The notes below the pieces were generated by a model, which was given only the letters and a program-made list of their open reading frames with translations, had not been told where the DNA came from and did no database searches. Position numbers and translations under genes: made by a program. Positions 1-64,000 of a DNA stretch of 64,000 nt are shown piece by piece. How positions within the stretch are numbered: position 1 is the first letter of the stretch; every line of letters begins with the position of its first letter. The DNA is taken from assembly GCA_011816565.1 (NCBI GenBank), contig GCA_011816565.1_3614.1. One strand, 5' to 3'. This DNA comes from a phage.

Positions 1-1755
1 CAACTTGGAGACAGAATAGGTGCGGTAGTTACAGAGACAACTCAGAAGTTTGAGGATGTCAATGGCAATATCACAGCGCTGGATAGGAAACTTGTTGCTG
101 CACAGAACAAGTTCACCAACGATCTGAACACTGAAAGTGGAAGATTGGCATCCCTGATTGAGACAACCAATAAAGCAACTACTGATCTTCTGAACAAAAA
201 GACAGAGGCTTTAGATGAGAAATTGGTTGCCGCCAAAGGTGAGCTGGTAGAGCAGATAGAGGGAGTTGAGAGCGGGTATTTAGCCGGAGATAAAACTCTG
301 GATGGTAAGATCAATACTCAGAGAACAGAACTTGACGCAAGCATCTTGAGCACTAACCAAGCCACTGTAGATCTTTTGAACAGGACATCTGAAACTCTGG
401 ATCAAAAGATTAGTCAGACAAACGCGACGGTATCTAAAAACTATACCACCCTTGACGGCAAGATAACTACCGCAAAAACTGACCTCAACACCTTGATTGC
501 CAATACCAACAAGGCCACCACTGACTTGCTGAATCAGAAAACATCTGCACTGTCAGAGCAGATAACTTCTGCACGTGGGGAGATTTCTACCAACAAGCAA
601 GCGATTGATGCTTTGGATGGAAAACTGACCTCCACAAAAACAGCGCTGGATGCTACAATTTCCGATACCAACAAAGCCACTGTGGACCTTATCAACGGCA
701 CAGCGTCAGCTATTCGTCAAGAACTTGCTGTTGCTAAGCAGGAGATCATTGATGATGTTGGGGATGTGTCTGAGATCAGGGCTGCAGTAGCTACAACATC
801 TAAGGCTGTAACCGACTTAGAGGGTAAAGTAAATGCTCAATGGGGCACAAAAATACAGGTAGACTCCGCAGGGAATAAATATGTTGCAGGTATTCAGTTG
901 GGGATGGAAGGGTCTGGAGGCCAAGTTCAATCCTACTTCATGGTTAGCGCAAACAATTTTGCGGTATACAACCCTGGCAATGGAACAGCAACCCTTGCTT
1001 TCGCAATCAAGAACAACCAAGCGTTCTTGAAAGACGCTTTTATAGAGAATGGCACGATCTCCTCTGCCAAGATCGCACAAGAAATTTCGTCAAACAACTA
1101 CGATGGCAACGGGTACCATAAATACGGTTGGTATATTAACAAGAACGGGCACGCCCAATTTATGGATGTGTGGGTGAAAGGCAACATCAACGCCAGTTCT
1201 GGTAACTTCACAGGGGCAGTTAACGCCACTAGTGGTACCTTCCGTGGGGATGTTTATGCCAATAATGGTAGCTTTAGAGGCACCATAGATGCAACCGGAG
1301 GTACCTTCCGTGGTCGTGTAGAAGCTTCTGTTATCCGCGCTAACCAGTTCGAAGGTGCAATTGTTGCACACAGGACTTACGGAGATTGTGCTCCAGTATA
1401 TAACTCCCAGCAAAGGGTTTGCCGTTGGAGGTGGAGATACGTAGATAACGTTTCAGGTCAGGGTAAGAACGTAACATTCTTCTTTAAACTGAATGGTACT
1501 CTTGCCAGCTCCCAACTGAATGCATGGATAGCTGGTCATCAGATCCTTGCTGGCAAGAAGTATTTTAACGACAACAACGGTATGTGTGCGGTAGGGATAA
1601 CAGGTCTGGGTGAACAAACTATAGATATTGTTATCGAGATCTACACACCGTGGTCAACGTCGAGCGTGACAGGTGTCACAATCTCCTGTCCCACTGTGAT
1701 CGTTAGTCGTTCTAACTCAAGCTTCCAGGGACCTTGGAACGAGTCTCACGACTAA
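1..1755 (+). CDS. tail fibre protein, 5' end outside window
   Basis: Frame 1 is open from nt 1 (no stop before the ATG at 145). Repetitive shaft-like units (TNKATTDLLN...LDGKI) and C-terminal G-x-F-x-G repeats (GNFTGAVNATSGTFRGDVYANNGSFRGT). Followed by an intrinsic terminator. Confidence 0.65.
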   Translation, partial: QLGDRIGAVVTETTQKFEDVNGNITALDRKLVAAQNKFTNDLNTESGRLASLIETTNKATTDLLNKKTEALDEKLVAAKGELVEQIEGVESGYLAGDKTLDGKINTQRTELDASILSTNQATVDLLNRTSETLDQKISQTNATVSKNYTTLDGKITTAKTDLNTLIANTNKATTDLLNQKTSALSEQITSARGEISTNKQAIDALDGKLTSTKTALDATISDTNKATVDLINGTASAIRQELAVAKQEIIDDVGDVSEIRAAVATTSKAVTDLEGKVNAQWGTKIQVDSAGNKYVAGIQLGMEGSGGQVQSYFMVSANNFAVYNPGNGTATLAFAIKNNQAFLKDAFIENGTISSAKIAQEISSNNYDGNGYHKYGWYINKNGHAQFMDVWVKGNINASSGNFTGAVNATSGTFRGDVYANNGSFRGTIDATGGTFRGRVEASVIRANQFEGAIVAHRTYGDCAPVYNSQQRVCRWRWRYVDNVSGQGKNVTFFFKLNGTLASSQLNAWIAGHQILAGKKYFNDNNGMCAVGITGLGEQTIDIVIEIYTPWSTSSVTGVTISCPTVIVSRSNSSFQGPWNESHD

Positions 1756-1764
1756 CCTTTAAAG

Positions 1765-1790
1765 CCCCGCTTCGGCGGGGTTTATTTTTA
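1765..1790 (+). terminator. rho-independent terminator
   Basis: Hairpin CCCCGC-TTCG-GCGGGG followed by TTTATTTTT directly after the stop at 1755. Confidence 0.6.
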
Positions 1791-1818
1791 TGCTCAGATT
1801 GACTATTGTTACAAAATT

Positions 1819-1827
1819 TGGTAAAAT
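1819..1827 (+). promoter_or_regulatory. extended -10 promoter-like motif TGGTAAAAT
   Basis: TGnTAAAAT about 35 nt upstream of the 1861 start; the same motif class recurs at 8150 and 45397. Confidence 0.3.
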
Positions 1828-1860
1828 ACCTTGTAGAGATTTTCATACCGGAGGAGTGAC

Positions 1861-3351
1861 GTGGCTAAGTATGGATTGACAGAGGCTGGTTTCGTTATAC
1901 CAACCCTAAATGACCTAATCGTTGAAACTAAGCAAAGCCTGATCCGTGCTTTTGGCGAAAACTTCAACGTACAGAGTAACTCCGTTGCAGATAAGCTGAC
2001 CACTATCTTCAACGAGCGAGAGTATCAACTTATTCTTATGGCAGCATCTGTATACGCATCACAGACGCTGTATGGGGCAGAAGGTATTTACCTGGATGAG
2101 CTTCTTGGAAGACAGGGTATTTACCGAAGAGGCCGTTCTAAATCATCAGGTACCTGCCAGTTGACAATCAACACAACTGTGCCGTACAATATGATTTATG
2201 ATTCCAAAACTTACACATTAGACAGTGGGAACTTTGTTCTTAGCAATGACGTGCAGGTAGCAGGGAATCTTATTGCTCACAGGATAAACGCTCCAGATCT
2301 AAGAATTGGGAAATACAACTTTCAAATTACCAACCAGACAGATGGAAGTATCAAAACAAAAAGTCTGGTTTTAACAGATAAGGCTCTGGACTCTTCTGAT
2401 CTGCCAAGCTTTTACGGAGAGATTAAGCAATTCATTGTCGATAATACAACTCTATTGAACGACGATCTGATTCAGATCGATATGTTGACAGGAACGTTGT
2501 GGATAGGGTACAATTCTAATCTTGATCAAGTTGGACTTAATAGCAGGGTAGATTTCAGAGTATCCCCGATTGTAGGGGAAAGAACTATCACCCTAGATGT
2601 TATAGCTAACGAGGCTGGTGAGCTGTCAAGAGAGGCAGAAACCGTGACAACAATGTCGCCTACCCCCAGTGGATTTATTAAGCTTACCAACCGAGAAAGA
2701 TTCAATGAGGGAAGGGATGTTGAAAAAGACTCAGAGTATCGCTTAAGAGCTTCCAGCACAAAACAGTTAACATCGAAGGCTACCCGTCCTGCAATCCTTA
2801 GCGCTGTAAGCGAGGTAAAAGGTGTTGAGAAAGTGAGAGTGTTCTCCAACAACACCGATAAAACTGATGCTAAAGGTATACCTCCTTACAAGTTCCAAGT
2901 GGTTGTGTTTGGTGGTGCAACGGAGGACATTTGCCAAGCACTTTACCAAACTATAGCCTGTACGAACAGGACTTATGGTAATATTTTCTACGATATCACT
3001 ACATCTGACGGTCAAACTGAAAGAATTTATTACTCCAGGGCAAATACCTACCGCCTAGATGTAAGAATTACCTATTCCGGTGCTGCGCTTTCCACAACCG
3101 AAAAAGATGCCATTGTAGAGGCTCTTTTACAGGTTGTTAACGGACTGGATGTTGCAGATACGTTGTACAATATCCAATTGGTCGGTGCTGCATCTGCTGC
3201 TGTGTCAATAGGCAGATTTAATAGACTGGTAATTCAAGTTAAACCAGTAGGAGCTTCTGATGAAGCTTACACTACAAACGATATTGTTGCGAACATGACC
3301 GAGGTGTTTGACCTCGACGAAAGTAATATAACTTTCCAACAAACTATTTAA
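1861..3351 (+). CDS. baseplate J-like (wedge) protein
   Basis: GTG start 5 nt after GGAGGAG. N-terminal pattern (LTEAGF..PTL.DL....K..L...FG.N.N...NSV; LYG.EG.YLD.L) resembles baseplate J/gp6-like proteins; position in tail module. Assignment by motif memory only. Confidence 0.45.
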   Translation: MAKYGLTEAGFVIPTLNDLIVETKQSLIRAFGENFNVQSNSVADKLTTIFNEREYQLILMAASVYASQTLYGAEGIYLDELLGRQGIYRRGRSKSSGTCQLTINTTVPYNMIYDSKTYTLDSGNFVLSNDVQVAGNLIAHRINAPDLRIGKYNFQITNQTDGSIKTKSLVLTDKALDSSDLPSFYGEIKQFIVDNTTLLNDDLIQIDMLTGTLWIGYNSNLDQVGLNSRVDFRVSPIVGERTITLDVIANEAGELSREAETVTTMSPTPSGFIKLTNRERFNEGRDVEKDSEYRLRASSTKQLTSKATRPAILSAVSEVKGVEKVRVFSNNTDKTDAKGIPPYKFQVVVFGGATEDICQALYQTIACTNRTYGNIFYDITTSDGQTERIYYSRANTYRLDVRITYSGAALSTTEKDAIVEALLQVVNGLDVADTLYNIQLVGAASAAVSIGRFNRLVIQVKPVGASDEAYTTNDIVANMTEVFDLDESNITFQQTI

Positions 3352-3362
3352 GGCGGCGAGAT

Positions 3363-4049
3363 ATGGCAGAGATTAAGTCGGATGTTAACCACATCCACAC
3401 TCTGCCAGATTTTGTTCAGGGAGGTCTTGACTACCTGCCTGGAGATTTTCTGGCTGAGAAGGTTAATTTAGTCACATTCTTAACCGTGTACCTTAAAAGG
3501 TTGGAGGATGTTGATAAGATGCTGGTAGGTTTGGCTGAAGGAAGATTGCTTAACAATGCCAGCGGAAGATACCTTGACGAAGTTGGTAATCAGCTTGGTA
3601 TTCTTAGGAATGGACTTTCAGATGCTGATTTTCGTGCCACACTAATTATTCAGCAGGCTGCAGCATCAAGGGGCGGGACTCGCGAAGATGTCATCTCCAC
3701 CTTGCGACAATTGTTCGGAAGAGACAATTTCGATACGTGGAAAGGAGACAACTTCAGGTTTGACATAAATATTAGAAAAACTTGCTTTGACATATTGCAG
3801 TCTATCGATCAGATCTTAGATATGCTACCATTACCTTGTCATTTGCGTCTTACAGAATCGCAAGGGCAAGCTTTTGGTTTTGAAGGGGACTCTACAGCTC
3901 TTGGCTTCGGATCAGTGTGGGAAGAAAGCCAATTCGGAGTTGGTGGGCTGGCTACTTTGCTATATGTTCCTGACGTAAGACCTGATTGGGACACCACAAC
4001 CATTTATTGTGAAAGTATTACAGTAAACGCAACTAGACAGGAGGGTTAA
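3363..4049 (+). CDS. putative baseplate/tail structural protein
   Basis: 228-aa ORF immediately after the J-like gene with RBS; no specific motif recognised. Confidence 0.4.
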   Translation: MAEIKSDVNHIHTLPDFVQGGLDYLPGDFLAEKVNLVTFLTVYLKRLEDVDKMLVGLAEGRLLNNASGRYLDEVGNQLGILRNGLSDADFRATLIIQQAAASRGGTREDVISTLRQLFGRDNFDTWKGDNFRFDINIRKTCFDILQSIDQILDMLPLPCHLRLTESQGQAFGFEGDSTALGFGSVWEESQFGVGGLATLLYVPDVRPDWDTTTIYCESITVNATRQEG

Positions 4050-6121
4050 TGGCAACAGCTGTTTTTAAACCTTACCGTGATTACTCTACAATGGCTGCAC
4101 AGTTTCATTACCGAACAGTTCAGGATACTGCCGTTCCTGGTAGGGATTATAATCATGTTGAGGGCGATATAACTATCCCAGTTGGGGCAACAAGTATTGA
4201 GATCCCCGTGGAAATTGTTGACAAATTACCCAACAGGTTGCCAAGAAGCTTCTTTATGGAGTTTTCATCAAAATCCCAAGGGGTAATGATTGGAACACAA
4301 AGGGCGAAATGTACAATAGTTTCAGATGAGAATCTTGACAGGATATCTTGGGATACTGTTGAGGAGAGAATGTTTCACCCAAGGTATTGGGTTACAACTA
4401 CTCAGCAGACTGAAAGTACCTGTATTGTTGCAGATAACAACTGTTGTATTAACCGTTTAGTGTCAAGAACATATGGAGGTATGGCTGGGTGTATTTGGGA
4501 AACAGTTGACAAGTATGACCATTTCGGCATTGGGTTTGATGATCACTATGAGATGAGAAACACCAAGCTCTGGTTCAGAATGTCAATAACCAACGCCAGC
4601 AACTTCTCCACTCCTGAAAAGATGATTATGACTGTAGACCTTGTTGATGGCACAATCATCTATGTTCCTTTAGCTCAATATGCTGTCAGCATCTCAGAGG
4701 ATAAGAATGTTGCAGAAATTCATATTGATTTTGAGGACTGCGTCGGGATGGACCAGAACAACAACATGATGGGTGTTGATCCTCGGCAGGTGAGAAGGAT
4801 TTTAATACCACTCATGCCTAAAGACTGGGTAAGTAACAGCACAGACCCGAGAACGGAAAATGTAGAGTGTGAGTTGCGCCTAGATCTGCTTCAGCCAGAC
4901 ACAGGCTGGAAAATGATGCAACTTAACAATATTCAGGTTAAAGAGCACGACGTTGGGATCTGCACCGCATATGACGATATGTGGAACGTATCTCCTTTAA
5001 GGGTGTTGAACAATATCAAGCGTCTGGGCTATACCGGAACCATAAACCATTATGTTGGTATGAGTCATTATTATGACTACACATGGTCAGGAACCCAATG
5101 GTCTATAAACAGAACAGGGGCGCTAAACGCTGCAGCTTATAAATGGCATGATGATTTTATGCACAATGCCAAACGACATAACTTCGACGTTATGCAATCT
5201 GTAAGTTTTGAGCTTTTCAGCGATGCCTGCCCGTTGGAATGGACCCAAAGAGACTGGAACGATAACTACGCTAAAACAGGGTATACACCCTGTAGCTACC
5301 TCCTGTCTCCAACCATTGAAGAGGGTATGAATTTCCTTACTGCAGTATTTAAGAATTTTGCATCAGCCGCTATGAGAAACAACCTGCCAGTGATTATGCA
5401 GGTTGGTGAACCGTGGTGGTGGTACAATACCGATACTCGTAGACCTTGTATTTATGATTACCCTACAAAGCAGGCGTTTTATGATGAGACAGGTGAGTAT
5501 GCATTAGATATTGGGACTATTGACGATCCTAAAACTGGCGGTGTTTACGACAAGTATGTAGCATTTTGTCGTGGTAAGCTTGGCGCTCGTATTGCGGCTA
5601 TTTCAAAGGCAATAAAGGCACACGCTGCATCAGCTCAGATGACAGCTTTGCTGTTTTTCCCAACCATTATGGAAACCGAGCTTACGCAAAAGCTGAACCT
5701 TGCTGACCAATATAAAAAGGAAGCAGGTGCTCTTGATTTCTTCTGCACCGAGTGCTACGATTGGGTGATGCAGGGAGGTATTGAAAAGGCAAAAGAGTCT
5801 GTAAACATACCTATCGTTAAGTTAGGTTGGCAACCGTCTGAAATACAATACCTTGCAGGGTTCGTTCCTAGTAAAGAGCTTGCTCCGGTATATGGATACG
5901 ACCCAACTAGGAATTACCAAGAATTTTTATGGAGATGTATTTGCGGAAACATGGCAACTATAGAGTATAGATACCCTGAGGTAAAACAGTATGTGTGGGC
6001 ATACCCGCAAGTAATGTCTGACAGCATCACTGTTACCGCTAGAGATTCTACCGTGCTTCATATGGGGCAGGTTGCTCTGAAAGGGTATGTAGAGGATGTT
6101 GTCCCGCCAGACTTCTCATAA
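4049..6121 (+). CDS. tail-associated protein, possible glycanase-like domain
   Basis: 690-aa ORF, start overlaps upstream stop (TAATG). Central region has TIM-barrel-hydrolase-like motifs (VIMQVGEPWWWYN). Enzymatic assignment is speculative. Confidence 0.45.
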   Translation: MATAVFKPYRDYSTMAAQFHYRTVQDTAVPGRDYNHVEGDITIPVGATSIEIPVEIVDKLPNRLPRSFFMEFSSKSQGVMIGTQRAKCTIVSDENLDRISWDTVEERMFHPRYWVTTTQQTESTCIVADNNCCINRLVSRTYGGMAGCIWETVDKYDHFGIGFDDHYEMRNTKLWFRMSITNASNFSTPEKMIMTVDLVDGTIIYVPLAQYAVSISEDKNVAEIHIDFEDCVGMDQNNNMMGVDPRQVRRILIPLMPKDWVSNSTDPRTENVECELRLDLLQPDTGWKMMQLNNIQVKEHDVGICTAYDDMWNVSPLRVLNNIKRLGYTGTINHYVGMSHYYDYTWSGTQWSINRTGALNAAAYKWHDDFMHNAKRHNFDVMQSVSFELFSDACPLEWTQRDWNDNYAKTGYTPCSYLLSPTIEEGMNFLTAVFKNFASAAMRNNLPVIMQVGEPWWWYNTDTRRPCIYDYPTKQAFYDETGEYALDIGTIDDPKTGGVYDKYVAFCRGKLGARIAAISKAIKAHAASAQMTALLFFPTIMETELTQKLNLADQYKKEAGALDFFCTECYDWVMQGGIEKAKESVNIPIVKLGWQPSEIQYLAGFVPSKELAPVYGYDPTRNYQEFLWRCICGNMATIEYRYPEVKQYVWAYPQVMSDSITVTARDSTVLHMGQVALKGYVEDVVPPDFS

Positions 6122-6133
6122 TCAGGAGATAAA

Positions 6134-7174
6134 ATGTCAAAACCTAGTTTTCCATTAGAGATTTGGGCAGAGGAGGATCAGGTTCTGCCTAACACCCACA
6201 GACAGAACAGGCTACGCCCGATTGATGATTTGTGGAGAAAAGGTTGGGATCTTGGTCAAAAGCCCTCATGTGAAGAACTTAACTATATTTTCAATATGCT
6301 CGGAACTTGGGCAAAATACATTGCTGACGAGCAGATCCCCGCTCAAGAAGGCCGTTATCTGGTACGTGATAATAACTTGAGTGATCTTTTGAACATTCCT
6401 GTTGCCCGTAGAAACCTTGGGATTATTACTAAGGAAGAGGCAGACGCCAGGTATGTAAAAGTTACAGGTGATACAATGACAGGCCCATTGGGTTTGCAAC
6501 GTATCAACTTTAAAGCTGCCGAGACAGATAAGGCTTGGATAGAGACAACTATTGGCCCGGATAAGACAACTCTCGACTTTGGGTTAAGTGATAATGCTGG
6601 GTCGTTTGATGATGGTGGTACATCTACGGTAGATGCGTTTCGTTGGAGATTCCAGCCAACTCAGCCGGATATTAATCCAGAGTTCACTTTGATGTACCTT
6701 AACGCGATCACGGCTAATCGTGCGCTGTTGAAAGTGGTAGGCAATGTTGAAGTTGTCGATAACATGAGGTGCAATAACCTTACTATCAGCAATACAGCAA
6801 CATTCACCAACTGTAATGTGGCCAGTCAGTTGACGGCTGGGTCAGTATATGTTAATGGTGGTGCAAGTTGTGACAGTATGGTTGTAAGAAGCCAGCACTG
6901 TGTTGTAGGTAACAGAAATGTGGTGCGCTCCGTGAATGGAGTGACGGCTAACGGTAACGGTGATGTAACGATCACTATCCCGCAGACAGGTGTGCAAGAC
7001 ATCAGAATCGGTGCAAGACTTGTGGACGGCGTTTCTGAATCTCCAATCCGCAACGGCTACGTTGTCACAGGCTGGCATTTCGGTGACAAAAAAGAGATGC
7101 GTGGTTCAACCTACTGGGCAGGACCTTTACAAAAACTTGTAAATGGTCAATGGATCACTGTTAATTATGCATAG
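6134..7174 (+). CDS. tail fibre protein (paralogue A)
   Basis: N-terminus (PSFPLEIWAEEDQVLPNT...KGWDLGQKPSCEELNYIFNMLGTWAKYI) and C-terminus (YWAGPLQKLVNGQWITVNYA) are conserved with ORF 8189-9232; centre divergent. Confidence 0.6.
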   Translation: MSKPSFPLEIWAEEDQVLPNTHRQNRLRPIDDLWRKGWDLGQKPSCEELNYIFNMLGTWAKYIADEQIPAQEGRYLVRDNNLSDLLNIPVARRNLGIITKEEADARYVKVTGDTMTGPLGLQRINFKAAETDKAWIETTIGPDKTTLDFGLSDNAGSFDDGGTSTVDAFRWRFQPTQPDINPEFTLMYLNAITANRALLKVVGNVEVVDNMRCNNLTISNTATFTNCNVASQLTAGSVYVNGGASCDSMVVRSQHCVVGNRNVVRSVNGVTANGNGDVTITIPQTGVQDIRIGARLVDGVSESPIRNGYVVTGWHFGDKKEMRGSTYWAGPLQKLVNGQWITVNYA

Positions 7175-7188
7175 ATCGGAGGACTAGC

Positions 7189-7773
7189 ATGAAAATACTT
7201 CAAGAGTTTAAACTTTACCAACCGGGATCTGGCGAATACCACTCCAACAAGGAAACCAAGGAGCTGACCCCTCAAGAGGTTGAGGATTACACCGCATACA
7301 CTGGGTATTTTTTACGTAATGATGATGGCGATTGGTATGTGCAGTCACGAACATTACGACAAGAAAATCCGGGTTGTATCTTCCTACTTGTTGACGAGAA
7401 GGGAATTCTTAAGACATCTACAGAAGAACCTGATGCCTTATGGCCTGCTCCAGGTCTTCGTGTGGTTATCGCCAAAAAAGAAGAGGTACCAGAAAACATT
7501 ATGCTTCACCACGACGCTTTGCGTTTAGTTGGTGATGAATTTGTCACAGATAATGAATTCTTTGTTCAACAGGCAGAGGGTGTCATAGAGACAGAACTTG
7601 CTTGGGCTACTGCTAGAATTGGTGCCTATCAAGACATGATTGACCTTGAATATGATCTTACTGATGACCAGAAACGTAACATCAGAGATTTGAAAATGTA
7701 CAGGGTAAAACTTCTTGAAATAGATACATCTAAAGCCCCTGACATTTTCTTCCCGGAGCGACCTACCCTCTAA
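7189..7773 (+). CDS. tail fibre assembly chaperone-like protein
   Basis: 194 aa directly downstream of fibre gene; C-terminal region (KMYRVKLLEIDTSKAPDIFFPERP) resembles tail fibre assembly proteins. Confidence 0.45.
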   Translation: MKILQEFKLYQPGSGEYHSNKETKELTPQEVEDYTAYTGYFLRNDDGDWYVQSRTLRQENPGCIFLLVDEKGILKTSTEEPDALWPAPGLRVVIAKKEEVPENIMLHHDALRLVGDEFVTDNEFFVQQAEGVIETELAWATARIGAYQDMIDLEYDLTDDQKRNIRDLKMYRVKLLEIDTSKAPDIFFPERPTL

Positions 7774-7784
7774 GAGGAGGTGTT

Positions 7785-8099
7785 GTGGAGTTGGATTTGG
7801 CGGCATTGTACGGTATCTGCATGGGTACCGTTGTCCCGATCTGTGTATGGGCTTTCAACCAGTGGCACACCAAATGGAAAGGCATTTCCAAGAGGTTGGA
7901 TGAACTGGAGAAAGACCTCATCTTAGTGAAAAACAGCATGGTTACAAAAGATAAACTTGATTCCGTTATCGAGACCCGGTTAAGCAAGCTAGAGGCCGAT
8001 ATTAACGACCTTAAGCAGGATGTCAGGACAGATGTCTCCGGTATCCGAGCTGATGTACAAAAGATTTTGCACATGCTCGTAGAGCATAGTAAAAGGTAA
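7785..8099 (+). CDS. small membrane/coiled-coil protein
   Basis: GTG start after GAGGAGG; N-terminal hydrophobic segment then heptad-like region; followed by terminator. Confidence 0.4.
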   Translation: MELDLAALYGICMGTVVPICVWAFNQWHTKWKGISKRLDELEKDLILVKNSMVTKDKLDSVIETRLSKLEADINDLKQDVRTDVSGIRADVQKILHMLVEHSKR

Positions 8100-8109
8100 A
8101 CAAAGGTCA

Positions 8110-8142
8110 GAACGGAAAGGACTCCGTTCTTGCATTTTGTTC
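8110..8142 (+). terminator. rho-independent terminator
   Basis: GAACGGA-AAGGAC-TCCGTTC hairpin followed by TTGCATTTTGTT. Confidence 0.5.
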
Positions 8143-8149
8143 TCTAAAG

Positions 8150-8158
8150 TGTTAAAAT
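8150..8158 (+). promoter_or_regulatory. extended -10 promoter-like motif TGTTAAAAT
   Basis: TGnTAAAAT about 30 nt upstream of the fibre gene at 8189, directly after a terminator. Confidence 0.3.
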
Positions 8159-8188
8159 AGTCCTAAGGAATTTTCTCAGGAGAACGCG

Positions 8189-9232
8189 ATGACTAAACCA
8201 GTTATCCCTCTTGATATTTGGGCCAATCAGGATGTTGTGCTTGAAAATACGGGAGAGTTGAATAAGTCTCAACCAAAAAAAGAAGAGAGATTGAAAGGTT
8301 GGGATATGACACAAAGAGTGGCATGTGAAGTTGTTAACTTTGAACTTCACATGCTTTCTGCGTGGTTAAAGCATCTAACAGAAGATGTTGTCCCAGGATG
8401 GGATAATAGATTCTTAAGGGTCACTAATAATCTAGCAGACGTTCCAGACAAAGCTGCTGCACGTCAAGTTCTCAATGTATACTCGCCTGAAGAAATGGAC
8501 GATCTGTATGTTGACAAGTCTGGAGACATAATGACCCAGACTCAAACTTTAGGCCTTCAAAGAATCGAGTTTGCATCCGCGTCAACAGACAATGCGGCAA
8601 TATATACCACCATAACCTCAGACAAGACGATGATGGATTTCTGGATTATGGACAACATCGGTGGTGCTGACGGCACAGATCTTGATGATCCTTCTCACCA
8701 AATAGACGGGTTCCGTTGGAGATTTCAGCCTTCTGGTGGGCAGCCTGTGTTTTCGGCTATGAAGCTCAATGCTATAACTGCCAACCGTGCAAGACTGGCT
8801 ATCCAAGGAAATCTTGAATGCAACGATGCAAAAAGTTCCTCTGCAAATGCCAATGCAGTTACTATACCAAGAGCCACTGTTAATGGACAACAATCCTGTG
8901 GAAGCGCTCAAATAGGTGGAAGAGTTGATTGTAACGATGAAACCGTCAGGGGCCAATATGCAACAGTTGGTGGAAGAAACGTGGTCCGCAGGGTAAATGG
9001 TAACGGCGCAGACAGTAGTGGTAACCTTACTATTCCTATGCCTAGCAGAGGGGTTGATGATGTAAGGATAGCAAACCGTTTCAAAACCACCTACAGAGAG
9101 TCAAGAGTCTACCCTGGACATGTGATGTGCTCTGGTAACTACGCTTATAAACACCCTTATCAAGGTGACTACTGGACAGGTGCTATCCAAAAACTTGTAA
9201 ATGGTCAATGGATCACTATATCTTATGCTTAA
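8189..9232 (+). CDS. tail fibre protein (paralogue B)
   Basis: Shares N- and C-terminal domains with 6134-7174 (PVIPLDIWANQDVVLENT...; GDYWTGAIQKLVNGQWITISYA); different central region. Confidence 0.6.
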   Translation: MTKPVIPLDIWANQDVVLENTGELNKSQPKKEERLKGWDMTQRVACEVVNFELHMLSAWLKHLTEDVVPGWDNRFLRVTNNLADVPDKAAARQVLNVYSPEEMDDLYVDKSGDIMTQTQTLGLQRIEFASASTDNAAIYTTITSDKTMMDFWIMDNIGGADGTDLDDPSHQIDGFRWRFQPSGGQPVFSAMKLNAITANRARLAIQGNLECNDAKSSSANANAVTIPRATVNGQQSCGSAQIGGRVDCNDETVRGQYATVGGRNVVRRVNGNGADSSGNLTIPMPSRGVDDVRIANRFKTTYRESRVYPGHVMCSGNYAYKHPYQGDYWTGAIQKLVNGQWITISYA

Positions 9233-9243
9233 AAAGAGGGTAA

Positions 9244-9510
9244 ATGAAACTAACTCAGTTTTTATGGGGACTGGTTGCGGCATCTGATGACCCTACGAAA
9301 GTGTCCCAATCTAAGCTATGGTCGAACATAGGCATGGCGGTGATGACTGGGGTGTTTATTCACATGGGGTATAATGATACGCTTCCTGAATGGTATGCGT
9401 GGATATACGCTCCTTCAGTAGCTTGCCCCCAGCTTATTAGCAAATTCATCTCGCTCCGGTGGGGTTGCCAGCACCCTGACCACGTTAAAAACGAAGAGCA
9501 AAAAGCTTAA
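9244..9510 (+). CDS. hypothetical small protein with hydrophobic segment
   Basis: 88-aa ORF with RBS (GAGGGTAAATG) directly after fibre B. Confidence 0.4.
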   Translation: MKLTQFLWGLVAASDDPTKVSQSKLWSNIGMAVMTGVFIHMGYNDTLPEWYAWIYAPSVACPQLISKFISLRWGCQHPDHVKNEEQKA

Positions 9511-9519
9511 GGAGAAATC

Positions 9520-11265
9520 ATGGCGCAAGACATGACAAGCTTTGAGCAGGCGGTAGATCAAGTAATTGTTGATTCTGAACGTTTGCACCTGATTGTCAAC
9601 GGTAACGCTGTGGATGAAGTTGTCGTAGAGGATGGGACCACCATCCCTACGGTACGAAAAGCCATGCTTGACACCCTTTATTTTAAAACGCCACCGATCC
9701 CTTGGGCGTATGGTGCATCCACAACAGTTTTTAACCAGCTGTATGAGTTTAAGGGGGACACAGGCCCTCAATGGTGGTACGCTCCCGCAGCATCAAAATC
9801 TAACCCGGTTAGAATGCCAGCAGACCCTTCACAATCTCCAAACTGGAGATTATATACCGACTCTGCAGTAATGGCAAAATACTACGCAAAACTTAACAGC
9901 CCTAGGTTCGAAGGTGACCCGCGAGTACCTACACCTCCAATGGACGATAAGTCAGAGTCCATAGCAAACACAGAGTTTGTTGTTGACTATGTTGATAGCA
10001 TATTTAAAGCCATGGAGGGGATGAAAGTTACTGTAGGGTCTTTGGTGGTAAAAGGTCTTACAGAACTTGCTAACACCATAGTTGGGGGCACACTTACCTT
10101 ACATGGGCCTGTTAATGGAGCAGACTCCACTGCACGCTTCAGGAACCTAATCCTCACGGCAAATACTTCTACACTTACTTTTGCGTGGAGCGATCCTAAG
10201 CATGCAGACTGGAGAAGCACAGAGCTGCAACCTCATGAAGTGTCCACCCGCAGGGTTATAGCTGACACTATAACTTCTGGGAAACCAGTGGCTAATAATA
10301 ACGATGTGCATTTTGATGGTCTAGGTAATAACTTTTTTGACTACGTGTACATTCGTGGTAATGCCATGAAGGCAGCAACCGAGCCAACATTGCAGGTCGA
10401 TGGGACTGCCAGGGTTAAGAACCTTGAGGTGACAGGCACCGTTACAGGGATAACCTACTCTGTCGATGGCACCATGATCTACCCTAGCTATATTGAAAGC
10501 ACGGGGGACGCATTAATAAATGGTGATTTAGAAGTTGGCGGATCTGTAGTTATTCGAGGTACAGCCTCTATCCAAAACATAGCTCTGAATACCCTAAGAG
10601 TCAATGAGCGTGCAACTTTTGAAGGGGAAGGGCTTACAGCCAACAAAGGTGTAATTACCGAGCTGACAACCACTACTTTAACTGCAACAACTGCAAACTC
10701 TGAAAACTGCAACGTTACCAGAAACTTGCAGGTAAATGGAGATGTTAGTTTAAACGCAGCAGGGACGGGCACCACCTACCTTCACAACCTTGAAATATCC
10801 GGCACAGTGACTGGGTGGCTGCCAGACTTCTCTAATGTCAACTTTGTTTGTAATGGCATTAACTCCAGTGGCAAGATAACCACCTCTCAAGAAATTGAGG
10901 CGGGTAAAACCATTACTGCCCCTACTTTCCACGCAGGAAAGGTAGATTTTGATTTAGAGGAGGTTGACGCGTCCAGTGGGACATGGACACCTAACGGGCA
11001 GGCCAGTATGTATGTTGTCCACGCGAAAGGGGATTTTACAATAGGACAATGGCCTGGTACATCAGCGGAAGATAAACCTTATCCATTCACTGCGGTTATC
11101 TATGTCATTCAGGATGCTGTAGGTCACAACGTGACTTTGCACGATAAGTATGCTATCCTGTCGGCAACGCCTGTTATTAATAACAAGGCTAATAGTGTTA
11201 CCTTGCTGCAATTAACATATTGTGGTGTTGGTGATATCGTAGACGTAGTAATTGCACAACGTTAA
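9520..11265 (+). CDS. tail fibre protein
   Basis: N-terminal region contains the widespread fibre anchor motif (SPRFEGDPRVPTPPMDDKSESIANTEFV) seen in T7 gp17-like fibres; beta-rich repetitive remainder. Confidence 0.6.
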   Translation: MAQDMTSFEQAVDQVIVDSERLHLIVNGNAVDEVVVEDGTTIPTVRKAMLDTLYFKTPPIPWAYGASTTVFNQLYEFKGDTGPQWWYAPAASKSNPVRMPADPSQSPNWRLYTDSAVMAKYYAKLNSPRFEGDPRVPTPPMDDKSESIANTEFVVDYVDSIFKAMEGMKVTVGSLVVKGLTELANTIVGGTLTLHGPVNGADSTARFRNLILTANTSTLTFAWSDPKHADWRSTELQPHEVSTRRVIADTITSGKPVANNNDVHFDGLGNNFFDYVYIRGNAMKAATEPTLQVDGTARVKNLEVTGTVTGITYSVDGTMIYPSYIESTGDALINGDLEVGGSVVIRGTASIQNIALNTLRVNERATFEGEGLTANKGVITELTTTTLTATTANSENCNVTRNLQVNGDVSLNAAGTGTTYLHNLEISGTVTGWLPDFSNVNFVCNGINSSGKITTSQEIEAGKTITAPTFHAGKVDFDLEEVDASSGTWTPNGQASMYVVHAKGDFTIGQWPGTSAEDKPYPFTAVIYVIQDAVGHNVTLHDKYAILSATPVINNKANSVTLLQLTYCGVGDIVDVVIAQR

Positions 11266-11278
11266 TATATATATATCT

Positions 11279-11310
11279 AACCGCTCCTGACGGGGCGGTT
11301 TTCTTATCTG
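11279..11310 (+). terminator. rho-independent terminator
   Basis: AACCGC...GCGGTT hairpin followed by TTCTTATCT after the stop at 11265. Confidence 0.45.
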
Positions 11311-11319
11311 GAGAACACA

Positions 11320-14300
11320 ATGCTTCCAATCCCTTTGCTAAAACTTGGTCGTCATTTCCTCGATAAGAGGGGTGGAATTAAGGAACTTGCTGTTCTGTCA
11401 TACCCAATAGACAACAGTGATGGTACAAGCAACACAGTATCCTATGTAAATAGCTTAGCTATACTTTTTGATGATGGTCAGCTTAATATTACTGGCTATA
11501 ATAGGTTCGGAGAGTGTCGGACTGGAGATCTTGATACAATAAACTATCCTAATGAGGCAGCTTGGAACGTAGACCATGTTTGGAGAGCTGACCGTGCATT
11601 TGTAATCCGCACATTCGATAATAAATTTTTCTATATTGGTTGCACAGCTGGTCTTATCGGATCGGAGGCAGCAGGTGGAAACGATGTTTGTGTCAGAGAG
11701 TGGACACCTTTGCCGGAACAGATCGTAACAGGGTTGCATTTGGACACCCATCCTGAGAGACTTGTTGAAGTAATGGGTGGCGTAAACAATACAGTGTGGG
11801 TAATTGCTGCACCAGAGGCTGATGGTATGCTTCACCTGTACGGCTCTGGCAATAATACTTACGGCTCTCTTCATGTTGACAAAAATCAGCATGCAACCCC
11901 TGTAAAGATTGGTGAGACATCGGAAAATCCTGAAACAGGTCCTTGGAAAAACCCAAGCATCAACTGCGAGGTGCATGACAACTCTGTTATTTTCGGTGGT
12001 CCTAGAGGTTTCTGGATTGCTGGATACGACTTTCTGAGAAATAACAGTAGAAACGACCTTGTTTGGCCTCCTGTGCAGATTACTCGTAACGATTTGAGGG
12101 GCATTCCTGCAGATGAGGAGTGGAAAGGGTTTATGTGCGGTCCTAACGGGGCAATAATTGCCACACAGAGGATGCACAAACCTGATGACCAACAGCTTGT
12201 TAATGTGTTTTATGGTCAGGATGTTTGGGGTGACGACACGTGGAGAAGCCTTAACATCACCTATACCCATGAAGTAATTATGGCTCGCGGGTACGGGACT
12301 AGTGGAATTTTCTTCAATAATGGTACAAAACAGTACCGTGGTTTCTCCAGAAACCTGTGTAACGATATTGGTGCTCAATCTGCTAATAATAGTCCTAGGG
12401 CCAATTTTATTCATTACAGAGCGCTGGCAACAGCTAAGTTTGTTGAACAGACAGAGCCAGTAAGCTGGACAGAAAGCGTTTATTTTCAAGGGATCCACAG
12501 GGAAGGTTTCTTAGGCACATTCTGTGTGGTAAATGGAAAGCTTTGGTGGTCAGGAATACCACGTGGTAGTTTTTCAGGATCTAATAACCTCTTTGGCGGC
12601 AGACTTAACAGCCAAGGGTTCACAGAGATTCCGGAGAATTGGTATAAAAATGTCCCGGTAGATAGCTGGGGTATCGAAGACATCTTTGATGTCAATGGTG
12701 TGAGCAATGTTAGCAACATTTACATCGGAGATACTGTCAAGATGAAATTGAAACCTCAGCCGGAGGGTGCTACGTTCATTATTGACAAGATTGAGTTGGT
12801 AAATGCTGCAGGCACTGTTGTTACAGATGCAAACTATCAGTTCTCCACTAACTGGAACCATGGTGGTGCTAACGAAGTTGTGGTCACCCAGTATAACCGT
12901 AACATCAACAGACGTGGTTTGTATTCTATCAAGATCACCTACCATGACAAGCATGGCACTGGAAGAACCTATACGACAAGGACTTTGAACTGGAACACTA
13001 TAGTTCCTGCGTATCCGTCCAACGGCAAGTGGCATACCGTTGGTAGAAACAAGCAGTTCCATGTTAACGATACTGTATACTTTGGGCTGAATGGGACCCA
13101 GCCTGCAGTAGAAGGGGATACATCGTATATGGTCAGACTCCACAGAATGGATGCTGGATCAGTCACTTATGATGTGACCCAAGAGATCTACGATCAAAGA
13201 CGCGCCACGTATGACAATATTGTAAAAACACAAGCCTTGTGGGAGTTCAATCCTAATGGCAAGGGTGGTAAAATGTTGCAGGTTAATGAGCAGAACGGAA
13301 CGTCGTTGACTGTTCACGAACACCCAGACCCTTGGCCTGATCCTGGAAAACCTCACCCGGGAGCTCGTACACTGAAAATTGTCAGCCATGATGCAGGATA
13401 TTTCGGAATACGCTGGGAAGCTACAGTAAGATATGTCGACGGGACAACAAACAACATAGGGATTACACTTGGCGGCACTAGTGAAGATAACTCGCTGAAA
13501 ATTGCCTACACGCCCAGAGGTATCTCTATTGATAATATGGATGTTGTTCGCAATGGCTACGGCGATGTGAATGTCAAAGTTACTCTTGGCGAACATCTTG
13601 GTGGGGAAAGGATCATCATGTATGCCTTTGATCATGATCCACGCACCAATGGAACTTATGCAAATCAGGCATGGAGTTACCTGATAAATGCACCTGAGCC
13701 GAATACTAAAGAGTTCTACTACGGTATGAAGCGAGATGTGTGCAAGAAAACAGGAACACATGACTGGATTGCTATCTGCGTTAAAGATGAGCGCACAGCT
13801 TGGGATGAGCCTGTTAACAGATGGTTCATAGGTATTCCTACCAGAAGTGATAAGTATGTCGCAGAATATATTGTATGCATGGGTGGTACCAACCTAAACA
13901 TGTGTTGGAACGAAGATGTAAACAAATACTCTGATTATGACTATATGAGGGATTACTCTTGTAATTTGTGGTTTAACCAAACTACAGGTTACCCTCCAAG
14001 ACAGGCAAGGGTAAATCCTGCAATCTTTACAGATACTCAGGTTTTCTTGACAAAACAGGCAAACGAGGTTCAGACCTTCAAGAATAACTATGACCCTAAC
14101 AAGTGGTTCTATAATTGTTACGGGGCATACTTTTGGGGGCCTGCTGAACTGCCTGACAGCGGTTCTTGCTTCGAGGCTGCAACCTACGGCAGCGACTATA
14201 TCATGGGACAGGTCAAGAAGTACAAGATGATCCCAGGGCCTGAAACTTTAGGTAACGCTGTTGACCCATACATAAATTTCGCAGCTTTGCATGCGAATAT

Positions 14301-16947
14301 GGATGGTGCAAGGTATCCGTTCGACGTTCCAGTTGCCAATGGGTACAAACGTGTTGTGATGATCATTAAGTGCGACCTGATAGGTAAACAAGTTCTTGCA
14401 GAAAACGGGACATCCACACATCCTTTTGAGATCGCTCTGCACTATCAGTTTGCTGACTCACCTTTTGCAGGGGATAAGAGAATATCTGATACAGACGCAC
14501 AGCGTTGTAAGAAAGTATTGTTGGGTGCAGGTTGGTGGTGGTACGAGTTTGATTTGACAGATAAGTTCACAGATGATACCAAAACTCTCACAGGTATCCG
14601 TCTGGACCTTGGTGAAAACATGCACAAAGCTGTTTGTGATGGCACCTACGGTGATCCTACAGTATACTTGAAGTATGTCTCTCTTGAGCATCCAGAGGAT
14701 GCTGTAATCGGTCCTAAACTGAAATTGTTCGGCTCATGGATTGCCAAGGATAGGATAGGAATGGGTAAGAAAGTGAGAGGATTCCTGATAGACGCAGGGA
14801 CAGAGGACATGCTGGTTAATGCAGTGTGGCCTACGCTAGAAGGCACCGCCTACAACAATGCAGCCAGGTCTATAAATTGGTTCAACATTCACAGAGCTAT
14901 GTGGACCACTAACTGCTACTTGTGGAGAGAGCTTAACGATCAGGCCTTTGGCTTTAGTGACGGCAGAAGGATGGCGATCATTTGCTGGACAACATTGCAA
15001 AGATGTTATGACCATGACTACGAGATTGGCGGTAGAGCATGGAAAGATATCAGAGATAGGGTTATATACAATTTTGCAGACGACAACGGTGGTGGAGCAT
15101 ATAACTTTGGCACAAGCCGACTCATCCATTTGAACGGATCCTCAGCCTACAAGAAAGAAGGTTACTCCGGGTCCATGATCGAGTGGGGTCTGGTGAAAGA
15201 TGCTCGTGTATTGATGGGCCAGCAACTTGCTGCTGCAATAGGGCCTAGTGCAGTGCAGTCTGCTAAACCAGCGTGGTTCGATATCCCATTATGGTCCTCT
15301 GGAACACCAGGAGCTGCTGCAATCAACCCTACCACTGGGGATCTGGAAATCTCCTGGGAAGACCTGAAGCAGGTCGGTGGCTGGGATAAGACCGGGTACC
15401 AGGTGCAGTGGTGGAGGGCTGACGGATCTTTAGCCGCTGATGAGTTTGTTAAGGACAATTTCTACACTATGTCTTCTGCAAAAGCACAGGAATTGTTCGG
15501 TCAGGCAACTCCGTCAACGATCACCATGTCTATGTGCTGTAAAGACAACAGGACTGGAGCTTTGGGGCCAAGGGTTGCTAAAGTTTTCTCAGGTATTAAA
15601 TGGAATCTACCTGTCCAAAGTATTTCATGGAAGCAAATAGGTGATAACAAGCTGCTGGTTACCCCTGCCTGTCAGTTCAACGCAACTCTTAACGTTGATC
15701 CTGCTGTTGCGGCAAACTCAGCTAAAGCTTCTGACTTCTCTGTGTCTAACACTGCTATGGCAGATGTGAGGAAGATTGACACGCTGAACGCCAGAATTAC
15801 CTGTAAAAACACTTATGGCACATTCCAAATCATCAACAACTTCACAGATGCTGATTCTAAGGTAGTGAGGACAGCAAGCCAGACTCTGAGTTTAGGAACT
15901 CTGGCCTATGCGGCCCTGATCACCGAGCAGTCGGCAACACTCCAAGGAGGTGGTGTAGGCAAGTCCATCGCAACACCTGTGTGGAAGCCAAATGAGTGGG
16001 TTGTGTTTGATTTGACTGTTGACTTCTCTAGCGATAATAACTGGACGTGGGTAAGGAATTGCTTACCTCAGTTGATGGGTGGTCCAAGCTCTGTCAGCGA
16101 TAGCCACGATTCTACTGACCCCAGCGTGTTCCAGGTTGGTAAAACTCACCCAGAGACTGGAGAAACGTTGCCTGACAGGAAGTATGCGTTGGTTTGCATC
16201 TCTTACGGGAAGGCAGATGTCACATTCTCAGGGACACACACTTATAACGGAACTTACAACTTCTCAAGGAAGTATAGTCTCAAAGCAGGGAACATTATAG
16301 ACGAGGTCGGTGTGCTGTATAATCCTGGCAACGGCATAGGGATTGTGGGCGGTAAACTGCAGATGCAGGAACCTTCTATCACCCCTTCCAACGTATCCGG
16401 GATTAGAAAGACTTGGGAAAGTAGTAATACCAACATTGCAACAGTGGATGCCACCACAGGGCTGGTAACATTTAAAGCTACTGGGAATGTCACCATAAAG
16501 TTTGTAGTTAGAGATGATGCAGGCCGCAAAACGTCTTCAACATCGTTTACTGTCAGACAGATGGCACCTCAGTGGTTTATTTGGGAAGGAAATCCTCTTG
16601 ACGGGGCTTACCCTAGACCTGCAGGAACGTCCAATATGAGGGTCTTTACCGGTCCGGTCATGAACAATCCGACCACAACCACCAACCCTACATTTTTTGG
16701 TGCTTACATACCTGAAATTATTGGCCTACCAAGGAACCAGATACAACTGCTTTTCGGAGCAGGTGTTGATGGTCTAGCCACTTTTGGGTACAGTGACAAC
16801 ATTGATGCAGCCAGAAGCTCGGGTTGGATTGGATTTAAGTTTCAGTGGAACCCTGGTGGTAGAACATTAGGTCTTGCAAGTATAGGTATTATGCTACCTG
16901 GTAACCAGCAATACCATCTCGAAGCTTATACAAACTTCCCTAGTTAA
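11320..16947 (+). CDS. large tail fibre/adhesin with RCC1-like repeats and C-terminal Ig-like domain
   Basis: 1875-aa ORF. N-terminal repeats resemble RCC1/beta-propeller blades (LHLYGSGNNTYGSLHV); C-terminal Big_2-like segment (ATVDATTGLVTFKATGNVTIKFVVRDDAGRKTSSTSFTV). Confidence 0.6.
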   Translation: MLPIPLLKLGRHFLDKRGGIKELAVLSYPIDNSDGTSNTVSYVNSLAILFDDGQLNITGYNRFGECRTGDLDTINYPNEAAWNVDHVWRADRAFVIRTFDNKFFYIGCTAGLIGSEAAGGNDVCVREWTPLPEQIVTGLHLDTHPERLVEVMGGVNNTVWVIAAPEADGMLHLYGSGNNTYGSLHVDKNQHATPVKIGETSENPETGPWKNPSINCEVHDNSVIFGGPRGFWIAGYDFLRNNSRNDLVWPPVQITRNDLRGIPADEEWKGFMCGPNGAIIATQRMHKPDDQQLVNVFYGQDVWGDDTWRSLNITYTHEVIMARGYGTSGIFFNNGTKQYRGFSRNLCNDIGAQSANNSPRANFIHYRALATAKFVEQTEPVSWTESVYFQGIHREGFLGTFCVVNGKLWWSGIPRGSFSGSNNLFGGRLNSQGFTEIPENWYKNVPVDSWGIEDIFDVNGVSNVSNIYIGDTVKMKLKPQPEGATFIIDKIELVNAAGTVVTDANYQFSTNWNHGGANEVVVTQYNRNINRRGLYSIKITYHDKHGTGRTYTTRTLNWNTIVPAYPSNGKWHTVGRNKQFHVNDTVYFGLNGTQPAVEGDTSYMVRLHRMDAGSVTYDVTQEIYDQRRATYDNIVKTQALWEFNPNGKGGKMLQVNEQNGTSLTVHEHPDPWPDPGKPHPGARTLKIVSHDAGYFGIRWEATVRYVDGTTNNIGITLGGTSEDNSLKIAYTPRGISIDNMDVVRNGYGDVNVKVTLGEHLGGERIIMYAFDHDPRTNGTYANQAWSYLINAPEPNTKEFYYGMKRDVCKKTGTHDWIAICVKDERTAWDEPVNRWFIGIPTRSDKYVAEYIVCMGGTNLNMCWNEDVNKYSDYDYMRDYSCNLWFNQTTGYPPRQARVNPAIFTDTQVFLTKQANEVQTFKNNYDPNKWFYNCYGAYFWGPAELPDSGSCFEAATYGSDYIMGQVKKYKMIPGPETLGNAVDPYINFAALHANMDGARYPFDVPVANGYKRVVMIIKCDLIGKQVLAENGTSTHPFEIALHYQFADSPFAGDKRISDTDAQRCKKVLLGAGWWWYEFDLTDKFTDDTKTLTGIRLDLGENMHKAVCDGTYGDPTVYLKYVSLEHPEDAVIGPKLKLFGSWIAKDRIGMGKKVRGFLIDAGTEDMLVNAVWPTLEGTAYNNAARSINWFNIHRAMWTTNCYLWRELNDQAFGFSDGRRMAIICWTTLQRCYDHDYEIGGRAWKDIRDRVIYNFADDNGGGAYNFGTSRLIHLNGSSAYKKEGYSGSMIEWGLVKDARVLMGQQLAAAIGPSAVQSAKPAWFDIPLWSSGTPGAAAINPTTGDLEISWEDLKQVGGWDKTGYQVQWWRADGSLAADEFVKDNFYTMSSAKAQELFGQATPSTITMSMCCKDNRTGALGPRVAKVFSGIKWNLPVQSISWKQIGDNKLLVTPACQFNATLNVDPAVAANSAKASDFSVSNTAMADVRKIDTLNARITCKNTYGTFQIINNFTDADSKVVRTASQTLSLGTLAYAALITEQSATLQGGGVGKSIATPVWKPNEWVVFDLTVDFSSDNNWTWVRNCLPQLMGGPSSVSDSHDSTDPSVFQVGKTHPETGETLPDRKYALVCISYGKADVTFSGTHTYNGTYNFSRKYSLKAGNIIDEVGVLYNPGNGIGIVGGKLQMQEPSITPSNVSGIRKTWESSNTNIATVDATTGLVTFKATGNVTIKFVVRDDAGRKTSSTSFTVRQMAPQWFIWEGNPLDGAYPRPAGTSNMRVFTGPVMNNPTTTTNPTFFGAYIPEIIGLPRNQIQLLFGAGVDGLATFGYSDNIDAARSSGWIGFKFQWNPGGRTLGLASIGIMLPGNQQYHLEAYTNFPS

Positions 16948-16964
16948 CAGGAGGCAAATAAAAA

Positions 16965-16990
16965 GGGGGCCAAACGGCCCCTTTCTTTTT
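16965..16990. terminator. bidirectional rho-independent terminator
   Basis: GGGGGCC-AAAC-GGCCCC hairpin flanked by A-run upstream and T-run downstream, between convergent gene blocks. Confidence 0.6.
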
Positions 16991-16994
16991 ATAA

Positions 16995-17195
16995 TTAGTA
17001 ATATTCCCAACACGACCCATCTTCAGACGGCTGGACACGCTTACCTTCATGATCGACATAGGTGTAACCACAGCCTTCACAAATAACAGGTGCTGCATAG
17101 CCTTCCTTCCACTGATCCTTAGTGATCAATCCTTTCAGATCTCCGCAGTCACGACCAAACAACTCTTCAGAACAGTCTTTACAAAAATCAGCCAT
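16995..17195 (-). CDS. small Cys-rich (zinc-ribbon-like) protein
   Basis: 66 aa with CxxC...CxxC pairs (CKDC...CEGCG); first gene of minus-strand block after the terminator. Confidence 0.45.
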   Translation of the reverse strand: MADFCKDCSEELFGRDCGDLKGLITKDQWKEGYAAPVICEGCGYTYVDHEGKRVQPSEDGSCWEYY

Positions 17196-17264
17196 CTCTA
17201 TCAGTCTCCATATTTAACCAATCTATATTACATATTGCCGAAGAAACAGTATTTCATTTCATCA

Positions 17265-17483
17265 TCACAGATCTCCAACAACTTCCCAAATACCCCAGTG
17301 AGCATCTATATCCTTGATAAAGTATCTTTCTCCACGGTTTGTCCACACACCTATCCCAACTTTACCATCTATCCCATTGTATACATCTGCCTCATACTCT
17401 TTGCCCGGTGTAAAGTGTACACCCATCATAAGGGCTATTATTCCATTAGGATTTTTAAATTTAACAAATTTTACTTTGCTCAT
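17265..17483 (-). CDS. hypothetical protein
   Basis: 72-aa ORF in minus-strand array, start abuts the next gene. Confidence 0.4.
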   Translation of the reverse strand: MSKVKFVKFKNPNGIIALMMGVHFTPGKEYEADVYNGIDGKVGIGVWTNRGERYFIKDIDAHWGIWEVVGDL

Positions 17484-17484
17484 A

Positions 17485-17814
17485 TTACTTAATCCTTGCA
17501 GTTACAGTAGCGCTATACCCCATGTAGTTATGAGACATAAAGAATGTAAGCCCTTTAAGTTCAGGATTCTTTCTAAGAAATCGTTTCAATTTTCGAATGC
17601 AATTAACACCATGATCATAGTTTGAGAAATTAAATTTAATACCCTGCTCCATCATAGTGCACACTTCTTCATGGGTATGCCATTGTCTATCGTGGTCACA
17701 AAACCAGTAACCAATACCTTCTTTTTCTTGGATATGCAATCCCCAAAATACTTTATGCATTGGATATTTTGGTTTTCTACCATGATAATGTAGTTTAATA
17801 TTCACATGTGCCAT
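17485..17814 (-). CDS. hypothetical protein
   Basis: 109-aa ORF; TTGACA-N17-TATTCT promoter-like sequence on the minus strand upstream. Confidence 0.45.
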   Translation of the reverse strand: MAHVNIKLHYHGRKPKYPMHKVFWGLHIQEKEGIGYWFCDHDRQWHTHEEVCTMMEQGIKFNFSNYDHGVNCIRKLKRFLRKNPELKGLTFFMSHNYMGYSATVTARIK

Positions 17815-17981
17815 TTTTTGTTACTCCGTTCTGTATCTGTGATAATGAGAATAGCAAACTGGGGTGTGTGCTGTCAACAACATTTTTAAGCGTTTTGGGG
17901 AAGTTTTTGAAAGGTGGGTGTAATCACAAGAGAGGGTGGAGTTATTGAAGGCACAGGCCTCTTTTGAGGCCTTAAAATCGA

Positions 17982-18362
17982 TTATGACACTTTGACGTAG
18001 CGCTCTGACAGAGCTGGAAAGCCAAAAGCAGTACCTATACTACCGTATGCTACCCACCATTGAAGTTCATCGTGACACCATTTTCCGATCAGGAAGGTGC
18101 TGGGGTAGCGGGTCAGTATTTTGGCATAAGCTTTAGGGTCTGCATCTTCTGGGATAATGATACTTGGAACATCTTTGTTATGGCCACAGCAGCAGTTTAG
18201 AGTTTTCAATCCTGCCGCCCATAGACTCATGATAGGCTTAGCCATGCACTTATCAAGGCACACACGTTTTTTGCCGTCACGGAGCTTTTTAGGCACATCA
18301 ACGATAACATTTTGATGCTTGGCACCTTTCACTTTCCAATTATAGGATTTACACTTGCACAT
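17982..18362 (-). CDS. hypothetical Cys-rich protein
   Basis: 126-aa ORF with clustered cysteines (CLDKC...CCCGHNK). Confidence 0.45.
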   Translation of the reverse strand: MCKCKSYNWKVKGAKHQNVIVDVPKKLRDGKKRVCLDKCMAKPIMSLWAAGLKTLNCCCGHNKDVPSIIIPEDADPKAYAKILTRYPSTFLIGKWCHDELQWWVAYGSIGTAFGFPALSERYVKVS

Positions 18363-18392
18363 TTAATCAGTCTCCATCTAGAAAGCAATACT

Positions 18393-18563
18393 TTACTTAA
18401 AATCTTTGTCACCTATTACGATTGCACGAATCCACTCATTGTGATGTTCAATGGCGGTAAGGTGTAACATAATGCAGTGATTGTCATTACCAAACACGGT
18501 GCGGTAAGCTTTAGCAGCACCATGATATAACTTCCACATCAGGTAATGATATCTTCTCCTCAT
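18393..18563 (-). CDS. hypothetical small protein (56 aa, not in ORF track)
   Basis: ATG overlaps the upstream stop (ATGA) suggesting translational coupling; below 60-aa cutoff. Confidence 0.3.
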   Translation of the reverse strand: MRRRYHYLMWKLYHGAAKAYRTVFGNDNHCIMLHLTAIEHHNEWIRAIVIGDKDFK

Positions 18564-19039
18564 GGCTCTTTCTCCGGTTCAGGATCTGGGTAATCTTCAA
18601 TAATAAAGGGCCATCCGTTCCGCTTAGCCTCAGACTTGTACTCAATCTCCTTCATTGCAAACTCTAACTGATTTTTAGCCGGAATACATGCCGGAGAATC
18701 ATCAACCCAGATATCTGGGTAGATATCAAACTGCGCCAGGTAGGCTGCCTTCTGAACACCGCCAGTATAAAACACACCAACATCGAGCTCCTTGCGCCAA
18801 TACTCAATGTCCACATTGTCTTGAGTAATGAATCGGAAAGTCACAAGGTATACTGTCCACCCCTCCTTCTTCAGGTCCCTGATCAGGCGGGAGAAGATGA
18901 AAGGGCTCGCATTAAACGTTCCATCAAAGTCAATGGCAATGATGTGTGTGCCGTGGCGAGTCTCGTATGGATTGCTTGTGGTAAGATTACTGTAGTTAAA
19001 AGGAACTTCTTCCCCGCAGTAGCTGTAGTCCATATTCAC
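18560..19039 (-). CDS. HAD-superfamily phosphatase-like protein
   Basis: HAD motif I (IIAIDFDGT) and aspartate-rich motif (IWVDDSP). Confidence 0.5.
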   Translation of the reverse strand: MNMDYSYCGEEVPFNYSNLTTSNPYETRHGTHIIAIDFDGTFNASPFIFSRLIRDLKKEGWTVYLVTFRFITQDNVDIEYWRKELDVGVFYTGGVQKAAYLAQFDIYPDIWVDDSPACIPAKNQLEFAMKEIEYKSEAKRNGWPFIIEDYPDPEPEKEP

Positions 19040-19311
19040 ACCTTCTCGTTGATAAATTTACGGGCGGTTTGGTGGGTTGTTTCTGCTGTCTTCAGAATGA
19101 TATTAATTTTATTGTCAAGATCATTCATCTCTGCAGTTAGTTCAGGAATCTCTCCGGCATGCATAGTGAAATCATACATAGACATGCCCAGAATCTCATT
19201 GATGCGACGGTTGCATTCTGCAGCACGCTGGTTCATTTTCCAAGCTAACACCAAAGCCTCCTGCGTAGCCTCTAGTGCAAAATCTAATACGTCTGCCTCT
19301 TCTTTCGTCAT
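19036..19311 (-). CDS. hypothetical protein
   Basis: 91-aa ORF overlapping downstream start by 4 nt. Confidence 0.45.
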   Translation of the reverse strand: MTKEEADVLDFALEATQEALVLAWKMNQRAAECNRRINEILGMSMYDFTMHAGEIPELTAEMNDLDNKINIILKTAETTHQTARKFINEKV

Positions 19312-19369
19312 CTCAGTCTCTCCTGTTGTATTGTTGGTAGGTGTATGAATACCTTATAACTCACCTTTT

Positions 19370-19936
19370 TTATTCAAACTGCAATAGTAAGTCCACCACC
19401 GCGCTAGGTCTGTCAACAAATTCTCCAGGTCCACATGCCCACAGAGGGTATCCGTCCACATACCGCCAAATCCAACCTGCAGTGTGGAGTTCGAGCAGGG
19501 CAGTACCGTCCTTACTGTCAACCACTCTTTCCCACAGTGTTGGGCAGCGAAGCTTGAGAATCGGATCACCTCCCTTATACCCGTCCATGTAGATACCCAT
19601 TGCAAAGTTCAGCATCATCTTTTTGTGCACTGATCTCTTACTGAGGGTGCTCATCACTTCCTCTTTGTGAATGTTTGTAAGCTTCTCTTTGGCTACCCGC
19701 AGATCATTGCAACCATTGTTCAGCAGATCTTCCAGACACTTGATCCGAAGGTCGTGAATGTCTTTGTCGTGTACAGTTGGCACGGGGTCGTAGCGGTATA
19801 GCACCGTTGATACAAGGTTGCTCGGGTGTGGGTCTGACAGCAACCCATAGCCCCAATACTCTTCTGTATCTGAAAGGACAAGACACCCAATGTCTCTGTC
19901 AAGCTTTCCTGTGTTGTAAGCCACATTGACCGCCAT
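19370..19936 (-). CDS. hypothetical protein
   Basis: 188-aa ORF in minus-strand array. Confidence 0.5.
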   Translation of the reverse strand: MAVNVAYNTGKLDRDIGCLVLSDTEEYWGYGLLSDPHPSNLVSTVLYRYDPVPTVHDKDIHDLRIKCLEDLLNNGCNDLRVAKEKLTNIHKEEVMSTLSKRSVHKKMMLNFAMGIYMDGYKGGDPILKLRCPTLWERVVDSKDGTALLELHTAGWIWRYVDGYPLWACGPGEFVDRPSAVVDLLLQFE

Positions 19937-19938
19937 GA

Positions 19939-20184
19939 CTATAGCTCCACTAGCAAAGTGCTTTCAAAGTGCCGTTCATGCAAACCGTTGTAAGGGACCA
20001 CTTCTACAACGCCATCACGGACATATGGGGCCATCATGGTGGTATAATCTCCAAACGGGTTGGTATTGTCACTAACCACAACCACCTTCTGCCCTTCCTT
20101 GGCAGAGTGCCAAATAGATCTGCACTTCATCAGGTGTTCGAGAGCTCCAGGTAAAATTTTGTTACGTTCTTTACGGGTCTTCAT
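19939..20184 (-). CDS. hypothetical protein
   Basis: 81-aa ORF tightly packed with neighbours. Confidence 0.4.
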   Translation of the reverse strand: MKTRKERNKILPGALEHLMKCRSIWHSAKEGQKVVVVSDNTNPFGDYTTMMAPYVRDGVVEVVPYNGLHERHFESTLLVEL

Positions 20185-20630
20185 AACAGATATAGCTCCT
20201 TATGAAAGTGGTCTTTTAATTTCTCACTGAGAAACTTCTTGATACCTTCCTCTAAAGTGTTTTCGATGTAGTCCAGCTTAACTGCTTCGATGGACATATC
20301 ATAGATCGCCAGCTCTAAGCTGTCAAGTCCCATCATAGCATGAACCATAAGATTTTCATCTTCAGATACATTCAGGGGACTTCCTATAACATCTGTAGGT
20401 AGGATAGTTTCCCAATTATTCTGGGGGGTAGTTCTCCCACCATCCACTTTACGGCGCAGTTCGAAGGTGTTCTTAGTGTAGAACACTTCATAAGAAACGA
20501 TACGACTATCGCTCTCATAATAAACGAAGTTCAGGTAGGAGCCTAGCCGCAGTCGGCAAACTTCTACCCCAAACCATTGTTTCTTATAAGAATTCAGGCT
20601 AATGCTGTCGCATTCACGCTTGCTCAACAC
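20181..20630 (-). CDS. hypothetical protein
   Basis: 149-aa ORF, 4-nt overlap with downstream gene. Confidence 0.5.
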   Translation of the reverse strand: MLSKRECDSISLNSYKKQWFGVEVCRLRLGSYLNFVYYESDSRIVSYEVFYTKNTFELRRKVDGGRTTPQNNWETILPTDVIGSPLNVSEDENLMVHAMMGLDSLELAIYDMSIEAVKLDYIENTLEEGIKKFLSEKLKDHFHKELYLL

Positions 20631-20646
20631 GGCTATCTCCTTTTTG

Positions 20647-20880
20647 TTAATCTTCGTAAATCAGGATTTCTGCTTTAGGTTTTCGTGCTTTCAAGTCCAG
20701 CTCTATCCAGTGCACCATAGCTGTTTCAAGAAAAACAGCTTGGATGCATCCGTCCTCAGCGTGCCCCACCAACATAACAAGATCTTCACCTTCGTCATCT
20801 GCATCACGAACATACAGAATCTCTCCAGATTCAAAGTCTTTCACAACCTGATTGCTGGATAATTTACGAATTTTTGCCAT
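20647..20880 (-). CDS. hypothetical small protein (paralogue set)
   Basis: 77 aa; loose pattern (F..GE[IV][VL]) shared with the two adjacent small ORFs. Confidence 0.4.
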   Translation of the reverse strand: MAKIRKLSSNQVVKDFESGEILYVRDADDEGEDLVMLVGHAEDGCIQAVFLETAMVHWIELDLKARKPKAEILIYED

Positions 20881-20881
20881 A

Positions 20882-21145
20882 TCAGAAACCCTCTAAAAAG
20901 CTCTTGTAGAAAATAATTTCAGTATCAACACCAGTCACGATCTTGTCGTTCCTGATTTCATCGGTAAGATAGGTGTCAAAACGCAGAACCTGTGTGGTAT
21001 TGTCGCACATCCACTCAGCTGTGACCATGGCGAAAATCTTAGCATCTTCATTATCTGGTGTAAATGTTACCACCTCACCACATTTAAATTTTTCGATAGG
21101 TTGCGTGTTAGCTTTCGGTTCTGCAATAGTGATTTTCGTGGTCAT
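20882..21145 (-). CDS. hypothetical small protein (paralogue set)
   Basis: 87 aa; similar size and pattern to neighbours. Confidence 0.4.
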   Translation of the reverse strand: MTTKITIAEPKANTQPIEKFKCGEVVTFTPDNEDAKIFAMVTAEWMCDNTTQVLRFDTYLTDEIRNDKIVTGVDTEIIFYKSFLEGF

Positions 21146-21411
21146 TACTCTTCCTCCATAGTTTCACCAAATACTTCGATACGAGCATCGAGCTCGGTTG
21201 CTTTCAGCTCCCCAACAAAATATTTTAGTTCTTTCTTGTCCAGATCGTAAGCCCACACACAAGAAGAACATGCAGATTTCACAATCAGCAGCGTAGATAC
21301 ACGACCTGACTCTGTGATCATGCTCACAATGGTTCCCACAGGGAACGTGTTGATAGCTTTTTTAACTGGGCGTTCAGCTTTAATTACTACCTCTGTTGCC
21401 ATAAATAACAT
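21145..21411 (-). CDS. hypothetical small protein (paralogue set)
   Basis: 88 aa; similar size and pattern to neighbours. Confidence 0.4.
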   Translation of the reverse strand: MLFMATEVVIKAERPVKKAINTFPVGTIVSMITESGRVSTLLIVKSACSSCVWAYDLDKKELKYFVGELKATELDARIEVFGETMEEE

Positions 21412-21417
21412 CCTCTC

Positions 21418-22899
21418 TTACTTAGCGTACTCGATTAATTCCACAGTTTTCCCAAAGCTAGGGATATAATTTTTATTATACCCTTCGGTGAGAACCCATA
21501 AAGTATCGTACTTTTTCCACTTGTTGTCAACAGCCTTTTGTTCAAAGTTATGCTCAAAGTATAGGTCGGTCAGGACGATGACATCTTTTGCATTCGGTAT
21601 GTTGGCATCCAGATACTCGAACACGCAAGCAGCTGTTGTGCCCCATGTTGAGTGTACCTCATAGTTGATCATCTCGTCTATGTTGCCGCGAGTGTATACT
21701 TTAACCTCTCCGACTTCAGTTGACCAACAGAACATTGTAACCTTAAACTCTTTATACAGATTGCACAATCCGGTGATTTCATTGAACATTTTCTTTAAAG
21801 TTCTTTGAGAGATCGAGCCAGAAACGTCTAAAGCTACCACAATATCTATGGTGTTTTCCGGATTACGACCAGGAACAATAACGTGCTGGTTCTTGTTTAT
21901 AGCCCCAACTTTTCGCATTGTGCTGGTCAAAGACCCAGATCGGCGACCAGGTTTTCTGTAGGTCAGTTCAGCCTTTCGTTTAGACAACATGCGTTGCTTG
22001 ATGATGTCTATATAATTAATTACAGGCTTACCTCTATTCTTGACAAACTCACGAACCGCCTCAGGGCAACGGCCTCCGGAAGCTTGCATTGCTGCCTCCA
22101 GCATGTCACCAGAGTCCTGCATGGCCTGATCTTTATCAGATTGACTGATTACAGGTTGTGGCTGATCATACCCCATAGCCTTTCCAAGATCATCACTGGT
22201 GCCACCGTTACCACTCATGTGATCATCGGTTTGTCGCTTATCTTCTTGAGAGTTCTCACCTTTACCGCTCTTACTTTTACCGTTATTCTGATCTCTTTGC
22301 TTATCAAGAACTGCATAAACGTTCTCAGCAATCCATCCATGAAACTTCATGTCGCAGTAGCAGCTGGCTAAGAAGCCAAAAGGCTTACCTTTCACGAACG
22401 TAGTGCTTTTCCCCTTCGAGAAGAAAACACAAGGAGGTTTGCTAAAGTCAACCACAAGGCCTGTGTTGATAACGTGATCACAAGCAATATTGAACAGTTC
22501 CGGCTCAAAGCTTTTACCACGGACCAGGTGATCACAGATAATATGCCCCACCTCATGCGACAGAAGAAAGGCCACCTCTTTCACAGATTTGGGGGAATAG
22601 AAAACCTCAGCCATCTCAAACTGCTTGTCAGTTAGAGAGGCCTTAAGAATAGCCTTGCGTTCATCAGCCAATCCCATAATGAACTCAGGGCTGTAATAGA
22701 TGCGTTTATGGTCGGTTGCCATGGTGGAGCACCATGTGTGGTTTTCTACGAACTGCAACCCTGACAGCAGTGTGCCATAAAACGGCAGCTTTTCAAGGAG
22801 ATACATACGTGCAGCCTGCAACATTCTCAGGGCATCATCTTTCTGTGAGGCAACGATTTCTGAACTTCTGCTATCCATTAAAACTCCAGAAGGGGCCAT
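21418..22899 (-). CDS. putative metallopeptidase (HExxH) / VWA domain protein
   Basis: N-terminal HEVGH motif; C-terminal MIDAS-like motif (VVALDVSGS); acidic/Gly-rich linker. Architecture typical of partners of MoxR AAA+ ATPases. Confidence 0.55.
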   Translation of the reverse strand: MAPSGVLMDSRSSEIVASQKDDALRMLQAARMYLLEKLPFYGTLLSGLQFVENHTWCSTMATDHKRIYYSPEFIMGLADERKAILKASLTDKQFEMAEVFYSPKSVKEVAFLLSHEVGHIICDHLVRGKSFEPELFNIACDHVINTGLVVDFSKPPCVFFSKGKSTTFVKGKPFGFLASCYCDMKFHGWIAENVYAVLDKQRDQNNGKSKSGKGENSQEDKRQTDDHMSGNGGTSDDLGKAMGYDQPQPVISQSDKDQAMQDSGDMLEAAMQASGGRCPEAVREFVKNRGKPVINYIDIIKQRMLSKRKAELTYRKPGRRSGSLTSTMRKVGAINKNQHVIVPGRNPENTIDIVVALDVSGSISQRTLKKMFNEITGLCNLYKEFKVTMFCWSTEVGEVKVYTRGNIDEMINYEVHSTWGTTAACVFEYLDANIPNAKDVIVLTDLYFEHNFEQKAVDNKWKKYDTLWVLTEGYNKNYIPSFGKTVELIEYAK

Positions 22900-22911
22900 T
22901 GGCCCCTGTCA

Positions 22912-23955
22912 TTATTTAACGTGTTTGAAAATACCTGCCAACTCAGTCATTGTCATGCGAGTGGTCTTCATAAGATCTGTCATGGCTTTTTCCATAATTG
23001 GAGATACTACCATAAAGTTTCCTTTAGTGAAACCTTTATTCCAGTCGGTCACCAACAGCGGTTTAAGTCCAGCTCCGAGACGTTCACCAGTTAAAGCACA
23101 GCATTTGCGAATATATGAACTCTTAAATTGGCTGAACGACAGATCAACTTTCATACCTGCATCGTAGAACGTTTGACAATAGAAAGTGTAAGCCTTAGCA
23201 ACCTCAACATCATCAGGCAGTGCAGGAACCTCTTCTGCAATCTCCTCTTCGACCTCCTGAGGCTCTTTTTCCTCTTCAGAGTTCTGTTCTTCAATTTCTT
23301 CTGTCACAGTTTCGTTTACGATATCTGAAATGTGTTTGTTGGCTGCACGATCAGCCATGAAATTTTTAAAGTCCTGCATTGGTGACATATCTTCTTCCTC
23401 TTCGTCAAAAAGTGCTAGTTTATCTTCTTCTGTCCCGTATTGCAAGATGAAATCTTCGAAAGTATAATCACCTTTCAATTTCTCCATACGCTCTTCGCTC
23501 AGGTGGAGCATCATCTGCTGGACAATTTTTCGATCAGTTTTGTCTTTTATCAATATTGCAGTCTTTTTATCTACCAGACAGTCCTTCAGAGCGTTGCACC
23601 TCAACCCTACCACACAACAATTATCAATTGCGTAAGGACCTTCATCATCTATCCGCTCCAGAGATGGATAGAAAGGATTTCCCAGTCCGTTTTCATCTGT
23701 GTGCATGTCGAAAGGTATAAGGGTGTAGTCGCATACCCCTTCCCCTAAAAGTTTTTTACCAAATAGTAGGTATTCTTCCCACGACAGGTCGAACTCTATA
23801 TCTCGTTTCCGTGCATTATTCTGTTTGCGTCTATATTTTTTGAGCAGGCGCTCTAACTCTTCTGGTGTATAATATTTTTCAAGATTCATGAGTTGTCTCT
23901 CGTGCTCTGTAAGTGAAGAAATCTTATCAATTGTCTCAACAGATGTCAACATCAA
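22912..23955 (-). CDS. tandem HNH-like nuclease-domain protein
   Basis: Two repeats of a C..YT/TG ... S-L-E-R-I-D-D ... DN motif separated by a highly acidic linker; motif resembles zinc-ribbon/HNH homing-endonuclease cores. Confidence 0.4.
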   Translation of the reverse strand: MMLTSVETIDKISSLTEHERQLMNLEKYYTPEELERLLKKYRRKQNNARKRDIEFDLSWEEYLLFGKKLLGEGVCDYTLIPFDMHTDENGLGNPFYPSLERIDDEGPYAIDNCCVVGLRCNALKDCLVDKKTAILIKDKTDRKIVQQMMLHLSEERMEKLKGDYTFEDFILQYGTEEDKLALFDEEEEDMSPMQDFKNFMADRAANKHISDIVNETVTEEIEEQNSEEEKEPQEVEEEIAEEVPALPDDVEVAKAYTFYCQTFYDAGMKVDLSFSQFKSSYIRKCCALTGERLGAGLKPLLVTDWNKGFTKGNFMVVSPIMEKAMTDLMKTTRMTMTELAGIFKHVK

Positions 23956-23962
23956 AAACGTG

Positions 23963-23991
23963 TTGACTTTACTCTAAATCTCCGATATAGT
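23963..23991 (+). promoter_or_regulatory. sigma70-like promoter (TTGACT-N17-TATAGT)
   Basis: Near-consensus -35/-10 with 17-nt spacer in the divergent intergenic region upstream of 24032. Confidence 0.5.
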
Positions 23992-24031
23992 GCACCCATT
24001 CGAAAGAAAACTAACATAGGAGCACTCACTC

Positions 24032-24931
24032 ATGGCAAATCTTAACAGTTTTAGTACGCGGTGGCAACAGGATATAACAACCAATCTTTCAGCTGGAGAC
24101 ATCCTTTCTGCAATTTACGAGGCTTTAGATGATAAAGCTACTTCAAAAGCGGTTTGTACCAACCCATTAATTCCTATAGTGATGAAGGTTATTGAGCGTA
24201 GATTGGTATCTGGGTCTGATAAGTGGACATATTTAGATAATGAAGGACACACCTATTCCAATGGGTACGTCGATATAAAAGTAGAATACGCGGTATCATA
24301 CCGCCGGAGCGGTTCTGTAACTTTCAACTTCTCTGGAGGTTTTCGATCTCTGGCTACCTCACCTTTTGTTTCCGCAGAGGAGAAGTATGAGCTGCCATTT
24401 CTTTGGATGATGGCTAACGCGACAGGAAAAACCCCCGTTAGCATCCGAGTAAAATACAACTACAACGGATCTAGTAAGATCTATGCCGAAAGTGTCTCAG
24501 CAAGTTTTTATTTTGTGATGGGGGATGGAATCCTCAAACATATAAAGATGTGCGATATGCATGATGTTATAAATGAAGTGACTGATAAGAATGTTCTAGT
24601 GAAAGACCTCAACAATTTTTATACACCCGGAGACTATTACGTCAGCCGTCCACTGTGCATCTTTAATGCCGCACACCCTTTAGGTGAGTATTTGATCGCC
24701 AATAGTGATATTGCCAATAACCGCTTCGAGGTAGCAAGAGTACAGAATGAGGTATTGACATCTTGCAAGAGCGGTGATAAGTTCACCGAAGAAGAGATGG
24801 GCGTTTTAGAAATGATGGGATATAAGTGTAGCCTTTGGGTAGATGAGGTGTTTAATGACGGCATCTATGGACAGGATATTTACCCGTTAAAGAAGTATAC
24901 TGATTCCAGTTTAATTTGCGCGGAGATTTGA
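24032..24931 (+). CDS. hypothetical protein
   Basis: 299-aa ORF with RBS (AGGAGCAC) downstream of promoter. Confidence 0.55.
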   Translation: MANLNSFSTRWQQDITTNLSAGDILSAIYEALDDKATSKAVCTNPLIPIVMKVIERRLVSGSDKWTYLDNEGHTYSNGYVDIKVEYAVSYRRSGSVTFNFSGGFRSLATSPFVSAEEKYELPFLWMMANATGKTPVSIRVKYNYNGSSKIYAESVSASFYFVMGDGILKHIKMCDMHDVINEVTDKNVLVKDLNNFYTPGDYYVSRPLCIFNAAHPLGEYLIANSDIANNRFEVARVQNEVLTSCKSGDKFTEEEMGVLEMMGYKCSLWVDEVFNDGIYGQDIYPLKKYTDSSLICAEI

Positions 24932-24933
24932 CT

Positions 24934-25206
24934 ATGATGAAGGCATGTGGTAGTGTATACTATGTGGGTGAAAATGTTCAGGCAGACAATGTGTGGAAAT
25001 CCATTAAGTCCACCACCGATGATGCCTTCTTGAGCGGGTTATGTTTCCCCAATCCAGGGGACATCCTTCCTCACCCTGGAGATTTTGTTGTTAACAAGAT
25101 GGACGGTTATACCGTGTGCCTGATGGTTGAAAAAATCTTTTTAGACACTAGACACAATCACCGTCTTGTGTTAAAATTTCAAGAATGTAAAATGACAATT
25201 GCCTAA
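24934..25206 (+). CDS. hypothetical protein
   Basis: Start moved to the in-frame ATG after the upstream stop (track ORF began at 24916). Confidence 0.4.
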   Translation: MMKACGSVYYVGENVQADNVWKSIKSTTDDAFLSGLCFPNPGDILPHPGDFVVNKMDGYTVCLMVEKIFLDTRHNHRLVLKFQECKMTIA

Positions 25207-25219
25207 GGAGGCCTTACCG

Positions 25220-25576
25220 ATGTCTAAAGCTACTTATCGTGCAGCTATTTACTGCAATGAACACCCCATCAATAATGATGGTCACTGCCTTTTTAAAGAA
25301 AATCAGTTGGGCTGTATTGTCCTACCTGATGAAGGGAAAGGTTATCTGATTGCATTGACAGGGTTCGAGCCTGAAGCTTTGGAAGCCAATCTGGACTATC
25401 TGGTAGAAGAGGGTGCTGCAGACCTGGTTTCCAATGGCCTCGCCATAAGCCTTGACGAGGTGGAGCGCTTCATGGGCAATTACCGTGTAGTGCGTGAGTT
25501 TACTATCGAGGTGGAAACTCCAGAGTGGGGTAGCACTGAAACTAACGCCGAAGAAAAAGAAGAGGAGGCAGAATAA
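25220..25576 (+). CDS. hypothetical protein with acidic C-terminus
   Basis: Start at internal ATG preceded by AAGGAGG (track ORF from 25199). Confidence 0.45.
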   Translation: MSKATYRAAIYCNEHPINNDGHCLFKENQLGCIVLPDEGKGYLIALTGFEPEALEANLDYLVEEGAADLVSNGLAISLDEVERFMGNYRVVREFTIEVETPEWGSTETNAEEKEEEAE

Positions 25577-25833
25577 TGAAAGTGCAGATCTTGACTAATG
25601 CCGAGAAGATGTTTATTGAAGATACACCTTTTGAAGCTGGTGAGCTACAGTTCGTTTATTTTGTTGACTTAGATAAGGTGTTCCCTGCACTGAATCTGGG
25701 TCTGGATGAAGTTCCTCATAAAGTTTTGTGCCAAGTTGTTCGTGCCTTAGCGGCAGATGGGGATTTCCACACCCTTGAAGATATCCAGACCTACGGGTAT
25801 CTTGAACTGCAACGAGAAGAAGAGGTGGACTGA
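25576..25833 (+). CDS. hypothetical acidic protein
   Basis: 85 aa; start overlaps upstream stop (TAATG). Confidence 0.45.
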   Translation: MKVQILTNAEKMFIEDTPFEAGELQFVYFVDLDKVFPALNLGLDEVPHKVLCQVVRALAADGDFHTLEDIQTYGYLELQREEEVD

Positions 25834-25835
25834 TA

Positions 25836-26216
25836 ATGGCCCGGTGGAAGACAACAGTTGACCTTCATGATCAGTGGTTAGGACGCATCGCTGAAGACGG
25901 GAAACTAGTAGAGTGGGACAATAAGCATGTTAGCGAGTTGGCAAGCATTGTGGCTGGCAAGTTACGCTCCAAGTTCCCTGAACAACTGGATCCTGATAGT
26001 TCAAAGTTCGATCCTGAGTTGGAGGATGTTGTATACTACTTCGATACCGTGGATGACTACGATGCGTGGTTTGCAGCACGGGAGCTTTACCCACAAGGCT
26101 CTGCTATGCGCCAGATGGAAGAAGATTATCCTCCGTGTGAGCAATTCAATAGTGCAATGACTTGCCTCTATGATTGGGCAGATAAGAACCTTGTCTGGAT
26201 TCGGACTGCATTTTAG
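25836..26216 (+). CDS. hypothetical acidic protein
   Basis: 126-aa ORF in operon-like array. Confidence 0.45.
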   Translation: MARWKTTVDLHDQWLGRIAEDGKLVEWDNKHVSELASIVAGKLRSKFPEQLDPDSSKFDPELEDVVYYFDTVDDYDAWFAARELYPQGSAMRQMEEDYPPCEQFNSAMTCLYDWADKNLVWIRTAF

Positions 26217-26260
26217 TGGGCAGGAATGGCGGCAAGGATGCTGCTTAAGGAGTAGTAGAG

Positions 26261-26530
26261 ATGTTATACCAGCAATATGAACTTCGTGCAGAAAAAGAGT
26301 TAAATTTTGACAAAGATATTCACAGATATTATTATGGGAAAGTTAGAGGGCAAGCAAGAAAGTGTACTCCAACACTCTTTTATGCCAGCAGACGACTAGC
26401 GCCAGAAGAGGCAACAGCAGAAAGGGTTGCGTACAACTGGAGAGTCACGTATGATATTGACAGATTCGATGTGATATCTGTTTTGGAAAACTTTGAAAAC
26501 ACTTACACACAAGTAGAGGACTTTTACTAA
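26261..26530 (+). CDS. hypothetical protein
   Basis: 89 aa; stop overlaps start of the AAA+ gene (TAATG). Confidence 0.45.
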   Translation: MLYQQYELRAEKELNFDKDIHRYYYGKVRGQARKCTPTLFYASRRLAPEEATAERVAYNWRVTYDIDRFDVISVLENFENTYTQVEDFY

Positions 26531-27714
26531 TGTCAAGAAACGTATTCGAAAGTGGTCAAATCACTGTCCGTGAGTTGCCAGCTATTATTCAGTTTGCCCA
26601 ACGTCATAGCCGATCTGTCCTAATTTTGGGACCAATGGGTGTGGGTAAAAGCCAGGTGATGAAGCAGATCGCTGATAATATGTTCGGTGAGCGAGATGAC
26701 AACCTTGTTGACGTGCGACTGTCAGATAAAGATCCTGCCGACTTATCTGGGCTACCTATCCCTGTAGAAGCGGATGGAACTACACGTACAGTGTTTGCAA
26801 TTCCAGAATTTTGGCCTGCGGATCCTGACTGGAGCGGAATTATCTTTCTGGATGAGCTCACTCATGCAGATAACTACCTGCAAAAGGTTGCAATGCAAAT
26901 TATGCTTGACCACAAGTGCGGCACCTATGCATTCCCTAAGGGTTCTGTTTTTGTGGCTGCGGGTAACCGTTCTACAGATGGTGCGGTTCTTTCGGCGCTC
27001 GAAGCCCCTCTGGCTAACCGTTTTATCATTGTAGAGGTTACAAGCAATGCAGAGGTGTTTATTGAGGACTACGCATTCCTTAATGGGGTGCACTCCTCTG
27101 TAATTGGATATCTGAAAAGAGTTCCATCAGCTATCGATAATTATGAGGCCATGGCTGAGATTAATTGTCCATCTTTTGCCACACCGCGATCTTGGGTTGC
27201 TGCATCTGATATCTTGCACGATTTTGACAGCGGTATTATTTCTGACGCTATGGCCCGTGTTCTTCTGCAAGGTGCTATTGGTCACACTGCAGCGGTAGAG
27301 ATCTGGACATACCACACCAAGAAACGCAATTTACCGGAAATCGGTCGGATTATGGCAGGTGGCTGCAAAGAATACGTAGGCCCTAAGCAGCCAGACATTT
27401 TGTGGATTCTTGGATCTGAAGGTTGTATCGCTATTCGTAATATGATGGAAAATGCAAGTATCTCCGACGAAGATCTTGTTAGCTGTGTGGCAAACTTCCT
27501 CGATTTCCTTTGGGAAAACTTCAAGGACGAGAACCGAGATTTTGTATTCTCAGTCTTTATGGCGATGATGAAACCTAATGCCTTAGGAAATGCCTTGCTT
27601 ATCGGTAAAGGTCGTGACAAGATTGTTGCTCAGCTGATCAAAGCATACCCAAACCTGATGAAGATTGTAAAAGAGTTTGGTGAAGAGTTTAGCGCCATTT
27701 TGGCTAAAGCTTAA
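26530..27714 (+). CDS. MoxR-like AAA+ ATPase
   Basis: Walker A (GPMGVGKS), Walker B (IIFLDELTHA), length and layout of the MoxR/AAA_5 class. Confidence 0.6.
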   Translation: MSRNVFESGQITVRELPAIIQFAQRHSRSVLILGPMGVGKSQVMKQIADNMFGERDDNLVDVRLSDKDPADLSGLPIPVEADGTTRTVFAIPEFWPADPDWSGIIFLDELTHADNYLQKVAMQIMLDHKCGTYAFPKGSVFVAAGNRSTDGAVLSALEAPLANRFIIVEVTSNAEVFIEDYAFLNGVHSSVIGYLKRVPSAIDNYEAMAEINCPSFATPRSWVAASDILHDFDSGIISDAMARVLLQGAIGHTAAVEIWTYHTKKRNLPEIGRIMAGGCKEYVGPKQPDILWILGSEGCIAIRNMMENASISDEDLVSCVANFLDFLWENFKDENRDFVFSVFMAMMKPNALGNALLIGKGRDKIVAQLIKAYPNLMKIVKEFGEEFSAILAKA

Positions 27715-27723
27715 GGAGGTTGT

Positions 27724-28104
27724 ATGGCTAAAGTAGGTAAGCGGGGAAACTACCTGGTGGTATTGACCGAGGAGCCGGAGAAGGAGTACGAATGCAGCTC
27801 CACTTGCGTGATCGATATCCGAGAAAAAGATGTAGATGAAATCTGGTTTAAAATATTGGACGCTTGCGATAGCAGTGATTATTTCTTCATCTATGTCAAC
27901 GATAAGGCTGGGTTCTTCCATGACGACGGAGAGTTGCCGTATGAAATCTATGAACTTGTAGAGGCTTGCCATCGTGGAGATGCGGAGTTGTTTGGCTTAC
28001 GGCTGAAAAGCGGTAAATTCTTCTATCAAGATGAGTGCATGAATCTTCATAACTTTGTAGAGGGAACTTGCAACGATGGAGAGATTTTGGCACACTACGA
28101 TTAA
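27724..28104 (+). CDS. hypothetical protein
   Basis: 126 aa with RBS (AAGGAGG); followed by terminator. Confidence 0.45.
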   Translation: MAKVGKRGNYLVVLTEEPEKEYECSSTCVIDIREKDVDEIWFKILDACDSSDYFFIYVNDKAGFFHDDGELPYEIYELVEACHRGDAELFGLRLKSGKFFYQDECMNLHNFVEGTCNDGEILAHYD

Positions 28105-28116
28105 TTTCTAATACCA

Positions 28117-28143
28117 CCCCGCTTCGGCGGGGATTTTCTATTT
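28117..28143 (+). terminator. rho-independent terminator
   Basis: CCCCGC-TTCG-GCGGGG hairpin (identical stem-loop to 1765-1780) followed by ATTTTCTATTT. Confidence 0.6.
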
Positions 28144-28152
28144 GGAGTTATT

Positions 28153-28653
28153 GTGAAAATTAAGATCTTTGCTATTATTTTGAGCGCATTTTTATCGCTG
28201 CCTGTTGTTGCAGCACCAAAACAAAAAGTATATCATACTTGCAAGCCCTCAGATACTAAGGAAAACATTTTGGCATGTAATATCTACAGGGAAGCTAGAG
28301 GGGATGGCACGATGGGTATGCTGGCATCTGGGTTTGCCACATTAAACAGGAAATCTCACCCTAAATACCCAGACACTATAAGAAAGATTGTCTACCAACC
28401 TAACCAGTTTTCGTGGACAAACCACGGCAAAACTTTTAAGGTGACAGAAAAAGATTCATGGGATCACGCTAAAAGTCTTGCAAAGATGCTTCTAAAGGTC
28501 TATAATAACAACCATGTTGCATACATGGCTATGGATATAACAGGTGGAGCAACACACTACCATACAACCAAAGTACGACCGAAATGGGCAAAAAAGATGC
28601 AGAGGACAGCTCAATTCGGGAGCCATATCTACTACAAGGAGCGCAATAAATGA
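28153..28653 (+). CDS. secreted SleB/CwlJ-like cell wall hydrolase
   Basis: GTG start; N-terminal signal peptide (MKIKIFAIILSAFLSLPVVAA); Hydrolase_2 family signature (NIYREARGDG...GM...NR...IVYQPNQF). Confidence 0.55.
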   Translation: MKIKIFAIILSAFLSLPVVAAPKQKVYHTCKPSDTKENILACNIYREARGDGTMGMLASGFATLNRKSHPKYPDTIRKIVYQPNQFSWTNHGKTFKVTEKDSWDHAKSLAKMLLKVYNNNHVAYMAMDITGGATHYHTTKVRPKWAKKMQRTAQFGSHIYYKERNK

Positions 28654-30632
28654 TTGTAAACAGTAATGAAACTAAAGCAGTGCTAACCGGAAATATGGAG
28701 GTCACCAGGGGCTCAATTTCTCTGAACAAAGAGACTTTTGGGCTAATCATTAAAGGGATTTACGAAGATAAGGTGCTGGCAAGCTGCCGTGAACCAATCT
28801 TCAACGCTGTAGACTCCCATGTTGAGTCTGGACGGGGTGATGTACCGATCATCATTCACTCTCCTACAGACCTTGAACCATACTTCTTTGTGCAGGACGT
28901 TGGATTGGGCATGTCAGAAGAGATGGTCCGCAACACGTTCATGAACCTTGGAGAGTCAACCAAGCGCAACAGTAACGCTCTGGTAGGTAATAAAGGTGTT
29001 GGTTCAAAGGCTCCGTTCAGCATGGTGGACACTTTCGATGTTATCAGTGTGCACAATGGTGTTGAAAGCACATATCTATTGTTCTTGGATCAGGGTATCC
29101 CAAACGTTACCAAGATCCGCGAGCGGAAGACTGAAGAGCACAACGGGGTAAAAGTTCAGTTTCATGTTAAGAAAGAGCATGTCCTGAAATATCGCACTGC
29201 TATTGCATCGTGCTTACGCTATGCGAAGTTTCCGTTCACCGTCACCGATCCCATGACCAGTAAGATGTTAGAAGGTGACAAGGTTGAGGCACAGTATCAT
29301 TACGAGAAGGATGGCTGGAAAATGACCATCCTGAAAGGTTATACCAGTTCTGATGAGAGCCGTGTTGTGATGGGTCACCAACCTTACCGCTCTAAGTTCC
29401 TGGAGACATTGACCGATTACCCTGCAATCTGCGTGGAAATTCCTATCGGGGATTGCAATATTAACCCTGGGCGTGAATGGACCATTGAGGGCCATGACGA
29501 CGGTGGATTCCAGGATCGCCTGGAGGCCTTTGTTAAAGAAGGTATACGTCTTCGCGGGGCAGAAGTTGTTGCAGAACTGGAGACGGCAAAAACCTCAGCA
29601 GAAGCACGTGAAATGATGAAGAATAGTGGGGTGTTCGGACACATCTTCGGCAAAAACTTTATGTGGAACCGTTGGGAAGAAACAGGGCTTGGCGACTTAG
29701 GCGATTGTGAAATTTTCGCTGGCGGCTTAAATAAAGGCCGCATAGGCTATGCTCGTTACGGAAAGTCGGAGTTCTTACGAGGTGTATACCTTGTATTTAA
29801 CGACGGAGACGGCAAATATAACCGAAATAAGTGTAACTACTTAAGCGAGATCACCGGACGCAACGTTTTCTATTGCCGTAACACGGATCTGGTGGAAGAG
29901 TTTAAAGAAGCGGCACACCACCCGTTCTTTGCAGATACGGTCAAATTGTTATCAGAGCTCCCTCGCCGACCTGCGAAGAAAGGTGAAACAAAAACTCATT
30001 ACGAGCCAGGTTATTGGGTTAAAAAGCTTGAGAAGGATGGTTACTTCCGTCGTGAACGTATTACTAAGGCAGAGTTCAAGAAGATTAAGCACTGCATTCC
30101 TTATGAGGGTGATATCCAACGTGGAAGTTGTTGGCTGGGACAGCTGAGTAACATCTACCAGCAAAATTATGACCGTGTGCGTGCGGCACTCCAGATTCCT
30201 GAAGGGGAAGACCTGTACCTGGTATCAGAATCCCGTCTGCTTTGGACTAATCCTGATTGCCAGTATGTTACAGAGAAAAATGTGGAACATTTGTTGAAAG
30301 AGGACGCCTGGAAATTCTTACTGACTCGCGCAGCAAATGAAACTTCATATGACAGCCTGTATAGACAATTAGGGAAAATTATCCCCATGCAGGATTTTGG
30401 AAATTATCGGCCACATTTCCACAAGTGGGAAGGTAACACCGCGTGGAAGCACAGTGAGCTAAATCATCGTGCCAAAATCTTAATCGCCAACCGGGTTAAG
30501 TGCGGGAAGGCCTATATTGCAAGATTGGAAAAGAAATATCCACTTTTGAAGCATGTGGGCTTGAAATATTGGGACACTCCTGCTATGATTGAATACCGTG
30601 AACTGATCGATACAAAGAATAACATCAAATAA
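28650..30632 (+). CDS. rIIA: rIIA-like protein (GHKL/Bergerat-fold ATPase domain)
   Basis: N-box (EPIFNAVDSH), D-x-G-x-G (DVGLGM) and G2 box (GNKGVGSKAPFSMVDTF) match the ATPase domain of T4 rIIA as recalled; followed by an rIIB-like gene. No TOPRIM, so not a topoisomerase subunit. Confidence 0.55.
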   Translation: MIVNSNETKAVLTGNMEVTRGSISLNKETFGLIIKGIYEDKVLASCREPIFNAVDSHVESGRGDVPIIIHSPTDLEPYFFVQDVGLGMSEEMVRNTFMNLGESTKRNSNALVGNKGVGSKAPFSMVDTFDVISVHNGVESTYLLFLDQGIPNVTKIRERKTEEHNGVKVQFHVKKEHVLKYRTAIASCLRYAKFPFTVTDPMTSKMLEGDKVEAQYHYEKDGWKMTILKGYTSSDESRVVMGHQPYRSKFLETLTDYPAICVEIPIGDCNINPGREWTIEGHDDGGFQDRLEAFVKEGIRLRGAEVVAELETAKTSAEAREMMKNSGVFGHIFGKNFMWNRWEETGLGDLGDCEIFAGGLNKGRIGYARYGKSEFLRGVYLVFNDGDGKYNRNKCNYLSEITGRNVFYCRNTDLVEEFKEAAHHPFFADTVKLLSELPRRPAKKGETKTHYEPGYWVKKLEKDGYFRRERITKAEFKKIKHCIPYEGDIQRGSCWLGQLSNIYQQNYDRVRAALQIPEGEDLYLVSESRLLWTNPDCQYVTEKNVEHLLKEDAWKFLLTRAANETSYDSLYRQLGKIIPMQDFGNYRPHFHKWEGNTAWKHSELNHRAKILIANRVKCGKAYIARLEKKYPLLKHVGLKYWDTPAMIEYRELIDTKNNIK

Positions 30633-30642
30633 GGAGACCAAG

Positions 30643-31848
30643 ATGATTTTCATCTACGAACATTTCAAAACTCGTAAAGAAGCACGTGACCGCCGTGCAG
30701 AACTTGAGAAGAAGGGTTTCACATGTGCCATTGAGAAAGGCGACACAACCTGGACACTGGCAGTTGGTGCCCCAGAGTTGTTCGATCCTGACCGTGACAG
30801 CGTCTGCTACACCCGTGAGGATTTTGAAACCCGTGAAGAGGCCCGTTTATTTAGATATGGGCTGGAAGATAACGGTAAGTACGCCATGATCTTAGACTTA
30901 GGCGAAGGTTCCGTTAAACGTTGGGGCGTGGTATACCCACTGTGTGTTGTTCACGGTGTGGGGTTTACTGGGGTAGCAATCAAGTCAGAAGAACCTTTAG
31001 TAGAAGTCAAAGATCCGGTGCTGGAAGTGGTGAGCAGTGTGTCTCAGCAACAGACTCGAAGCATCGAGCCTTTGGTAGTTATTTGCGGGGAACTCCTCCA
31101 GATCACCTGCAACGAAGGAATTTTTGAAATTCGCCGCAGCGAAAGTGAGGAAGTTTACCAGAAAGTCTTCGACCATATCTCTGTTCAGGAATATGATGAG
31201 GCAATTGGTGAAATCCTTGTCTGGCTGGAACGCAAGAGTGAGTTCACCACACTTGCAGACAACCTGATCATGAAAGATGGTAAGCTCTACTACTACGGTG
31301 TAGAGATGCGATCCACCATTGCAAAGAAAATTGAGAAAGATTATGCAGACGGAACGCTGGATGACCGCTATGTGAAATTCCTCGTTCGCCTGCTACGCAA
31401 TCCTTCTGCAAAATCTGTAAACATGCTCTACGATTTTATGCAGGCCAATGATATTCAGATTGCAGAAGATGGTCGAATCATTTGCTACAAAGGGGTTCAG
31501 TTTAACGGCAGCAAGTGGGTGGATTGGCACAGTGGTAAAGTCCCACAATACCAAGGTGCTTTTGTATCCATGCCTCGTAACTTTGTAGAGGATGATCCTG
31601 AAGCTGCGTGCTCCTATGGCTTACACTGCGCCAGCAAAGAGTATGCAAAGAGCTACGGCACTGTAATGACTGTCATGGTTGACCCTGCAGATGTAGTTAG
31701 TGTGCCATATCAACACAATAGCGCTAAGTGCCGTGCATGCCGCTATGAGATTGTGGTAGCTCCGGAAGCACGCAAAGATGGAGACCCTATTGAATATGTA
31801 GTTGATCGTGACGGTAACACTATCGACATTCTTTACGAGGAGGCGTAA
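30643..31848 (+). CDS. rIIB: rIIB-like protein
   Basis: 401 aa directly downstream of rIIA-like gene; segment FLVRLLRNPSAKSVNMLYDFMQANDIQIAEDG resembles the conserved rIIB core (from memory). Confidence 0.5.
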   Translation: MIFIYEHFKTRKEARDRRAELEKKGFTCAIEKGDTTWTLAVGAPELFDPDRDSVCYTREDFETREEARLFRYGLEDNGKYAMILDLGEGSVKRWGVVYPLCVVHGVGFTGVAIKSEEPLVEVKDPVLEVVSSVSQQQTRSIEPLVVICGELLQITCNEGIFEIRRSESEEVYQKVFDHISVQEYDEAIGEILVWLERKSEFTTLADNLIMKDGKLYYYGVEMRSTIAKKIEKDYADGTLDDRYVKFLVRLLRNPSAKSVNMLYDFMQANDIQIAEDGRIICYKGVQFNGSKWVDWHSGKVPQYQGAFVSMPRNFVEDDPEAACSYGLHCASKEYAKSYGTVMTVMVDPADVVSVPYQHNSAKCRACRYEIVVAPEARKDGDPIEYVVDRDGNTIDILYEEA

Positions 31849-33218
31849 TGGAAAAAGGGCAGTATGATGTAGGCACAGATGCTGCCCTCGTTGCAATCAT
31901 GAGCGGTGAGAATGTCTTCGTTTCAGGACCTGCAGGTTGTGGGAAGACGTATCTCATCAACATGATCCAGTCAATGTATGGAGACTCTTGCATAACGGTT
32001 GCCCCGACAGGGGTAGCCGCTTTAAACGTTAATGGAGCAACAGCACACCGAACCTTCGATCTTGCAGCAGGTGTGAGCATGGAGTCAGACTGGACCGCAA
32101 TAAGGGCAAAAACAGCAAAGCCTTTGAAAAGCAAGGCATTTACCATCCTAATTATCGATGAAATCTCTATGATCCGTGCTGATAAGTTTATAGAGATGGA
32201 TAGGAAACTTCGCTTCCTTCGAAAAAATGACAAACCTTTCGGAGGCATACAGGTCATATTGTTTGGCGATTTTTACCAGGCACCTCCTGTTGTCTCTTCT
32301 ATGGAGAAGGAGGCCTACTTCAACTTCTACCACACAGACCTATGTTGCTATACCGAATCTTGGAAAGAGCTGGACCTTCACAACATAGCCCTAATAGACC
32401 AGTTCCGACAGGAGTCTATTCGATTTGCCACAATGCTCAACTGTGTTCGTGAGGGTCGTCGCATAAAAGAGGTTGTAGCAGAACTTAATGCTCGCTGTTA
32501 CAAAGGCGGTGTACCAACAGACGCTCTCACAATTTGCGCCACCAACAAACAAGCAGAGGAAGTGAACAGAAGGTTCTATGATGCCATCAACGCCCCAGAG
32601 AAGGTATACACTGGTGAAATGAAGGGTAAGTTTCCCTCCACCCTGCCAGTTGAGCAGGAGATGAAGTTGAAAATTGGCATGAAAGTTATGATAACCGCCA
32701 ACGATGTTGACCCGACGCACAAAGTACCTTATTATGTTAACGGAACACGTGCCACAATTGTTAAATTTAAGAACAAGGCGGTGGTGGTAGAGCTTGAAGA
32801 TGGAACACAGGTTGACATAGAGCAGAGGTTGTGGGAAAATAACGAGTATAAGCCATCTCAGAGATACAACATTGCAGAAAGGAAGATGGAGAAGTTTATA
32901 GAGAGGGTAGTGATTGGGTCATACAGGCAACTCCCTCTGAAATCTGGGTATGCCGTAACATCTCATAAAAGTCAAGGACTTACGCTAGATTGTTACAACC
33001 TGGACCTTGGAAAGAACGGAGCTTTCTCTCCTGGGATGACGTATGTTGCTTTGAGTCGGGTTAAGACAATACAAGGAATAAACTTGTTGCGTCCACTAAG
33101 AGAAGTTGACATTATTGTTGACCCGCGAGTCGTAGAGTTTTACAATACAACATTCCCTGACTTAGACAAAATTGTCAGGAAAGATTTTGAAACCAGAGCC
33201 GAAGAGGGGGACGTATGA
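31848..33218 (+). CDS. dda: Dda-like SF1B DNA helicase
   Basis: Walker A (GPAGCGKT), motif Ia (APTGVAA), Walker B (ILIIDEISM), GDFYQAPPV, motif V/VI (YAVTSHKSQGLT; YVALSRVK). Confidence 0.65.
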   Translation: MEKGQYDVGTDAALVAIMSGENVFVSGPAGCGKTYLINMIQSMYGDSCITVAPTGVAALNVNGATAHRTFDLAAGVSMESDWTAIRAKTAKPLKSKAFTILIIDEISMIRADKFIEMDRKLRFLRKNDKPFGGIQVILFGDFYQAPPVVSSMEKEAYFNFYHTDLCCYTESWKELDLHNIALIDQFRQESIRFATMLNCVREGRRIKEVVAELNARCYKGGVPTDALTICATNKQAEEVNRRFYDAINAPEKVYTGEMKGKFPSTLPVEQEMKLKIGMKVMITANDVDPTHKVPYYVNGTRATIVKFKNKAVVVELEDGTQVDIEQRLWENNEYKPSQRYNIAERKMEKFIERVVIGSYRQLPLKSGYAVTSHKSQGLTLDCYNLDLGKNGAFSPGMTYVALSRVKTIQGINLLRPLREVDIIVDPRVVEFYNTTFPDLDKIVRKDFETRAEEGDV

Positions 33219-33556
33219 GTTTGTGGAGAAATATAGTTAACTACGTGTGTGGCAATCCAACTCCTGAAGAGAAGGATGTTGTGATTCACGATTTTACTAA
33301 AAGATCCCGTGAAAAAGATCTACTGTTAACAAAGGTGACTGATAAAGACCCTGCAGTAGGGGACTGGGCAGGTTTTGCGTTTACATCGGACAAATACACC
33401 TTTAACAAAGGTGACTACCTTGTTGTGGATTTTAACGAAGACATTGAGGGTGCTGAACCTTACTATCAGACCCTTATTGTTGCAGGGTGTGTTAATCTAT
33501 CTGCAGGCATGCACAGTTTGATTCTTTTTGAGCTTGACTCTGAAGACCTTGAGTAG
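33215..33556 (+). CDS. hypothetical protein
   Basis: 113-aa ORF overlapping the helicase stop by 4 nt. Confidence 0.45.
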   Translation: MSLWRNIVNYVCGNPTPEEKDVVIHDFTKRSREKDLLLTKVTDKDPAVGDWAGFAFTSDKYTFNKGDYLVVDFNEDIEGAEPYYQTLIVAGCVNLSAGMHSLILFELDSEDLE

Positions 33557-33617
33557 TAAGATGTGAGTATAAAGGGGAGGCCTCCTCCCCACAAAAAACT
33601 AAGGAGAGCACCAAACG

Positions 33618-34943
33618 ATGAGCAAAACCAAATTAGAACTTACCTGGATAGGTAAAAACGAGCGCAAAAAGTTAGAGCCACACATTTTGTTAGAAGATTC
33701 TAGCAAATCTTACCACAGCCAGAAAGTGACCGAAAACGATATTTTTGATAATAAACTGATTTTTGGAGATAACTTATTAGCATTGAAGGCGCTAGAGCAA
33801 GAGTATGCAGGCAAAGTGAAGTGTGTTTACATAGACCCACCATTCAATACCGGGAGGGCTTTTGAGCATTACGATGATAGCCTGGAGCATTCCATTTGGC
33901 TGGGCTTAATGAGGGATAGGTTAGAAATAATTCGTAATCTTCTAAGTGATGATGGGGTAATATTCGTTCACTTAGATGATTGCGAAATGGCGTATTTAAA
34001 AGTTTTGATGGACGAGATTTTTGGTCGTGCAAATCAGTTAAATACCATATCGATGACCACAAATTCCCCTTCGGGATTTAAGGCAACAGGAGCCACAGTT
34101 TTCTCCACAGCAAACTTTTTGCTTGTATATGCAAAAGATCGCACCCAGAAACCGCTTAACAAAATCTATATACCTAAAGGGTATGATACAGGATATAACA
34201 AATACCTATTAAACCCGGATGACCATTATAAAAATTGGACGTGGTGCGGTATTGCCGATGCGTTTGCAAAGGCCAATGGCTATAAAGATGCAAAAGAAGC
34301 CAAGAAAAAACTGCCTGATACATTCGATGATGAATTAGCACAATTCGCAATTGATAATGCAGAACGTGTATTTCAATCTGTTGCAATTGGTGGTGGTGCT
34401 AAAATAAAGAGAAAAGAAACTATCGAGAAGTCAAAGAAAGATAGGGATAAGGTTTATGTACATCCAAATGAGGATGTTGAAGGATTTTATATCGCAAATG
34501 GTAGGCAAATGGTCTTTTACTCCAATAGGCTTTTGGAAATTGACGGTGAGATGCAACCTGCGGAACTAATAACTGATGTTTGGACAGACATTAGTTGGAA
34601 TGGAATAGCAAATGAAGGCGGCGTTAGTTTCAAAAATGGGAAAAAACCAGAAGCGCTTTTGAAGCGGATTTTCGAAATGTGCACGCGAGAAGGCGATTTG
34701 GTATTGGATTCATTCGGTGGTTCGGGAACTACTGCTGCTGTAGCTCACAAGATGAAAAGACGTTGGATCTCAATCGAGCTAGGTGATCATTGTCATACCC
34801 ATATTATTCCGCGCTTGGAAAAAGTGATCGATGGTGAAGATCAAGGGGGTATTTCTAAGTCTGTAAACTGGCAAGGTGGTGGTGGCTTCCGCTATTACAA
34901 ACTTACTCCGACCTTAATTACGAAAGATAAGTCTGATCAATAA
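33618..34943 (+). CDS. DNA methyltransferase (N6-adenine/N4-cytosine class, type III Mod-like)
   Basis: Catalytic motif IV (VYIDPPFNTG) precedes SAM-binding motif I (DSFGGSGTT); strong RBS (AAGGAGAG). Confidence 0.65.
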   Translation: MSKTKLELTWIGKNERKKLEPHILLEDSSKSYHSQKVTENDIFDNKLIFGDNLLALKALEQEYAGKVKCVYIDPPFNTGRAFEHYDDSLEHSIWLGLMRDRLEIIRNLLSDDGVIFVHLDDCEMAYLKVLMDEIFGRANQLNTISMTTNSPSGFKATGATVFSTANFLLVYAKDRTQKPLNKIYIPKGYDTGYNKYLLNPDDHYKNWTWCGIADAFAKANGYKDAKEAKKKLPDTFDDELAQFAIDNAERVFQSVAIGGGAKIKRKETIEKSKKDRDKVYVHPNEDVEGFYIANGRQMVFYSNRLLEIDGEMQPAELITDVWTDISWNGIANEGGVSFKNGKKPEALLKRIFEMCTREGDLVLDSFGGSGTTAAVAHKMKRRWISIELGDHCHTHIIPRLEKVIDGEDQGGISKSVNWQGGGGFRYYKLTPTLITKDKSDQ

Positions 34944-34956
34944 AGAGTACAATCAA

Positions 34957-35262
34957 ATGATGAAACGTTATAAACCATACACTTTTGAAATCGATTTCGA
35001 ACTAGACGATATGTTCACTGTGGAAGCTCAGGCAGTTGTCCAGTTGCCAGACCCAGAGTGCCGTGATTCTGATGTTGACTATTATGGATTTAGACAGATC
35101 ACTGATGTGCATGTTTACCACAACGGTGAAGAGGTGGACTTCCACAAACTGCCAAACGATATGCGCCACTCAATTTACAAACGTGCAGCCCGTGAACTAG
35201 AGTCCTATCTTGATGCAGCGACGACAGCAGCTGCATTTGCCGAAGAAGTGGGAGGTTTCTGA
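34957..35262 (+). CDS. hypothetical protein
   Basis: 101-aa ORF after the methyltransferase. Confidence 0.45.
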   Translation: MMKRYKPYTFEIDFELDDMFTVEAQAVVQLPDPECRDSDVDYYGFRQITDVHVYHNGEEVDFHKLPNDMRHSIYKRAARELESYLDAATTAAAFAEEVGGF

Positions 35263-35657
35263 TGATTACAGATGTGAAGATTGTCCAATACCACTTAACC
35301 AAGTTGGAAGATGCTGAGAAAGAGCTTGCAGAAGTTCTGAATAGTGGATATACTTTGCTATCATGCGCCTGCTCAGACACCTACGCTGTGTGGACACTTA
35401 TCAGGAAGGAAGAGCCTGCAGGGATCTTGGTGCCAAACCCTAAGATTATTAGTGAGGTGGATGACTACCCCCAGGACGGCCTGCCAGAAGGCTGGGAAGT
35501 ATGGGAAGGTGGTGAAAACCCTGCACCAGGTAAGTGGGTAAAATACAAACTACGTAGTGGTGCACAGTACGCTGACTACTCTGATGACCTAGACTGGAGT
35601 CATTCTTCACCAGGATCATCTGCAAGTTCATATGATATCGTTGCTTTTCAGGAATAA
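35262..35657 (+). CDS. hypothetical protein
   Basis: 131 aa; start overlaps upstream stop. Confidence 0.45.
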   Translation: MITDVKIVQYHLTKLEDAEKELAEVLNSGYTLLSCACSDTYAVWTLIRKEEPAGILVPNPKIISEVDDYPQDGLPEGWEVWEGGENPAPGKWVKYKLRSGAQYADYSDDLDWSHSSPGSSASSYDIVAFQE

Positions 35658-35669
35658 GGAGAGGGTATT

Positions 35670-36152
35670 ATGTCAGATTTTATGTGGAAAGTAGGTTACG
35701 CAGCTCCTGAAATGTGTGAGGCTTGCTTTGTGAAAATAGGCCGCGAGGATATCGACAAAGTGATCCTTAAGTTTCGTGATGTGGCTGTGATCGGCAACCG
35801 AGTGCTTAAGCACTTAAAGAATCTGAAGCTCACCAAAAAGAAATTCTTCGGACTTTTCGAAGAGAAAGTTGATGCTTGGACCCATTGCATTCAGGAAGCT
35901 AAATCTCACTACAGTGCTATCGTTACCCCAGAACGGGTAGCCAAGATGGAAGGACTCATCAACAGCACAGAGTTTGAGTGTCTGAAAGCTGCACTCGATA
36001 GTTATCCGAAATGCCTCAAGCACTTGGACAAGTATGTAGAAAAGGATGGGGAAATGTATCTCACCCTGGACGCATATTATGAGATGCAAGAAATTTTAAA
36101 TTTAGATTTGACATTGGTATCCACCGAGTATACAATAGGTATCCGGGTTTAA
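35670..36152 (+). CDS. hypothetical protein
   Basis: 160 aa with RBS (AAGGAGAGGG); followed by terminator. Confidence 0.5.
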   Translation: MSDFMWKVGYAAPEMCEACFVKIGREDIDKVILKFRDVAVIGNRVLKHLKNLKLTKKKFFGLFEEKVDAWTHCIQEAKSHYSAIVTPERVAKMEGLINSTEFECLKAALDSYPKCLKHLDKYVEKDGEMYLTLDAYYEMQEILNLDLTLVSTEYTIGIRV

Positions 36153-36158
36153 CACTAG

Positions 36159-36186
36159 GCCCTGCCCGAAAGGGTGGGGCTTTTTG
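36159..36186 (+). terminator. rho-independent terminator
   Basis: GCCCTGCCC-GAAA-GGGTGGGGC hairpin plus TTTTT; identical hairpin recurs at 47697. Confidence 0.55.
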
Positions 36187-36203
36187 CATTAGGAGACAGC
36201 AAA

Positions 36204-36968
36204 TTGAAATTTATCTACAAAGAACACTACCACAAAGGTGTTGTGTGGAGTCTATTTGACGGGTCTGGTGGTGCAGTCATTGACTGGGCAAAAGCTGGGT
36301 ACCTGTGCCTGTGCTTTAATGCAGAAGGCGCTGATCACGGCAGTTATGCAGAGGTGATCACCGATCATCCCAACATTCACTATGTGGACTATTGGATTGA
36401 CCCGTGGTTCCCTCAGGAAACTTTTTGCATGTATCCGGCTCCAGATTTTATTCTTGCATTTCCTCCGTGCACGCATTTAGCGGTATCAGGTGCTGCACAT
36501 TTTAAGAAAAAGCTGGCTAAGGATCCTTTGATCCAAATTAATGCTGTAAAGGATGCTCGGGTTGCGGAAGAGCTGGGAGAGATTTACGATTGCCCGTGGC
36601 ATGTAGAGAATCCTGTTGGTGTTATGTCCACACTGTGGCGCAAACCTGATTACCGTTTTCATCCTTCTGACTATGGCGGGTATTTACCGGAGGATGATGT
36701 AAACCCCTGGTTTCCTGAATTTATAGCTCCACGTGATGCCTATCCAAAAATAACTTGCGGCTGGATAGGTAATGGATTTATAATCCCGGCCACAAAACCT
36801 GTCCAGCAAATAGTTGACGCGGTTAGCGGGTATTCCATGCAACACGCCAAGCTGGGTGGAAAGAGTGCAAGAACGAAGATGATCCGAAGCCTCACACCAC
36901 GTGGCTGGGCAAAAGCCGTATTCTTAGCAAACGAGCCTGCAGTAAGGAGCAGAATTAATGGGAAGTAA
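36204..36968 (+). CDS. C5-cytosine methyltransferase-like protein (start uncertain)
   Basis: Motif I-like (LFDGSGG), Pro-Cys motif IV-like (FPPCTHLA, T in place of the usual Q) and ENV-like motif VI (HVENPVGV). Track start 36174 (GTG) lies inside the terminator hairpin; TTG at 36204 follows AGGAGA. No ATG available. Confidence 0.4.
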   Translation: MKFIYKEHYHKGVVWSLFDGSGGAVIDWAKAGYLCLCFNAEGADHGSYAEVITDHPNIHYVDYWIDPWFPQETFCMYPAPDFILAFPPCTHLAVSGAAHFKKKLAKDPLIQINAVKDARVAEELGEIYDCPWHVENPVGVMSTLWRKPDYRFHPSDYGGYLPEDDVNPWFPEFIAPRDAYPKITCGWIGNGFIIPATKPVQQIVDAVSGYSMQHAKLGGKSARTKMIRSLTPRGWAKAVFLANEPAVRSRINGK

Positions 36969-39036
36969 ATTTATGGCATCTGCATACAACCGTTTCGGTG
37001 AGCCAAACCCGAAAGCAACTAAGTATAAAAGTGGGGGAAGTGTGAAACGAGACTATCGTGATGAAAAAGAAGTTGAAACTGTAGAGACTGTTTTAGAAAA
37101 TACTAAAATTGTCCCTGTCCCACAACAAAATATCGGTCTGATGGCTGCACAATATTTTGGTGTGCGATCAGCATTGTCCCAAGAAGACGGTGTGACAGTC
37201 ACTGCAACATATTTCCCATATTACGACCGCTACGGAAATCTGTCTGGTTTCAAAAAGCGTGACTGGACTATTCCTAAAGAGCAAAGGGGCCATTTCTCCG
37301 TTGTTGGCATCGTAAAGGCCAACTCCCAGATGTTTGGTCAAAAGCTGTGTGCATCTTCCAACAACCGTAAGCAGATTAACGTTTGTGAGGGAGAAGGTGA
37401 TGTTATTGCAGCATGGCAGGCTGCATATCAGATACAAGTAAAAGGGATTCTCACCAACGCTAAAGCCCCGGCAAAGGTGAAGCAGTGGGCTAAAGAGGTC
37501 CAGGACGGGATCGACGCAGTTATCAACGGTGGTGATCTGGCAGGAAAACCCTGCCTGCCTTTTGTTGGAATTAACTGTGGATGTGCAAACGCAGTAGATA
37601 CTTTTGCAAACAATGAGAAGTTTATCCGTAGCTATGGAACAGTTGTGCTGGCAATGGATAACGATGCAGCTAACGAGGTAGAGAAGCAAAAACACGTCAT
37701 TAAAGGTGTTGAGGCCACGCACAATATCGCAGCATTTTTGATGGCTGATAACGTTTACCACGTAGAATACCCTGGTGAAGTAAATGACCCTGACGGTGTA
37801 AAAGATATCCGAGACATGCTGAAGGCTAAAAAGCTGGAAGATATTGTCAACATGTTCCGGCACCCTGTTAAATATGTGCCTGATGCTGTGTCGGATTTAG
37901 AAGACTTCTCTATCGAGTCTTTGCGGAAAAAGACTTCCAACGGGGTAGATATCAGTGCAGAGTTCCCAAAACTGCAAAAAATGCTAAAAGGCTTGCACAA
38001 AGGGACACTTGTAATGCTTACAGGTCCATCAGGCGGCGGTAAAACAACCGTGGCTAAAAAACTGGAACACTGTATTGCAAGATACCTAATGGACCCGACA
38101 TGCCCGAAGGCCGATGACTATGAAGAGGATGATCGTCTATGCATGATTCATCTTGAGGAGGACCCAGAGGAAGCAATTAACTCCTTGTATGCAAACCAGT
38201 TAGGGTTTGATGTTAAAGAGTTTGTTGAAGATCCTAGCCAGTTTTTAACTGATCAAGAACACGCAGAGATTCACCAATCATGGGCAAAAGCTGGAAAAAT
38301 CAAAGTGTTCAAACATTTCGGGTCTATTCCAGTGGACGAGTTGATTACCAAGCTTAAGCAAATGGTTTGCCTGTACCATTGTCGTTATATTGTGCTGGAT
38401 CACCTGTCCATGGTAATTTCAGGGCTTAATGTTAAGGATGAGCGAAAAGAACTGGACATGGCTATGACCCAACTGGCTGCGTTTTGTAAGCAGTTTAACG
38501 TGTTTATCTTGGTGATCGCTCACCTCAAACGTACAGAGATTGTGCCCCCTAAGGACAAGGATGGTAACCCATTACCTTTCTGGTATCCTGTGCGAAAAGA
38601 GAATTTGCGAGGATCGGCTGGGCTTGAACAGTTGAGTTGGGTAGTCATAGGTGTCGAGGCCGAAGAAATGGTGGATCGTTCTCGTGGGCGTGTCCGTCTG
38701 GTAGGTCTTAAAAACCGTCCAGCAAAAACTTTAGGTATTGCTGACACTTTAGTTATGGACCCACATACAGGTAAGTTCCATGATGCCAGTAATTGGTACT
38801 GGGACAAAGAAATGCAAATGTTTACAGATGGAGAAGGTGGGGAGGTTGTTTGGAGACCTCAGGCTATGTTTGAGGATCAGGAGCATGCAGTTGTAGAAAC
38901 ACCTATGGGCAAGGTTGTGGCTGATAAGGTTGTAACTCCTACTGTTAAGCCTGTTGACACGCAGGAAGACCTCCAGTACGATGATCCGTCCTCTGACCAG
39001 GTTCCTGGTTTTGAGGATGATGAAACGCCTTTTTAA
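36958..39036 (+). CDS. DNA primase-helicase (TOPRIM + DnaB-like)
   Basis: TOPRIM motifs (VCEGEGDVIAAW; VVLAMDNDAANE), Walker A (GPSGGGKTT) and DnaB-like helicase motifs (RYIVLDHLSMV). Confidence 0.65.
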   Translation: MGSKFMASAYNRFGEPNPKATKYKSGGSVKRDYRDEKEVETVETVLENTKIVPVPQQNIGLMAAQYFGVRSALSQEDGVTVTATYFPYYDRYGNLSGFKKRDWTIPKEQRGHFSVVGIVKANSQMFGQKLCASSNNRKQINVCEGEGDVIAAWQAAYQIQVKGILTNAKAPAKVKQWAKEVQDGIDAVINGGDLAGKPCLPFVGINCGCANAVDTFANNEKFIRSYGTVVLAMDNDAANEVEKQKHVIKGVEATHNIAAFLMADNVYHVEYPGEVNDPDGVKDIRDMLKAKKLEDIVNMFRHPVKYVPDAVSDLEDFSIESLRKKTSNGVDISAEFPKLQKMLKGLHKGTLVMLTGPSGGGKTTVAKKLEHCIARYLMDPTCPKADDYEEDDRLCMIHLEEDPEEAINSLYANQLGFDVKEFVEDPSQFLTDQEHAEIHQSWAKAGKIKVFKHFGSIPVDELITKLKQMVCLYHCRYIVLDHLSMVISGLNVKDERKELDMAMTQLAAFCKQFNVFILVIAHLKRTEIVPPKDKDGNPLPFWYPVRKENLRGSAGLEQLSWVVIGVEAEEMVDRSRGRVRLVGLKNRPAKTLGIADTLVMDPHTGKFHDASNWYWDKEMQMFTDGEGGEVVWRPQAMFEDQEHAVVETPMGKVVADKVVTPTVKPVDTQEDLQYDDPSSDQVPGFEDDETPF

Positions 39037-39094
39037 TGTTTAACAAAGAGTGGGAGGGGTAGTACAACCGCCTCCCCTTTAAGGAGAACACTTT

Positions 39095-39829
39095 ATGAAC
39101 GAGTTCAGAGATCACTGTGTAGCCAATCACTTGTGGTCAGAAATATTGGAGTATGACGGTCAAAATCTTTTTTGGAAGATAGACATTCTGGCAGGCAGCG
39201 GTGTAGGATATGTTAAAACTTCAGCAGGCTCCAGAGCTGACAAGGGGCAAGATGCTGATGGCAGGCCTGTGGTTAGTCTAGGAAAGCATTGCACTAAAGG
39301 TGCCCACGTTATAATCTGGGAAATGTTTAACGGTCCTGTACCAGAAGGGTATGAGGTTGACCACATCAAGGAGATAAGGGAAACAGGTGGTGTGGCTGAC
39401 AACAGTATTCAAAATTTGCAACTACTCGAACCTACAGATAACAAAAAGAAAAGTTGCAAGATACCTCGTAGCAACAACAAATCTGGCAGGGTCGGGGTGC
39501 ACTATTCTGAAGAAAGAGAGGCGTGGGTAGCTCAAGGCACAGACTCTGTAGGTGAAAGGGTCTGGCTAGGCCAGTACAGAACTTTTGAAGAGGCAGAGTG
39601 GGCAAGAAAGTTCTTCGAAGATAATGGTTTTTCGCACAAGAGTGGAAGAGCCGTGCAGTATAATAACACCAGCGGTTGCTCAGGGGTGAATTGGGATAAA
39701 ACCCATGAAAGATGGGTAGCCAGAATTTATGTAGATGGTAAAAGGAAATGCCTTGGGTATTTCAAGAACAGGGACGATGCAATAGCTGCAAGAAAGAATG
39801 CTGAGAAGACACAGGAGGAGACAGTATGA
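39095..39829 (+). CDS. HNH homing endonuclease with AP2-type DNA-binding domains
   Basis: HNH core (YEVDHIKEIRETGGVADNSIQNLQLL) and two AP2-like repeats (SGRVGVHYSEEREAWVAQ; SGVNWDKTHERWVARIYVDGKRKCLGYF); free-standing between primase-helicase and polymerase; stop overlaps polymerase start. Confidence 0.65.
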   Translation: MNEFRDHCVANHLWSEILEYDGQNLFWKIDILAGSGVGYVKTSAGSRADKGQDADGRPVVSLGKHCTKGAHVIIWEMFNGPVPEGYEVDHIKEIRETGGVADNSIQNLQLLEPTDNKKKSCKIPRSNNKSGRVGVHYSEEREAWVAQGTDSVGERVWLGQYRTFEEAEWARKFFEDNGFSHKSGRAVQYNNTSGCSGVNWDKTHERWVARIYVDGKRKCLGYFKNRDDAIAARKNAEKTQEETV

Positions 39830-42603
39830 GTAATTGGTGCTTCGATCTGGAGGCCTCCGGGCTCTTGGAAGACCCAGATCTTTATTATCACTGCGGTCTG
39901 TTTAAAGAGCTGAATAAGAACCGTTTTATGCTGTTCCTTCCTCTAAATGACCGCACACACTACTCCGAGGAGGATATAGAGAAGGCTAAGAACTTTATTC
40001 TGGCAAAGAAAACTCTTTATAAAGATTTTGAAGTTCGCATAGCAGATTTTTCGGAGTTGGAAGGTTGGCTTACAGGAAATTCCGACTGGTCACCAACAGC
40101 TTTGAACTGCCATAACTGCTACAGTTATGACTTTATGCTGATGGAGAGATTATCCGGTATTCATTTTGATATGTTCCGTGATCCTAAATGTATGGGGACT
40201 ATCAACGACCACCAGGTTAACCTGTTCGATACGTTGGCGATGAGCCGAATCTTGTGGCCTGATCGCCCTTTACCAAAAGGTTGTCCGGACTCTGTATTCA
40301 ACCCGGTTACTAAGAAAATGCAGCCTGTTGGTCCTCACGGCCTTATGGCATGGGGCTACGCCCTTGGTAACCAGAAAGTTCAAATTGATGACTGGCGCGA
40401 TCTTCCGTTGTGGAAGTATGTGGATCGTGTATTTGAGGACGTTATCATCCAGGAGCTGCTCTGGAAAGAACTGGTAGCGGAATCAAAAGGTGTATTCTAC
40501 GGCAAATCTGACATGCAGAACTTTATGTACGATCCTGCCAAAGAGAAGCCGAAAGGGTTCAAGAAGATCACCTGGAAGAACGCATTACGCCGAGGCATGC
40601 TGCAGCACTTCCTGATGGAGCTGCAGGCCCGTCAGGGTGTGTATTTCGACATAGACGGGGCTATTGCTTTACGTGACCGTTGCGATGCGTGGATGAAAGA
40701 AATAGCTGATCGTGTTGAACCACAACTACCTTTAAAAGAGCTGTCAATGTCTCAGCGGCCTAAGTTCCCTGAAAAGCCGTTTAACCAGGATGGGACAATC
40801 TCCAATAATGGTTGGAAATGGTTAAAAGACAAGCTTGGCTACCCTGTGGACATGAGTGCTTTAGAATTCAAAGCTCCTCCTAAGCGAGCATTTACCTCCA
40901 CAGGAGATGTCAGTAAGATGGGGATAAAATGGTGTGAAGAGATGGGCTGTAAAGACCCAGACAAGATGGCTGATTTCTTGAGAGGTTATATTAAGGGCAC
41001 CTCCACACCACAACCTTTACCTAAAGAGCTGATGGATCAGGCAATAAGCGATCTGCAGCAGAAGCGAATGCCTGACTGCAAGATACCTATGAAAATCAGC
41101 AATCAGGACGATATTAAGCGATACCTGATCAGTGCTGGTTGGCTTCCGACAATGTGGAGAACTAAGGATGTAACTAAAGACAGCAAGAAGAAAGCTCTAC
41201 CTGATGCAGATGTTGATGCACGAGTATATGCATATATGGACGAGCTTTTAGAGTCAGAGTATTGTGACCTGATTATCAACTTCTGGAACAAAACTGATGC
41301 TAAGTTCCAGACAACCGTGCACAAGTTCCGAAGCTTTCCTAACTCCGAAAGGATTAAAAAGGAAGTATTCGGGAAAATACGTAGAAAAGCTAGGGCACTT
41401 ATTACTTCTCCGCAACTGAAAGATACGTTTGGACACCTATGCCCGAATCTTGAAAAATTGAACGGAGAGATGGCTAAAGATATCGTCTTGTGGTTATCAT
41501 TGCGAAACCGCAGATCGGTCCTTGATCCAATCAAGGAGGATAAGGTTGATACTGGTCTTCTTAATCACCCACGTTTGAAGATTGACCATAAGCTTCCTGC
41601 TAAAAGTTCTGGATTAACAAACACTTCCCGACAGAAACACAGTATTTGTGCAAACATGCCTAAACCATCTCCTAAAGTGGTTATGGGTAAAGAGATGCGT
41701 AGTCTGTGGGGTGTTCCTCCAGGATACTTTGAGATCGGTATTGACGGGTCCAACTTAGAGCAGCTTATCGGGGCTTGGGGTGCCTTTGAGTTCGACAACG
41801 GCCTGTATTACGATGTTGTAAGTAACGGGGACGCACACCAAAACAATGCTGAGGCATATACAAAAGTAGCAGGTAGAGAGGTGTCTCGTAACGACGGTAA
41901 ACCTATCACGTATGGGGTTATGTATGGGGCACAAAAAGATAAAGTTGCAGATATGCTGGACATCTCTCCAGAGTTGGGACAAAGGGTAATCGATGCACTC
42001 TGGGATGCCAACCCTGGTCTTAAGGGGCGTAAAGAAGATCTGGAGAAATTCTGGGAAGCAACGGGTAAGAAGTTTATCTACTCTTTTGATGGTCATGCTA
42101 TCTGGACCCGATCTAAACACTCTTTACTTAATGCATACCAACAAAATGGCGGCGCATCGTTGTGTGACTTAGTTGGGATACTCATGCACCATCAAATGGT
42201 GAAGCGTGGGTGGTACGATGAAGGTGTTCGTCGTATTATCTATTACCATGACGAATATCAGCTTCAAGTCCCTGACACACCGAAGTATAAGACTGTGTAC
42301 ACCTTCGACACAATCGAAGAACTGGAAGCATTTAAGGCAGAGCAGGAGGCCAAACTTCATGTGTTCGACGGTCATAAGTACAAAAAGGCACGCAAGGATG
42401 AGGACGGAAACGAAGTGGTTGACAGAGACGGAAACACGGTGTACGATCCTATCCTGAACGATGACGGAAAGCTTGAACTTATCTGGAGCCCTGTGGGTGA
42501 AATGGTGGTGCATTGCTTCTGGCAAGCTTCTAAAATGATGGGCGTCCCGTTCCAGATCACAGGTGAATACTTGTGTGGTCGTAATTGGGGTGATTGTCAC
42601 TAA
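39826..42603 (+). CDS. family A DNA polymerase with 3'-5' exonuclease domain
   Basis: Exo I motif (CFDLEASG), motif A-like (IGIDGSNLEQ), motif B-like (KPITYGVMYGAQ), motif C (YYHDEYQL). Confidence 0.7.
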   Translation: MSNWCFDLEASGLLEDPDLYYHCGLFKELNKNRFMLFLPLNDRTHYSEEDIEKAKNFILAKKTLYKDFEVRIADFSELEGWLTGNSDWSPTALNCHNCYSYDFMLMERLSGIHFDMFRDPKCMGTINDHQVNLFDTLAMSRILWPDRPLPKGCPDSVFNPVTKKMQPVGPHGLMAWGYALGNQKVQIDDWRDLPLWKYVDRVFEDVIIQELLWKELVAESKGVFYGKSDMQNFMYDPAKEKPKGFKKITWKNALRRGMLQHFLMELQARQGVYFDIDGAIALRDRCDAWMKEIADRVEPQLPLKELSMSQRPKFPEKPFNQDGTISNNGWKWLKDKLGYPVDMSALEFKAPPKRAFTSTGDVSKMGIKWCEEMGCKDPDKMADFLRGYIKGTSTPQPLPKELMDQAISDLQQKRMPDCKIPMKISNQDDIKRYLISAGWLPTMWRTKDVTKDSKKKALPDADVDARVYAYMDELLESEYCDLIINFWNKTDAKFQTTVHKFRSFPNSERIKKEVFGKIRRKARALITSPQLKDTFGHLCPNLEKLNGEMAKDIVLWLSLRNRRSVLDPIKEDKVDTGLLNHPRLKIDHKLPAKSSGLTNTSRQKHSICANMPKPSPKVVMGKEMRSLWGVPPGYFEIGIDGSNLEQLIGAWGAFEFDNGLYYDVVSNGDAHQNNAEAYTKVAGREVSRNDGKPITYGVMYGAQKDKVADMLDISPELGQRVIDALWDANPGLKGRKEDLEKFWEATGKKFIYSFDGHAIWTRSKHSLLNAYQQNGGASLCDLVGILMHHQMVKRGWYDEGVRRIIYYHDEYQLQVPDTPKYKTVYTFDTIEELEAFKAEQEAKLHVFDGHKYKKARKDEDGNEVVDRDGNTVYDPILNDDGKLELIWSPVGEMVVHCFWQASKMMGVPFQITGEYLCGRNWGDCH

Positions 42604-42652
42604 TGTAAACTATCAACACATGGAAGTGTTGTTGAGCAAAGAGGAGACTTTT

Positions 42653-42970
42653 ATGGTAGTAGAACCAACAAAAACATTTACATCCATGACTATCCCTGTT
42701 ATTATGCAGGTGGAGTGTGTTCAGGTATCTCAAGTGTGGCCTGGCACTAAAATCCCGACAGGGCCTGATTTCTTTCAGGTTGGGAAAGTGTACAATGTCT
42801 GGAAGGCACCAGATTGTTACCCTTTCATTAAAGAGAAGGCACCAAATTGCTACCCCTTCATTAAAGATGACCGTGGGATGCTGTGGTATCTTGGAAATGA
42901 TTTGACACTGCACCTTGGGAATGCTATTATTGCAGTATTCAGACTTAACAAGAAGGAGACCGATCAATGA
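42653..42970 (+). CDS. hypothetical protein with internal 11-aa tandem repeat
   Basis: Start at ATG after GAGGAG (track ORF from 42563 overlaps polymerase); contains APDCYPFIKEK/APNCYPFIKDD encoded by a 33-bp tandem duplication. Confidence 0.45.
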   Translation: MVVEPTKTFTSMTIPVIMQVECVQVSQVWPGTKIPTGPDFFQVGKVYNVWKAPDCYPFIKEKAPNCYPFIKDDRGMLWYLGNDLTLHLGNAIIAVFRLNKKETDQ

Positions 42971-43194
42971 CAACTTTGGTTAAAGCTACTTTTGTAGAAG
43001 AAAAGATGACAGACCTGTCATTCTTTAAAGAAGGAAAGACCTACGAGGTTTATTACGATAAAGCTCGTGCAAACAAGATGATTAAAGACGAGGAAGGGAT
43101 TGCCTGGTTTATCTCCCATCTGGCAAACGGTGAGTATCATATCTACGGAACCACCCTGCTTGCCAAGTTTGTAGCTGTTGAAGAGGACCTATGA
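42967..43194 (+). CDS. hypothetical small protein
   Basis: 75 aa; overlaps upstream stop. Confidence 0.4.
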   Translation: MTTLVKATFVEEKMTDLSFFKEGKTYEVYYDKARANKMIKDEEGIAWFISHLANGEYHIYGTTLLAKFVAVEEDL

Positions 43195-43385
43195 AAGTAA
43201 AGTATCTGGCTGAGGGTATGAGTAGGTATTTCACCCTTGGTGAAGAATATTGGCCCTTTACAAGCAACGGTGATGTCTACGTGAAAGATAATTTCGGCAC
43301 TCCGTGGTTTCTGCACTCTAATGGGCTGGGATACTCCATTTACTGCGGTGCAGTGAACAACACAACCCTTGCAGAGTTCGTTTAG
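43191..43385 (+). CDS. hypothetical small protein
   Basis: 64 aa; overlaps upstream stop. Confidence 0.4.
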   Translation: MKVKYLAEGMSRYFTLGEEYWPFTSNGDVYVKDNFGTPWFLHSNGLGYSIYCGAVNNTTLAEFV

Positions 43386-43395
43386 AGGAGGTAGA

Positions 43396-43767
43396 ATGTT
43401 AGTAAAAGGTACCCACACAGTCAAGCAACGTATTGAAGTTGAGATTGATGATTGTGAGCTGAAGCATATTCTACGGTCATGTTCTAACGTTTTGCTCCTT
43501 AGTATTCTCCAGGAGCGAGCGGAGAACGAGTTCTTAAATGCACTGGCAGGCCGTCCTGGTGACTTCTGTGTGCGTAAGCGTGGTGACAACAAGTCATGGC
43601 TGTGGGAAATCGATGCCGACTGGGATTACCACAAAAATGAGGGTATAGATGAGCCTATTCGTGAATTGACAGACAAAGAGGTTCAGATGTACAATGAAGT
43701 TTGTCATTGGGCAACACGCCAACAAATTTACCTCGACCCTGTGTGGCTGATTGAAAACAGTCATTGA
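43396..43767 (+). CDS. hypothetical protein
   Basis: Start at ATG following GAGGAGG (track ORF from 43369). Confidence 0.45.
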   Translation: MLVKGTHTVKQRIEVEIDDCELKHILRSCSNVLLLSILQERAENEFLNALAGRPGDFCVRKRGDNKSWLWEIDADWDYHKNEGIDEPIRELTDKEVQMYNEVCHWATRQQIYLDPVWLIENSH

Positions 43768-43792
43768 CAAGAAGTAAGATTAGATATAAGAT
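43764..43792 (+). promoter_or_regulatory. sigma70-like promoter (TTGACA-N17-TAAGAT)
   Basis: Consensus -35 with 17-nt spacer upstream of 43844. Confidence 0.45.
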
Positions 43793-43843
43793 GCTTCACA
43801 AAAACAGAGCGTTGATTTTTAAATAACTAAGGAGACTGCTAAG

Positions 43844-44098
43844 ATGAAAATTACTTTGAAGTCAGAATGCGTTGCAAATGACCGAGCTTTTAAAGATTGC
43901 ACAGTCGGTGCAATTTATGAAGCAGAGTTTTGTGAGAACCCTCTGGTAAAAGCCCTCCTGGAAGAAGGGGCCCCTTTATCACAAGAAGAGATCGATGAGC
44001 TGGAAAACTCAGCACAGTGCCTTACCTTTAAAGATGATGAAGGAGACTCTGTCTGGTGCACTGTTAATGAGGTAGTTTTTGTAAAACCTGAACATTAA
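43844..44098 (+). CDS. hypothetical small protein (tandem paralogue 1)
   Basis: 84 aa; shares motifs with 44162-44422 (AF[KR]DCT...Y; D.V.CT..E). Confidence 0.5.
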   Translation: MKITLKSECVANDRAFKDCTVGAIYEAEFCENPLVKALLEEGAPLSQEEIDELENSAQCLTFKDDEGDSVWCTVNEVVFVKPEH

Positions 44099-44101
44099 TA
44101 C

Positions 44102-44130
44102 TTGACAACAGTGATGGGGCCTAATATAAT
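44102..44130 (+). promoter_or_regulatory. sigma70 consensus promoter (TTGACA-N17-TATAAT)
   Basis: Perfect -35 and -10 hexamers with 17-nt spacer upstream of 44162. Confidence 0.6.
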
Positions 44131-44161
44131 GGCCCTATCAAAACGAAAGGGGACCACAGCA

Positions 44162-44422
44162 ATGACCAAACAATATCAACGAATTAAAGCCAAGGTTAAG
44201 CCAGACTATCTGGAGAAAGACTCTGCTTTTCGGGACTGCACAGCCGACAAAGTTTACACAGGGGCTGTCCTGTTGAACGATAAACTTGAAGTAGATGTGC
44301 TGGGTAAAGAGGCCGTTATCGAGGATGACAACGGTGACTGTGTTTTCTGCACCACACGGGAGCTAGAAGTCTTAGAATACTTCGGTGAAATCTTCAACTC
44401 CTTAGACGACGAGGAAGCGTGA
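44162..44422 (+). CDS. hypothetical small protein (tandem paralogue 2)
   Basis: Start at ATG after AAAGGGGA, downstream of the consensus promoter (track ORF from 44102 begins inside the promoter). Confidence 0.5.
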   Translation: MTKQYQRIKAKVKPDYLEKDSAFRDCTADKVYTGAVLLNDKLEVDVLGKEAVIEDDNGDCVFCTTRELEVLEYFGEIFNSLDDEEA

Positions 44423-44811
44423 TGAAAAATATTTGGGATATTGATATCTTTGAAGCCTCTAAGCTTGACGGTGCTGATGGAGTTATTATGGTGTCTGATG
44501 GCAAGGCAACACTAACTTCCGGAGATATCATTTATGCCTTGGACGAGCTGGCGCTTCTGAAATCTACCGGTAACACTTTAGAGGAGCGTCTTCAAGGCTT
44601 CGCCTTCAAAGAAGGCACAAATACCGCCATGATGTGCACCACACGGACAGTCCAGGTTGGTAACGGTGTCTATATGATCATTGCTGTGTGTCCTAAATTC
44701 AGCAACGTCAACAAAGATGATGCTGACGCTGTCAACGATGTGGTTGTTCTCTTCGTGGGTGACGCTATGGCAGACCTGATGAATGCAGGAGAAGCGGCAA
44801 ATGAAGACTGA
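44419..44811 (+). CDS. hypothetical protein
   Basis: 130 aa; overlaps upstream stop. Confidence 0.45.
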   Translation: MMKNIWDIDIFEASKLDGADGVIMVSDGKATLTSGDIIYALDELALLKSTGNTLEERLQGFAFKEGTNTAMMCTTRTVQVGNGVYMIIAVCPKFSNVNKDDADAVNDVVVLFVGDAMADLMNAGEAANED

Positions 44812-45103
44812 AAACATTACCCCAGCAGGGTTCTTAAAAGTATACCGTGAACTGCTATATACTACAGAGGACAGTGTTCTAGAGTATCCAGAATATCTTT
44901 TGCTGTATAAGTATCTACAGGAAGCTGGTGAAAATCTGCCAGTTAGTGCAGAAGGTGGTCCGAACTGGATATACAGCGCATGGAGAAAGGTTGACATTCT
45001 CCCAGATCCAGGTAAAGATATGGTAGTTTGGCAGCTTATCAACAACGTCGGGATTCCAATCTTTGATGAAGCTGTTAAAATCTATTTTGAACTTGACGAT
45101 TAA
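44801..45103 (+). CDS. hypothetical protein
   Basis: Start at ATG after GGAGAAG (track ORF from 44783). Confidence 0.4.
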   Translation: MKTENITPAGFLKVYRELLYTTEDSVLEYPEYLLLYKYLQEAGENLPVSAEGGPNWIYSAWRKVDILPDPGKDMVVWQLINNVGIPIFDEAVKIYFELDD

Positions 45104-45120
45104 TATCAGGAGACCTTAAG

Positions 45121-45366
45121 ATGGCTGAAGTAGTTGCTCGCGCAGGACAGAAAGTACGTTGTGTGGAAGTAGGTTTTGGTGGCAAAGGGTGTCAAAACTT
45201 GACTCAAGGTAAGGAATACGCTGTTATTTCTGGTGGTGGCGACGAGAGTATTGTGTTCGAGGGCCACATCCTGGATGCTGAAAACTTTGAAATCTTTGAC
45301 GACGATGGAGATCCGATCACCTGCCTGCTGGACGGGAATTGGGGAACTTTCGAAGTGATTGGCTAA
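45121..45366 (+). CDS. hypothetical small protein
   Basis: 81 aa with RBS (AGGAGACC). Confidence 0.45.
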   Translation: MAEVVARAGQKVRCVEVGFGGKGCQNLTQGKEYAVISGGGDESIVFEGHILDAENFEIFDDDGDPITCLLDGNWGTFEVIG

Positions 45367-45396
45367 CAAATACCTATTGTAATTTACAGAAGGGGA

Positions 45397-45405
45397 TGCT
45401 AAAAT
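45397..45405 (+). promoter_or_regulatory. extended -10 promoter-like motif TGCTAAAAT
   Basis: Third copy of TGnTAAAATA, upstream of 45450. Confidence 0.3.
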
Positions 45406-45449
45406 AGTGTCTCCTTCTATGTTGTTCAAATAAAATCGGAGATTCCATA

Positions 45450-45815
45450 ATGGAACAAATGAACGATCAAGCGTCGGTTGCGATGAACGAGCAAGAACAA
45501 CCTCAAGAATTTTTCTTAGGGTTAAGTAAAGATCAAGTGTCTCTTCTGCTAGTGCTTTCTTCTTTCATGGGAAGACTTCAGGAGCTCACACAACAGCCAG
45601 AGGCTGAACAATTATTCCAAGCTTTGCGTGAAGAAGAAAAATATCGTCGTTTGGACTATGCCTTAGGTTGGGTAGCTCAACAACGAGATATGCTGATGGC
45701 CCTCTCTGGGACCACAAGTTTTGCAATGGGCCTGCTGGCTCAAGTTCAGGACAAATTAATTCAAGCAGGGTTTGCACACACGGCAAACACTAACGAAGAA
45801 CAAGGAGACAAATAA
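45450..45815 (+). CDS. hypothetical protein
   Basis: 121 aa with RBS (CGGAGA). Confidence 0.45.
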   Translation: MEQMNDQASVAMNEQEQPQEFFLGLSKDQVSLLLVLSSFMGRLQELTQQPEAEQLFQALREEEKYRRLDYALGWVAQQRDMLMALSGTTSFAMGLLAQVQDKLIQAGFAHTANTNEEQGDK

Positions 45816-47086
45816 TGAGCGTTATTCAACAATTTGCTAACCCGATGAATCCGCGTGAAACTGTTTTACTGGCTCACGGCATGATTAAACGTGTCAGCAT
45901 CAAACCTATCAAAGGTGCTGATCCTACAACAGGTATTAAAACCACTGTGTGGCAAGGTAAGAAAATTGAGTCCAGCCACACCATCTCTTTACTGATTTCT
46001 GAACTGGATTCCTCTGATAACCTGCTTCAAGGTGGTGAAGAAGTCTGGATCAGTATGGGTGATAAACTGCTTAAACCGGGTCATCAAGACTCTGTCTCTG
46101 TTAAAATTGATGACAAGTGGGAAACCGTAACGCCAGGATGGATCGTAAATATCCCTTTGAAGGCAAACGAGCATAACGGTAAGACCTATTACAAAGGCTC
46201 ACTGGCTAAGATGGTTAAGCTGGGTGCAGGAGAGGCTCCAGCAGCGACTCAGCAGCAAAAACAGCAACAAGGTGCACAATCACAAGGCCAGAAGCAGAAA
46301 CCTCAGCAGAATGCCAATCAGGACGTTTTACGCATCTATGGTGATGTGACTCAGATTGTTGGCAACGTGGTTACTGTTAATGACCACAAGATTGGCGAAG
46401 GTGCTATGGTTGTCACTGATGAGCAGCTTAAAGACCTGGTGGTAGGTGGTCGTGTTGCAGCCATTGTTGACAAAGACACCGGAAACATTATCAGTGGTTT
46501 CAAAGCCTACCCACCTAAGGCAGAGAACGGCACTCAAGGCTCTGGTGGCAAGCGTAAATCCTCTTACGACCCTATTGGTGTGGAGACGGGGCATAGCATC
46601 AATGCGTTGCAGATCATCCTGGATCGCGGGTTTAAGGTGGACGACCCACTAGGCGTGGCTAAAACACTGCACGTAGTCACCATTGAGCTTAAGAAAGAGT
46701 ATGCTCAAGCCACCAACCGAACTGAAGATGAGGTAGGTGCCAGTGTCGGTAATGCGGTGTTGAACGCTTGTCGCCGTATTGACAAGAAAACGAAAGTTGA
46801 TGATTTTGCAGTGGCAATTACTGCAGAAGCAAAAGATGTCTTGACTAATCTGGCTGAGCCGTTGTACGATTGGATCAAGAACGGTGCTGAGTCCACTGAC
46901 CATCAAGAACCTCAAGCTGCCAAACAGGAAGCCGCTCCACAGCAAAACACTGTAGACGCTCCTCCTGTAAATGATGCGGAAGATGACCCAATGGATCAGA
47001 ATCCAGCACAGTATGACTTCTGTGATGACATACCTTTCGCTCCGGTGGGTTTGCAATATGGCAAAAGTAGAATCCACGCATTGTAA
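45815..47086 (+). CDS. hypothetical protein with SSB-like acidic C-terminal DDIPF motif
   Basis: Two domains joined by a Gln-rich linker; C-terminal acidic tail ...[19 protein letters not shown] followed by 16 extra residues that overlap the start of the downstream nuclease gene. Confidence 0.45.
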
Positions 47087-47681
47087 GAGGTGCATCAAGT
47101 GCGGAGAGGTGAAAAACCTCTCCGAGTTCTACAAACACCCAAAGATGTCTGACGGTCATCTTAATAAGTGCAAAGAGTGTTGTAAGAAGGCCAGTAGGGA
47201 GGCTGACCAGTTTTCCCACGACTCTTCAGAAAAAGGTGTAATACGCGTGTTGTACAAGGCTCAAAAGTGCAACAGCAAGCAAAGAGGTCACCCTCCTCCG
47301 ACTTACACCAAAAAAGAGTTTAAGGAGTGGCTATACCTGAACGGTTACAAAGAGTTGTATGACCAGTGGGTAGCCAGCGGATACGACAAAAGGAAAAAGC
47401 CCTCTTGTGACAGGATAGATGATTTCAAAGGGTACTCTTTTGATAATATCCGTTTAACGACCTGGGGAGAAAATAAAGACAAGCAGACGGAGGATATTCT
47501 GTTGCATAGAAGCACCAGCGGTAGACGGTGTAAAAATGTAAGGAGGTTGGACATGAATGGCAACGTTCTTAAAGAATGGGTATCCCACAATTCTTGTAGA
47601 AGAGAAACCGGAATATGTGTTGATTACTACATTCATGAAAAAATTCCAGCTCCCGATGGATACCTCTATGAATACTTTTAG
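47058..47681 (+). CDS. zinc-ribbon / HNH-like endonuclease (possible homing endonuclease)
   Basis: Start at in-frame ATG (track ORF from 46971). N-terminal Cys pairs (CKRCIKCGE...KCKECC); HNH_3-like core with Arg in place of His ([24 protein letters not shown]). Confidence 0.4.
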
Positions 47682-47696
47682 CACCTAACTGACATA

Positions 47697-47726
47697 GCCC
47701 TGCCCGAAAGGGTGGGGCATTTTTGT
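47697..47726 (+). terminator. rho-independent terminator
   Basis: Same hairpin as 36159 (GCCCTGCCC-GAAA-GGGTGGGGC) followed by ATTTTTG. Confidence 0.55.
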
Positions 47727-47743
47727 ATAAGGAGATCTGAAAA

Positions 47744-48160
47744 ATGACATTAGAAGATATCATTGTTAAACCTGAGAACTATGACCAATACAACCTGTCA
47801 ACTCAATCTGTAGACCTTGGATGCGCCACGGTCAGTGCGTGGCTGGTTAACGGAAAAGAGCTGGACAAGTGCTTAGAAGCTCACATGTCTATTAACAAGT
47901 TTCTGGATGAAAATACTCACTGGCTTGAGGGTGCAGGAGTATATGCTTCATGGTTGGAGAGTATGGGATTCGACTACCAATCTGAAGAAGGGTGGTGGAG
48001 CTATTTAGCTATCTGTCCAGAGACGCTACAATGCTTCATGAAATACTCTGAAGATTTAGAGTACCGGGCGGTGGTTGATAGTGCTATTGCCCGTTATAGC
48101 CGTAAACCTTTTTCCCACGACATTAAAACTGTGGAAGAGTTTGTTGAAGTTTTCTGTTGA
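47744..48160 (+). CDS. hypothetical protein
   Basis: 138 aa with RBS (AAGGAGA). Confidence 0.5.
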   Translation: MTLEDIIVKPENYDQYNLSTQSVDLGCATVSAWLVNGKELDKCLEAHMSINKFLDENTHWLEGAGVYASWLESMGFDYQSEEGWWSYLAICPETLQCFMKYSEDLEYRAVVDSAIARYSRKPFSHDIKTVEEFVEVFC

Positions 48161-48256
48161 CACAGGTTGAAAGGTGTGCAATTATAACTTCATATGACTG
48201 GAGGACGTGATGAACGAAGAAAACTGGGATGTATAACTAACAGGAGGCCACTGCCC

Positions 48257-48454
48257 ATGATTTATCGAATCCGTGTAAGAGAAGATGCACCAGGCTGTTA
48301 CTTTGACTGGCGTGGGTGGTGGTTTCTCCACCCAATGGATGGACTCACAGATAGAATGCTGGATGCTGCCCTTTATACAGATACCGACATAGAGTATAAT
48401 CTCTATCTGAAGGACGGTATAGATAACGGCCTGTTTGAAGCAATTCCTGTGTAA
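48257..48454 (+). CDS. hypothetical small protein
   Basis: Start at ATG after AGGAGG (track ORF from 48194). Confidence 0.4.
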   Translation: MIYRIRVREDAPGCYFDWRGWWFLHPMDGLTDRMLDAALYTDTDIEYNLYLKDGIDNGLFEAIPV

Positions 48455-48522
48455 GAGACTGTGATAGCCATGTTTTATGATCTTCCTGTAGCACCACCAC
48501 CTGTTGAACCCGGAGAACTAAG

Positions 48523-48948
48523 ATGATCTATGAAATGCCAAAACTGATTCGTGACGATGCCCAAAACGCTCACACCATTATTATGGGCAAACGCATGGAT
48601 ATTATTTGTCATAAAGATTTCTGGGAAGGAAGTTACTTCACAGAGTATTTTGGTAAACTGGACAATGGTCTGCTGATCCAGTTCTACACCGATGCGGAAA
48701 ACAACATTCACTGGGAGTTCGAAACTGAAGATATCCATAAACTTTTCACCTTCCTCGGTATTAAGGTTGAGGCCAAGTTTGAAGAAGGTGAGTGCGACGA
48801 TTGTGGATTCTATGAGGTAACAGATTTCTATCTTCCAAGTGGTGAGAACCTTTACTATGAAAGCCACTTCGGCAACTCCAATATGCCACAGTGCTGGACT
48901 GAGTTTTTTGAAATTGCGGAAGAGGAGCTGGCATACCGTGATTATTGA
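48523..48948 (+). CDS. hypothetical protein (upstream partner of macro-domain gene)
   Basis: 141 aa; stop overlaps the GTG start of the macro-domain ORF. Confidence 0.5.
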   Translation: MIYEMPKLIRDDAQNAHTIIMGKRMDIICHKDFWEGSYFTEYFGKLDNGLLIQFYTDAENNIHWEFETEDIHKLFTFLGIKVEAKFEEGECDDCGFYEVTDFYLPSGENLYYESHFGNSNMPQCWTEFFEIAEEELAYRDY

Positions 48949-49396
48949 TACTGTAGGTGGAGATCTAATCTCCATTTTCAAGAAAGGGTCGGGCCACATG
49001 ATCCACGGTTGTAACTGCTTTCACACAATGGGTGCAGGCATAGCGAAAGACATTGCCCGTGAGTTCCCTCAAGCACTGGCAGCCGACAAAGAGACTGCTT
49101 ATGGTAATCTAGACAAGCTGGGTATGTTTTCTTGTTGGGAGCATTTTGCCAAGAACAGGGTCGTATATGGAATCAACCTGTATACCCAGTTCTACCCAGG
49201 GCCAAATGCTGAATACTTCTCAATCATGAAAGGTTTTGAGCGAGTCAACGAGGTATTCAAAGGTGTGTCATTGCCGTTCTACATTCCTAAAATCGGATGC
49301 GGTATTGGCGGTCTAAAGTGGGAACATGTAGAAGATGTAATTAATCTTGCAACCACAGATATTGATGTGGTTGTAGTAGAGTACAAAAAGTGTTGA
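48938..49396 (+). CDS. TARG1/OARD1-like macro-domain protein
   Basis: GTG start overlapping upstream stop. Signature segments (GDLISIF...HGCNCFHTMGAGIAKDI and PKIGCGIGGLKWEHV) match the TARG1-type macro domain pattern (...C..MGAGIA... and P.IGCGL..L.WE.V). Confidence 0.55.
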   Translation: MIIDTVGGDLISIFKKGSGHMIHGCNCFHTMGAGIAKDIAREFPQALAADKETAYGNLDKLGMFSCWEHFAKNRVVYGINLYTQFYPGPNAEYFSIMKGFERVNEVFKGVSLPFYIPKIGCGIGGLKWEHVEDVINLATTDIDVVVVEYKKC

Positions 49397-49421
49397 CGAC
49401 CATCTTCTGAGGGGATATAGT
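49393..49421 (+). promoter_or_regulatory. sigma70-like promoter (TTGACG-N17-TATAGT)
   Basis: Located after the macro-domain gene, upstream of small ORFs. Confidence 0.4.
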
Positions 49422-49450
49422 CTCCACAACAACTAAGAGAGGAGAGCACT

Positions 49451-49621
49451 GTGGAGACTAAAATCTTAATTCTTGCTGTGGTAGATACAACCGAAGGAGC
49501 TATATTCGAATCTGCAGGAGGGTATTTCTACCTACCATACGGAAAAAGAACTTCCGAGCCAAGTAAAGATTCAATCCTCAAAGTGTTCCCGTGTGTTTTC
49601 TGGCTGGAGATTTTGGTATAA
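49451..49621 (+). CDS. hypothetical small protein (56 aa, GTG start; not in ORF track)
   Basis: RBS GAGAGGAGAG then GTG; below the ORF-track cutoff. Confidence 0.25.
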   Translation: METKILILAVVDTTEGAIFESAGGYFYLPYGKRTSEPSKDSILKVFPCVFWLEILV

Positions 49622-49647
49622 GATTGCAGAGGATTTGTGAGAGAATT

Positions 49648-49842
49648 ATGAGAAACAAGAAAGAGCTTTACTCTGGTGAGTGGATCAACGATCAACAGGT
49701 GGGAGAGGTAACCTGCTTCCGATGTTTTACCAGGTACAATCTTAAAACTGCACCAAAAAGTGTTCCAAAGACTGATGGTTATTACATAAAAGAGCCTTAT
49801 TGCCCAAAATGTAAATGCCGATTATACTGGAGTAACCTGTAA
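49648..49842 (+). CDS. small zinc-ribbon protein
   Basis: Start at ATG (track ORF from 49591); CxxC...CxxC (CFRC...CPKCKC). Confidence 0.4.
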   Translation: MRNKKELYSGEWINDQQVGEVTCFRCFTRYNLKTAPKSVPKTDGYYIKEPYCPKCKCRLYWSNL

Positions 49843-49846
49843 AAGA

Positions 49847-49874
49847 TTGACATCTGAAAACTTCAGTGTATAAT
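49847..49874 (+). promoter_or_regulatory. sigma70-like promoter (TTGACA-N16-TATAAT)
   Basis: Consensus hexamers upstream of 49906. Confidence 0.5.
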
Positions 49875-49905
49875 ATATGCATAAACTAACAGAGAGTGAT
49901 GTATT

Positions 49906-50097
49906 ATGGTAATTTTTAACCGGGATGGTATCATAGTTAGACAGCACCCGTTCCTTGAATACTATCAAATTGAGCAATGGTGCTACGGGGATTGCAGTCA
50001 CTCCTATGGGCAAAGTTGGGGATATCGCACAGTTTTTGAATCAACAGACCTTGACAAAGTAAGACAGAAAGTTTTAGAACTTATTAACAACAAGTGA
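49906..50097 (+). CDS. hypothetical small protein
   Basis: 63-aa ORF downstream of promoter. Confidence 0.4.
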   Translation: MVIFNRDGIIVRQHPFLEYYQIEQWCYGDCSHSYGQSWGYRTVFESTDLDKVRQKVLELINNK

Positions 50098-50106
50098 GTA
50101 TGATAT

Positions 50107-50439
50107 ATGGTAACATTAGAAAGACGTAAAGCTATCGCCGCCACACTGGCAGACATCTTTTGGGATTGCAACTTAAAAGATACTCGAAATTGTGGCGCAT
50201 CTGTAGATGTATTATTCCCACGGCCCACCATTGTTGCAATGGGAAACCTGTTAAACGTAGTGTACGGAGCATGGGACAAAGAAGGTGGATTCTATATCTG
50301 GCAACCTGACTACGGAGCCTGGAAAGAGGTAAGGGGTGCGGATTACTTTGGGCCTACAGTTGCTAAGATGGATGGCTGGGAAATTTATGTTGGAAACGAC
50401 ATGAAGCTGAAAGGCGAGATTGTTTACTGGTTACCTTAA
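50107..50439 (+). CDS. hypothetical protein
   Basis: 110-aa ORF. Confidence 0.45.
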   Translation: MVTLERRKAIAATLADIFWDCNLKDTRNCGASVDVLFPRPTIVAMGNLLNVVYGAWDKEGGFYIWQPDYGAWKEVRGADYFGPTVAKMDGWEIYVGNDMKLKGEIVYWLP

Positions 50440-50459
50440 GAAAGCGCAGGAGATAAAGT

Positions 50460-50705
50460 ATGAGCAAAGGGTGGACATTTGTAGACGGCGTTAAAAACAT
50501 GCCTCTTGGAAAGTATATCGTAGCCATGGCTGATGAGGATGGCAATGTAGATTTCGGAGCTTGCGAGGTTGTTCTTGCAGGATCTGGTAACTATGTGGAC
50601 AAAACCGGGATAATTAACGGTCAGTTCTACTTTGATCACAACCCTGTTGTAGCGTATATGGCTATGCCAGAGTTCAAGTTCCCAAAGGAGGGTGCAGATG
50701 TTTAA
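50460..50705 (+). CDS. hypothetical small protein
   Basis: 81 aa with RBS (GGAGA). Confidence 0.45.
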   Translation: MSKGWTFVDGVKNMPLGKYIVAMADEDGNVDFGACEVVLAGSGNYVDKTGIINGQFYFDHNPVVAYMAMPEFKFPKEGADV

Positions 50706-50895
50706 GCTTAAATCTGCATGGAACATCGCTGTGGGGGACGAGATCCGTATCCCAGGTGGAAAGACCATTATGAAGATATCTCGTATTGAGTACGAAGGTG
50801 ACCGTGTATTCCACATCTTCGCAGAAGGTGGTCGAGAAATTTATATACAGGCAGGTTCTCACATCTATATCCGTAAGAAAGGGGACGACAAATGA
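50692..50895 (+). CDS. hypothetical small protein
   Basis: 67 aa; overlaps neighbours. Confidence 0.4.
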   Translation: MQMFKLKSAWNIAVGDEIRIPGGKTIMKISRIEYEGDRVFHIFAEGGREIYIQAGSHIYIRKKGDDK

Positions 50896-51224
50896 CAGAG
50901 ATCATCGTTTCAACTGCAGGGTATGTATTCCTGACAATCATTGCGCTGGCTATTCTGGTGGCGGTGTATGGATTTGTTATCCTGCCTATTCTTGAGACAT
51001 TTAGTTTGTGTCGGTGTTGGAGAAAAGCTTACGGACCACAACCGTGGAAAGACTGGTTCCATTTGGTGCGTATAGCGTTCTCTTATGCCTATGACCACTC
51101 TAGCAGTGCATGCGTAACCGGGTACCATGCCTACAACTGGAACTGGGAAGGGCTGGGGAGATGGACTGTTACAAAAACTATACCCTTACGGTTGTACAAA
51201 GGAAAGAACACACTGGGAGCCTGA
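50892..51224 (+). CDS. predicted membrane protein
   Basis: 110 aa with N-terminal hydrophobic segments (YVFLTIIALAILVAVYGFVILPIL). Confidence 0.45.
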   Translation: MTEIIVSTAGYVFLTIIALAILVAVYGFVILPILETFSLCRCWRKAYGPQPWKDWFHLVRIAFSYAYDHSSSACVTGYHAYNWNWEGLGRWTVTKTIPLRLYKGKNTLGA

Positions 51225-51253
51225 TATTTTAAGTTATCAGGTTGCCAGAGATC

Positions 51254-51712
51254 AGGAGGATTTCTAAAATGGATTTCCTCCTTTTGATATTTTACCTGCC
51301 AGGATATTTTAAAATCCTTAGAAAATCAGAAAATGGATCGAAAACTAAAATGGATTTTTCAGAGTAGGCGCGACAAGCTGAATCACTCATCCTACCGTTT
51401 GCACCATATTCCAGACCACCATTATAGATTTCCCGCACATGCTTACATCTCGCTACTAGAACTTCCTCCACTTACCCTTGACCTTTTATAGCAATAATCC
51501 AACCACTATCTTGAAGTTGCGGTGCAGCTTTCCAGGTACTCGATCTGTTTTTCGTTTCAAAGATTGAATTTTCTGAAAATTTTTCTCGATAAATTTCTCA
51601 GTACTCGATCTGTTTTTCGTTTTCTGAATCGGATTTTCTGGAAATCGCTCCGGCTCTTGGCCTAAAATTTTTGGGGACGAAATCGATTTTTCGTTTTCAG
51701 AAATGGATTTTT
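51254..51712. repeat. AT-rich iteron-like direct repeat region
   Basis: Three copies of (GTAC)TCGAT(CTG)TTTTTCGTTTTC at about 51536, 51601 and 51681, each with TTTTCTG(A/G)AAAT; at least four copies of (C/A)AAAATGGAT; hairpin AGGAGGA...TCCTCCT at 51254-51282. Confidence 0.55.
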
Positions 51713-51830
51713 AAAATTTCTATACGGGAATATTTTATGGGATACTGTTTTATAGGAAATTGTTACGGAGGGTAATTAGCGTGCTAATTAAATTTATTAA
51801 ATGCGAGGAGTTCTCATTTAGAATTTTGAA

Positions 51831-52034
51831 TGATAATCATTCTCGTTTGCAGAATAACGGGCAGGCCCGGTGATTGTCTCCCGGCCCCTACTGCCCCGGC
51901 TTGTTATTATAGTAACACACAGGACAAAGAAAGCAAGAAGTTTTTGCATAAATTTTTAGACGATAATGATAATCGTTCTCATTTCATGCAGCGCCCATCC
52001 CCGGTGGTTGTCTCCCCCGTCACCGGTGCCTGCC
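51831..52034. repeat. GC-rich structured repeat (two tandem units)
   Basis: Units at about 51831-51890 and 51967-52020 share TGATAATC(A/G)TTCTC...CCGGTG(A/G)TTGTCTCCC; 5' GGCAGGCCCGGTG and 3' CACCGGTGCCTGCC are complementary. A shorter inverted copy lies at 60983-61025. Confidence 0.5.
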
Positions 52035-52058
52035 GTCCTTTCGATAGGTATATTTTGC

Positions 52059-52198
52059 CACCTGGCGGGGCCGCTGTCAACACTTTTCAAAAAAAAATTC
52101 TAACCTGATGCGCTGACCGCTGCAACCTGGCGGGGCCAGCCTGGCAGGGCCTAACTGACCAGGTAGGAGAGAATGAAGGCTTGCAAACCTGGTGGGCC
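52059..52198. repeat. direct repeats of ACCTGGCGGGGCC
   Basis: CACCTGGCGGGGCC (52059), CAACCTGGCGGGGCC (52123), AACCTGGTGGGCC (52186); a fourth variant lies inside the next small ORF. Confidence 0.45.
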
Positions 52199-52239
52199 TA
52201 TGCTATAGGATAGGTAACAATTGAAGAGGAGGTACAAAA

Positions 52240-52416
52240 ATGGAAGGTAATATGATCCCCCTGGAAAATGTAGCTATTAATGACGCTGAGGCTATCGCCC
52301 TGGTTGAAAAGGCTATGGCGGGAGCGTTGGAACATAAAGAAGAGTACGAAAAAATGATGGTTAACCTGGCAGGGGCGGCGGCTGGAGAATTCCGCCCAAA
52401 AAATAATTTTAACTAA
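52240..52416 (+). CDS. hypothetical small protein (58 aa; not in ORF track)
   Basis: ATG 7 nt after GAAGAGGAGG; stop overlaps the next track ORF start. Confidence 0.35.
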   Translation: MEGNMIPLENVAINDAEAIALVEKAMAGALEHKEEYEKMMVNLAGAAAGEFRPKNNFN

Positions 52417-52502
52417 TGGTTGACAGCTCGGACAGTTCTTGTTATTCTTATCCTCGCAAGGTGAACAACACCACACTAATTAACAGAGAGGATAAAAAAA
52501 TC

Positions 52503-52700
52503 ATGAACGCCTACGGAATCAAAGTACGTCGCAACGCTCGCCAGGTGGTCACCGATCAAATGGTTTGCCAGGTGGACGTAACCATCAACAACGGGCAAGG
52601 CCTTTATAAATTCCGTCGCGGTCAGAGCTATACCCGGCACCAACTTAATCGTTGCGCCCTGACAAAAGGTCAGATCAATCACTGGTTTAATAAAAAATAA
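52503..52700 (+). CDS. hypothetical small basic protein
   Basis: Start at ATG after GAGAGGATAAAAAAATC; the track ORF start at 52416 lies in a TTGACA-N17-TATTCT promoter-like sequence. Confidence 0.4.
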   Translation: MNAYGIKVRRNARQVVTDQMVCQVDVTINNGQGLYKFRRGQSYTRHQLNRCALTKGQINHWFNKK

Positions 52701-52703
52701 GTA

Positions 52704-52732
52704 TTGACATATAGTCCGACACCAAATACACT
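52704..52732 (+). promoter_or_regulatory. sigma70-like promoter (TTGACA-N17-TACACT)
   Basis: Upstream of 52765. Confidence 0.45.
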
Positions 52733-52764
52733 AAAAGCACAAAAGACACTAAGAGGATAAAATC

Positions 52765-53163
52765 ATGAAAACCACTACCTTTAATTTTGATAATGCAGAC
52801 TTTTCTTTTTCTGATGTCAAGAACTGCCGCCGTGATCGTGGATTTTACAAGGCTTATAATCTGGTGGGCCTGGACGATGACAATAATTTGCACGAAGTAG
52901 CTGAGATCCGGTATTATGCCGCCGCCAGCGGGAACACTTACTACTGCGTTTTTTGGATACACGACAACAAGAACAATAAGTACGGCTATACTGGCGGCAA
53001 GGCGAGCGGTCACGGTTATGATAAAGCTAACGCAGCACTTGAGAGCGCATTAAATGCTATGGGGATCACTGCCAACGGCTGGATCTACGAAGAAGAGTTT
53101 TTGTCAGCACTTGCTGACCACCTAGGCTATAAAAAGCACATTGTAACATGTGCCCACGAATAA
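52765..53163 (+). CDS. hypothetical protein
   Basis: 132 aa with RBS (AAGAGGATAAAATC). Confidence 0.5.
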   Translation: MKTTTFNFDNADFSFSDVKNCRRDRGFYKAYNLVGLDDDNNLHEVAEIRYYAAASGNTYYCVFWIHDNKNNKYGYTGGKASGHGYDKANAALESALNAMGITANGWIYEEEFLSALADHLGYKKHIVTCAHE

Positions 53164-53212
53164 AAAAAAAATTATTGACACGCTGCAAAATTCAAGTAAA
53201 CTAGACACAAAA

Positions 53213-53231
53213 GGCGGGAATGTTTCCCGCC
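53213..53231 (+). other. 5' leader hairpin GGCGGGAA-TGTT-TCCCGCC
   Basis: GC-rich inverted repeat between promoter and RBS of 53251; near-identical hairpin at 55764 and related ones at 53897 and 56479. Confidence 0.5.
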
Positions 53232-53250
53232 AGCACAAAGGAAAAAGATC

Positions 53251-53655
53251 ATGAATAAGAACGTACGCCGCATCATGAACGAGTTGGCAAACGATGAAAA
53301 AATTATTGACATGCATTTGATCAACATTTGCCGCCGTTGTGTAACATATAACAACCGCGCCGCAAAAGCGCGTGAGATGAACGCAAAAGGCACCTTAAAG
53401 CCATTCCAGGTGGTGGTAAAGGCCATTAAAGATGTAACTAATACGGCAAACCAGGTACAGGGGAACACCAACGAGAGTACCAATATTGATCCGGCTTACA
53501 TCATGAAACGGATCCGGACCTGCAAGAACAAAGAGCAAGTGTATAATATCATAGACTGGTTGGATTCTATGGGCGATGTGGTTTACAATAGGTTTTCTGC
53601 AGCTATCGAGATCCAGCTTGACAGGTTGGACGGTAAAGTACTGAAAACTTACTAA
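53251..53655 (+). CDS. hypothetical protein
   Basis: 134 aa with leader hairpin and RBS. Confidence 0.5.
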   Translation: MNKNVRRIMNELANDEKIIDMHLINICRRCVTYNNRAAKAREMNAKGTLKPFQVVVKAIKDVTNTANQVQGNTNESTNIDPAYIMKRIRTCKNKEQVYNIIDWLDSMGDVVYNRFSAAIEIQLDRLDGKVLKTY

Positions 53656-53703
53656 GTTTATTTTTAGATGGCCTTGACTTCAGGGCCATCAATAAAGTAA
53701 ACT
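53656..53703. repeat. 48-bp intergenic hairpin repeat, copy 1
   Basis: GTTTATTTTTAGATGGCCTTGACTTCAGGGCCATCAATAAAGTAAACT; stem GATGGCC/GGCCATC with TTGAC in the loop. Confidence 0.55.
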
Positions 53704-53856
53704 AATCTCAACTAAGCGAAAAAATGGGGCTTTAAGATGAGCACTACACGCCAATACACAAAGGTAACTATTATCGTTTGCGTTGTCGGTTACATCCTGG
53801 CGCAAATGTTAATGAGTAGCGCTAACAGTTTTGCAAAATTTTTCTTAAATTTTTAA

Positions 53857-53884
53857 TTGACAAACTAACTTAGATCGATATACT
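53857..53884 (+). promoter_or_regulatory. sigma70-like promoter (TTGACA-N16-TATACT)
   Basis: Upstream of 53936, followed by leader hairpin GGGAA-AAC-TTCCC. Confidence 0.45.
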
Positions 53885-53935
53885 TAAACACGTAAACGGG
53901 AAAACTTCCCAGAGCACACAAAAGGAGAAAACACC

Positions 53936-54277
53936 ATGACTACTATGACCGCCGCAGAAAAAGCTATGCAGATCGCCGCGCTGAAAAAACAGATCGCAGA
54001 CCTTGAGAACAAGATCGATAACTTTGAAATCGACGAGGACAAGTACGACGAAAACTATGATGAATGGTTAGACGAGATCTACGGCGAAATTATGATCGGA
54101 AACATTTCTTTTCTTCCGTCGCGTATCCTCAAGGAGCTAGATCCTATCGCTTACCGCTGCGGATTTAGCGACTACATCGACAGCCTGGATATTGAGGAAG
54201 ATGAAGAATACCAGGAACTACAGACAGAGTTAGAAGAAGCAAAAGAAGAGCTTGCGGAGCTGGAAGAAAACGAGTAA
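53936..54277 (+). CDS. highly acidic small protein
   Basis: 113 aa, very rich in D/E (DNFEIDEDKYDENYDEWLDEIYGE...LDIEEDEEYQELQTELEEAKEELAELEENE), coiled-coil-like N-terminus. Confidence 0.5.
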   Translation: MTTMTAAEKAMQIAALKKQIADLENKIDNFEIDEDKYDENYDEWLDEIYGEIMIGNISFLPSRILKELDPIAYRCGFSDYIDSLDIEEDEEYQELQTELEEAKEELAELEENE

Positions 54278-54278
54278 G

Positions 54279-54325
54279 ATTATTTTTAGATGGCCTTGAC
54301 TCCAGGGCCATCAATAAAGTAAACT
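54279..54325. repeat. 48-bp intergenic hairpin repeat, copy 2
   Basis: TTATTTTTAGATGGCCTTGACTCCAGGGCCATCAATAAAGTAAACT directly after the stop at 54277. Confidence 0.55.
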
Positions 54326-54366
54326 TTATACTGTTAACACTGAACTAATTCAGAGGAGTTAAAACC

Positions 54367-54612
54367 ATGGCAGCACTAATCACCAAATATTATGCCCCTA
54401 CCAACACCAAAAGCGCCCGTATCATGGTAAAAGGTTTCGGACGTAAAAAGGTTTACACCTGGGATTATGCCTTAGACACGGAAGACAACTACACCAACGC
54501 AATGACCGATTTTATTAATGATCTGAACACGCGGATCTTGACAAATTATAAAATTACCGATATTGCCTATATAGGGGAAGGCGGGATCTGTTTTGTCGGT
54601 ATCGTCAAATAA
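54367..54612 (+). CDS. hypothetical small protein
   Basis: 81 aa with RBS (GGAG); followed by a degenerate copy of the hairpin repeat (54613-54660). Confidence 0.45.
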   Translation: MAALITKYYAPTNTKSARIMVKGFGRKKVYTWDYALDTEDNYTNAMTDFINDLNTRILTNYKITDIAYIGEGGICFVGIVK

Positions 54613-54687
54613 GCTGTTTTTTCGGTGGTCCTGGTAGCAGGGCCATCTATAAAGATAGTTTATCAACACAATGAAAGGAGAAAGTAC

Positions 54688-55041
54688 ATGATCAGCGGGG
54701 CAAGTTTTATTATTGGCGCTATTGCTACGGCTTTAATTGTAAACAAGATCCAATCTAAAAACGAAAAAGAGAGCAACGCGCTCACAGAATACCCATTTTG
54801 GGTATTCAACGACAATGAAGACTACATTATCAAGTACAAGAATGAGAAGGGCGACCAGGTAACACCGCGACCGATCCCAGCTTACAAGATGCAAGAAACA
54901 CTATACCGCCTAAAGGCTGGAGGCGCAAAAATCGTAGACTTTTGGGGATATGATTGCAAGGATCAGGAGGTTATAAAGCGCCGTATCCGGGCTATTCAGG
55001 CCAATATTGAAGTTAGCAAGGGGGGAATATATGAAGATTAA
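54688..55041 (+). CDS. predicted membrane-anchored protein
   Basis: Start at ATG after AAAGGAGAAAG (track ORF from 54625); N-terminal TM segment (ISGASFIIGAIATALIV). Confidence 0.45.
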   Translation: MISGASFIIGAIATALIVNKIQSKNEKESNALTEYPFWVFNDNEDYIIKYKNEKGDQVTPRPIPAYKMQETLYRLKAGGAKIVDFWGYDCKDQEVIKRRIRAIQANIEVSKGGIYED

Positions 55042-55228
55042 TTTTGAGAAGATTGTAAAGCGATCTCATGATTCCAAAGAGCTGCCGGAACGACGCCAGC
55101 GCAACAATAAACTGAATAAGCCAAAAAGATTTGGGAAGATCTGGCGGAATCATTATGATCGTAAATTGCCGGGCCTACTTTTGGAACGTGAACGACAGGC
55201 GGAACGATACCGCCACAAAGGCAAATAA
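55031..55228 (+). CDS. hypothetical small basic protein
   Basis: Start at ATG after AAGGGGGG (track ORF from 55007); Lys/Arg-rich. Confidence 0.4.
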   Translation: MKINFEKIVKRSHDSKELPERRQRNNKLNKPKRFGKIWRNHYDRKLPGLLLERERQAERYRHKGK

Positions 55229-55236
55229 CAACCAAC

Positions 55237-55264
55237 GCCCCGCCATTGTGCGGGGCTTTTTTAT
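55237..55264 (+). terminator. rho-independent terminator
   Basis: GCCCCGC-CATTGT-GCGGGGC hairpin followed by TTTTTTAT. Confidence 0.6.
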
Positions 55265-55410
55265 TTCTATCCTACGAATATCGCCCCTGGTTGGCCCTGT
55301 AAACGCCATAAAAGCCCCTACCTATGCAATCCCCTTTCTTAACCTGAAAACAGCGTCTAGGGCCGTTTTATGGCGTTAAAAATGTTATTGACAGTGATTT
55401 TATTTAAAGC

Positions 55411-55439
55411 TTGACACCTTGGAATAGTCCGGATATACT
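55411..55439 (+). promoter_or_regulatory. sigma70-like promoter (TTGACA-N17-TATACT)
   Basis: Second of two TTGACA hexamers upstream of 55475. Confidence 0.45.
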
Positions 55440-55474
55440 GACCACATCAAAGCAAGAAGGAAGGAGTAAACGCC

Positions 55475-55735
55475 ATGCGTAAATTGAAAAATTTTGATAA
55501 GGTAGATGTAGTACTGAATAATTTTTACTACTGCAATAATAAAGCCGTTTGGTGGCGTGATAGTTCCACCGATAAAGTTAAGGCGCGCTTTCTCCAAGGG
55601 CACTGGCAAAGCCGTCCAGTGATTAAAATCTTGGGGCAATTGGTAGCGTTTAAAAATTGCCGCCGTGTTGACGACGTTGAAGAGATCTTGAACATTTTGC
55701 GCCACAATAATTTAAAAAATAGTGTTGACAAGTAA
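55475..55735 (+). CDS. hypothetical small protein
   Basis: 86 aa with RBS (GGAAGGAG). Confidence 0.45.
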   Translation: MRKLKNFDKVDVVLNNFYYCNNKAVWWRDSSTDKVKARFLQGHWQSRPVIKILGQLVAFKNCRRVDDVEEILNILRHNNLKNSVDK

Positions 55736-55752
55736 ATCTCAATAAGTATAAT
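55725..55752 (+). promoter_or_regulatory. sigma70 consensus promoter (TTGACA-N16-TATAAT)
   Basis: Followed by leader hairpin GGCGGGAAAACTTCCCGCC (55764-55781) and RBS of 55810. Confidence 0.55.
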
Positions 55753-55809
55753 TAAAAACACAGGCGGGAAAACTTCCCGCCACTAACAAAGAAAACAGGA
55801 GAAAATATC

Positions 55810-56433
55810 ATGACCACCGTTAACATTACCACAGGTTGCAATTTATCTTTCGACGTGCTGACCGACGAACAAAAAGAAAAAGCTATTGAAATGGTCCGCG
55901 AAAGAGAAGAACACAGCGGAGAGGATTTTTTCGCAGAAAGTGTAATTGAATATTATAAAGAGCAAGTTTTTCCAGAGTACGGCCTTGAAGATACCGATGT
56001 ACATTGGTCCGGCTTTTGGTGCCAGGGTGACGGCGCGTCAATCAGTGCTGAAAACGTGGATTTAGAAAAATTCTTGCGTAAAGTAAAGGCCCTGACCAAG
56101 TTCCGATCAATTCGTCACTTGTTTGGCACAATGCATGATGGCGAGTTATCAGCCAGTATTGAACGCGACAAGTACAGCCATTACAGCCATGAAAACACTG
56201 TAAGCGGATACATTGATACCACCTGGCTAGATCTGACCGCCAAACAAGAAAACAAAGTGGAAGACCTGGAAGAGCTGATCACCGAGACGGTACGGGAGCT
56301 ATCCCGCAAGGTTTACGTAGACCTGGAGGAGGCCTATCTAGAACAGTTCACTACCGAAAACCTGATCGGCCTTATTGAGGCCAATGATTGGCGGTTTGAT
56401 GTGGATGAATATGGAGAGATGAGTTTTTCATAA
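55810..56433 (+). CDS. hypothetical acidic protein
   Basis: 207 aa; promoter, leader hairpin and RBS (AGGAGAAAA) upstream. Confidence 0.55.
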   Translation: MTTVNITTGCNLSFDVLTDEQKEKAIEMVREREEHSGEDFFAESVIEYYKEQVFPEYGLEDTDVHWSGFWCQGDGASISAENVDLEKFLRKVKALTKFRSIRHLFGTMHDGELSASIERDKYSHYSHENTVSGYIDTTWLDLTAKQENKVEDLEELITETVRELSRKVYVDLEEAYLEQFTTENLIGLIEANDWRFDVDEYGEMSFS

Positions 56434-56522
56434 ATAAAGTGTTGCAATAATCTAAAAACTTGCTATATTAAAACTCAAGGGGGCAAGACGTTTGCCCCAC
56501 ACAAAACAAAGAGGAAAACATT

Positions 56523-56903
56523 ATGAAAAACACTACTAAAGCTATTGACACCGTTATGTTTAACCTGGTTACCTTTCGCGAGGATATGAAAGATCTTCCA
56601 CGTGAAACAGTGTGCGATCACATTGAAAACTATCGCAAACTAATCAAAGAGTTGCCTTTAAAACGTGACCAGTATGCGGCTAACGCTATGCTCAACGCCA
56701 TGATCAAAAAGATGATTCAGTGTGATTTAACCCTGGCCTATGATTATGCAGGTGGTCGTTTTGCAGTATACAATCAGCCCGTGCCTGGTATGGGCACCAC
56801 CAAAGAATTGCACGCGCTCAATCTAAAACAAGACGTGTGGGATAGTATGCCCCGCGTGGTGGTGTGGGCAGAAAGCGGAAAGATTTACGGCGATAATTTT
56901 TAA
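56523..56903 (+). CDS. hypothetical protein
   Basis: 126 aa; TTGCAA-N17-TATATT promoter-like sequence and leader hairpin GGGGCAA-GACG-TTGCCCC upstream. Confidence 0.5.
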   Translation: MKNTTKAIDTVMFNLVTFREDMKDLPRETVCDHIENYRKLIKELPLKRDQYAANAMLNAMIKKMIQCDLTLAYDYAGGRFAVYNQPVPGMGTTKELHALNLKQDVWDSMPRVVVWAESGKIYGDNF

Positions 56904-56967
56904 TCAGGTAACAGGCGGCATATTTGCCGCCTTATTGTTAAACAGAACTGCAAAAGAGGTACATAGA

Positions 56968-57339
56968 ATGGAATTTATTATTTTGGCCGTATTAGTTTCC
57001 TTGTTTAACGCCTGGATCGCTGGCAAGATGGGTAGATCCGCCTTTTTATGGTTTATTATATCTATTTTCCTGGGGGTGGTTGCAACTATTGTACTTGTTA
57101 TCCTTGCAATTGTTGACAAAGGCGATAATAGAAAGGGTAAAGTATTTTCCGACCTGTATGACGCGCAAACATTTGTCAACGCCTATTATAGTGATCTTCC
57201 AGTCTCCCTACGCTGCAGCCTTGCACAACAGGTTTTCGATGAAGCTAAAACCAGAGATCACGCCCATGAGATTTGTTTAACTGAGGCGGATCGCCTATTT
57301 GAGAGGAATAGAAAATATGTGGGCCAGCCGTTTAAATAA
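56968..57339 (+). CDS. predicted membrane protein
   Basis: Start at ATG after AAAGAGG (track ORF from 56935); two hydrophobic helices (FIILAVLVSLFNAWIAG; LWFIISIFLGVVATIVLVILAIV). Confidence 0.45.
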   Translation: MEFIILAVLVSLFNAWIAGKMGRSAFLWFIISIFLGVVATIVLVILAIVDKGDNRKGKVFSDLYDAQTFVNAYYSDLPVSLRCSLAQQVFDEAKTRDHAHEICLTEADRLFERNRKYVGQPFK

Positions 57340-57562
57340 TACCACGTTAATTAATCCCTTTGATGAAGATTTGAAGCCAGCCGCCTGGCGTGATGGATTC
57401 AATAACGAACGCTTTATTTTCAGGCCTGATCTTAAGGAATTTTATAACAATGGATCGAACAACGACAGAGATAATTTTTCTTGTGATGTGCGTGGTGATG
57501 GTACTCCTGGGGGCCATTGTAAACCACGTCACTACTACCAGGATGAAAGGGGGAGACGATGA
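57317..57562 (+). CDS. hypothetical small protein
   Basis: Start at internal ATG after GAGAGGAATAG (track ORF from 57299). Confidence 0.35.
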   Translation: MWASRLNNTTLINPFDEDLKPAAWRDGFNNERFIFRPDLKEFYNNGSNNDRDNFSCDVRGDGTPGGHCKPRHYYQDERGRR

Positions 57563-57678
57563 CAACCAAGGATAAGCCCCGCACCGATAAGGTGCGCCGG
57601 GTTATGGTATGGCTTGAGATCATCGCCTTTGAAATATTGTTAGGCGTAGGGATGTATTTTATCGCTGTAAGTAACTGA
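57559..57678 (+). CDS. hypothetical small membrane peptide (39 aa; not in ORF track)
   Basis: ATG overlaps upstream stop (ATGA); hydrophobic C-terminal half; followed by terminator. Confidence 0.25.
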   Translation: MTTKDKPRTDKVRRVMVWLEIIAFEILLGVGMYFIAVSN

Positions 57679-57682
57679 TAAC

Positions 57683-57713
57683 GGCCCCCGATCCCTGGGG
57701 GCCTAACTTTTTC
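57683..57713 (+). terminator. rho-independent terminator
   Basis: GGCCCCC-GATCCCT-GGGGGCC hairpin followed by TAACTTTTT. Confidence 0.55.
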
Positions 57714-57818
57714 AAAAAATTTTTCTTCCGGGGTGTTGCAATCCGGTCCGAAATATGGATAATAATAATCAACGGGGAGCTAATCCCCACCAACACAAAA
57801 ACAGAAAGGAGAAACAAA

Positions 57819-58019
57819 ATGAGCAACAATATCCGCGTTATTAACTTCAAAAAAGAAGAAAAAATTGCCGTGCTGATTGACGGTCAAGAAATCTTCAAGG
57901 GCTATTATGAAGATCATCAAACTGCGATTAGTATCACTCGCGTGATCGGTTACCATAATTTCTACCCCCAAGGCGCTGAGGCAGCAGTTAAACGAATCAA
58001 AGAGATTGTAGGCCTGTAA
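57819..58019 (+). CDS. hypothetical small protein
   Basis: 66 aa; TTGCAA...ATATGGATAATAA promoter-like sequence and RBS (AAAGGAGAAAC) upstream. Confidence 0.45.
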   Translation: MSNNIRVINFKKEEKIAVLIDGQEIFKGYYEDHQTAISITRVIGYHNFYPQGAEAAVKRIKEIVGL

Positions 58020-58068
58020 ATTTATTTTTAGATGGCCTTGACGCCAGGGCCATCAGTAAAGTAAATTT
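58019..58068. repeat. 48-bp intergenic hairpin repeat, copy 3
   Basis: TTTATTTTTAGATGGCCTTGACGCCAGGGCCATCAGTAAAGTAAATT directly after the stop at 58019. Confidence 0.55.
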
Positions 58069-58111
58069 TAATCGTGGTAAAATAACACGCAGTTAACAAG
58101 GAGTGATAAAC

Positions 58112-58411
58112 ATGTTTATCCTGGCTAATAATCTTTATTTCTTTGATGGTCAGATCGTAGACGGTGTGGAAGTGGAGATCACTGGGTGCCCTGGTGGTCA
58201 GGCTATGACTTTTCGGAATAATGCCTTTGATGATTCTCATATCGTTATGAGAATGGAAGTTACAAAGCTGGACGACAAGAAAACGCTCATTGACTATTCC
58301 GTGAAAGATCATCCAGACTACCACATGATCTATGGTGATTTGTGCATTGTTGACCGTGACAAGGTGGGCGGCATTGTGATCGCTATTGTGAACGATGTTT
58401 TCTCTGTATAG
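58112..58411 (+). CDS. hypothetical protein
   Basis: Start at ATG (track ORF begins at an upstream GTG, 58103) after AAGGAG. Confidence 0.45.
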   Translation: MFILANNLYFFDGQIVDGVEVEITGCPGGQAMTFRNNAFDDSHIVMRMEVTKLDDKKTLIDYSVKDHPDYHMIYGDLCIVDRDKVGGIVIAIVNDVFSV

Positions 58412-58471
58412 TTCCGGCAAATGATGCAAAATAAGGCCCCTAGCAGGGCCTGCAGCGATATAATCACATAA

Positions 58472-58503
58472 AGGCTATGCGGTTGCATGGCCTTTATTAT
58501 TTT
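58472..58503 (+). terminator. rho-independent terminator
   Basis: AAGGCTATGC-GGTT-GCATGGCCTT hairpin followed by TATTATTTT. Confidence 0.5.
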
Positions 58504-58636
58504 GGCGTTACAGCGGCCTCCAAGGCACTTAAAAATTTTTTAAAGAAGTACTTGCATCAAGCCCTACAATATGGATAATAAGAGTTGTCGAGGGGGGTTA
58601 TGCCTCCAATCATTAACAGAAACAGGAGTTAAAACC

Positions 58637-58921
58637 ATGGCTATTGTTACCGCTGGCGATGTAGTAAAAATGGAAGCGAAGTATTTAAAAGCTGGTATGC
58701 ATATCATCCGCAATGATCTTGAACTGGTCCTCACTATGGTTGATTATAACCCTGGTCAAGATTATCCAAGCATCGACTACTTTTTTGAGTATGTTGATGA
58801 AGAGTTGAAAGAGGATGAGGCCTATTGCGGTGAGTTCTGCAACTTCTTTTGTCCTGATGAGGTTGTAAAGGTTATCTATCAACCTGGCGTACCTTTCCCG
58901 CTACACGCTATCAATAAATAA
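58637..58921 (+). CDS. hypothetical protein
   Basis: Start at ATG after ACAGGAGTTAAAACC (track ORF from 58571); conserved leader as in neighbouring genes. Confidence 0.45.
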   Translation: MAIVTAGDVVKMEAKYLKAGMHIIRNDLELVLTMVDYNPGQDYPSIDYFFEYVDEELKEDEAYCGEFCNFFCPDEVVKVIYQPGVPFPLHAINK

Positions 58922-58976
58922 ACCGGGCGGGGCCGAAAAGGCCCCCAATTATGAAAATAAAGAGAGGCAAATCATC

Positions 58977-59210
58977 ATGATGGAACAAATTAAACGCGCC
59001 GAGGCTATTAATGGCAACGTGATCTATTTTGTCAGCAAAAACGAAAAAGGCGTACCATATGCGGCAGTAATAGTACAACCTGACGGCGATTATTGGTTTA
59101 CTGTGTACGGCGCTTATTCTTTTGGGCGTCCAGTGCATGATAAAATTTTGAAAGTAGCGAACCCTACCGGGAAGAATATCACAGCAGAAAAATTTTTTGA
59201 AAATAGTTGA
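58977..59210 (+). CDS. hypothetical small protein
   Basis: 77 aa with RBS (AAGAGAGG). Confidence 0.45.
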   Translation: MMEQIKRAEAINGNVIYFVSKNEKGVPYAAVIVQPDGDYWFTVYGAYSFGRPVHDKILKVANPTGKNITAEKFFENS

Positions 59211-59234
59211 CATGACCATATAAGACTGTAATAT
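59207..59234 (+). promoter_or_regulatory. sigma70-like promoter (TTGACA-N16-TAATAT)
   Basis: Overlaps the 3' end of 58977-59210; upstream of the 59286 small ORF. Confidence 0.45.
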
Positions 59235-59285
59235 ATAAATCAAAGGGGGCAACGAACCCCACCAACTACAAAGAGGATAAAAATC

Positions 59286-59465
59286 ATGGCTATTATTGCA
59301 AAGACTGAGATCGTAGGCTTAGATTCTATTCTCCTCGCATATGAGGAAGCTATAGAAATGTATGTGGTTTCCTATGGTGAGTATATCCGTGAATATAAAT
59401 CTATTGATCTGGCTTTTGAATGTTATATCCGCCAGGTTAATAAAGCGTACGATGATTATCGTTAA
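59286..59465 (+). CDS. hypothetical small protein (59 aa; not in ORF track)
   Basis: ATG after AAAGAGGATAAAAATC, same leader style as neighbours. Confidence 0.35.
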   Translation: MAIIAKTEIVGLDSILLAYEEAIEMYVVSYGEYIREYKSIDLAFECYIRQVNKAYDDYR

Positions 59466-59552
59466 AATAGTTTGACAACAGCCATCTTACAAAGCATAAT
59501 ACATAAGGCGGTGGAATGGTCCGCCACCTGGAACAAAGAAGAGGTAAACACC

Positions 59553-59798
59553 ATGAAAAGCAATAAAGGTTATAACGGTTACAAAAACAAAACTCATTGG
59601 AATGTAAGCCTTTGGATTAATAACGATGAGTCATTGTACCGGTTGGCCCAAGACTTTATTAACGCCAATGCTAATCGTAATGATGCGGCGCGGGATATGA
59701 TGCTTTTTCTGGAGCTAACCGGACAAGATAAGACCCCGGACGGCTTCAAGTACAGCACTACGGCGATCCGTGCCGCGATGGTTGGAATGAAACACTAA
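59553..59798 (+). CDS. hypothetical small protein
   Basis: Start at ATG after AAGAAGAGG (track ORF from 59472 begins at the TTG of a TTGACA promoter hexamer). Confidence 0.45.
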   Translation: MKSNKGYNGYKNKTHWNVSLWINNDESLYRLAQDFINANANRNDAARDMMLFLELTGQDKTPDGFKYSTTAIRAAMVGMKH

Positions 59799-59875
59799 AA
59801 GCACATAGCCGCCTTACCCTGGGGCTGTGGTAGCGGCCCCATGAATAAGGTTACTAACAGAAGAGAATAAACACC

Positions 59876-59980
59876 ATGAAACAGAAATTAATCGATGCAG
59901 TGATCTTGGTTATTGTCCTGGGTATCGGCCTGATTGCAACCATGGCTAATGTGATCTTGTCTTCCAACGGTATCGGGTGA
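59876..59980 (+). CDS. hypothetical hydrophobic peptide (34 aa; not in ORF track)
   Basis: ATG after AGAAGAGAATAAACACC; mostly hydrophobic (AVILVIVLGIGLIATMANVILS). Confidence 0.25.
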   Translation: MKQKLIDAVILVIVLGIGLIATMANVILSSNGIG

Positions 59981-59989
59981 GGTTGGCAA

Positions 59990-60205
59990 ATGATCACTAA
60001 CAAAACAGGCAAAACAGAATTTTTACGCAACTTACAGATCGGCAAGCCTGAGATCTGGCATTGCACTAAAACACCACGGGACGAAATGAAAGACTTCACC
60101 GCCACGCTACAACGGGTAAAGATATCTATCACGCAGAAAAAGGCCTTACTAGTGGTGGAAGGGGAGATCCCCCAAACCGTTGTTATAGTTGAGCGTACAG
60201 CATAG
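59990..60205 (+). CDS. hypothetical small protein
   Basis: 71 aa with RBS (GAGG); preferred over the antisense ORF 59854-60246. Confidence 0.4.
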   Translation: MITNKTGKTEFLRNLQIGKPEIWHCTKTPRDEMKDFTATLQRVKISITQKKALLVVEGEIPQTVVIVERTA

Positions 60206-60296
60206 TTTAATTTATACCGATACCCGAAAATTAACCGACAAAGCATAAACAGGCGGTTACCGCCGCCTTAAACGTAGCAGAAAGAGGATGGACACA

Positions 60297-60581
60297 ATGA
60301 AAAAGATGATCGCAGTGGTTGCCCTGGTTGTTGGACTTAATGCGCCTGTAATGGCTAAAGAGCTGGCAAAAGAGGTTAATCTAACGGATATTCATGCCGT
60401 CAATCAAATCGGGGTTACTTATCGCTTATGCCTTGCCGCTAAAACTTTTAAGGACGGCACAACAGAGTACTACGGATTCGAGGGTATCCGGTGCGGTGAG
60501 CTTGCTCGCGACCTTAAGGAAGATCCAGACCTGGAGGATCTGCCCATAACCGTGAACGGGAAAACTTACGTGAACCGTTAA
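60297..60581 (+). CDS. small secreted protein (signal peptide)
   Basis: Start at ATG after GAAAGAGG (track ORF from 60288); N-terminal signal peptide (MKKMIAVVALVVGLNAPVMA). Confidence 0.45.
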   Translation: MKKMIAVVALVVGLNAPVMAKELAKEVNLTDIHAVNQIGVTYRLCLAAKTFKDGTTEYYGFEGIRCGELARDLKEDPDLEDLPITVNGKTYVNR

Positions 60582-60583
60582 CC

Positions 60584-60718
60584 ATGAGAAAGATAATTAT
60601 CACCTTGGGGATTGTGGTGGCAATATTGGCGCTCTTTCCCCTTATGGTTAGATATGTACTGATCGGTATTGTCCTGGCAGTCAGTGATCTATTGGAAACG
60701 GTTGGCACCTTGTTTTAA
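60584..60718 (+). CDS. hypothetical membrane peptide (44 aa; not in ORF track)
   Basis: ATG 3 nt after upstream stop; predicted single/double TM (IIITLGIVVAILALFPL...LIGIVLAV). Confidence 0.25.
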   Translation: MRKIIITLGIVVAILALFPLMVRYVLIGIVLAVSDLLETVGTLF

Positions 60719-60730
60719 AGAGCGGTAAAA

Positions 60731-60922
60731 ATGAATATCGAACAAGTCAGAAAGGTATTGGCGGTACTGCGTTATCATAATCATAGAAAGGTCATAGACG
60801 ATCCTGATTATGTCGATTCAAGCCTGGAAGGGGATACACTACAAGCCATAAGCAACATGCAAGAATTGCTAAAGCGCATGACAGAGAAAAACCGACCGGA
60901 CTACATAGGCGAAAAAATATAA
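60731..60922 (+). CDS. hypothetical small protein
   Basis: 63 aa; followed by terminator. Confidence 0.4.
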   Translation: MNIEQVRKVLAVLRYHNHRKVIDDPDYVDSSLEGDTLQAISNMQELLKRMTEKNRPDYIGEKI

Positions 60923-60936
60923 TATTTATAAACTAC

Positions 60937-60968
60937 AAAACAGGGCTTGCAATGGTCCTGTTTTTTGT
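60937..60968 (+). terminator. rho-independent terminator
   Basis: AAAACAGGGC-TTGCAATG-GTCCTGTTTT hairpin followed by a T-run. Confidence 0.5.
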
Positions 60969-60982
60969 TATACTTGTTTCAC

Positions 60983-61025
60983 GGCAGGCACCTGGCGACG
61001 GGGGGAGACAATCACCGGGCCTGCC
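60983..61025. repeat. GC-rich element, inverted copy
   Basis: GGCAGGCACCTGGCGACGGGGGGAGACAATCACCGGGCCTGCC; its reverse complement joins the 5' part of the 51860 unit and the 3' part of the 52001 unit. Confidence 0.5.
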
Positions 61026-61050
61026 TGTCATATAAGAACTATAAAAACCG

Positions 61051-61079
61051 TTGACATCTGCCATGGGGTGGGGTAACAT
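61051..61079 (+). promoter_or_regulatory. sigma70-like promoter (TTGACA-N17-TAACAT)
   Basis: Upstream of 61134. Confidence 0.4.
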
Positions 61080-61133
61080 TTATCTTGAAGGGGCAAAAGT
61101 ACCCACACAACAACCAGAAGAGAGGAAAACACT

Positions 61134-61406
61134 GTGTCAAGCTGGATTAATCAAGAAGTAGAATCACGTTTTAATGCTATCTGGGATCTCATCGAAAAAG
61201 AGGACGGAACATCAAGCCCCTACCTCAACAATTTGGAATTCCATTTTGTGGAAGCGATGAACGCAGAACATGATCACGAAGGTGGCGCGGATGATTTCGC
61301 TAAAGGTTATGGCTTTAACAATGCCAACGAAATGATCGAGGCGGTCGTACTCCAGGCTGAGGAAGATTATCAATTAAAAACGCTTGAATTCTGCCGCCAT
61401 AAGTAA
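61134..61406 (+). CDS. hypothetical acidic protein
   Basis: GTG start after AGAGAGGAAAACAC; 90 aa. Confidence 0.45.
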   Translation: MSSWINQEVESRFNAIWDLIEKEDGTSSPYLNNLEFHFVEAMNAEHDHEGGADDFAKGYGFNNANEMIEAVVLQAEEDYQLKTLEFCRHK

Positions 61407-61466
61407 TAAGATAATGACACGGGCCAAAAGGCCCACTAATCAGAACCGCATAAAGAGGTAAACATC

Positions 61467-61730
61467 ATGAAACGTCTTGATCAGCTCAAACTAGTTCAGT
61501 ACATGGCCTACAAAGTTCTTGAAGTCCAAAAAGGTAGCAAAAAAGAGGTTTGCGAGAAAGCATATAAGATCTTTACCCGTAAAAAAGATGATTGGATGTT
61601 ACGCCAGACCAAAAAAGCCGATATCCTGGGGTACCTGGAAGAAGAGATCCGACTTGAAGAGCAAGAAGAGATCCGCCGCAGTGAAGCAGATTATCAGGCA
61701 GCTTGGGAAAACTGGATGAATAACAAATAA
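61467..61730 (+). CDS. hypothetical protein
   Basis: 87 aa with RBS (AAAGAGG); preferred over the overlapping frame 61519-61719. Confidence 0.45.
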   Translation: MKRLDQLKLVQYMAYKVLEVQKGSKKEVCEKAYKIFTRKKDDWMLRQTKKADILGYLEEEIRLEEQEEIRRSEADYQAAWENWMNNK

Positions 61731-61797
61731 TACAACAAGTTACATGGTCAGGGGGTAATAAAGCCCCTTGATCACATAAAAATTATGCTATCCCTGG

Positions 61798-61826
61798 TTG
61801 ACAGGGATCGGCAGTTTTGCTATATT
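61798..61826 (+). promoter_or_regulatory. sigma70-like promoter (TTGACA-N17-TATATT) with palindrome over -35
   Basis: CCCTG-GTTGAC-AGGG palindrome spans the -35 hexamer. Confidence 0.5.
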
Positions 61827-61875
61827 CTTTTTTGAAGGGAAGTTGTAAGAAAATTAACTAAGAGGTAAAAACACC

Positions 61876-62295
61876 ATGAACATCAAATCTAATAATCCGG
61901 CATATAGCTTTGATAACGCTTTTTGTCACGGTCCGGCGGCGAAAGGATTCGAAATCGATGGTAAACTAATTATTGTCAATGTTGACGGGGAAGAGGTTGC
62001 AGTATATCCGGTGGCAGACGTAAAAAGCCGTTTACAATGCCGCATTGATGTTACCGCCTATCAGCTTGATCCGGTCCGCATAGTTGCCCTGGTCCTGGAA
62101 GAAGAAATTAAAGCCATGCACCATAGCAACAGGTTTATTGGTGACGCTCAGGACAATATGAAGGTGTGCCGCCATAAAGTTAATGAAGTGCTTAAAGAAT
62201 ACGGCTTTAAAGATCTGATGATCAAACGTGAGGAAAAATTCCGCTACCGTAACGACCTGGCAAATCGGATTTTTGAAATATACGAATCATTATAA
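61876..62295 (+). CDS. hypothetical protein
   Basis: 139 aa with RBS (AAGAGG); last gene of the small-gene array; followed by terminator. Confidence 0.5.
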   Translation: MNIKSNNPAYSFDNAFCHGPAAKGFEIDGKLIIVNVDGEEVAVYPVADVKSRLQCRIDVTAYQLDPVRIVALVLEEEIKAMHHSNRFIGDAQDNMKVCRHKVNEVLKEYGFKDLMIKREEKFRYRNDLANRIFEIYESL

Positions 62296-62313
62296 TTTTT
62301 AACTGAATTATCA

Positions 62314-62338
62314 AGGGGCCTTAGCCCCTTTCTTTTTG
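62314..62338 (+). terminator. rho-independent terminator
   Basis: AGGGGC-CTTA-GCCCCT hairpin followed by TTCTTTTTG. Confidence 0.6.
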
Positions 62339-62947
62339 TCTGCTCTTCCCCCTACCATAAACGGCCCTACCTGACAAGTGGAATAATTGACGAGCCATCA
62401 ATCCCGCACACTGTACAAATATACATGTAAAATAGTTATTGCATAACCTTTCATTGTGTGGTAGCAGGGCTATTTTTACCCGTTTTCCCTTCCAAAATTG
62501 CACGTAATGCCGCTATTGCACAAATTTTAACCTGATGCAGATCTTCAATATCTTGTCAACAAGTAAAAATTCTTATAAGTCATACACTTACACAAACTAA
62601 AAAGCGTGTTCTACGCGAAAAATCGAGTATAACTATAGCCGCCAGATCTCAGAATTCACGTACGCACGCCATTCTATAGCCTGCAAAGTATTTATTCCAA
62701 CCACAGAATAACGGAATAGCCAATACCTGCATAAAATAATTATTCGTGTAAACTGCATAACATAAATCAGCTCAGGTGTCAACATTTTTCGTAAACAGTC
62801 CGAAATTATCACGATGAGTTATCATAAACAGAGAAATCTTTAGTCGTCTAATGTTTACTGTACATTACTATACTGACTGGAATCATTAGATGACTAAGAG
62901 AAAGATAAGAAATAATTAATAATGTGATTATTTTACCTGTAACAATA

Positions 62948-63172
62948 AGGCAACTATGCAAACGAATGGCATGGCGCGACGGAGTCGCGACATAATATAA
63001 AAGCAGTAACCATCACCCCCGTGATAGTTTGTCTGCAAACTATTAATCAGATCATAGTTGCCTTGTATTTAGTTAATCATGACATAACAAGCAAGGCAAC
63101 TATAGATCTGCTAATAGTTGCCCTGCTTTTATATTATGTCATAGGAACGCCCGAAGGGGTGACCTAGTCACC
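62948..63172. repeat. palindrome/inverted-repeat cluster in AT-rich non-coding region
   Basis: ATAGTTTG-TCTG-CAAACTAT palindrome (63024-63043); AAGGCAACTAT/ATAGTTGCC in both orientations (62948, 63054, 63093, 63112); inverted pair CGCGACATAATATAAAAGCAG (62986) / CTGCTTTTATATTATGTC (63123); GGTGACCTAGTCACC palindrome (63158); ATGCAAACGAATGGCATGGC direct repeat (62956, 63230). Confidence 0.55.
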
Positions 63173-64000
63173 TGGCATAGCCAGCGAAAGATTATTAACT
63201 TGTCGATTGTTATCTTGTTAATTGTTTTCATGCAAACGAATGGCATGGCTTATCATCTATGCGTGAACAGTGAGGCATGCAATAGTAACAATTGTTATTG
63301 TATCCAGTGTGTTGAGTATGCCCAGTGTGTCACTATTATGTCATATTATGTCACAGTATGTCAGACAAGTTTTTCTCCTCTTTGTCAAGTGCTGCATGAA
63401 AAATTTACAAGCTTGTATGGTAGCATTTTTGCGGCCCTGTTTACATTCAGTAGTGTATGTATAATCCTTGTTGTGTGGGCGTTTAGACGTCTAGACGGTT
63501 GGAAGTCCACAGGTCAATATCTAATCTATCGGCTGCTAACTATATCCCACACAAATAGTAAGAAATATGATTGTTATATGCGTAAACTGTAACTCATGTT
63601 ATCAATCCCTGTATGGATCGCCAGTGGTGCGCATAATGGGTATTATGTTAAATTGCCAGTAATGATAACTATTCTCACAATGATAGGTATTCTCATTCAC
63701 TCCCACAAGATAGGTTGCAAATGTTGTGCCACTGTGTGAACGGCCTCACCTATTAATTTGCCTCACTGCCTCGATATTTGAGAATTGTTATAAGAATGAG
63801 AAGTATTCCCATTTCGTCCGCCTGGCAGCACTCCAGTCGCTACCGGCTCCTGACAGGGAGGCACTCCTGTTGGTCAGGTCAAAATCGGGGTAGAACTGGG
63901 CCTGTTCAGATATTTCTGGCTGACGCTTCAGGTCTGTGTGGGAAAAGACAACCTCCCCGACGGGGCAGGGGGGTGTCTGCTGGAAAATTGCAGGTCAATT

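Follow-up and report, generated by a model that had tools for sequence, protein, structure and literature searches.

A repeated 55-base hairpin behind early genes of an rV5-like coliphage: a candidate RNase III-type processing signal

The window analysed here is a stretch of 64,000 nucleotides from an rV5-like E. coli myophage (Vequintavirus). A 55-base repeat stands behind four of its early genes, always on the gene strand; three of the copies are near-identical and one is a variant. This arrangement, including the position right after stop codons, had been claimed in a first-pass annotation and was confirmed by pattern matching and consensus scoring. The pattern GATGGCC-N10-GGCCATC, with up to two mismatches, has four matches in the window (starting at 53667, 54289, 54624 and 58031, all on the plus strand) versus 0.18 expected from shuffles. 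Against a 44-nt consensus, the main copies score 43/44 (53658-53701), 44/44 (54280-54323) and 42/44 (58022-58065) and the variant 30/44 (54615-54658); the next-best position on either strand of the window reaches 26-27/44, and no further copy was found. A TAA stop lies 1-2 nt before each copy (53653-55, 54275-77, 54610-12 and 58017-19), and the register of the stop codon within the 55-nt repeat is fixed. When copies were counted genome-wide and in relatives, a check proposed in the first pass, the complete genome of JES2013 proved to hold exactly four, as does the window, all inside 4.4 kb and none besides, and three blastn-detectable copies were present in nearly all of 121 genomes. The deposited genome rV5_ev146 lacks copies 1 and 4, so any effect of the repeat is dispensable. 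The features of the locus are as follows.

53175..53231, plus strand: 5' module of cassette 1, promoter TTGACA-N16-TAAACT and 5' hairpin GGCGGGAATGTTTCCCGCC
53655..53703, plus strand: copy 1, a two-tier hairpin after the stop of gene 53251-53655; lower stem 53655-53664 / 53694-53703, upper stem 53667-53676 / 53681-53690; 5' internal loop 53665-66, tetraloop ACUU 53677-80, 3' internal loop AAU 53691-93
53674..53703, plus strand: sigma-70-like TTGACT-N18-TAAACT in copy 1, 9/12 matches
53704..54325, plus strand: 622-bp cassette between copies 1 and 2, missing in some relatives; it holds a 39-aa ORF (53737-53856), a promoter (53857-53884), a 5' hairpin, a 113-aa gene (53936-54277) and copy 2
53857..53912, plus strand: 5' module of cassette 2, promoter TTGACA-N16-TATACT and 5' hairpin GGGAAAACTTCCC
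54277..54325, plus strand: copy 2, after the stop of gene 53936-54277; upper stem 54289-54298 / 54303-54312, lower-stem core 54280-86 / 54316-22; loop ACUC, 3' internal loop 54313-15
54296-54325, plus strand: the same hexamer arrangement in copy 2
54609..54663, plus strand: variant copy, after the stop of gene 54367-54612; 13-bp lower stem 54609-21 / 54651-63, upper stem GGUGGUCCUG / CAGGGCCAUC at 54624-33 / 54638-47; loop GUAG, 3' internal loop UAU 54648-50
57736..57790, plus strand: 5' module of cassette 4, promoter TTGCAA-N16-GATAAT and 5' hairpin GGGGAGCTAATCCCC
58018..58068, plus strand: copy 4, after the stop of gene 57819-58019; lower stem 58018-28 / 58058-68, upper stem 58031-40 / 58045-54; loop ACGC, 3' internal loop AGU 58055-57
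58038-58067, plus strand: TTGACG-N18-TAAATT in copy 4

The sites resemble intrinsic terminators in having a G+C-rich hairpin right after a stop codon but differ from them in that, on both strands, a T-run lies 5' of the hairpin and A-rich sequence comes after it. Next to the hairpin come AAUAAAG (plus strand) and UAAAAAUAA (minus strand), neither of them a U-tract, and an intrinsic terminator was accordingly rejected in both orientations, in agreement with the first-pass annotation. None of the four sites was called by a terminator scan or in the terminator annotation of phage Alma. Likewise, no Rfam covariance model matched at the four sites at E-values up to 1, and when 5,426 complete E. coli genomes were searched with blastn for a host-derived, REP/BIME-like origin, nothing matched.

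As RNA, every copy has the same architecture. A G+C upper stem of 10 bp, with a U·G wobble, is capped by a variable tetraloop and separated by a 2x3 internal loop from an A+U lower stem of 10-13 bp; the stop codon overlaps with this lower stem, at its base in all copies. Initially, a 7-bp stem GATGGCC/GGCCATC enclosing a TTGAC box had been described. The hairpin itself stands, but the upper stem of the main copies, GATGGCCTTG/CAGGGCCATC, has 10 bp including one U·G, the TTG of the box is part of the stem and its AC is part of the tetraloop, and the A+T flanks of the upper stem pair as the second, lower stem. Predicted plus-strand folds range from -23.5 to -28.2 kcal/mol (z -4.7 to -7.0): -25 kcal/mol for copy 1 (z -6.9), -23.5 for copy 2 (z -6.1), -28.2 for the variant (z -7.0) and -25.1 for copy 4 (z -4.7). 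Folds of the minus strand are weaker, at -10 to -17 kcal/mol (z -0.7 to -2.6; -16.9 and z -2.6 for copy 1, merely -10.1 and z -0.7 for the variant), because the U·G pairs turn into C-A mismatches there. The scores with model R1 are 83 bits for copy 1, 81.6 for copy 2 and 76.9 for copy 4.

In 24 distinct copies from 10 sources, 99.0% of the pair cells are paired, versus 35-58% for slid partners. In the lower stem, four pairs have changes in both bases (A-U to U-A, U-A to C-G, U-A to G·U or A-U, and G-C to A-U), all three variable upper-stem pairs change solely to wobbles that are valid on the plus strand, and the variant keeps all of its pairs through three wobble and 3-4 compensatory changes. 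Judged from these wobble and compensatory changes, the repeat is an RNA structure selected on the sense strand. Across 32 copies the 2x3 internal loop is conserved, with one copy from IMG/VR having it as 2x4. Positions 3-4 of the loop are free (TT, TC, GC or AC), and L002 has a 5-nt loop.

Processing of early mRNA by RNase III is a textbook feature of phage T7. Its five early sites R0.3, R0.5, R1, R1.1 and R1.3 share the plan of the repeat when folded: the G+C upper stem is 9-10 bp long and contains a U·G pair, the loop has 3-5 nt, and the lower pairing is rich in A+U. Four of them have an asymmetric internal loop between the two stems, and R1.3 forms a nearly continuous stem. A covariance model built from these five sites only (T7-site model R2) and run unfiltered on both strands (128 kb searched) gave six matches in the window, among which copy 1, copy 2, the variant and copy 4 rank 1, 2, 4 and 5, at full length and in the same register (E-values 0.037, 0.048, 1.6 and 3). 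In the reciprocal search, the model of the repeat found just two matches in 7.6 kb of T7 early DNA, the RNase III sites R1 and R0.3. The T7-model scores of the copies are weak (12.6-20.6 bits) and the reverse complements of the T7 sites themselves reach 14.7-19.2 bits, so the match reflects shared geometry and not homology. A homologue of T7 gp1.1 is encoded two genes downstream from the variant; T7 has its gene 1.1 behind site R1.1.

Substrates of RNase III span about two helical turns, i.e. about 20 bp with non-canonical pairs counted (PMC1540722), and all four copies have this length, with 10 bp in the upper stem and 7-13 bp in the lower one. The enzyme is reported to have no tetraloop sequence requirement (PMC1540722), with which the freely varying loop positions 3-4 agree. 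Internal loops lead to single cuts and leave 3' hairpins (PMC1540722); by analogy, we infer that the conserved internal loop of the repeat would restrict RNase III to one strand and leave a 3' hairpin. At least 11 bp are required between the cut and the loop (PMC1540722); if the cut is aligned with that of T7, the ten standard pairs and the non-canonical position in the internal loop add up to 11, as in native R1.1. Position 2 of the proximal box must avoid G-C and C-G, and the canonical distal box is UA/UG (PMC1540722). In the T7-aligned register, the main copies have A-U at proximal-box position 2 and U·G at distal-box position 2 (the third pair counted from the loop); the variant has G·U at the former and lacks the distal U·G. 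Distal-box position 1, a C-G pair, is non-optimal, as are proximal-box positions 1 and 3.

The explanation that we favour, tentatively, from this likeness in architecture and position is that the repeat serves as an RNase III-type intercistronic processing and stabilising signal like those of T7 early mRNA. The early operons would be transcribed by the host RNA polymerase from near-consensus sigma-70 promoters, and the repeat would act in cis within the sense mRNA, each copy forming, immediately behind the stop codon, a hairpin about two helical turns long. This quasi-continuous helix would be bound by host RNase III and receive a single nick, within or adjacent to the 3' side of the internal loop; the predicted cuts fall after 53693, 54315, 54650 and 58057 in copy 1, copy 2, the variant and copy 4, respectively. 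Such a cut would leave the upstream cistron with a protective 3' hairpin and release the downstream cistron as a separate RNA. The upstream cistron of the three main copies is always the first gene behind a promoter-plus-5'-hairpin module and would therefore become a monocistronic mRNA, hairpin-capped at both ends. Of the two possibilities raised in the first pass, a recombination element and an RNA processing site, the latter is the better supported, by selection on the sense RNA and by the T7-like architecture; cleavage at the predicted positions and its effect on mRNA stability are what we infer from them.

The same hairpin might also act without being cut by RNase III, as a passive intercistronic stabiliser or insulator. 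Once the RNA has been cleaved elsewhere, it would block 3' exonucleases in the manner of bacterial REP sequences, or else it would modulate translation termination and re-initiation. A stable, conserved sense-strand hairpin right after the stops, with the stop codon in the lower-stem base of all copies, would suit this role, as would proximal and distal boxes that are suboptimal for RNase III. However, a simple exonuclease block needs the G+C stem alone, whereas the compensating A+U lower stem, the fixed 2x3 loop and the two-turn length are specific marks of an RNase III substrate, and the T7-site model picks out these hairpins among many others in the window. We regard passive protection as unlikely.

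The stem sequences are unusually uniform between copies and across more than 100 genomes. This near-identity exceeds what RNase III needs, and gene conversion or a sequence-specific binder could be its cause. A protein might recognise the repeat either as a DNA operator, with a dimeric regulator on GATGGCC-N10-GGCCATC, which in the main copies is perfectly inverted (7-bp arms, 10-bp spacer), or as an RNA operator for a phage protein. The variant, however, breaks the DNA palindrome at two positions while keeping the RNA pairing via G·U, the lower stem covaries, and no candidate regulator was identified, the neighbouring ORFs having no informative domains except for the T7 gp1.1 homologue. A specific protein site is very improbable, an RNA-binding protein being conceivable.

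The three main copies also contain promoter-like hexamers, TTGACN-N18-TAAAYT, which from their sequence may constitute a weak internal promoter. If the main RNA role is that of an RNase III-type signal, such a promoter would be a secondary, DNA-level one, along with service as a recombination substrate through which cassettes are deleted or transferred. More ambitiously, the repeat could be a composite of stem-loop and promoter akin to the promoter early stem-loops (PeSLs) of T4-type phages, i.e. a DNA-level cassette boundary in which the hairpin damps or ends upstream transcripts, the hexamers re-initiate transcription, and repetition shuffles early genes. PeSLs combine a stem-loop (terminator) with an early promoter that ranges from near-perfect sigma-70 in RB49 and phi1 to looser forms in PST and nt-1 (PMC4122927), and are found preferentially in hyperplastic regions (PMC4122927). 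Several features of the repeat fit such a composite. The 9/12 sigma-70 matches in the three main copies include A-11 and T-7, and TTGAC-N19-TAAAYT occurs four times in the window versus 0.10 expected, three of the four being copies of the repeat. Of the loop bases, the first two (AC, with which TTGAC is complete) are the same in all copies that have the box and the next two vary, a pattern that suits a -35 constraint better than one of structure alone. In addition, the -10-like AAGTAAACT is shared with the -10 contexts of promoter 53175-53202 and of the resident promoter of phage muut. On the other hand, the variant has lost both hexamers (CTGGTA ... GATAGT) yet keeps the full RNA structure by compensatory changes; the structure is therefore what is selected. 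In this A+T-rich region, 9/12 matches are about as frequent as chance would give (34 found versus 19.8 +/- 4.5 in shuffles, a count that includes the strong promoters), and the 18-nt spacer is suboptimal. Every strong promoter here is followed by a 5' hairpin module, unlike the copies of the repeat, downstream of which none was found within the window, and without a U-tract the hairpin is no intrinsic terminator.

The genomes of relatives bear on the same alternative. Exactly the 622 bp of the cassette between copies 1 and 2 are missing in at least four GenBank phages (ime, ECP26, ECP32 and phiWec189) and in one IMG/VR contig, with the junction inside the repeat. In ime and ECP26 the alignment blocks overlap inside the repeat, the fused junction is one contiguous piece in all four phages, and the IMG/VR contig carries a hybrid whose 5' flank is that of copy 1 and whose 3' flank is that of copy 2. 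The phi92-like phage KKE7M shares a segment, read as a cassette transferred into it, whose left edge is the 5' module of cassette 2 and whose right edge is the 3' end of copy 2. The right junction lies exactly in the AAGTAAACT-type -10-like motif, so that the 5' hairpin of the downstream gene keeps its native 11-nt distance from a -10-like hexamer. Breakpoints of gene gain or loss at the repeats, sought at the suggestion of the first pass, are thus present, as the indel in at least five genomes and as the cassette edge in KKE7M, and both favour the composite reading. Against it, no copy 1-copy 4 or copy 2-copy 4 recombinants were seen among the 121 genomes. Overall, we consider a PeSL-like composite possible but doubtful. 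What holds of the suggested T4-type recombination element is the occurrence of indel and cassette junctions in the repeat; identity with PeSLs was rejected on promoter, copy number and phage type, since there is no near-consensus promoter beside the stem-loop, the overlapping 9/12 hexamers are missing in the variant, the genome has only four copies, and the phage does not belong to the T4 type. Recombination seems to follow from the repetition of regulatory DNA and not to be the selected function. It is quite improbable that, instead of such a by-product, the 3' hairpin and the promoter/5'-hairpin module form a purpose-built exchange system of non-T4 phages, in which self-contained early-gene cassettes pass from Vequintavirinae to Stephanstirmvirinae by recombining -10 to -10, with the embedded promoter mimic keeping the gene downstream of any insertion expressed.

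The repeat is a real but fairly ordinary regulatory element. Phages of the rV5/Vequintavirus group are widely used in therapy and typing, and RNase III processing of their early mRNA is not reported in the papers and annotations that we consulted. The favoured explanation yields four precise and cheap predictions, rnc-dependent RNA ends after the four positions given above, and suggests that unrelated coliphages converged on the same host nuclease for hairpin-capped monocistronic early mRNAs. The repeats are also landmarks for the loss and trade of small early genes between phage subfamilies, and the cassette edges, which lie in regulatory motifs, extend the "regulatory cassette" idea from T4 to another phage group. 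In phage and operon engineering, the 55-nt unit is a candidate part for insulation or stabilisation.

In comparison with known systems, the repeat shares with the PeSLs of T4-type phages (PMC2839356, PMC4122927) a repeated stem-loop with promoter-like motifs that borders small variable early genes, as well as indels between close relatives and cassette exchange. Unlike in PeSLs, its hexamers, at 9/12 with an 18-nt spacer, are weak; they overlap with the hairpin, and one copy lacks them. The repeat is also limited to four copies per genome, all within 4.4 kb in JES2013. The real early promoters of this phage have their stem-loop downstream of the promoter, not upstream as in PeSLs. From the early RNase III sites of T7 the repeat differs in having no detectable sequence homology, the cross-model scores reflecting geometry only, in its internal loop (2x3 versus 4x5 in T7), in a longer lower stem that overlaps the stop codon, and in proximal and distal box pairs that are only partly canonical; its phage is a myovirus unrelated to T7, and cleavage by RNase III is a prediction here. 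The T7 sites are likewise a repeat family between early cistrons, and in both systems hairpins of about two helical turns with an unconstrained loop sequence lie between cistrons of early host-polymerase transcripts; an asymmetric internal loop is common to every copy of the repeat and four of the five T7 sites.

The repeat is a real, conserved RNA element of the sense strand. A match-count scan of the window against a 44-nt consensus recovered the three near-identical copies and the single variant described in the first-pass annotation: the main copies match the consensus at 42–44 of 44 positions and the variant at 30, with the best unrelated position in the window reaching 26–27. Similarly, GATGGCC-N10-GGCCATC with up to two mismatches occurs four times, against 0.18 expected. 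All four copies lie directly behind stop codons on the plus strand, as had been stated for the three main ones, starting 1–2 nt past TAA, and the register of the stop codon within the 55-nt repeat unit is fixed in every copy. The surrounding small plus-strand ORFs, which have no assigned function, are arranged behind near-consensus sigma-70 promoters.

Repeat copies and associated features of the early region (positions in the window)
53655–53703, plus strand: copy 1 of the repeat (main)
54277–54325, plus strand: copy 2 (main)
54609–54663, plus strand: variant copy
58018–58068, plus strand: copy 4 (main)
53175, 53857, 55411, 55725, 56442, 57736: near-consensus sigma-70 promoters
55237, 57683: intrinsic terminators
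53120–53253, 53805–53938, 55675–55812, 56395–56525, 57686–57821: 5′ modules of early cassettes

The gene preceding each main copy is the first one behind a standard 5′ module, which consists, in order, of an A/T tract, a TTGACA-type promoter, a G+C 5′ hairpin and CACAAAA...AGGAG...ATG. In every early cassette the promoter part reads (GTG)TTGACA or TTGCAA, N16–17, TATAnT, and about 10 nt separate it from the hairpin, which is of the GGCGGGAAnnnTTCCCGCC type. This 5′-terminal hairpin probably stabilises the mRNA.

The region 53000–58500 is matched at 90–97% identity by 124 phage records (best, JES2013 and navn), nearly all of which belong to Vequintavirus, a genus of rV5-like E. coli myophages. 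JES2013, whose complete genome measures 136.9 kb, has exactly four copies by the repeat model, all on the gene strand and confined to this 4.4-kb stretch. A blastn search with a 59-nt copy matched 121 phage records, almost all of them Vequintavirus and nearly all with three places per genome. The same type of search against 5,426 complete E. coli genomes gave no match, which rules out a host-derived repeat. Scanned for the exact pattern CAGGGCCATCNNTAAAG, IMG/VR gave 49 stretches, of which only those in two rV5-like contigs are real, the others being rejected by the model. In Klebsiella phage KP13-26 and Serratia phage ChuuTotoro, the homologous early regions yielded no convincing diverged copy with either this model or the T7-site model described below. 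The motif is not listed in the rV5 genome paper or its table of promoters and terminators; the other papers found do not contain it either, nor anything relevant on the Vequintavirus transcriptome or rV5 RNase III. Within the window, a partial match at 62459 does not fold and was rejected as a copy. A two-tier hairpin at 59807–59855, behind the stop at 59798 (−25.3 kcal/mol, z −2.9), combines a bulged 10-bp G+C upper stem and a GGUA loop with a 2 × 2 internal loop above a 6-bp lower stem; over its 3′ half it shares 75% identity with the variant copy, and it may be a diverged fifth member passed over by the repeat model.

RNA folding of the plus strand gives a two-tier hairpin for each copy. 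The lower stem comprises 7–13 A+U-rich pairs and takes the last base(s) of the stop codon into its base; it is followed by a 2 × 3 internal loop (UA or UC opposite AAU, AGU, GAU or UAU) and by a 10-bp G+C upper stem, GAUGGCCUUG/CAGGGCCAUC, with one U·G pair and a tetraloop cap. The GATGGCC/GGCCATC stem noted earlier is thus present, but it is 10 bp rather than 7 bp long in the RNA fold, and its A+T flanks belong to the structure. The plus-strand folds have energies of −23.5 to −28.2 kcal/mol (z −4.7 to −7.0), as compared with only −10 to −17 kcal/mol (z −0.7 to −2.6) on the minus strand, where the wobble pairs turn into C-A mismatches. Covariation was assessed in 32 copies, 24 of them distinct, from ten sources (the window, A51.2, DrSchubert, JES2013, ime, ECP26, rV5_ev146, two IMG/VR contigs and KKE7M). 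Standard pairs occupy 99.0% of the pair cells, versus 35–58% when the 3′ partners are slid by 1–3 columns. Two-sided changes are seen in four lower-stem pairs (A-U to U-A, U-A to C-G, U-A to G·U or A-U, and G-C to A-U), and the three variable upper-stem pairs change solely to plus-strand-compatible wobble pairs. The observed covariation score was reached by no shuffle, although it mostly reflects the contrast between main and variant copies and therefore represents few independent events. Loop positions 3–4 vary freely among copies and genomes but the stems do not. The conserved feature of the repeat is the RNA structure, and a DNA operator was rejected because of the strand-asymmetric wobbles. 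The repeat matches no Rfam family. A sliding-window fold of the whole window yielded 275 regions at or below −19 kcal/mol and is therefore too unspecific for classifying hairpins.

The earlier view that the repeat is not a canonical terminator holds: no T-run follows the hairpin on either strand, the repeat is absent from both the terminator scan and the deposited terminator annotation, and an intrinsic terminator was rejected for lack of a U-tract. The main rival to a purely RNA-level role is an overlapping weak promoter in the main copies, each of which contains TTGACN-N18-TAAAYT (9/12, with the key −10 A and T present). TTGAC-N19-TAAAYT is found four times against 0.10 expected, three of these being the copies; the loop bases AC, which complete TTGAC, are invariant across the main copies, and AAGTAAACT in the repeat recurs as the −10 context of the apparent promoter at 53175. 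However, the variant copy has kept the structure but lost both hexamers, and 9/12 sigma-70 matches occur at about chance density in this region. The repeat may therefore also carry a weak promoter, as a possible secondary function.

Early gene cassettes demonstrably recombine at the repeat, which is a side role of the element. The first-pass annotation had suggested recombinational shuffling like that ascribed to the promoter-early stem-loops (PeSLs) of T4-type phages; breakpoints do fall at the repeats (a 622-bp indel and the edge of a cassette in KKE7M), but by definition the repeat does not qualify as a PeSL. In phages ime and ECP26, precisely these 622 bp, which lie between copies 1 and 2 (a 39-aa ORF, the promoter at 53857, a 113-aa gene and one repeat), are missing, and the alignment blocks of the two phages overlap within the repeat. 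An IMG/VR contig has the same hybrid copy, and the fused copy 1–copy 2 junction is a single contiguous piece in phiWec189, ECP32, ECP26 and ime. Synthetic junction queries detected no copy 1–copy 4 or copy 2–copy 4 fusions in the 121 records. The phi92-like phage KKE7M, which belongs to a different subfamily, carries window 53856–54329 at 94.7%. Comparison with muut, a relative of KKE7M that has no such cassette, puts the left crossover within a promoter and the right one in AGTAAAYT of the repeat, matching the −10 region of the resident promoter, so that the 5′ hairpin of the downstream gene stays 11 nt from a −10-like hexamer. The 5′ modules are themselves repeated DNA, and it is they that form the left crossover. 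KKE7M also shares further short early segments with window 51811–60203 (69–93% identity, in different order), indicating that the two subfamilies have traded early genes more than once.

The length difference of about 345 bp in A51.2 lies after 58404 and not at any repeat. The deposited, rV5-derived genome rV5_ev146 has two deletions, of 0.5 kb and 5.8 kb, relative to window 53237–53749 and 55176–61010; their ends are not bounded by repeats. About twelve small ORFs are lost with them, as are copies 1 and 4, which are therefore dispensable, and the deleted early block appears dispensable as well.

Other repeats are found nearby. Three direct copies of a 52-nt unit (62–100% identity, spacing 65 and 74 nt) occupy 51529–51719, a stretch without convincing ORFs that probably corresponds to the box labelled 'non-coding' on the rV5 genome map; the copies may represent iterons or a binding-site array of another kind. 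A G+C-rich motif, GGGAGACAATCACCGGGCCTGCC, occurs at 51854–51882, 52000–52018 and 61003–61031 as a 29-nt inverted repeat whose arms, separated by 9.1 kb, are 93% complementary, plus a partial third copy. Its surroundings are very G+C-rich and strongly folding, which is unusual in this A+T-rich region.

Taken broadly, the repeat is probably a cis-acting mRNA hairpin. Its most likely mechanism, proposed tentatively and by analogy with T7, would be intercistronic processing of the RNase III type combined with stabilisation. As the main copies follow the first gene behind a 5′ hairpin module, cleavage at them would free monocistronic mRNA with a hairpin on each end. T7 RNA is cut after UAU on the 3′ side of the internal loop, and alignment to this cut predicts cuts after 53693, 54315, 54650 and 58057. 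The repeat is compatible with the published rules for E. coli RNase III, namely two helical turns, a cut-to-loop distance of at least 11 bp, no required loop sequence, no G-C pair at proximal-box position 2, a distal box with U·G, and internal loops that confine the cut to a single strand and preserve a protective 3′ hairpin (PMC1540722). The fit is imperfect: the 11-bp distance is reached only if the cut falls at the position predicted by the T7 alignment, several box positions depart from the optimum, and the variant fits less well.

A 65-aa ORF at 55031–55228, two genes downstream of the variant copy, encodes a homologue of T7 gp1.1 (Pfam Phage_1_1, PF08200, E 3.8e-10, exceeding the curated cut-off), an early gene therefore common to an rV5-like myovirus and T7-like podoviruses. 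In T7, gene 1.1 comes after site R1.1, a parallel that is suggestive only.

The five early RNase III sites of T7, with coordinates after Dunn and Studier (1983), were used alone to build a covariance model, which was run without filters on both strands of the whole window. The four copies rank 1, 2, 4 and 5 among its six matches, full length and in register (E 0.037, 0.048, 1.6 and 3). The third-best match, at 58460–58508, is a 13-bp perfect hairpin, AUAAAGGCUAUGC/GCAUGGCCUUUAU, followed by UAUUUUGG and containing the conserved UGGCCUUUAU of T7; this hairpin occurs once, is conserved across 104 Vequintavirus records and carries a terminator annotation in phage Alma, and it may act as a terminator, as an RNase III site or in both roles. 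Reciprocally, the repeat model has just two matches in 7.6 kb of T7 early DNA, R1 and R0.3. When folded, the T7 sites have the same plan as the repeat, with a 9–10-bp G+C upper stem containing U·G, a 3–5-nt loop and A+U lower pairing; the internal loop is asymmetric in four of the five, R1.3 being a nearly continuous stem. Since the T7-model scores are low and T7's own sites, when reverse-complemented, score about equally, the likeness is one of shared architecture rather than common descent. Like the repeat, the T7 sites form a family of similar sequences between early cistrons.

What the first reader, a model, noticed from the sequence alone, without database searches (positions are those of the whole stretch)
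53936..54277. Very acidic small early protein: candidate DNA mimic
The 113-aa product is dominated by Asp/Glu runs with a predicted coiled-coil N-terminus and sits behind a strong promoter and leader hairpin. Small, highly acidic early proteins often act as DNA mimics that block restriction enzymes or other DNA-binding host proteins. Other acidic early ORFs are at 25576-26216, 55810-56433 and 61134-61406.
Basis: inference. Interest (0 to 1): 0.48.

Follow-up and report, generated by a model that had tools for sequence, protein, structure and literature searches.

The report
Acidic early phage protein, unknown family
A real, very acidic 113-residue early gene of an rV5-like coliphage belongs to a huge uncharacterised family of lytic-phage proteins with no fold relative among solved structures, and published transposon data on a near-identical gene suggest it matters only in certain clinical E. 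coli hosts; whether it mimics DNA is untested.

Summary
ORF 53936-54277 (+) encodes 113 aa with 31% Asp+Glu, net charge -26 and pI 4.05, the most acidic of about 94 ORFs in the window. It sits behind an 11/12 sigma-70 promoter.

The window is a Vequintavirus (rV5-like). The gene is rv5_gp187 / bas54_0108 and is under purifying selection (dN/dS about 0.16).

It is more than an acidic tail. A 48-residue alpha/beta core (YDxxLDExYG...SRxLKELDPIAYRCGFSDY) defines a family of at least 3,576 clusters at 50% identity. 99.5% of the 184 members examined have pI below 5. I found the family in lytic phages and viral metagenomes, almost never in plasmids or bacterial genomes, and usually in early regions.

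Published HIDEN-SEQ data on the 93%-identical Bas54 ortholog call it non-essential in K-12, unaffected in isolate CFE311 and depleted in isolate CFE303. Insertions near the 3' end were tolerated. Vequintaviruses are reported as exceptionally restriction-sensitive, which argues against an Ocr-like role.

Best reading: an early, host-specific counter-defence or takeover factor that binds a basic host surface. DNA mimicry is possible but unproven.

The parts
53857..53884 (+). Sigma-70-type early promoter (TTGACA-16-TATACT)
   Evidence: Matches 11 of 12 consensus positions. The orthologous site is annotated 'Sigma70-type promoter; P192' in the rV5 record. A similar promoter-plus-hairpin cassette recurs at 55725-55778.
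53898..53910 (+). Short leader hairpin GGGAA-AAC-TTCCC in the 5' UTR
   Evidence: 5-bp stem, -6 kcal/mol, not better than shuffles (z -0.36). The motif recurs after two other promoters (53216-53228, 55766-55778): 3 matches against 0.23 expected.
53922..53927 (+). Shine-Dalgarno AAGGAG, 8 nt before the ATG
   Evidence: Read directly from the sequence.
53936..54277 (+). CDS of 113 aa, pI 4.05, net charge -26. Ortholog of rv5_gp187 (ORF 192), bas54_0108, bas59_0104, bas56_0103. Member of PHROG 9294.
   Evidence: phrog_9294, E 1.3e-53; 93% identity to bas54_0108; dN/dS 0.155.
53951..54019 (+). N-terminal amphipathic helix (residues 6-28), net charge about 0; one arm of an antiparallel helical hairpin
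54041..54187 (+). Conserved 48-49-residue alpha/beta core (residues 36-84): helix, beta-hairpin, helix, helix, with near-invariant Y41 D46 S62 L65 E67 D69 P70 I71 A72 Y73 C75 G76 D79 Y80
54203..54268 (+). C-terminal Glu-rich helix (residues 90-111, net about -11); the second arm of the hairpin
   Evidence: AF2 H90-111. Its sequence varies across the family while its charge is kept. TA sites at codons 95, 98 and 102 of bas54_0108 lie in the trimmed last 20%, where high insertion counts were reported in CFE303.
54274..54328 (+). Repeated 55-nt intergenic stem-loop element overlapping the stop codon (10-bp GC-rich upper stem, AU-rich lower stem). It marks the 3' boundary of the gene cassette.
   Evidence: Four copies at 53652, 54274, 54609 and 58016. 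RNA folds of -22 to -28 kcal/mol, z -4.2 to -7.2. The divergent copy keeps the structure. No U-tract follows it and there is no Rfam match.

Best explanation
This is an early, accessory (conditionally required) phage protein that neutralises a strain-specific host barrier by stoichiometric protein binding.

Proposed mechanism:
1. Host RNA polymerase transcribes the gene from its own sigma-70 promoter soon after DNA entry.
2. The product folds into a compact conserved 48-residue alpha/beta core, carried at the closed end of an antiparallel two-helix arm.
3. The core, which is itself acidic, is the recognition module.
4. The strongly negative surface lets it occupy a basic, probably nucleic-acid-binding, surface of a host protein. 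The most likely target is a component of an anti-phage defence present in some E. coli isolates (CFE303) and absent from K-12.
5. The helical arms add length, charge and possibly dimerisation, and are partly dispensable.

Shown here or in the cited paper: the ORF, its charge, the promoter match, the family and its conserved core, the lack of known relatives, dispensability in K-12, and the reported depletion in CFE303.

Inferred: early timing for this particular gene, the binding mechanism, the nature of the target, and any nucleic-acid mimicry.
For: Expression setting:
- An 11/12 promoter match, an RBS and a cassette structure.
- Family members lie within the first few kb of Autographiviridae genomes, directly after annotated sigma-70 early promoters. 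Providencia PS3 has two paralogs, gp02 and gp05. Pelagibacter HTVC109P has gp03.
- In 18 viral contigs of 33-46 kb the gene sits a median 11% of contig length from an end.
- PAK_P5 gp086 falls, by gene number, inside the gp74-gp112 block that RNA-seq defined as early in PAK_P3, a phage of the same species; its direct PAK_P3 ortholog was not mapped.

Accessory, host-specific role (HIDEN-SEQ preprint, doi 10.1101/2025.11.20.689424):
- bas54_0108, 93% identical and syntenic, is 'Non-essential' in K-12, with 18 of 19 TA sites hit.
- It is unaffected in isolate CFE311 (log2FC -0.52, p 0.58).
- It 'showed clear depletion' in isolate CFE303 once 3'-end sites were trimmed.

Binding module with an acidic surface:
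- The core is near-invariant across at least 3,576 clusters at 50% identity.
- In 184 diverse members the median net charge is -23, and 99.5% have pI below 5.
- The arms vary in sequence but stay acidic, and 64-aa core-only versions exist.
- Paralog and tandem duplications occur, as is typical of arms-race genes.

Other support:
- dN/dS is 0.155.
- Confident models: pLDDT 91.9 for the whole protein and 94.3 for the core.
- The family is absent from plasmids and almost absent from 185,579 bacterial genomes under a strict motif scan. This fits a function tied to lytic infection.
Against: - No binding partner, defence system or biochemical activity is known for any family member.
- The CFE303 phenotype is a single sentence in the Methods of a preprint. 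The deposited sheet labelled CFE303 actually holds the CFE311 run, so I could not see the numbers. No clean knockout or defence pairing was reported for this gene.
- The gene is present in essentially all vequintaviruses, and its core is highly conserved across phages of Proteobacteria and Actinobacteria. That fits a conserved housekeeping target better than a patchily distributed defence system.
- Most near-invariant residues (S62, D69-P70, G76, aromatic residues) look like fold determinants, so conservation does not identify a binding surface.
- Early timing has not been measured for this gene.
Confidence: 0.45

Rival explanations
1. Ocr-type anti-restriction DNA mimic. The acidic protein imitates B-form DNA and blocks type I restriction-modification or BREX enzymes, so that unmodified phage DNA survives entry.
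For: - Size, pI 4.05 and net charge -26 resemble Ocr-class proteins.
- It is an early gene. Family members occupy the position where Ocr sits in T7-like genomes.
- Acidity is conserved family-wide.
Against: - There is no sequence or profile similarity to any solved protein, DNA mimics included, and no fold match.
- The BASEL study found Vequintavirinae, which carry this gene at 93-98% identity, 'exceptionally susceptible' to RM systems and apparently lacking 'any effective protection'.
- The family is absent from plasmids, unlike ArdA/Ocr-type functions, which as far as I recall also occur on plasmids.
- The Glu-rich C-terminal part appears dispensable.
- The core sequence is strongly conserved. 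From my own knowledge, DNA mimics usually conserve charge pattern rather than sequence.
Confidence: 0.08
2. General host-takeover factor. It binds a conserved housekeeping nucleic-acid-handling protein of the host, such as a nucleoid protein, RecBCD/AddAB-type nuclease, RNA polymerase or an RNase, in the manner of T7 gp5.9, gp2 or gp5.5. The phenotype in CFE303 would then be an indirect consequence of strain physiology.
For: - The core is conserved across phages of very different hosts: E. coli, Pseudomonas, Vibrio, Pelagibacter, Clavibacter, Gordonia and Microbacterium. This suggests a target conserved among bacteria.
- It is present in essentially every vequintavirus.
- It is restricted to lytic phages, with none on plasmids or in bacterial genomes, as expected if the activity harms the host.
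- The PAK_P3 authors propose that small early proteins act through protein-protein interactions with host machinery.
Against: - The gene is fully dispensable in K-12 and in CFE311, so any takeover function is redundant there.
- The only reported phenotype is strain-specific.
- No partner is known.
Confidence: 0.25
3. Phage-internal role. It acts as a coiled-coil adaptor, chaperone or regulator of phage proteins or transcripts (for example timing of middle transcription or an assembly step) rather than on the host.
For: - It is conserved throughout the genus.
Against: - It is non-essential in K-12, with 18 of 19 TA sites disrupted.
- The family occurs in phages with unrelated morphogenesis and transcription schemes: T7-like podoviruses, rV5-like and PAK_P-like myoviruses, and actinophages. 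No conserved neighbouring partner gene was found.
- The strain-specific phenotype points to the host.
Confidence: 0.07

Closest known systems
T7 Ocr (gp0.3), DNA-mimic inhibitor of type I RM and BREX
   Same: Small (about 115 aa), pI about 4, largely helical, expressed from host-RNAP early promoters. Family members occupy the same first-entering region of T7-like genomes.
   Different: No sequence, profile or fold similarity. This family has a strongly conserved alpha/beta core with optional arms. Phages carrying it are reported as highly RM-sensitive. It is absent from plasmids.
T7 gp5.9 and lambda Gam, helical/coiled-coil DNA mimics that block RecBCD
   Same: Short acidic helical proteins made early. 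Charge is displayed on coiled-coil-like helices. Recent work shows DNA mimics can modulate defences such as Druantia III and Zorya II.
   Different: No detectable homology. Here the helices are the variable, partly dispensable part, and the conserved element is a globular core. No RecBCD link has been tested.
Counter-defence genes of unknown fold found by HIDEN-SEQ (T4 nrdC.1 against Septu; bas37_0203 against Druantia III; bas54_0140 and bas54_0063 against DS-28)
   Same: It was detected in the same way. The ortholog bas54_0108 is dispensable in K-12 and reported as depleted in a uropathogenic isolate, CFE303, which also carries Druantia III.
   Different: For bas54_0108 no clean knockout, no cloned-defence pairing and no visible numbers exist. 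I did not compare its sequence with those genes.
PHROG families 9294, 9396 and 37123 (all 'unknown function')
   Same: The protein matches phrog_9294 over its full length (E 1.3e-53). Its core matches phrog_9396 and phrog_37123. These three families share the same core domain.
   Different: None. This is where the protein belongs, but the families carry no function.

Membership tests
DNA-mimic proteins (functional class) | Very low pI and high density of Asp/Glu | tested here: met
   pI 4.05, 31% D+E, net -26. Family-wide, the median net charge is -23 and 99.5% of members have pI below 5.
DNA-mimic proteins (functional class) | Surface carboxylates arranged with the spacing of DNA phosphates, usually on a dimer | not testable with these tools
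   Model coordinates are not exposed and no multimer prediction is available. Only secondary structure and pLDDT were returned.
DNA-mimic proteins (functional class) | Competitive binding to the DNA-binding site of a target protein | not testable with these tools
   This needs biochemistry or complex prediction. No partner is known.
Solved DNA-mimic families (from memory: Ocr, ArdA, Arn, gp5.9, Gam) | Detectable sequence or profile homology to a solved member | tested here: not met
   phmmer with the protein and hmmsearch with the core profile against all PDB chains gave only chance hits (best E 0.4 and 0.048, to unrelated proteins). There were no Pfam or NCBIfam hits above cut-off.
Solved DNA-mimic families (from memory: Ocr, ArdA, Arn, gp5.9, Gam) | Shared fold | tested here: not met
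Ocr-like anti-restriction function | Phage carrying the gene is protected from type I (and other) RM systems | tested here: not met
   Literature, not my experiment. BASEL Vequintavirinae, which have orthologs at 93-98% identity, are 'exceptionally susceptible' to RM systems (PMC8594841).
PHROG 9294 / 9396 / 37123 core-domain family | Full-length or core HMM match | tested here: met
   phrog_9294 E 1.3e-53 over residues 1-113, phrog_9396 E 1.2e-10, phrog_37123 E 3.5e-10. The core profile finds 3,576 representative clusters.
Early (host-RNAP-transcribed) phage genes | Sigma-70 consensus promoter directly upstream, and location in the early gene array | tested here: met
   An 11/12 match, also annotated as P192 in rV5. 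Homologs lie in early regions of T7-like and PAK_P3-like phages.
Early (host-RNAP-transcribed) phage genes | Transcript detected in the first minutes of infection | not tested
   I found no vequintavirus time-course transcriptome.
Phage counter-defence / conditionally essential accessory genes | Dispensable in a permissive laboratory host | tested here: met
   Literature on the 93%-identical ortholog bas54_0108: 18 of 19 TA sites disrupted, class 'Non-essential'.
Phage counter-defence / conditionally essential accessory genes | Required in hosts that carry a specific defence, with the requirement abolished when that defence is removed | tested here: inconclusive
   The Methods text reports 'clear depletion' in CFE303 after trimming the 3' end. 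There is no effect in CFE311. The CFE303 table is not in the deposited file, and no defence pairing has been done.

The most novel reading that the evidence does not exclude
The protein is the first functionally flagged member of a very large family found almost only in lytic phages (at least 3,576 clusters at 50% identity). In this reading, its previously undescribed 48-residue acidic alpha/beta fold is a portable inhibitor module against a widespread nucleic-acid-processing immune effector. One candidate is a helicase-nuclease such as Druantia III DruE, which is present in CFE303. That would be a new structural class of nucleic-acid mimic or defence inhibitor shared by phages of Proteobacteria and Actinobacteria.
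Probability: 0.18. Interest if true: 0.75.

Novelty: new variant of a known kind. Interest (0 to 1): 0.5.

Why it matters
Small acidic early proteins are a known way for phages to disarm hosts, but only a handful of families have been characterised.

This family is large: thousands of sequence clusters, in coliphages used for therapy, Pseudomonas PAK_P-type therapeutic phages, marine SAR11 phages and actinophages. Its confidently predicted fold has no solved relative, and no member has an assigned function.

A published transposon screen already hints that the rV5-type member decides success on a uropathogenic E. coli isolate. Identifying its target would annotate a sizeable part of phage 'dark matter'. 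It could explain host-range differences of vequintaviruses on clinical strains, and it might add a new inhibitor scaffold.

If it turns out to be just another redundant early gene, the result would still correct the over-easy equation 'acidic means DNA mimic'.

Tried and rejected
- **Family libraries.** Pfam gave only sub-threshold coiled-coil noise such as GvpG, SlyX and STAT. NCBIfam gave nothing. The source annotations 'GvpG', 'SbcCD ATPase' and 'Zn-ribbon protein' are coiled-coil artefacts.
- **Domain fusions as functional clues.** Longer homologs carry only unknown PHROG domains (4264, 11100, 30009), a zinc ribbon, or are polyprotein-like. None has a Pfam hit.
- **Guilt by association.** The window neighbours are all PHROGs of unknown function. 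Neighbours in marine, Providencia and Pelagibacter loci are uninformative. Clustering of 1,763 neighbour ORFs from 84 loci found no universal partner.
- **Second copy in the window.** None.
- **Other collections.** The only plasmid hit is a mis-filed rV5-like genome. A strict-motif scan of bacterial genomes gave a single 5.6-kb Agromyces scaffold.
- **Literature.** Searches for a characterised member, a vequintavirus transcriptome or an anti-Druantia protein of this type found nothing specific.
- **HIDEN-SEQ raw data.** I tried to retrieve per-TA-site counts and the CFE303 resampling values for bas54_0108. The stored sheets are truncated, and the sheet labelled CFE303 contains the CFE311 run.
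- **Nucleotide-sponge idea (Tad/Acb-like).** Rejected by inference. A protein with net charge -26 and no conserved basic pocket is an unlikely binder of anionic nucleotides.
- **Rfam.** No match for the flanking stem-loop elements.

Full report

The region is 95-99% identical to many Vequintavirus (rV5-like) coliphage genomes.

It has 12 Asp and 23 Glu against 7 Lys and 2 Arg. That gives net charge -26 and pI 4.05. The charge is concentrated in residues 21-50 and 76-113. It is the most acidic of about 94 non-overlapping ORFs in the window (-0.23 charge per residue; the next is -0.153).

A TTGACA-16-TATACT promoter (11 of 12) lies at 53857-53884. The rV5 record annotates it as 'Sigma70-type promoter; P192' in front of rv5_gp187 / ORF 192.

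The 'leader hairpin' is a 5-bp stem that is no better than shuffled sequence. The same GGGAA-N3-TTCCC motif does follow two other promoters nearby.

The gene is conserved in more than 100 vequintavirus genomes. Median dN/dS is 0.155, so it is a real, selected protein-coding gene.

**What the protein is**

It matches PHROG 9294 over its full length (E 1.3e-53). Its centre also matches PHROGs 9396 and 37123. All three are of unknown function. Pfam and NCBIfam give only sub-threshold coiled-coil noise.

A word-indexed search found 72 relatives. Aligning them showed that the conserved part is not the acidic runs. It is a 48-49-residue core (residues 36-84), with consensus YDxMLDExYGxVxxxGxxFxxSRxLKELDPIAYRCGFSDY. 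Fourteen positions are at least 90% conserved. The N- and C-terminal helices vary in sequence and are missing altogether from 64-aa marine versions.

An exhaustive HMM search with the core profile found 3,576 representative clusters (50% identity) at E<=1e-3, of which 1,371 score at E<=1e-10. Most are 50-150 aa. Some have tandem duplications of the core or unknown extra domains.

Across 184 diverse members the median net charge is -23, and 99.5% have pI below 5. Acidity is therefore a selected property of the whole family, including the core-only forms (net -11 over 64 aa).

**Structure**

AlphaFold2 with the family alignment gives a confident model (mean pLDDT 91.9). Helix 6-28 and helix 90-111 form an antiparallel hairpin. 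A small helix / beta-hairpin / helix / helix domain (residues 34-83) sits at its closed end.

Profile and sequence searches of all PDB chains give chance hits only. The protein therefore shows no detectable relationship to any solved protein, which would include solved DNA-mimic families such as Ocr, ArdA, Arn, gp5.9 and Gam (that list is from memory).

By position in the predicted secondary structure, many invariant residues look like fold determinants. S62 and D69-P70 sit at helix N-termini, and there is G76 plus aromatic residues. This is my inference, and it means the conservation does not point to a catalytic site.

**Where the family lives**

- Among deposited phages it occurs in vequintaviruses; Pseudomonas PAK_P/KPP10-type myoviruses; Vibrio, Serratia, Klebsiella, Acinetobacter and Salmonella myoviruses; Providencia, Proteus and Pelagibacter podoviruses; and Clavibacter, Microbacterium and Gordonia phages.
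- In Providencia phage PS3 two paralogs (gp02, gp05) lie in the first 3.2 kb, directly after the annotated sigma-70 early promoters.
- In Pelagibacter phage HTVC109P it is gp03.
- In 18 viral contigs of 33-46 kb it lies a median 11% of contig length from an end.
- PAK_P5 gp086 falls, by gene number, inside gp74-gp112, the block that RNA-seq defined as early in PAK_P3, a phage of the same species; its direct PAK_P3 ortholog was not mapped.
- The only 'plasmid' hit is a mis-filed rV5-like genome.
- A strict-motif scan of 185,579 bacterial species genomes found a single small Agromyces scaffold.

The family is thus essentially confined to lytic phages and viral metagenomes. Neighbouring genes are small ORFs of unknown function, and no universal partner emerged.

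**Functional evidence from the literature**

Two published data sets bear directly on the interpretation.

[quoted passage not shown] These phages carry orthologs at 93-98% identity (bas52_0107, bas53_0106, bas54_0108, bas56_0103, bas59_0104). This argues against an Ocr-like anti-restriction role.

Second, the HIDEN-SEQ preprint (doi 10.1101/2025.11.20.689424) mapped transposon insertions across Bas54 (phage MaxBurger). By coordinates, synteny and 93% identity, bas54_0108 (83882-84232) is the ortholog of this ORF.

- It is classed 'Non-essential' in K-12, with 18 of 19 TA sites hit.
- It shows no effect in isolate CFE311 (log2FC -0.52, p 0.58).
[quoted passage not shown] The authors therefore trimmed the last 20% of the ORF.

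The TA sites in that last 20% are at codons 95, 98 and 102, plus one that overlaps the stop codon. They lie inside the Glu-rich C-terminal helix. The most 'DNA-mimic-looking' part thus seems dispensable, which agrees with the existence of core-only homologs. This is my inference from one sentence.

No knockout or defence pairing was reported for this gene. The deposited sheet labelled CFE303 actually contains the CFE311 run, so I could not see the numbers. CFE303 carries Druantia III, among systems not fully listed. A separate preprint shows that DNA-mimic proteins can modulate Druantia III and Zorya II. That makes a link conceivable but nothing more.

**Most likely mechanism**

Putting this together, the best-supported reading is as follows. 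It is an early, accessory protein that is needed only in certain hosts. It acts by stoichiometric binding through its conserved acidic core to a basic, probably nucleic-acid-binding, surface of a host protein. The target is most likely a strain-specific defence component. The helical arms add reach, charge or dimerisation.

I put this at about 0.45. The main rival (0.25) is a general takeover factor aimed at a conserved housekeeping protein. The breadth of hosts, the presence of the gene in every vequintavirus and the restriction to lytic phages fit that better. Complete dispensability in K-12 and CFE311 and the strain-specific phenotype fit it less well.

A phage-internal adaptor role gets about 0.07. 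Whether the protein mimics DNA in the structural sense could not be tested, because no coordinates, multimer prediction or biochemistry were available.

**Comparison with what is known, and novelty**

It may work like Ocr, gp5.9 or Gam in being a small acidic early protein that plausibly blocks a host protein. It fails every membership test I could run for those families: sequence, profile, fold and the RM-protection phenotype.

It is a member of the PHROG 9294/9396/37123 family, which has no known function. The gene is already deposited as 'hypothetical protein' in many genomes and has been flagged, without follow-up, in one screen.

I rate it a new variant of a known kind: an uncharacterised family with an unmatched fold, within the familiar class of small acidic early phage effectors. 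Interest is moderate (0.5). The family is very large and includes therapeutic phages, and a concrete genetic handle exists (CFE303 against K-12). The mechanism is still inference.

Noticed in passing
window 53652-53706, 54274-54328, 54609-54663, 58016-58070: A 55-nt intergenic element occurs four times, each directly after a stop codon. It folds into a two-tier stem-loop: a 10-bp GC-rich upper stem (GATGGCC...GGCCATC) on a 7-13-bp AU-rich lower stem, -22 to -28 kcal/mol, z -4.2 to -7.2. The divergent third copy keeps the structure through changes on both sides. No U-tract follows it, so it is not a canonical terminator. The loop carries TTGAC, with TAAACT 18 nt downstream. There is no Rfam match. 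It could be an RNase III processing site or a promoter-stem-loop cassette like those in T4-type phages (the latter from memory).
   Followed up: partly
window 53175-53231, 53857-53910, 55725-55778: Three early promoter cassettes share the layout TTGACA, spacer, -10 box, about 10 nt, then a (GGC)GGGAA-N3-TTCCC(GCC) hairpin at the start of the transcript. The motif gives 3 matches against 0.23 expected. Its function is unknown.
   Followed up: partly
window 53251-53655 (+), the 134-aa basic protein two genes upstream (a 39-aa ORF lies between): Its Bas54 ortholog bas54_0106 (87% identical) is significantly depleted in the HIDEN-SEQ run on isolate CFE311 (log2FC -3.18, adjusted p 0.00000) although non-essential in K-12. 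The preprint's text does not discuss it. It is a second candidate host-specific factor in this gene array.
   Followed up: partly
window 53737-53856 (+): A 39-aa hydrophobic ORF (ortholog of rv5_gp188 / bas54_0107) ends immediately before the -35 box of the target gene's promoter. Some records annotate a 'putative membrane protein' in this interval.
   Followed up: no
window 51529-51719: Three direct repeats of about 52 nt (62-100% identical; spacing 65 and 74 nt) lie in a stretch without a long ORF. Unexplained.
   Followed up: no
It is two adjacent ORFs, 25576-25833 (85 aa, pI 4.24) and 25836-26216 (126 aa, pI 4.40), preceded by another acidic ORF at 25220-25576 (118 aa, pI 4.22).
   Followed up: yes
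proteins P0073-P0083; locus L017 588-2267: Long metagenomic homologs (211-837 aa) start with two tandem copies of the core domain. They continue as strings of unrelated small domains separated by a recurring 'AETFGAE'-like linker, and several of them end in a predicted membrane anchor. They look like polyproteins or modular surface proteins of an unidentified virus. They have no Pfam hits.
   Followed up: partly
GenBank MG065644-MG065682 ('Campylobacter phage' records), matched by window 53000-55500: Seventeen records labelled Campylobacter jejuni phages match this E. coli vequintavirus region, the ones listed at 96-99% identity. Several are fragmentary and unannotated. Mislabelling or contamination is likely.
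   Followed up: no
Supplementary file 9 of doi 10.1101/2025.11.20.689424 (Extended Data Table 8): The sheet titled 'Data S6 resampling_K-12_vs_CFE303' records a command line and values for the CFE311 library, identical to the next sheet. The CFE303 result that concerns this gene is therefore not in the deposited table as stored.
   Followed up: yes
Its Bas54 ortholog bas54_0113 is non-essential in K-12 and unaffected in CFE311 (log2FC 0.06). No Pfam domain.
   Followed up: partly

Follow-up and report, generated by a model that had tools for sequence, protein, structure and literature searches.

A near-invariant palindromic module beside the terminal repeat of an rV5-like phage as a candidate genome-maturation signal

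Several described systems join a terminal repeat or cut site to a cluster of cis-acting DNA elements. At the concatemer junction of phages T7 and T3, a terminal repeat of 160-230 bp is found together with SRL/SRR arrays, pac signals and phiOR/phiOL, and in T7 the secondary origins phiOL and phiOR flank the junction. Chung, Nardone and Hinkle reportedly proposed in 1990 that a hairpin-forming sequence near the T7 repeat gives rise to an intermediate (the "hairpin end") in the regeneration of the repeat. In phage lambda, the small-terminase sites of cosB, arranged as R3-I1-R2-R1, lie beside the nicking site cosN, the ends are 12-nt cohesive ends, and IHF is used as an architectural factor at cos. 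The "a" sequence of HSV is a terminal direct repeat of 200-500 bp with variable tandem arrays and flanking pac signals that is regenerated at cleavage, and HSV oriL, a palindrome of 144 bp, places inverted initiator sites on either side of an AT-rich centre. The Vibrio myovirus ICP1, whose DNA polymerase is listed in the rV5 paper (2013) as one of the closest homologs, carries its termini in an ORF-free space of 1.3 kb between gp1 and gp2, which holds a pac site and an adjacent rolling-circle origin; two cut positions lie about 460 bp apart with extra coverage between them, and the phage has been interpreted as a headful (pac) packager.

The 64,000-nucleotide stretch of phage DNA analysed here (the window) belongs to an rV5-like coliphage, a myovirus of the genus Vequintavirus. 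Its repeat-rich stretch sits in an ORF-free gap of about 2.5 kb on which the gene blocks of both sides converge. The same gap was labelled "non-coding" in the rV5 paper and left without explanation. A transposon screen (HIDEN-SEQ preprint, 2025) recovered 0 insertions in a convergent intergenic region of about 2 kb in phage Bas54, again without explanation, and this region is very probably the same gap. Since the preprint leaves unstated whether the selectable anti-CRISPR gene had its own promoter, the lack of insertions may be partly technical.

The gap has no coding capacity, as had been claimed from the letters alone. ORFs of at least 48 aa within it are broken by stops or frameshifts in most or all of 12 relatives, the sole exceptions being the two closest phages; the gap gave no PHROG match, and its substitutions show no 3-base periodicity. 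Some records annotate a "hypothetical", "membrane" or "structural protein" there; these entries were rejected as over-calls because the ORFs are broken in relatives. ARAGORN found no tRNA. The adjacent 87-aa protein is called a "DNA translocase FtsK" in several records, a name rejected here since Pfam gave neither an FtsK nor a winged-helix match. At 38.5% GC against about 44% for the window, the stretch at 62300-63200 is AT-rich, as first described, only to a modest degree, with a single patch of 80% AT (Table 1). Cumulative GC skew has a local maximum at about 62 kb of the window, where the gap lies. The terminator that opens the gap was found in a terminator scan as a 7-bp GC stem followed by a T-run, and among five aligned phages the stem is kept and the loop varies.

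The physical ends of the virion DNA were then placed by comparison with relatives. The EdH4 record begins and ends with the same 459 bp, and HdK5 and YN3 each carry the repeat at two places, a test that was run on relatives 95-98% identical rather than on this phage's own virion DNA. Terminal redundancies of 458 bp were described previously ("458 bp terminal redundancies"; Korf 2019). Nine GenBank records from at least five submitters begin exactly at one boundary of the direct terminal repeat (DTR), eight of them at the equivalent of 63822 (EdH4, ECP2309, HdK5, YN3 and four bov phages) and Pr121LW at the equivalent of 63364. In the Klebsiella phage KPP-1 the DTR was mapped by two-fold coverage and PhageTerm, and both DTR boundaries of the window align with the KPP-1 ends within one base. 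Four genera conserve the cut-site sequence TGYTA/GACGGACA, which in Vequintavirus reads TGCCA/GGCGGACG. Judged from these sequence comparisons, the virion DNA is linear with fixed, sequence-defined ends inside the gap, a placement that is new here; several papers, the rV5 paper among them, regard vequintaviruses as circularly permuted or as headful packagers. The sequence-only reading had suspected a genome boundary nearby and had suggested looking for termini of relatives at this locus. The boundary is the DTR, which starts 224 bp from the dyad cluster, and the nine records put the termini of relatives there. The sharp rise in GC that had been taken as a sign of it is real and coincides with the DTR end, but lies at about 63820 and not at 63780.

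Table 1 Features in and around the gap, with positions in the window
Feature	Position	Strand	Remarks
Intrinsic terminator	62313..62330	+	closes the last + strand gene (rV5 ORF238->164 transcription unit)
Conserved non-coding block A	62331..62939		ORFs broken in relatives
AT-richest patch, 80% A+T	62900..62940		40-bp composition scan; abuts core
M1 copy 1 (AAGGCAACTAT) overlapping M2 copy 1	62947..62975	+	M2 = 20-bp direct repeat ATGCAAACGAATGGCATGGC, 62956-62975
Small hairpin-type palindrome CGCGAC-GGA-GTCGCG	62975..62989		invariant in relatives
152-bp nested imperfect palindrome (core)	62989..63140		MFE fold, z-score, inverted pairs I2, I6, I11
Two overlapping internal hairpins	63008..63043		ACCATCAC-CCCC-GTGAT(A)GT; ATAGTTTG-TCTG-CAAACTAT (63024-63043)
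Two dyads (C/G)AA(A/C)CTAT-N10-ATAGTTGCC	63036-63062 and 63095-63122		family D3, 60-bp spacing
Variable segment with small hairpins	63146..63229		CCC-GAA-GGG; GGTGAC-CTA-GTCACC (63158-63172); TGGC-ATA-GCCA
M2 copy 2 (20-bp direct repeat)	63230..63249	+	family D6
Variable-copy subterminal array	63250..63363	+	GTRAAY(A/T)RT units, 15-16 bp period
459-bp direct terminal repeat (DTR)	63364..63822		physical virion DNA ends; junction in concatemer
Three 19-bp Fur-box-like palindromes AATGAkAnn-T-ATTCyCAyw	63661, 63679, 63795 (63661..63813)		family D2; all within DTR
Variable segment outside the other DTR boundary	63823..63872	+	direct repeat GGCA(G)CACTCCWGT x2 (family D3 in relative L002)

Within the gap, dyad symmetry is strongly concentrated. 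A region of about 900 bp had been described as packed with dyads; the dyads are there, but they are confined to roughly 250 bp (about 62940-63185), and 62300-62900 is not enriched. Between 62900 and 63200 we counted 15 exact 10-mer inverted pairs no more than 300 bp apart, compared with 0.25 in dinucleotide shuffles (0 of 300 shuffles reached 15), and the 900-bp windows that cover the core rank highest in the 64 kb by this measure. Over 63000-63119, both strands fold with a z-score of about -10. The individual elements that had been named were recovered: the 8+4+8 palindrome with its TCTG centre, the four copies of GGCAACTAT (motif M1) in alternating orientation at 62949(+), 63054(-), 63095(+) and 63114(-), the GTGAC-CTA-GTCAC palindrome, with one further pair on its arms, and the 20-bp direct repeat at 62956 and 63230. 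The 18-nt inverted pair is perfect but begins 3 nt away from the 62986 first given, at 62989-63006 and 63123-63140, and forms the outer arms of the core palindrome. Its inner arms lie at 63039-63065 and 63092-63120 around a central loop of about 26 nt, and the two dyads, each with a GATC in its spacer, carry M1 copies 2-4. These motifs are local to 62940-63360, which holds four of the six M1 copies in the 64 kb, both M2 copies and three of the four M3 copies. Three tandem 10-bp TATTATGTCA units (63328-63363) stop exactly at the DTR boundary.

To see how this module behaves in evolution, 13 vequintaviruses were compared. Conservation of the gap exceeds that of the flanking genes, with hypervariable segments exactly at both DTR boundaries. 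Block A, whose inverted repeats are not above shuffle level, has a column identity of 90-98%, also above the flanking genes. Conservation of the repeats in relatives, a check that had been set beforehand, gave a decisive result, the core being nearly invariant in the 13 phages (98-99% over 62944-63043). M1 copy 1 and M2 copy 1 are invariant except for a 1-nt insertion directly after the repeat in Alma; M2 copy 2 is kept in 13 of 13 phages, with one substitution, in SophiaRose only; and the arms of the 152-bp palindrome are essentially invariant. Changes occur in the loop, where V5 has a 33-bp insertion exactly within the centre and the substitutions of another relative, L008, are concentrated. 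Two inner-arm substitutions, each in five of the 13 phages, break a pair and are uncompensated (A63039T, which also falls within the overlapping internal hairpins, and G63110T). The GGTGAC hairpin is deleted in seven of the 13 phages and retained with the loop CTA replaced by CAAAG in three (navn, V5 and APCEc02), and the variable segment around it is dispensable in many relatives. Further towards the DTR, 63250-63364 is a hypervariable region that is missing from bov10K2, and GTRAAY(A/T)RT units number one to eight among relatives. Because of this variable-copy array, the distance from palindrome to DTR varies between 177 and 307 bp. A scan of IMG/VR with the core sequence matched 2 contigs, and a scan with the cut-site motif gave mostly chance 14-mer matches.

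A collinear module is present in the sister genera Mydovirus and Seunavirus (KPP-1, Mydo, PVP-SE1, 4MG and GAP31), consisting of the DTR, a variable segment, a large nested palindrome and a conserved block. It occupies the same convergent gene junction as in the window, with the palindrome at about 310 bp. The module has the same orientation in both, as fixed by the rv5_gp133 and gp167 homologues in PVP-SE1, which rule out an inversion between the genera; the flanking genes of KPP-1 and of the window showed no homology. Homology to the window is recognisable in the DTR interior and at both cut sites, whereas the palindrome sequence cannot be aligned with that of Vequintavirus and is built on the half-site GACACAATAACAC instead of GGCAACTAT. 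In the 18-bp outer stem of 10 Mydovirus/Seunavirus genomes, four of the 18 pairs have changed on both sides and none on one side only, so that pairing stays at 100%. The covariation score of this stem is 0.122 against 0.050 in shuffles (reached by 0 of 500), and sliding the partner columns destroys the pairing. All replacements are Watson-Crick pairs with no G-U intermediates. Covariation is thus seen only in the sister genera, since the arms are invariant in Vequintavirus. Insertions of 33-85 bp fall in the palindrome loops and are themselves hairpin-prone, which is easier to reconcile with a folded DNA element than with duplex sites at a rigid spacing. Compensatory change on two arms could equally stem from a pair of identical binding sites or from one arm converting the other.

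Given this position and conservation, we propose, with a probability of about one half, that the core acts in cis at the concatemer junction, as a signal for recognition by terminase or for regenerating the DTR, comparable to the T7 junction or to lambda cosB. Among the functions first suggested for the dyads was a packaging or terminase recognition site, and the distance of 224 bp to the DTR speaks for it. The noted non-coding DNA lies just inside one DTR copy, and in replicating concatemers it would form one flank of the junction. The signal would comprise the 152-bp palindrome of GGCAACTAT half-sites, the flanking 20-bp direct repeats and the array of 15-16-bp units reaching to the DTR. The packaging machinery, as small terminase or an accessory protein, would recognise the repeated half-sites or an extruded hairpin or cruciform, cleavage would follow at both sequence-defined boundaries, and the single junction copy of the DTR would be regenerated to give two copies per packaged genome. 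We infer that the signal is read by the terminase or the maturation machinery and that a folded form of the DNA is involved. As the distance from palindrome to cut varies over 177-307 bp, the palindrome cannot serve as a fixed-distance ruler for cutting. The roughly 600 bp of block A within the noted stretch are conserved and unaccounted for by the packaging-signal model. The narrower proposal that the large palindrome acts as a DNA-level hairpin or cruciform, required for DTR regeneration or for a late-replication start at the concatemer junction, is tentative, and we would put it at no better than possible.

Compared with the T7/T3 junction, the locus likewise has a short exact DTR with sequence-defined ends, is largely non-coding and keeps its cis-elements outside the repeat itself. 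A short degenerate repeat array abuts the terminal repeat in both, as seen directly at the T7 right end and here in the subterminal array. There is no sequence homology between the two, and the genes converge on the junction here but all run one way in T7. A search of about 650 bp next to the right repeat of T7 gave the short-repeat array alone and no large palindrome, whereas the palindromes of the rV5 group and its sister genera measure 152-230 bp with a perfect outer stem of 18-21 bp. The transcription-coupled maturation of T7 is not simply transferable, because the rV5 group lacks a phage RNA polymerase. With lambda cosB, the candidate signal has in common several terminase-type elements of about 10-16 bp that alternate in orientation and lie no more than a few hundred bp from the cut, in a non-coding, cis-acting site that is essential in lambda and putatively so here. 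It differs from cosB in having a 459-bp repeat rather than 12-nt cohesive ends, no IHF consensus at this locus and a variable spacing to the cut. The likeness to HSV is one of analogy only, since HSV is a eukaryotic virus without homology, with pac signals inside the repeat and palindromic origins elsewhere in its genome. The terminal region of ICP1 lies between divergent genes, unlike the convergent gap here, and has neither a large palindrome nor the conserved GRCGGAC end sequence. It does share AATGAGAAT/Fur-box-like palindromes with the window, and the related motif AATGAGAAT also occurs in the KPP-1 DTR, which makes three phage lineages. Fur boxes are enriched in the DTR and, as a further possibility suggested by analogy with IHF at lambda cos, might recruit host Fur as an architectural factor. 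Because a 53-bp insertion splits one of the boxes in Mydo, we keep them as an observation and not as an explanation.

The same arrangement could instead mark a replication origin (a second origin was also among the first suggestions), either late/rolling-circle or secondary and end-proximal, in which inverted initiator half-sites flanking an AT-rich centre load helicases bidirectionally. Such designs are known from HSV oriL/oriS, the SV40 core origin, the P4 ori iterons and T7 phiOL/phiOR. The core does have inverted half-sites around an AT-rich 26-nt centre beside the 80% AT patch, it is invariant and probably essential, the T7 phiOR promoter is annotated 550 bp from the terminal repeat, and the rolling-circle origin of ICP1 maps beside its packaging site in an ORF-less region. 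Against this, forks leaving the gap would run head-on into both major transcription units, and convergent gene blocks at a maximum of cumulative GC skew are the signature of a terminus. Neither DnaA boxes (one mismatch allowed) nor IHF consensus sites nor Chi were found at this locus, and GATC is below the genome average instead of enriched. The half-sites are inverted where iterons would be three or more regularly spaced direct repeats; two dyads lie 60 bp apart, and an AT-rich patch and central loop are present. An origin would also not need the conserved linkage to the DTR boundary seen in three genera. A primary origin is disfavoured by gene orientation, GC skew and the missing DnaA and IHF sites, and we regard an origin of any of these kinds as unlikely.

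Transcription offers another use for dyads, as operators, as bidirectional terminators between convergent units or as a structured non-coding RNA gene. Convergent units require termination, and a minus-strand terminator-like hairpin (63029-63008), weak minus-strand promoter-like sites (63364-63335), a folding energy far below that of shuffles and a strong sigma70-like promoter, pointing to the DTR from the gap's far side, are all in keeping with it. The operator arrays first suggested are not supported: within the 64 kb, roughly half the genome, M1, M2 and M3 are essentially restricted to 62940-63360 rather than recurring at promoters, and none of them is overlapped by a strong promoter. The last gene is already closed by a good terminator, the candidate promoter region falls in the hypervariable segment that bov10K2 has lost, and Rfam at E<=1 returned no match in the gap (searched in the 9.8-kb locus of the relative L002 and in 50-64 kb of the window). 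The two strands fold equally well and the sister-genus stem is Watson-Crick only, the pattern of a DNA palindrome and not of RNA. A role in transcription therefore seems improbable. Still less probable, in our estimate, is a function at DNA entry, such as an end-proximal pause or control of ejection, or binding of host or phage proteins that protect the incoming end. Its model is the "injection stop signal" region of phage T5, which is non-coding and rich in repeats and palindromes; that signal, however, is embedded in a 10-kb repeat and distant from the end. Here, the non-coding segment dense in repeats and palindromes lies at most about 1.5 kb from a genome end, either end, if leading, carries just non-coding DNA and 3' gene ends, and Fur-box-like palindromes recur in the terminal regions of the three lineages. 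However, two-step transfer is not known from rV5-like phages, neither end stands out as the leading one, and Chi sites and DnaA boxes are absent.

The reading as a packaging and maturation signal bears on phages that rank among the coliphages isolated most often and are common candidates for therapy, and whose genomes still routinely enter databases as "circularly permuted", starting at arbitrary points. It would indicate where assemblies should be linearised and oriented, which DNA should be left intact in engineering, and which fragment is expected to make a plasmid packageable. If the hairpin or cruciform form is true, the palindrome would be the first sequence-defined, phylogenetically supported case of the hairpin intermediate long proposed for T7, and, being conserved across at least three Vequintavirinae genera, it would explain much of the essential 2-kb non-coding region. 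Ends located in the gap, a near-invariant palindrome whose arms show compensatory change in sister genera, and a cut site conserved in four genera together turn an anonymous essential region into a testable model of genome maturation.

The segment 62200-64000 matched 120 phage records at 91-96% identity (megablast), essentially all of them rV5-like myoviruses of the genus Vequintavirus. In annotated relatives, a gene-free gap of ~2.5 kb separates two convergent gene blocks here: the plus-strand genes stop at 62295, and the next gene, on the minus strand, lies ~0.8 kb past the window end. The rV5 reference record is the reverse complement of the window orientation, and the rV5 genome paper draws the gap as a grey box marked "non-coding" and notes a GC-skew switch there (PMC3606486). 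All gap ORFs of at least 48 aa were interrupted in most or all of 12 aligned relatives and gave no PHROG family match, no codon periodicity was found in the substitutions, and an Rfam search of the gap returned no match. The gap holds no credible ORF, as the sequence-only reading had stated. The authors of a 2025 transposon screen, who recovered no insertions in a ~2-kb convergent intergenic region of phage Bas54, ascribe to that region an important role of unknown nature (10.1101/2025.11.20.689424). We infer that it is the same gap, because the sister phages Bas53 and Bas55 have no other gap of this kind; the absence of insertions could be technical in part.

The last plus-strand gene, rv5_gp159, encodes 139 aa (phrog_12277). 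Five of 13 aligned vequintaviruses lack it or have it replaced, and in these five an 87-aa gene directly borders the gap. The 87-aa protein (61467-61730) is named "DNA translocase FtsK" in several GenBank records. A Pfam search found no FtsK or DNA-binding domain in it and gave sub-threshold noise only, which suggests that the name is a mis-annotation carried from record to record. In addition, 18 unannotated GenBank records labelled "Campylobacter phage" (MG0656xx, host C. jejuni) share 93-96% identity with rV5-like phages of E. coli in this region and are probably mislabelled or contaminant assemblies.

Dense dyad symmetry had been proposed over about 900 bp of this gap. Between 62900 and 63200 there are 15 exact 10-mer inverted pairs (within 300 bp) versus 0.25 in dinucleotide shuffles, with 0 of 300 shuffles reaching 15, and the top-scoring 900-bp windows for inverted pairs across the 64 kb are those covering the dyad-rich core. 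The dyad density at the core is not due to chance, but it is limited to ~62940-63185, and 62300-62900 is not enriched. The individual repeats were recovered: the 8+4+8 palindrome at 63024-63043, four alternating GGCAACTAT copies at 62949(+), 63054(-), 63095(+) and 63114(-), the 20-bp direct repeat at 62956 and 63230, the GTGAC-CTA-GTCAC palindrome as GGTGAC-CTA-GTCACC at 63158-63172, and the 18-nt inverted pair, which is perfect. Within the 64 kb, four of six GGCAACTAT copies, both copies of the 20-mer and three of four TATTATGTCA copies lie at this locus, which argues against a genome-wide operator, and the suggested operator array was not borne out in that form.

The anatomy of the region was read rightward from a 13-genome vequintavirus alignment. 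The flanking genes are less conserved than the non-coding gap DNA, and hypervariability is centred on two stretches adjoining the cut sites. The GTRAAY array closes with three tandem TATTATGTCA units, flush at the boundary of the direct terminal repeat (DTR).

Features of the gap and its border in window coordinates
Feature	Position	Strand	Detail
rv5_gp159 (ORF164), final gene before the gap	61876-62295	+	
Terminator of last plus-strand gene	62313-62330		
Conserved block A	62331-62939		90-98% column identity
AT-rich patch	62900-62940		80% AT
Core	62940-63145		peak: 49/50 columns invariant
Outer stem	62989-63006 / 63123-63140		perfect 18 bp
Inner arms	63039-63065 and 63092-63120		
Central loop			~26 nt
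Dispensable hairpin segment	63146-63229		GGTGAC hairpin missing in 7/13 phages
Second copy of 20-bp repeat	63230		
GTRAAY-unit array	between 20-bp repeat and DTR		15-16-bp period; 1 to 8 copies across phages
DTR	63364-63822		91-98% conserved
Short hypervariable segment	immediately beyond far DTR boundary, 63822		

On the far side of the gap, beyond 64000, a non-coding block of phage JohannBauhin (L002 5986-6580) shows column identity of up to 99.8% across 12 phages. A strong minus-strand sigma70-like promoter in it (6487-6460, 11/12 matches plus TG) faces the DTR, an arrangement reminiscent of T7 phiOR, which reads into the junction, and a small hairpin with a T-run lies at 6437-6425. The block may encode a non-coding RNA or belong to the essential element.

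Several GenBank records start or stop within the gap. The EdH4 record carries an identical 459 bp at both ends, its first base being window 63822, and the ECP2309 record also begins at this boundary. A search with 63364-63822 alone matched the first 459 bp of the HdK5 record and of four bov phage records and the first 458 bp of the YN3 record; HdK5 and YN3 each contain the segment at two places. The Pr121LW record begins at the opposite boundary, 63364. Because independent records start at its boundaries and the segment is doubled in some, 63364-63822 is predicted to be a direct terminal repeat. The suspicion of a genome boundary nearby is thus supported by position, and the GC rise placed after 63780 is a real step, located at the DTR end. 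Some papers describe vequintaviruses as circularly permuted or headful packagers (PMC3606486 among these); the independently chosen record ends and the match across genera appear to be the stronger evidence.

That match comes from KPP-1, a Klebsiella phage of the genus Mydovirus, whose 514-bp DTR was located from two-fold coverage and with PhageTerm (PMC9862379). The KPP-1 DTR likewise lies at a convergent junction within a sparse gap, and ~310 bp past one boundary stands a large palindrome whose outer stem, a perfect 21 nt, surrounds smaller palindromes. Nucleotide-level conservation of the KPP-1 gap extends to Seunavirus (PVP-SE1, 4MG, GAP31; 70-76% identity), and a profile of this alignment matches the Vequintavirus DTR collinearly (E-values 5e-5 and 6e-3). 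The palindrome-side boundaries of KPP-1 (...GAATTGTGTT|TAGCA) and the window (reverse complement, ...AAACTTGTC|TGACA) align within one base. At the other boundary (63816-63827; L007 of KPP-1, L018-L027), four genera have a common cut-site sequence, a candidate terminase cleavage site, which reads TGCCA|GGCGGACG in Vequintavirus and TGYTA|GACGGACA in the other three (Mydovirus, Seunavirus, Henunavirus). With orientation set by the PVP-SE1 homologues of rv5_gp133 and gp167, the layouts are collinear, and the order DTR, variable segment, large palindrome and conserved block is therefore ancestral to at least three genera. Salmonella phage R7 (PQ002170.1) is filed as Demerecviridae and carries a Seunavirus-type terminal module with the palindrome; its taxonomic placement in the record is likely wrong.

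The core segment 62989-63140 gives a predicted 152-nt nested hairpin on either strand (z-score ~-10). Together, the CAAACTAT palindrome and the four copies of GGCAACTAT make up two dyads, AACTAT-N10-ATAGTTGCC, 60 bp apart, and a 33-bp insertion in V5 falls precisely within the central loop. Since A63039T and G63110T in the inner arms (5/13 phages each) break one pair apiece uncompensated, data from within Vequintavirus do not prove pairing. In ten Mydovirus and Seunavirus genomes, the 18-bp outer stem has four pairs altered on both sides and none on one side only, 100% of cells being paired, and the inner hairpin adds two double changes. Covariation scores 0.122, against 0.050 in shuffles (0/500 reach 0.122), and pairing is lost when partner columns are slid by 1-3. 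Replacements in the outer stem are Watson-Crick throughout, with no G-U intermediates, and insertions of 50-85 bp, hairpin-prone themselves, sit in loops. This pattern looks like that of a DNA palindrome constrained to stay self-complementary; it would also arise from identical sites for one protein in both arms, or from arm conversion. In PVP-SE1 (L018 2780-2872), AV124 (L022 2406-2497) and R7 (L027 1572-1664), a ~90-bp insertion upstream of the palindrome element duplicates the left outer arm (GACACWATAACAC), so arm duplication or conversion seems to take place in this terminal module.

Fur-box-like palindromes of 19 bp (AATGAkAAn-n-nTTCTCATT, core AATGAGAAT) occur inside or beside the terminal repeat in Vequintavirus (63661-63813) and KPP-1 (L007 4214-4960). 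Vibrio phage ICP1 has such palindromes in its terminus region (L017 870-955); there TGATAACTATTATCA agrees with the 7-1-7 Fur consensus in 13/14 positions. The exact 9-mer has only two copies in the 64-kb window. Host Fur might possibly act as an architectural factor at the DTR; an insertion splitting one such palindrome in phage Mydo counts against this. A second non-coding stretch (51800-52060) has two repeat units ~135 bp apart; in each, a GC-rich segment prone to hairpin formation comes after a palindrome resembling a Fur box (51829 AATGATAATCATTCTCG; 51962 GATAATGATAATCGTTCTCATT). This stretch gave neither a tRNA nor an Rfam match; it possibly serves regulation that responds to iron or Fur, or encodes small RNAs.

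Position, conservation and probable essentiality indicate that the element is a cis-acting part of the concatemer junction. We favour a role in genome maturation, with a probability of about 0.5: the packaging machinery would recognise the repeated half-sites or the extruded palindrome, cutting would occur at the two sequence-defined DTR boundaries, and the terminal repeat would be regenerated. The nearest known analogue is the T7/T3 junction, and at the T7 right end a short-repeat array adjoins the terminal repeat, as here. A "hairpin end" intermediate was reportedly proposed for T7 by Chung, Nardone and Hinkle in 1990, and lambda cosB is an analogue for alternating terminase sites. In ICP1, the termini, ~460 bp from each other, lie within 1.3 kb of ORF-less DNA with the rolling-circle origin adjacent. 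A simple maturation model is weakened by the palindrome-to-cut distance, which ranges from 177 to 307 bp among relatives, and leaves ~600 bp of conserved block A unexplained; the possible technical share in the insertion-free result counts against it as well.

That the core is a replication origin is rather unlikely. Its inverted half-sites flank an AT-rich centre, and T7 and ICP1 offer precedents; against a primary origin, however, genes converge here, cumulative GC skew is at its maximum, and DnaA and IHF sites are absent. Little support was found for the dyads as transcription signals or non-coding RNA, which we consider improbable, or for entry or end protection of the kind served by the T5 injection-stop region, which is very improbable.

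Separate publications already cover the gap, the length of the DTR and the absence of insertions. In the literature searched, the placement of the DTR and both cut sites within the essential gap, the nearly invariant palindrome flanking them, and the occurrence of one module in several genera, with compensatory changes in its arms and a common cut-site sequence, appear to be undescribed. The element belongs to a known class, phage packaging and termini signals, and adds no new category. The boundary sequence common to the four genera could serve to orient assemblies across the whole subfamily.
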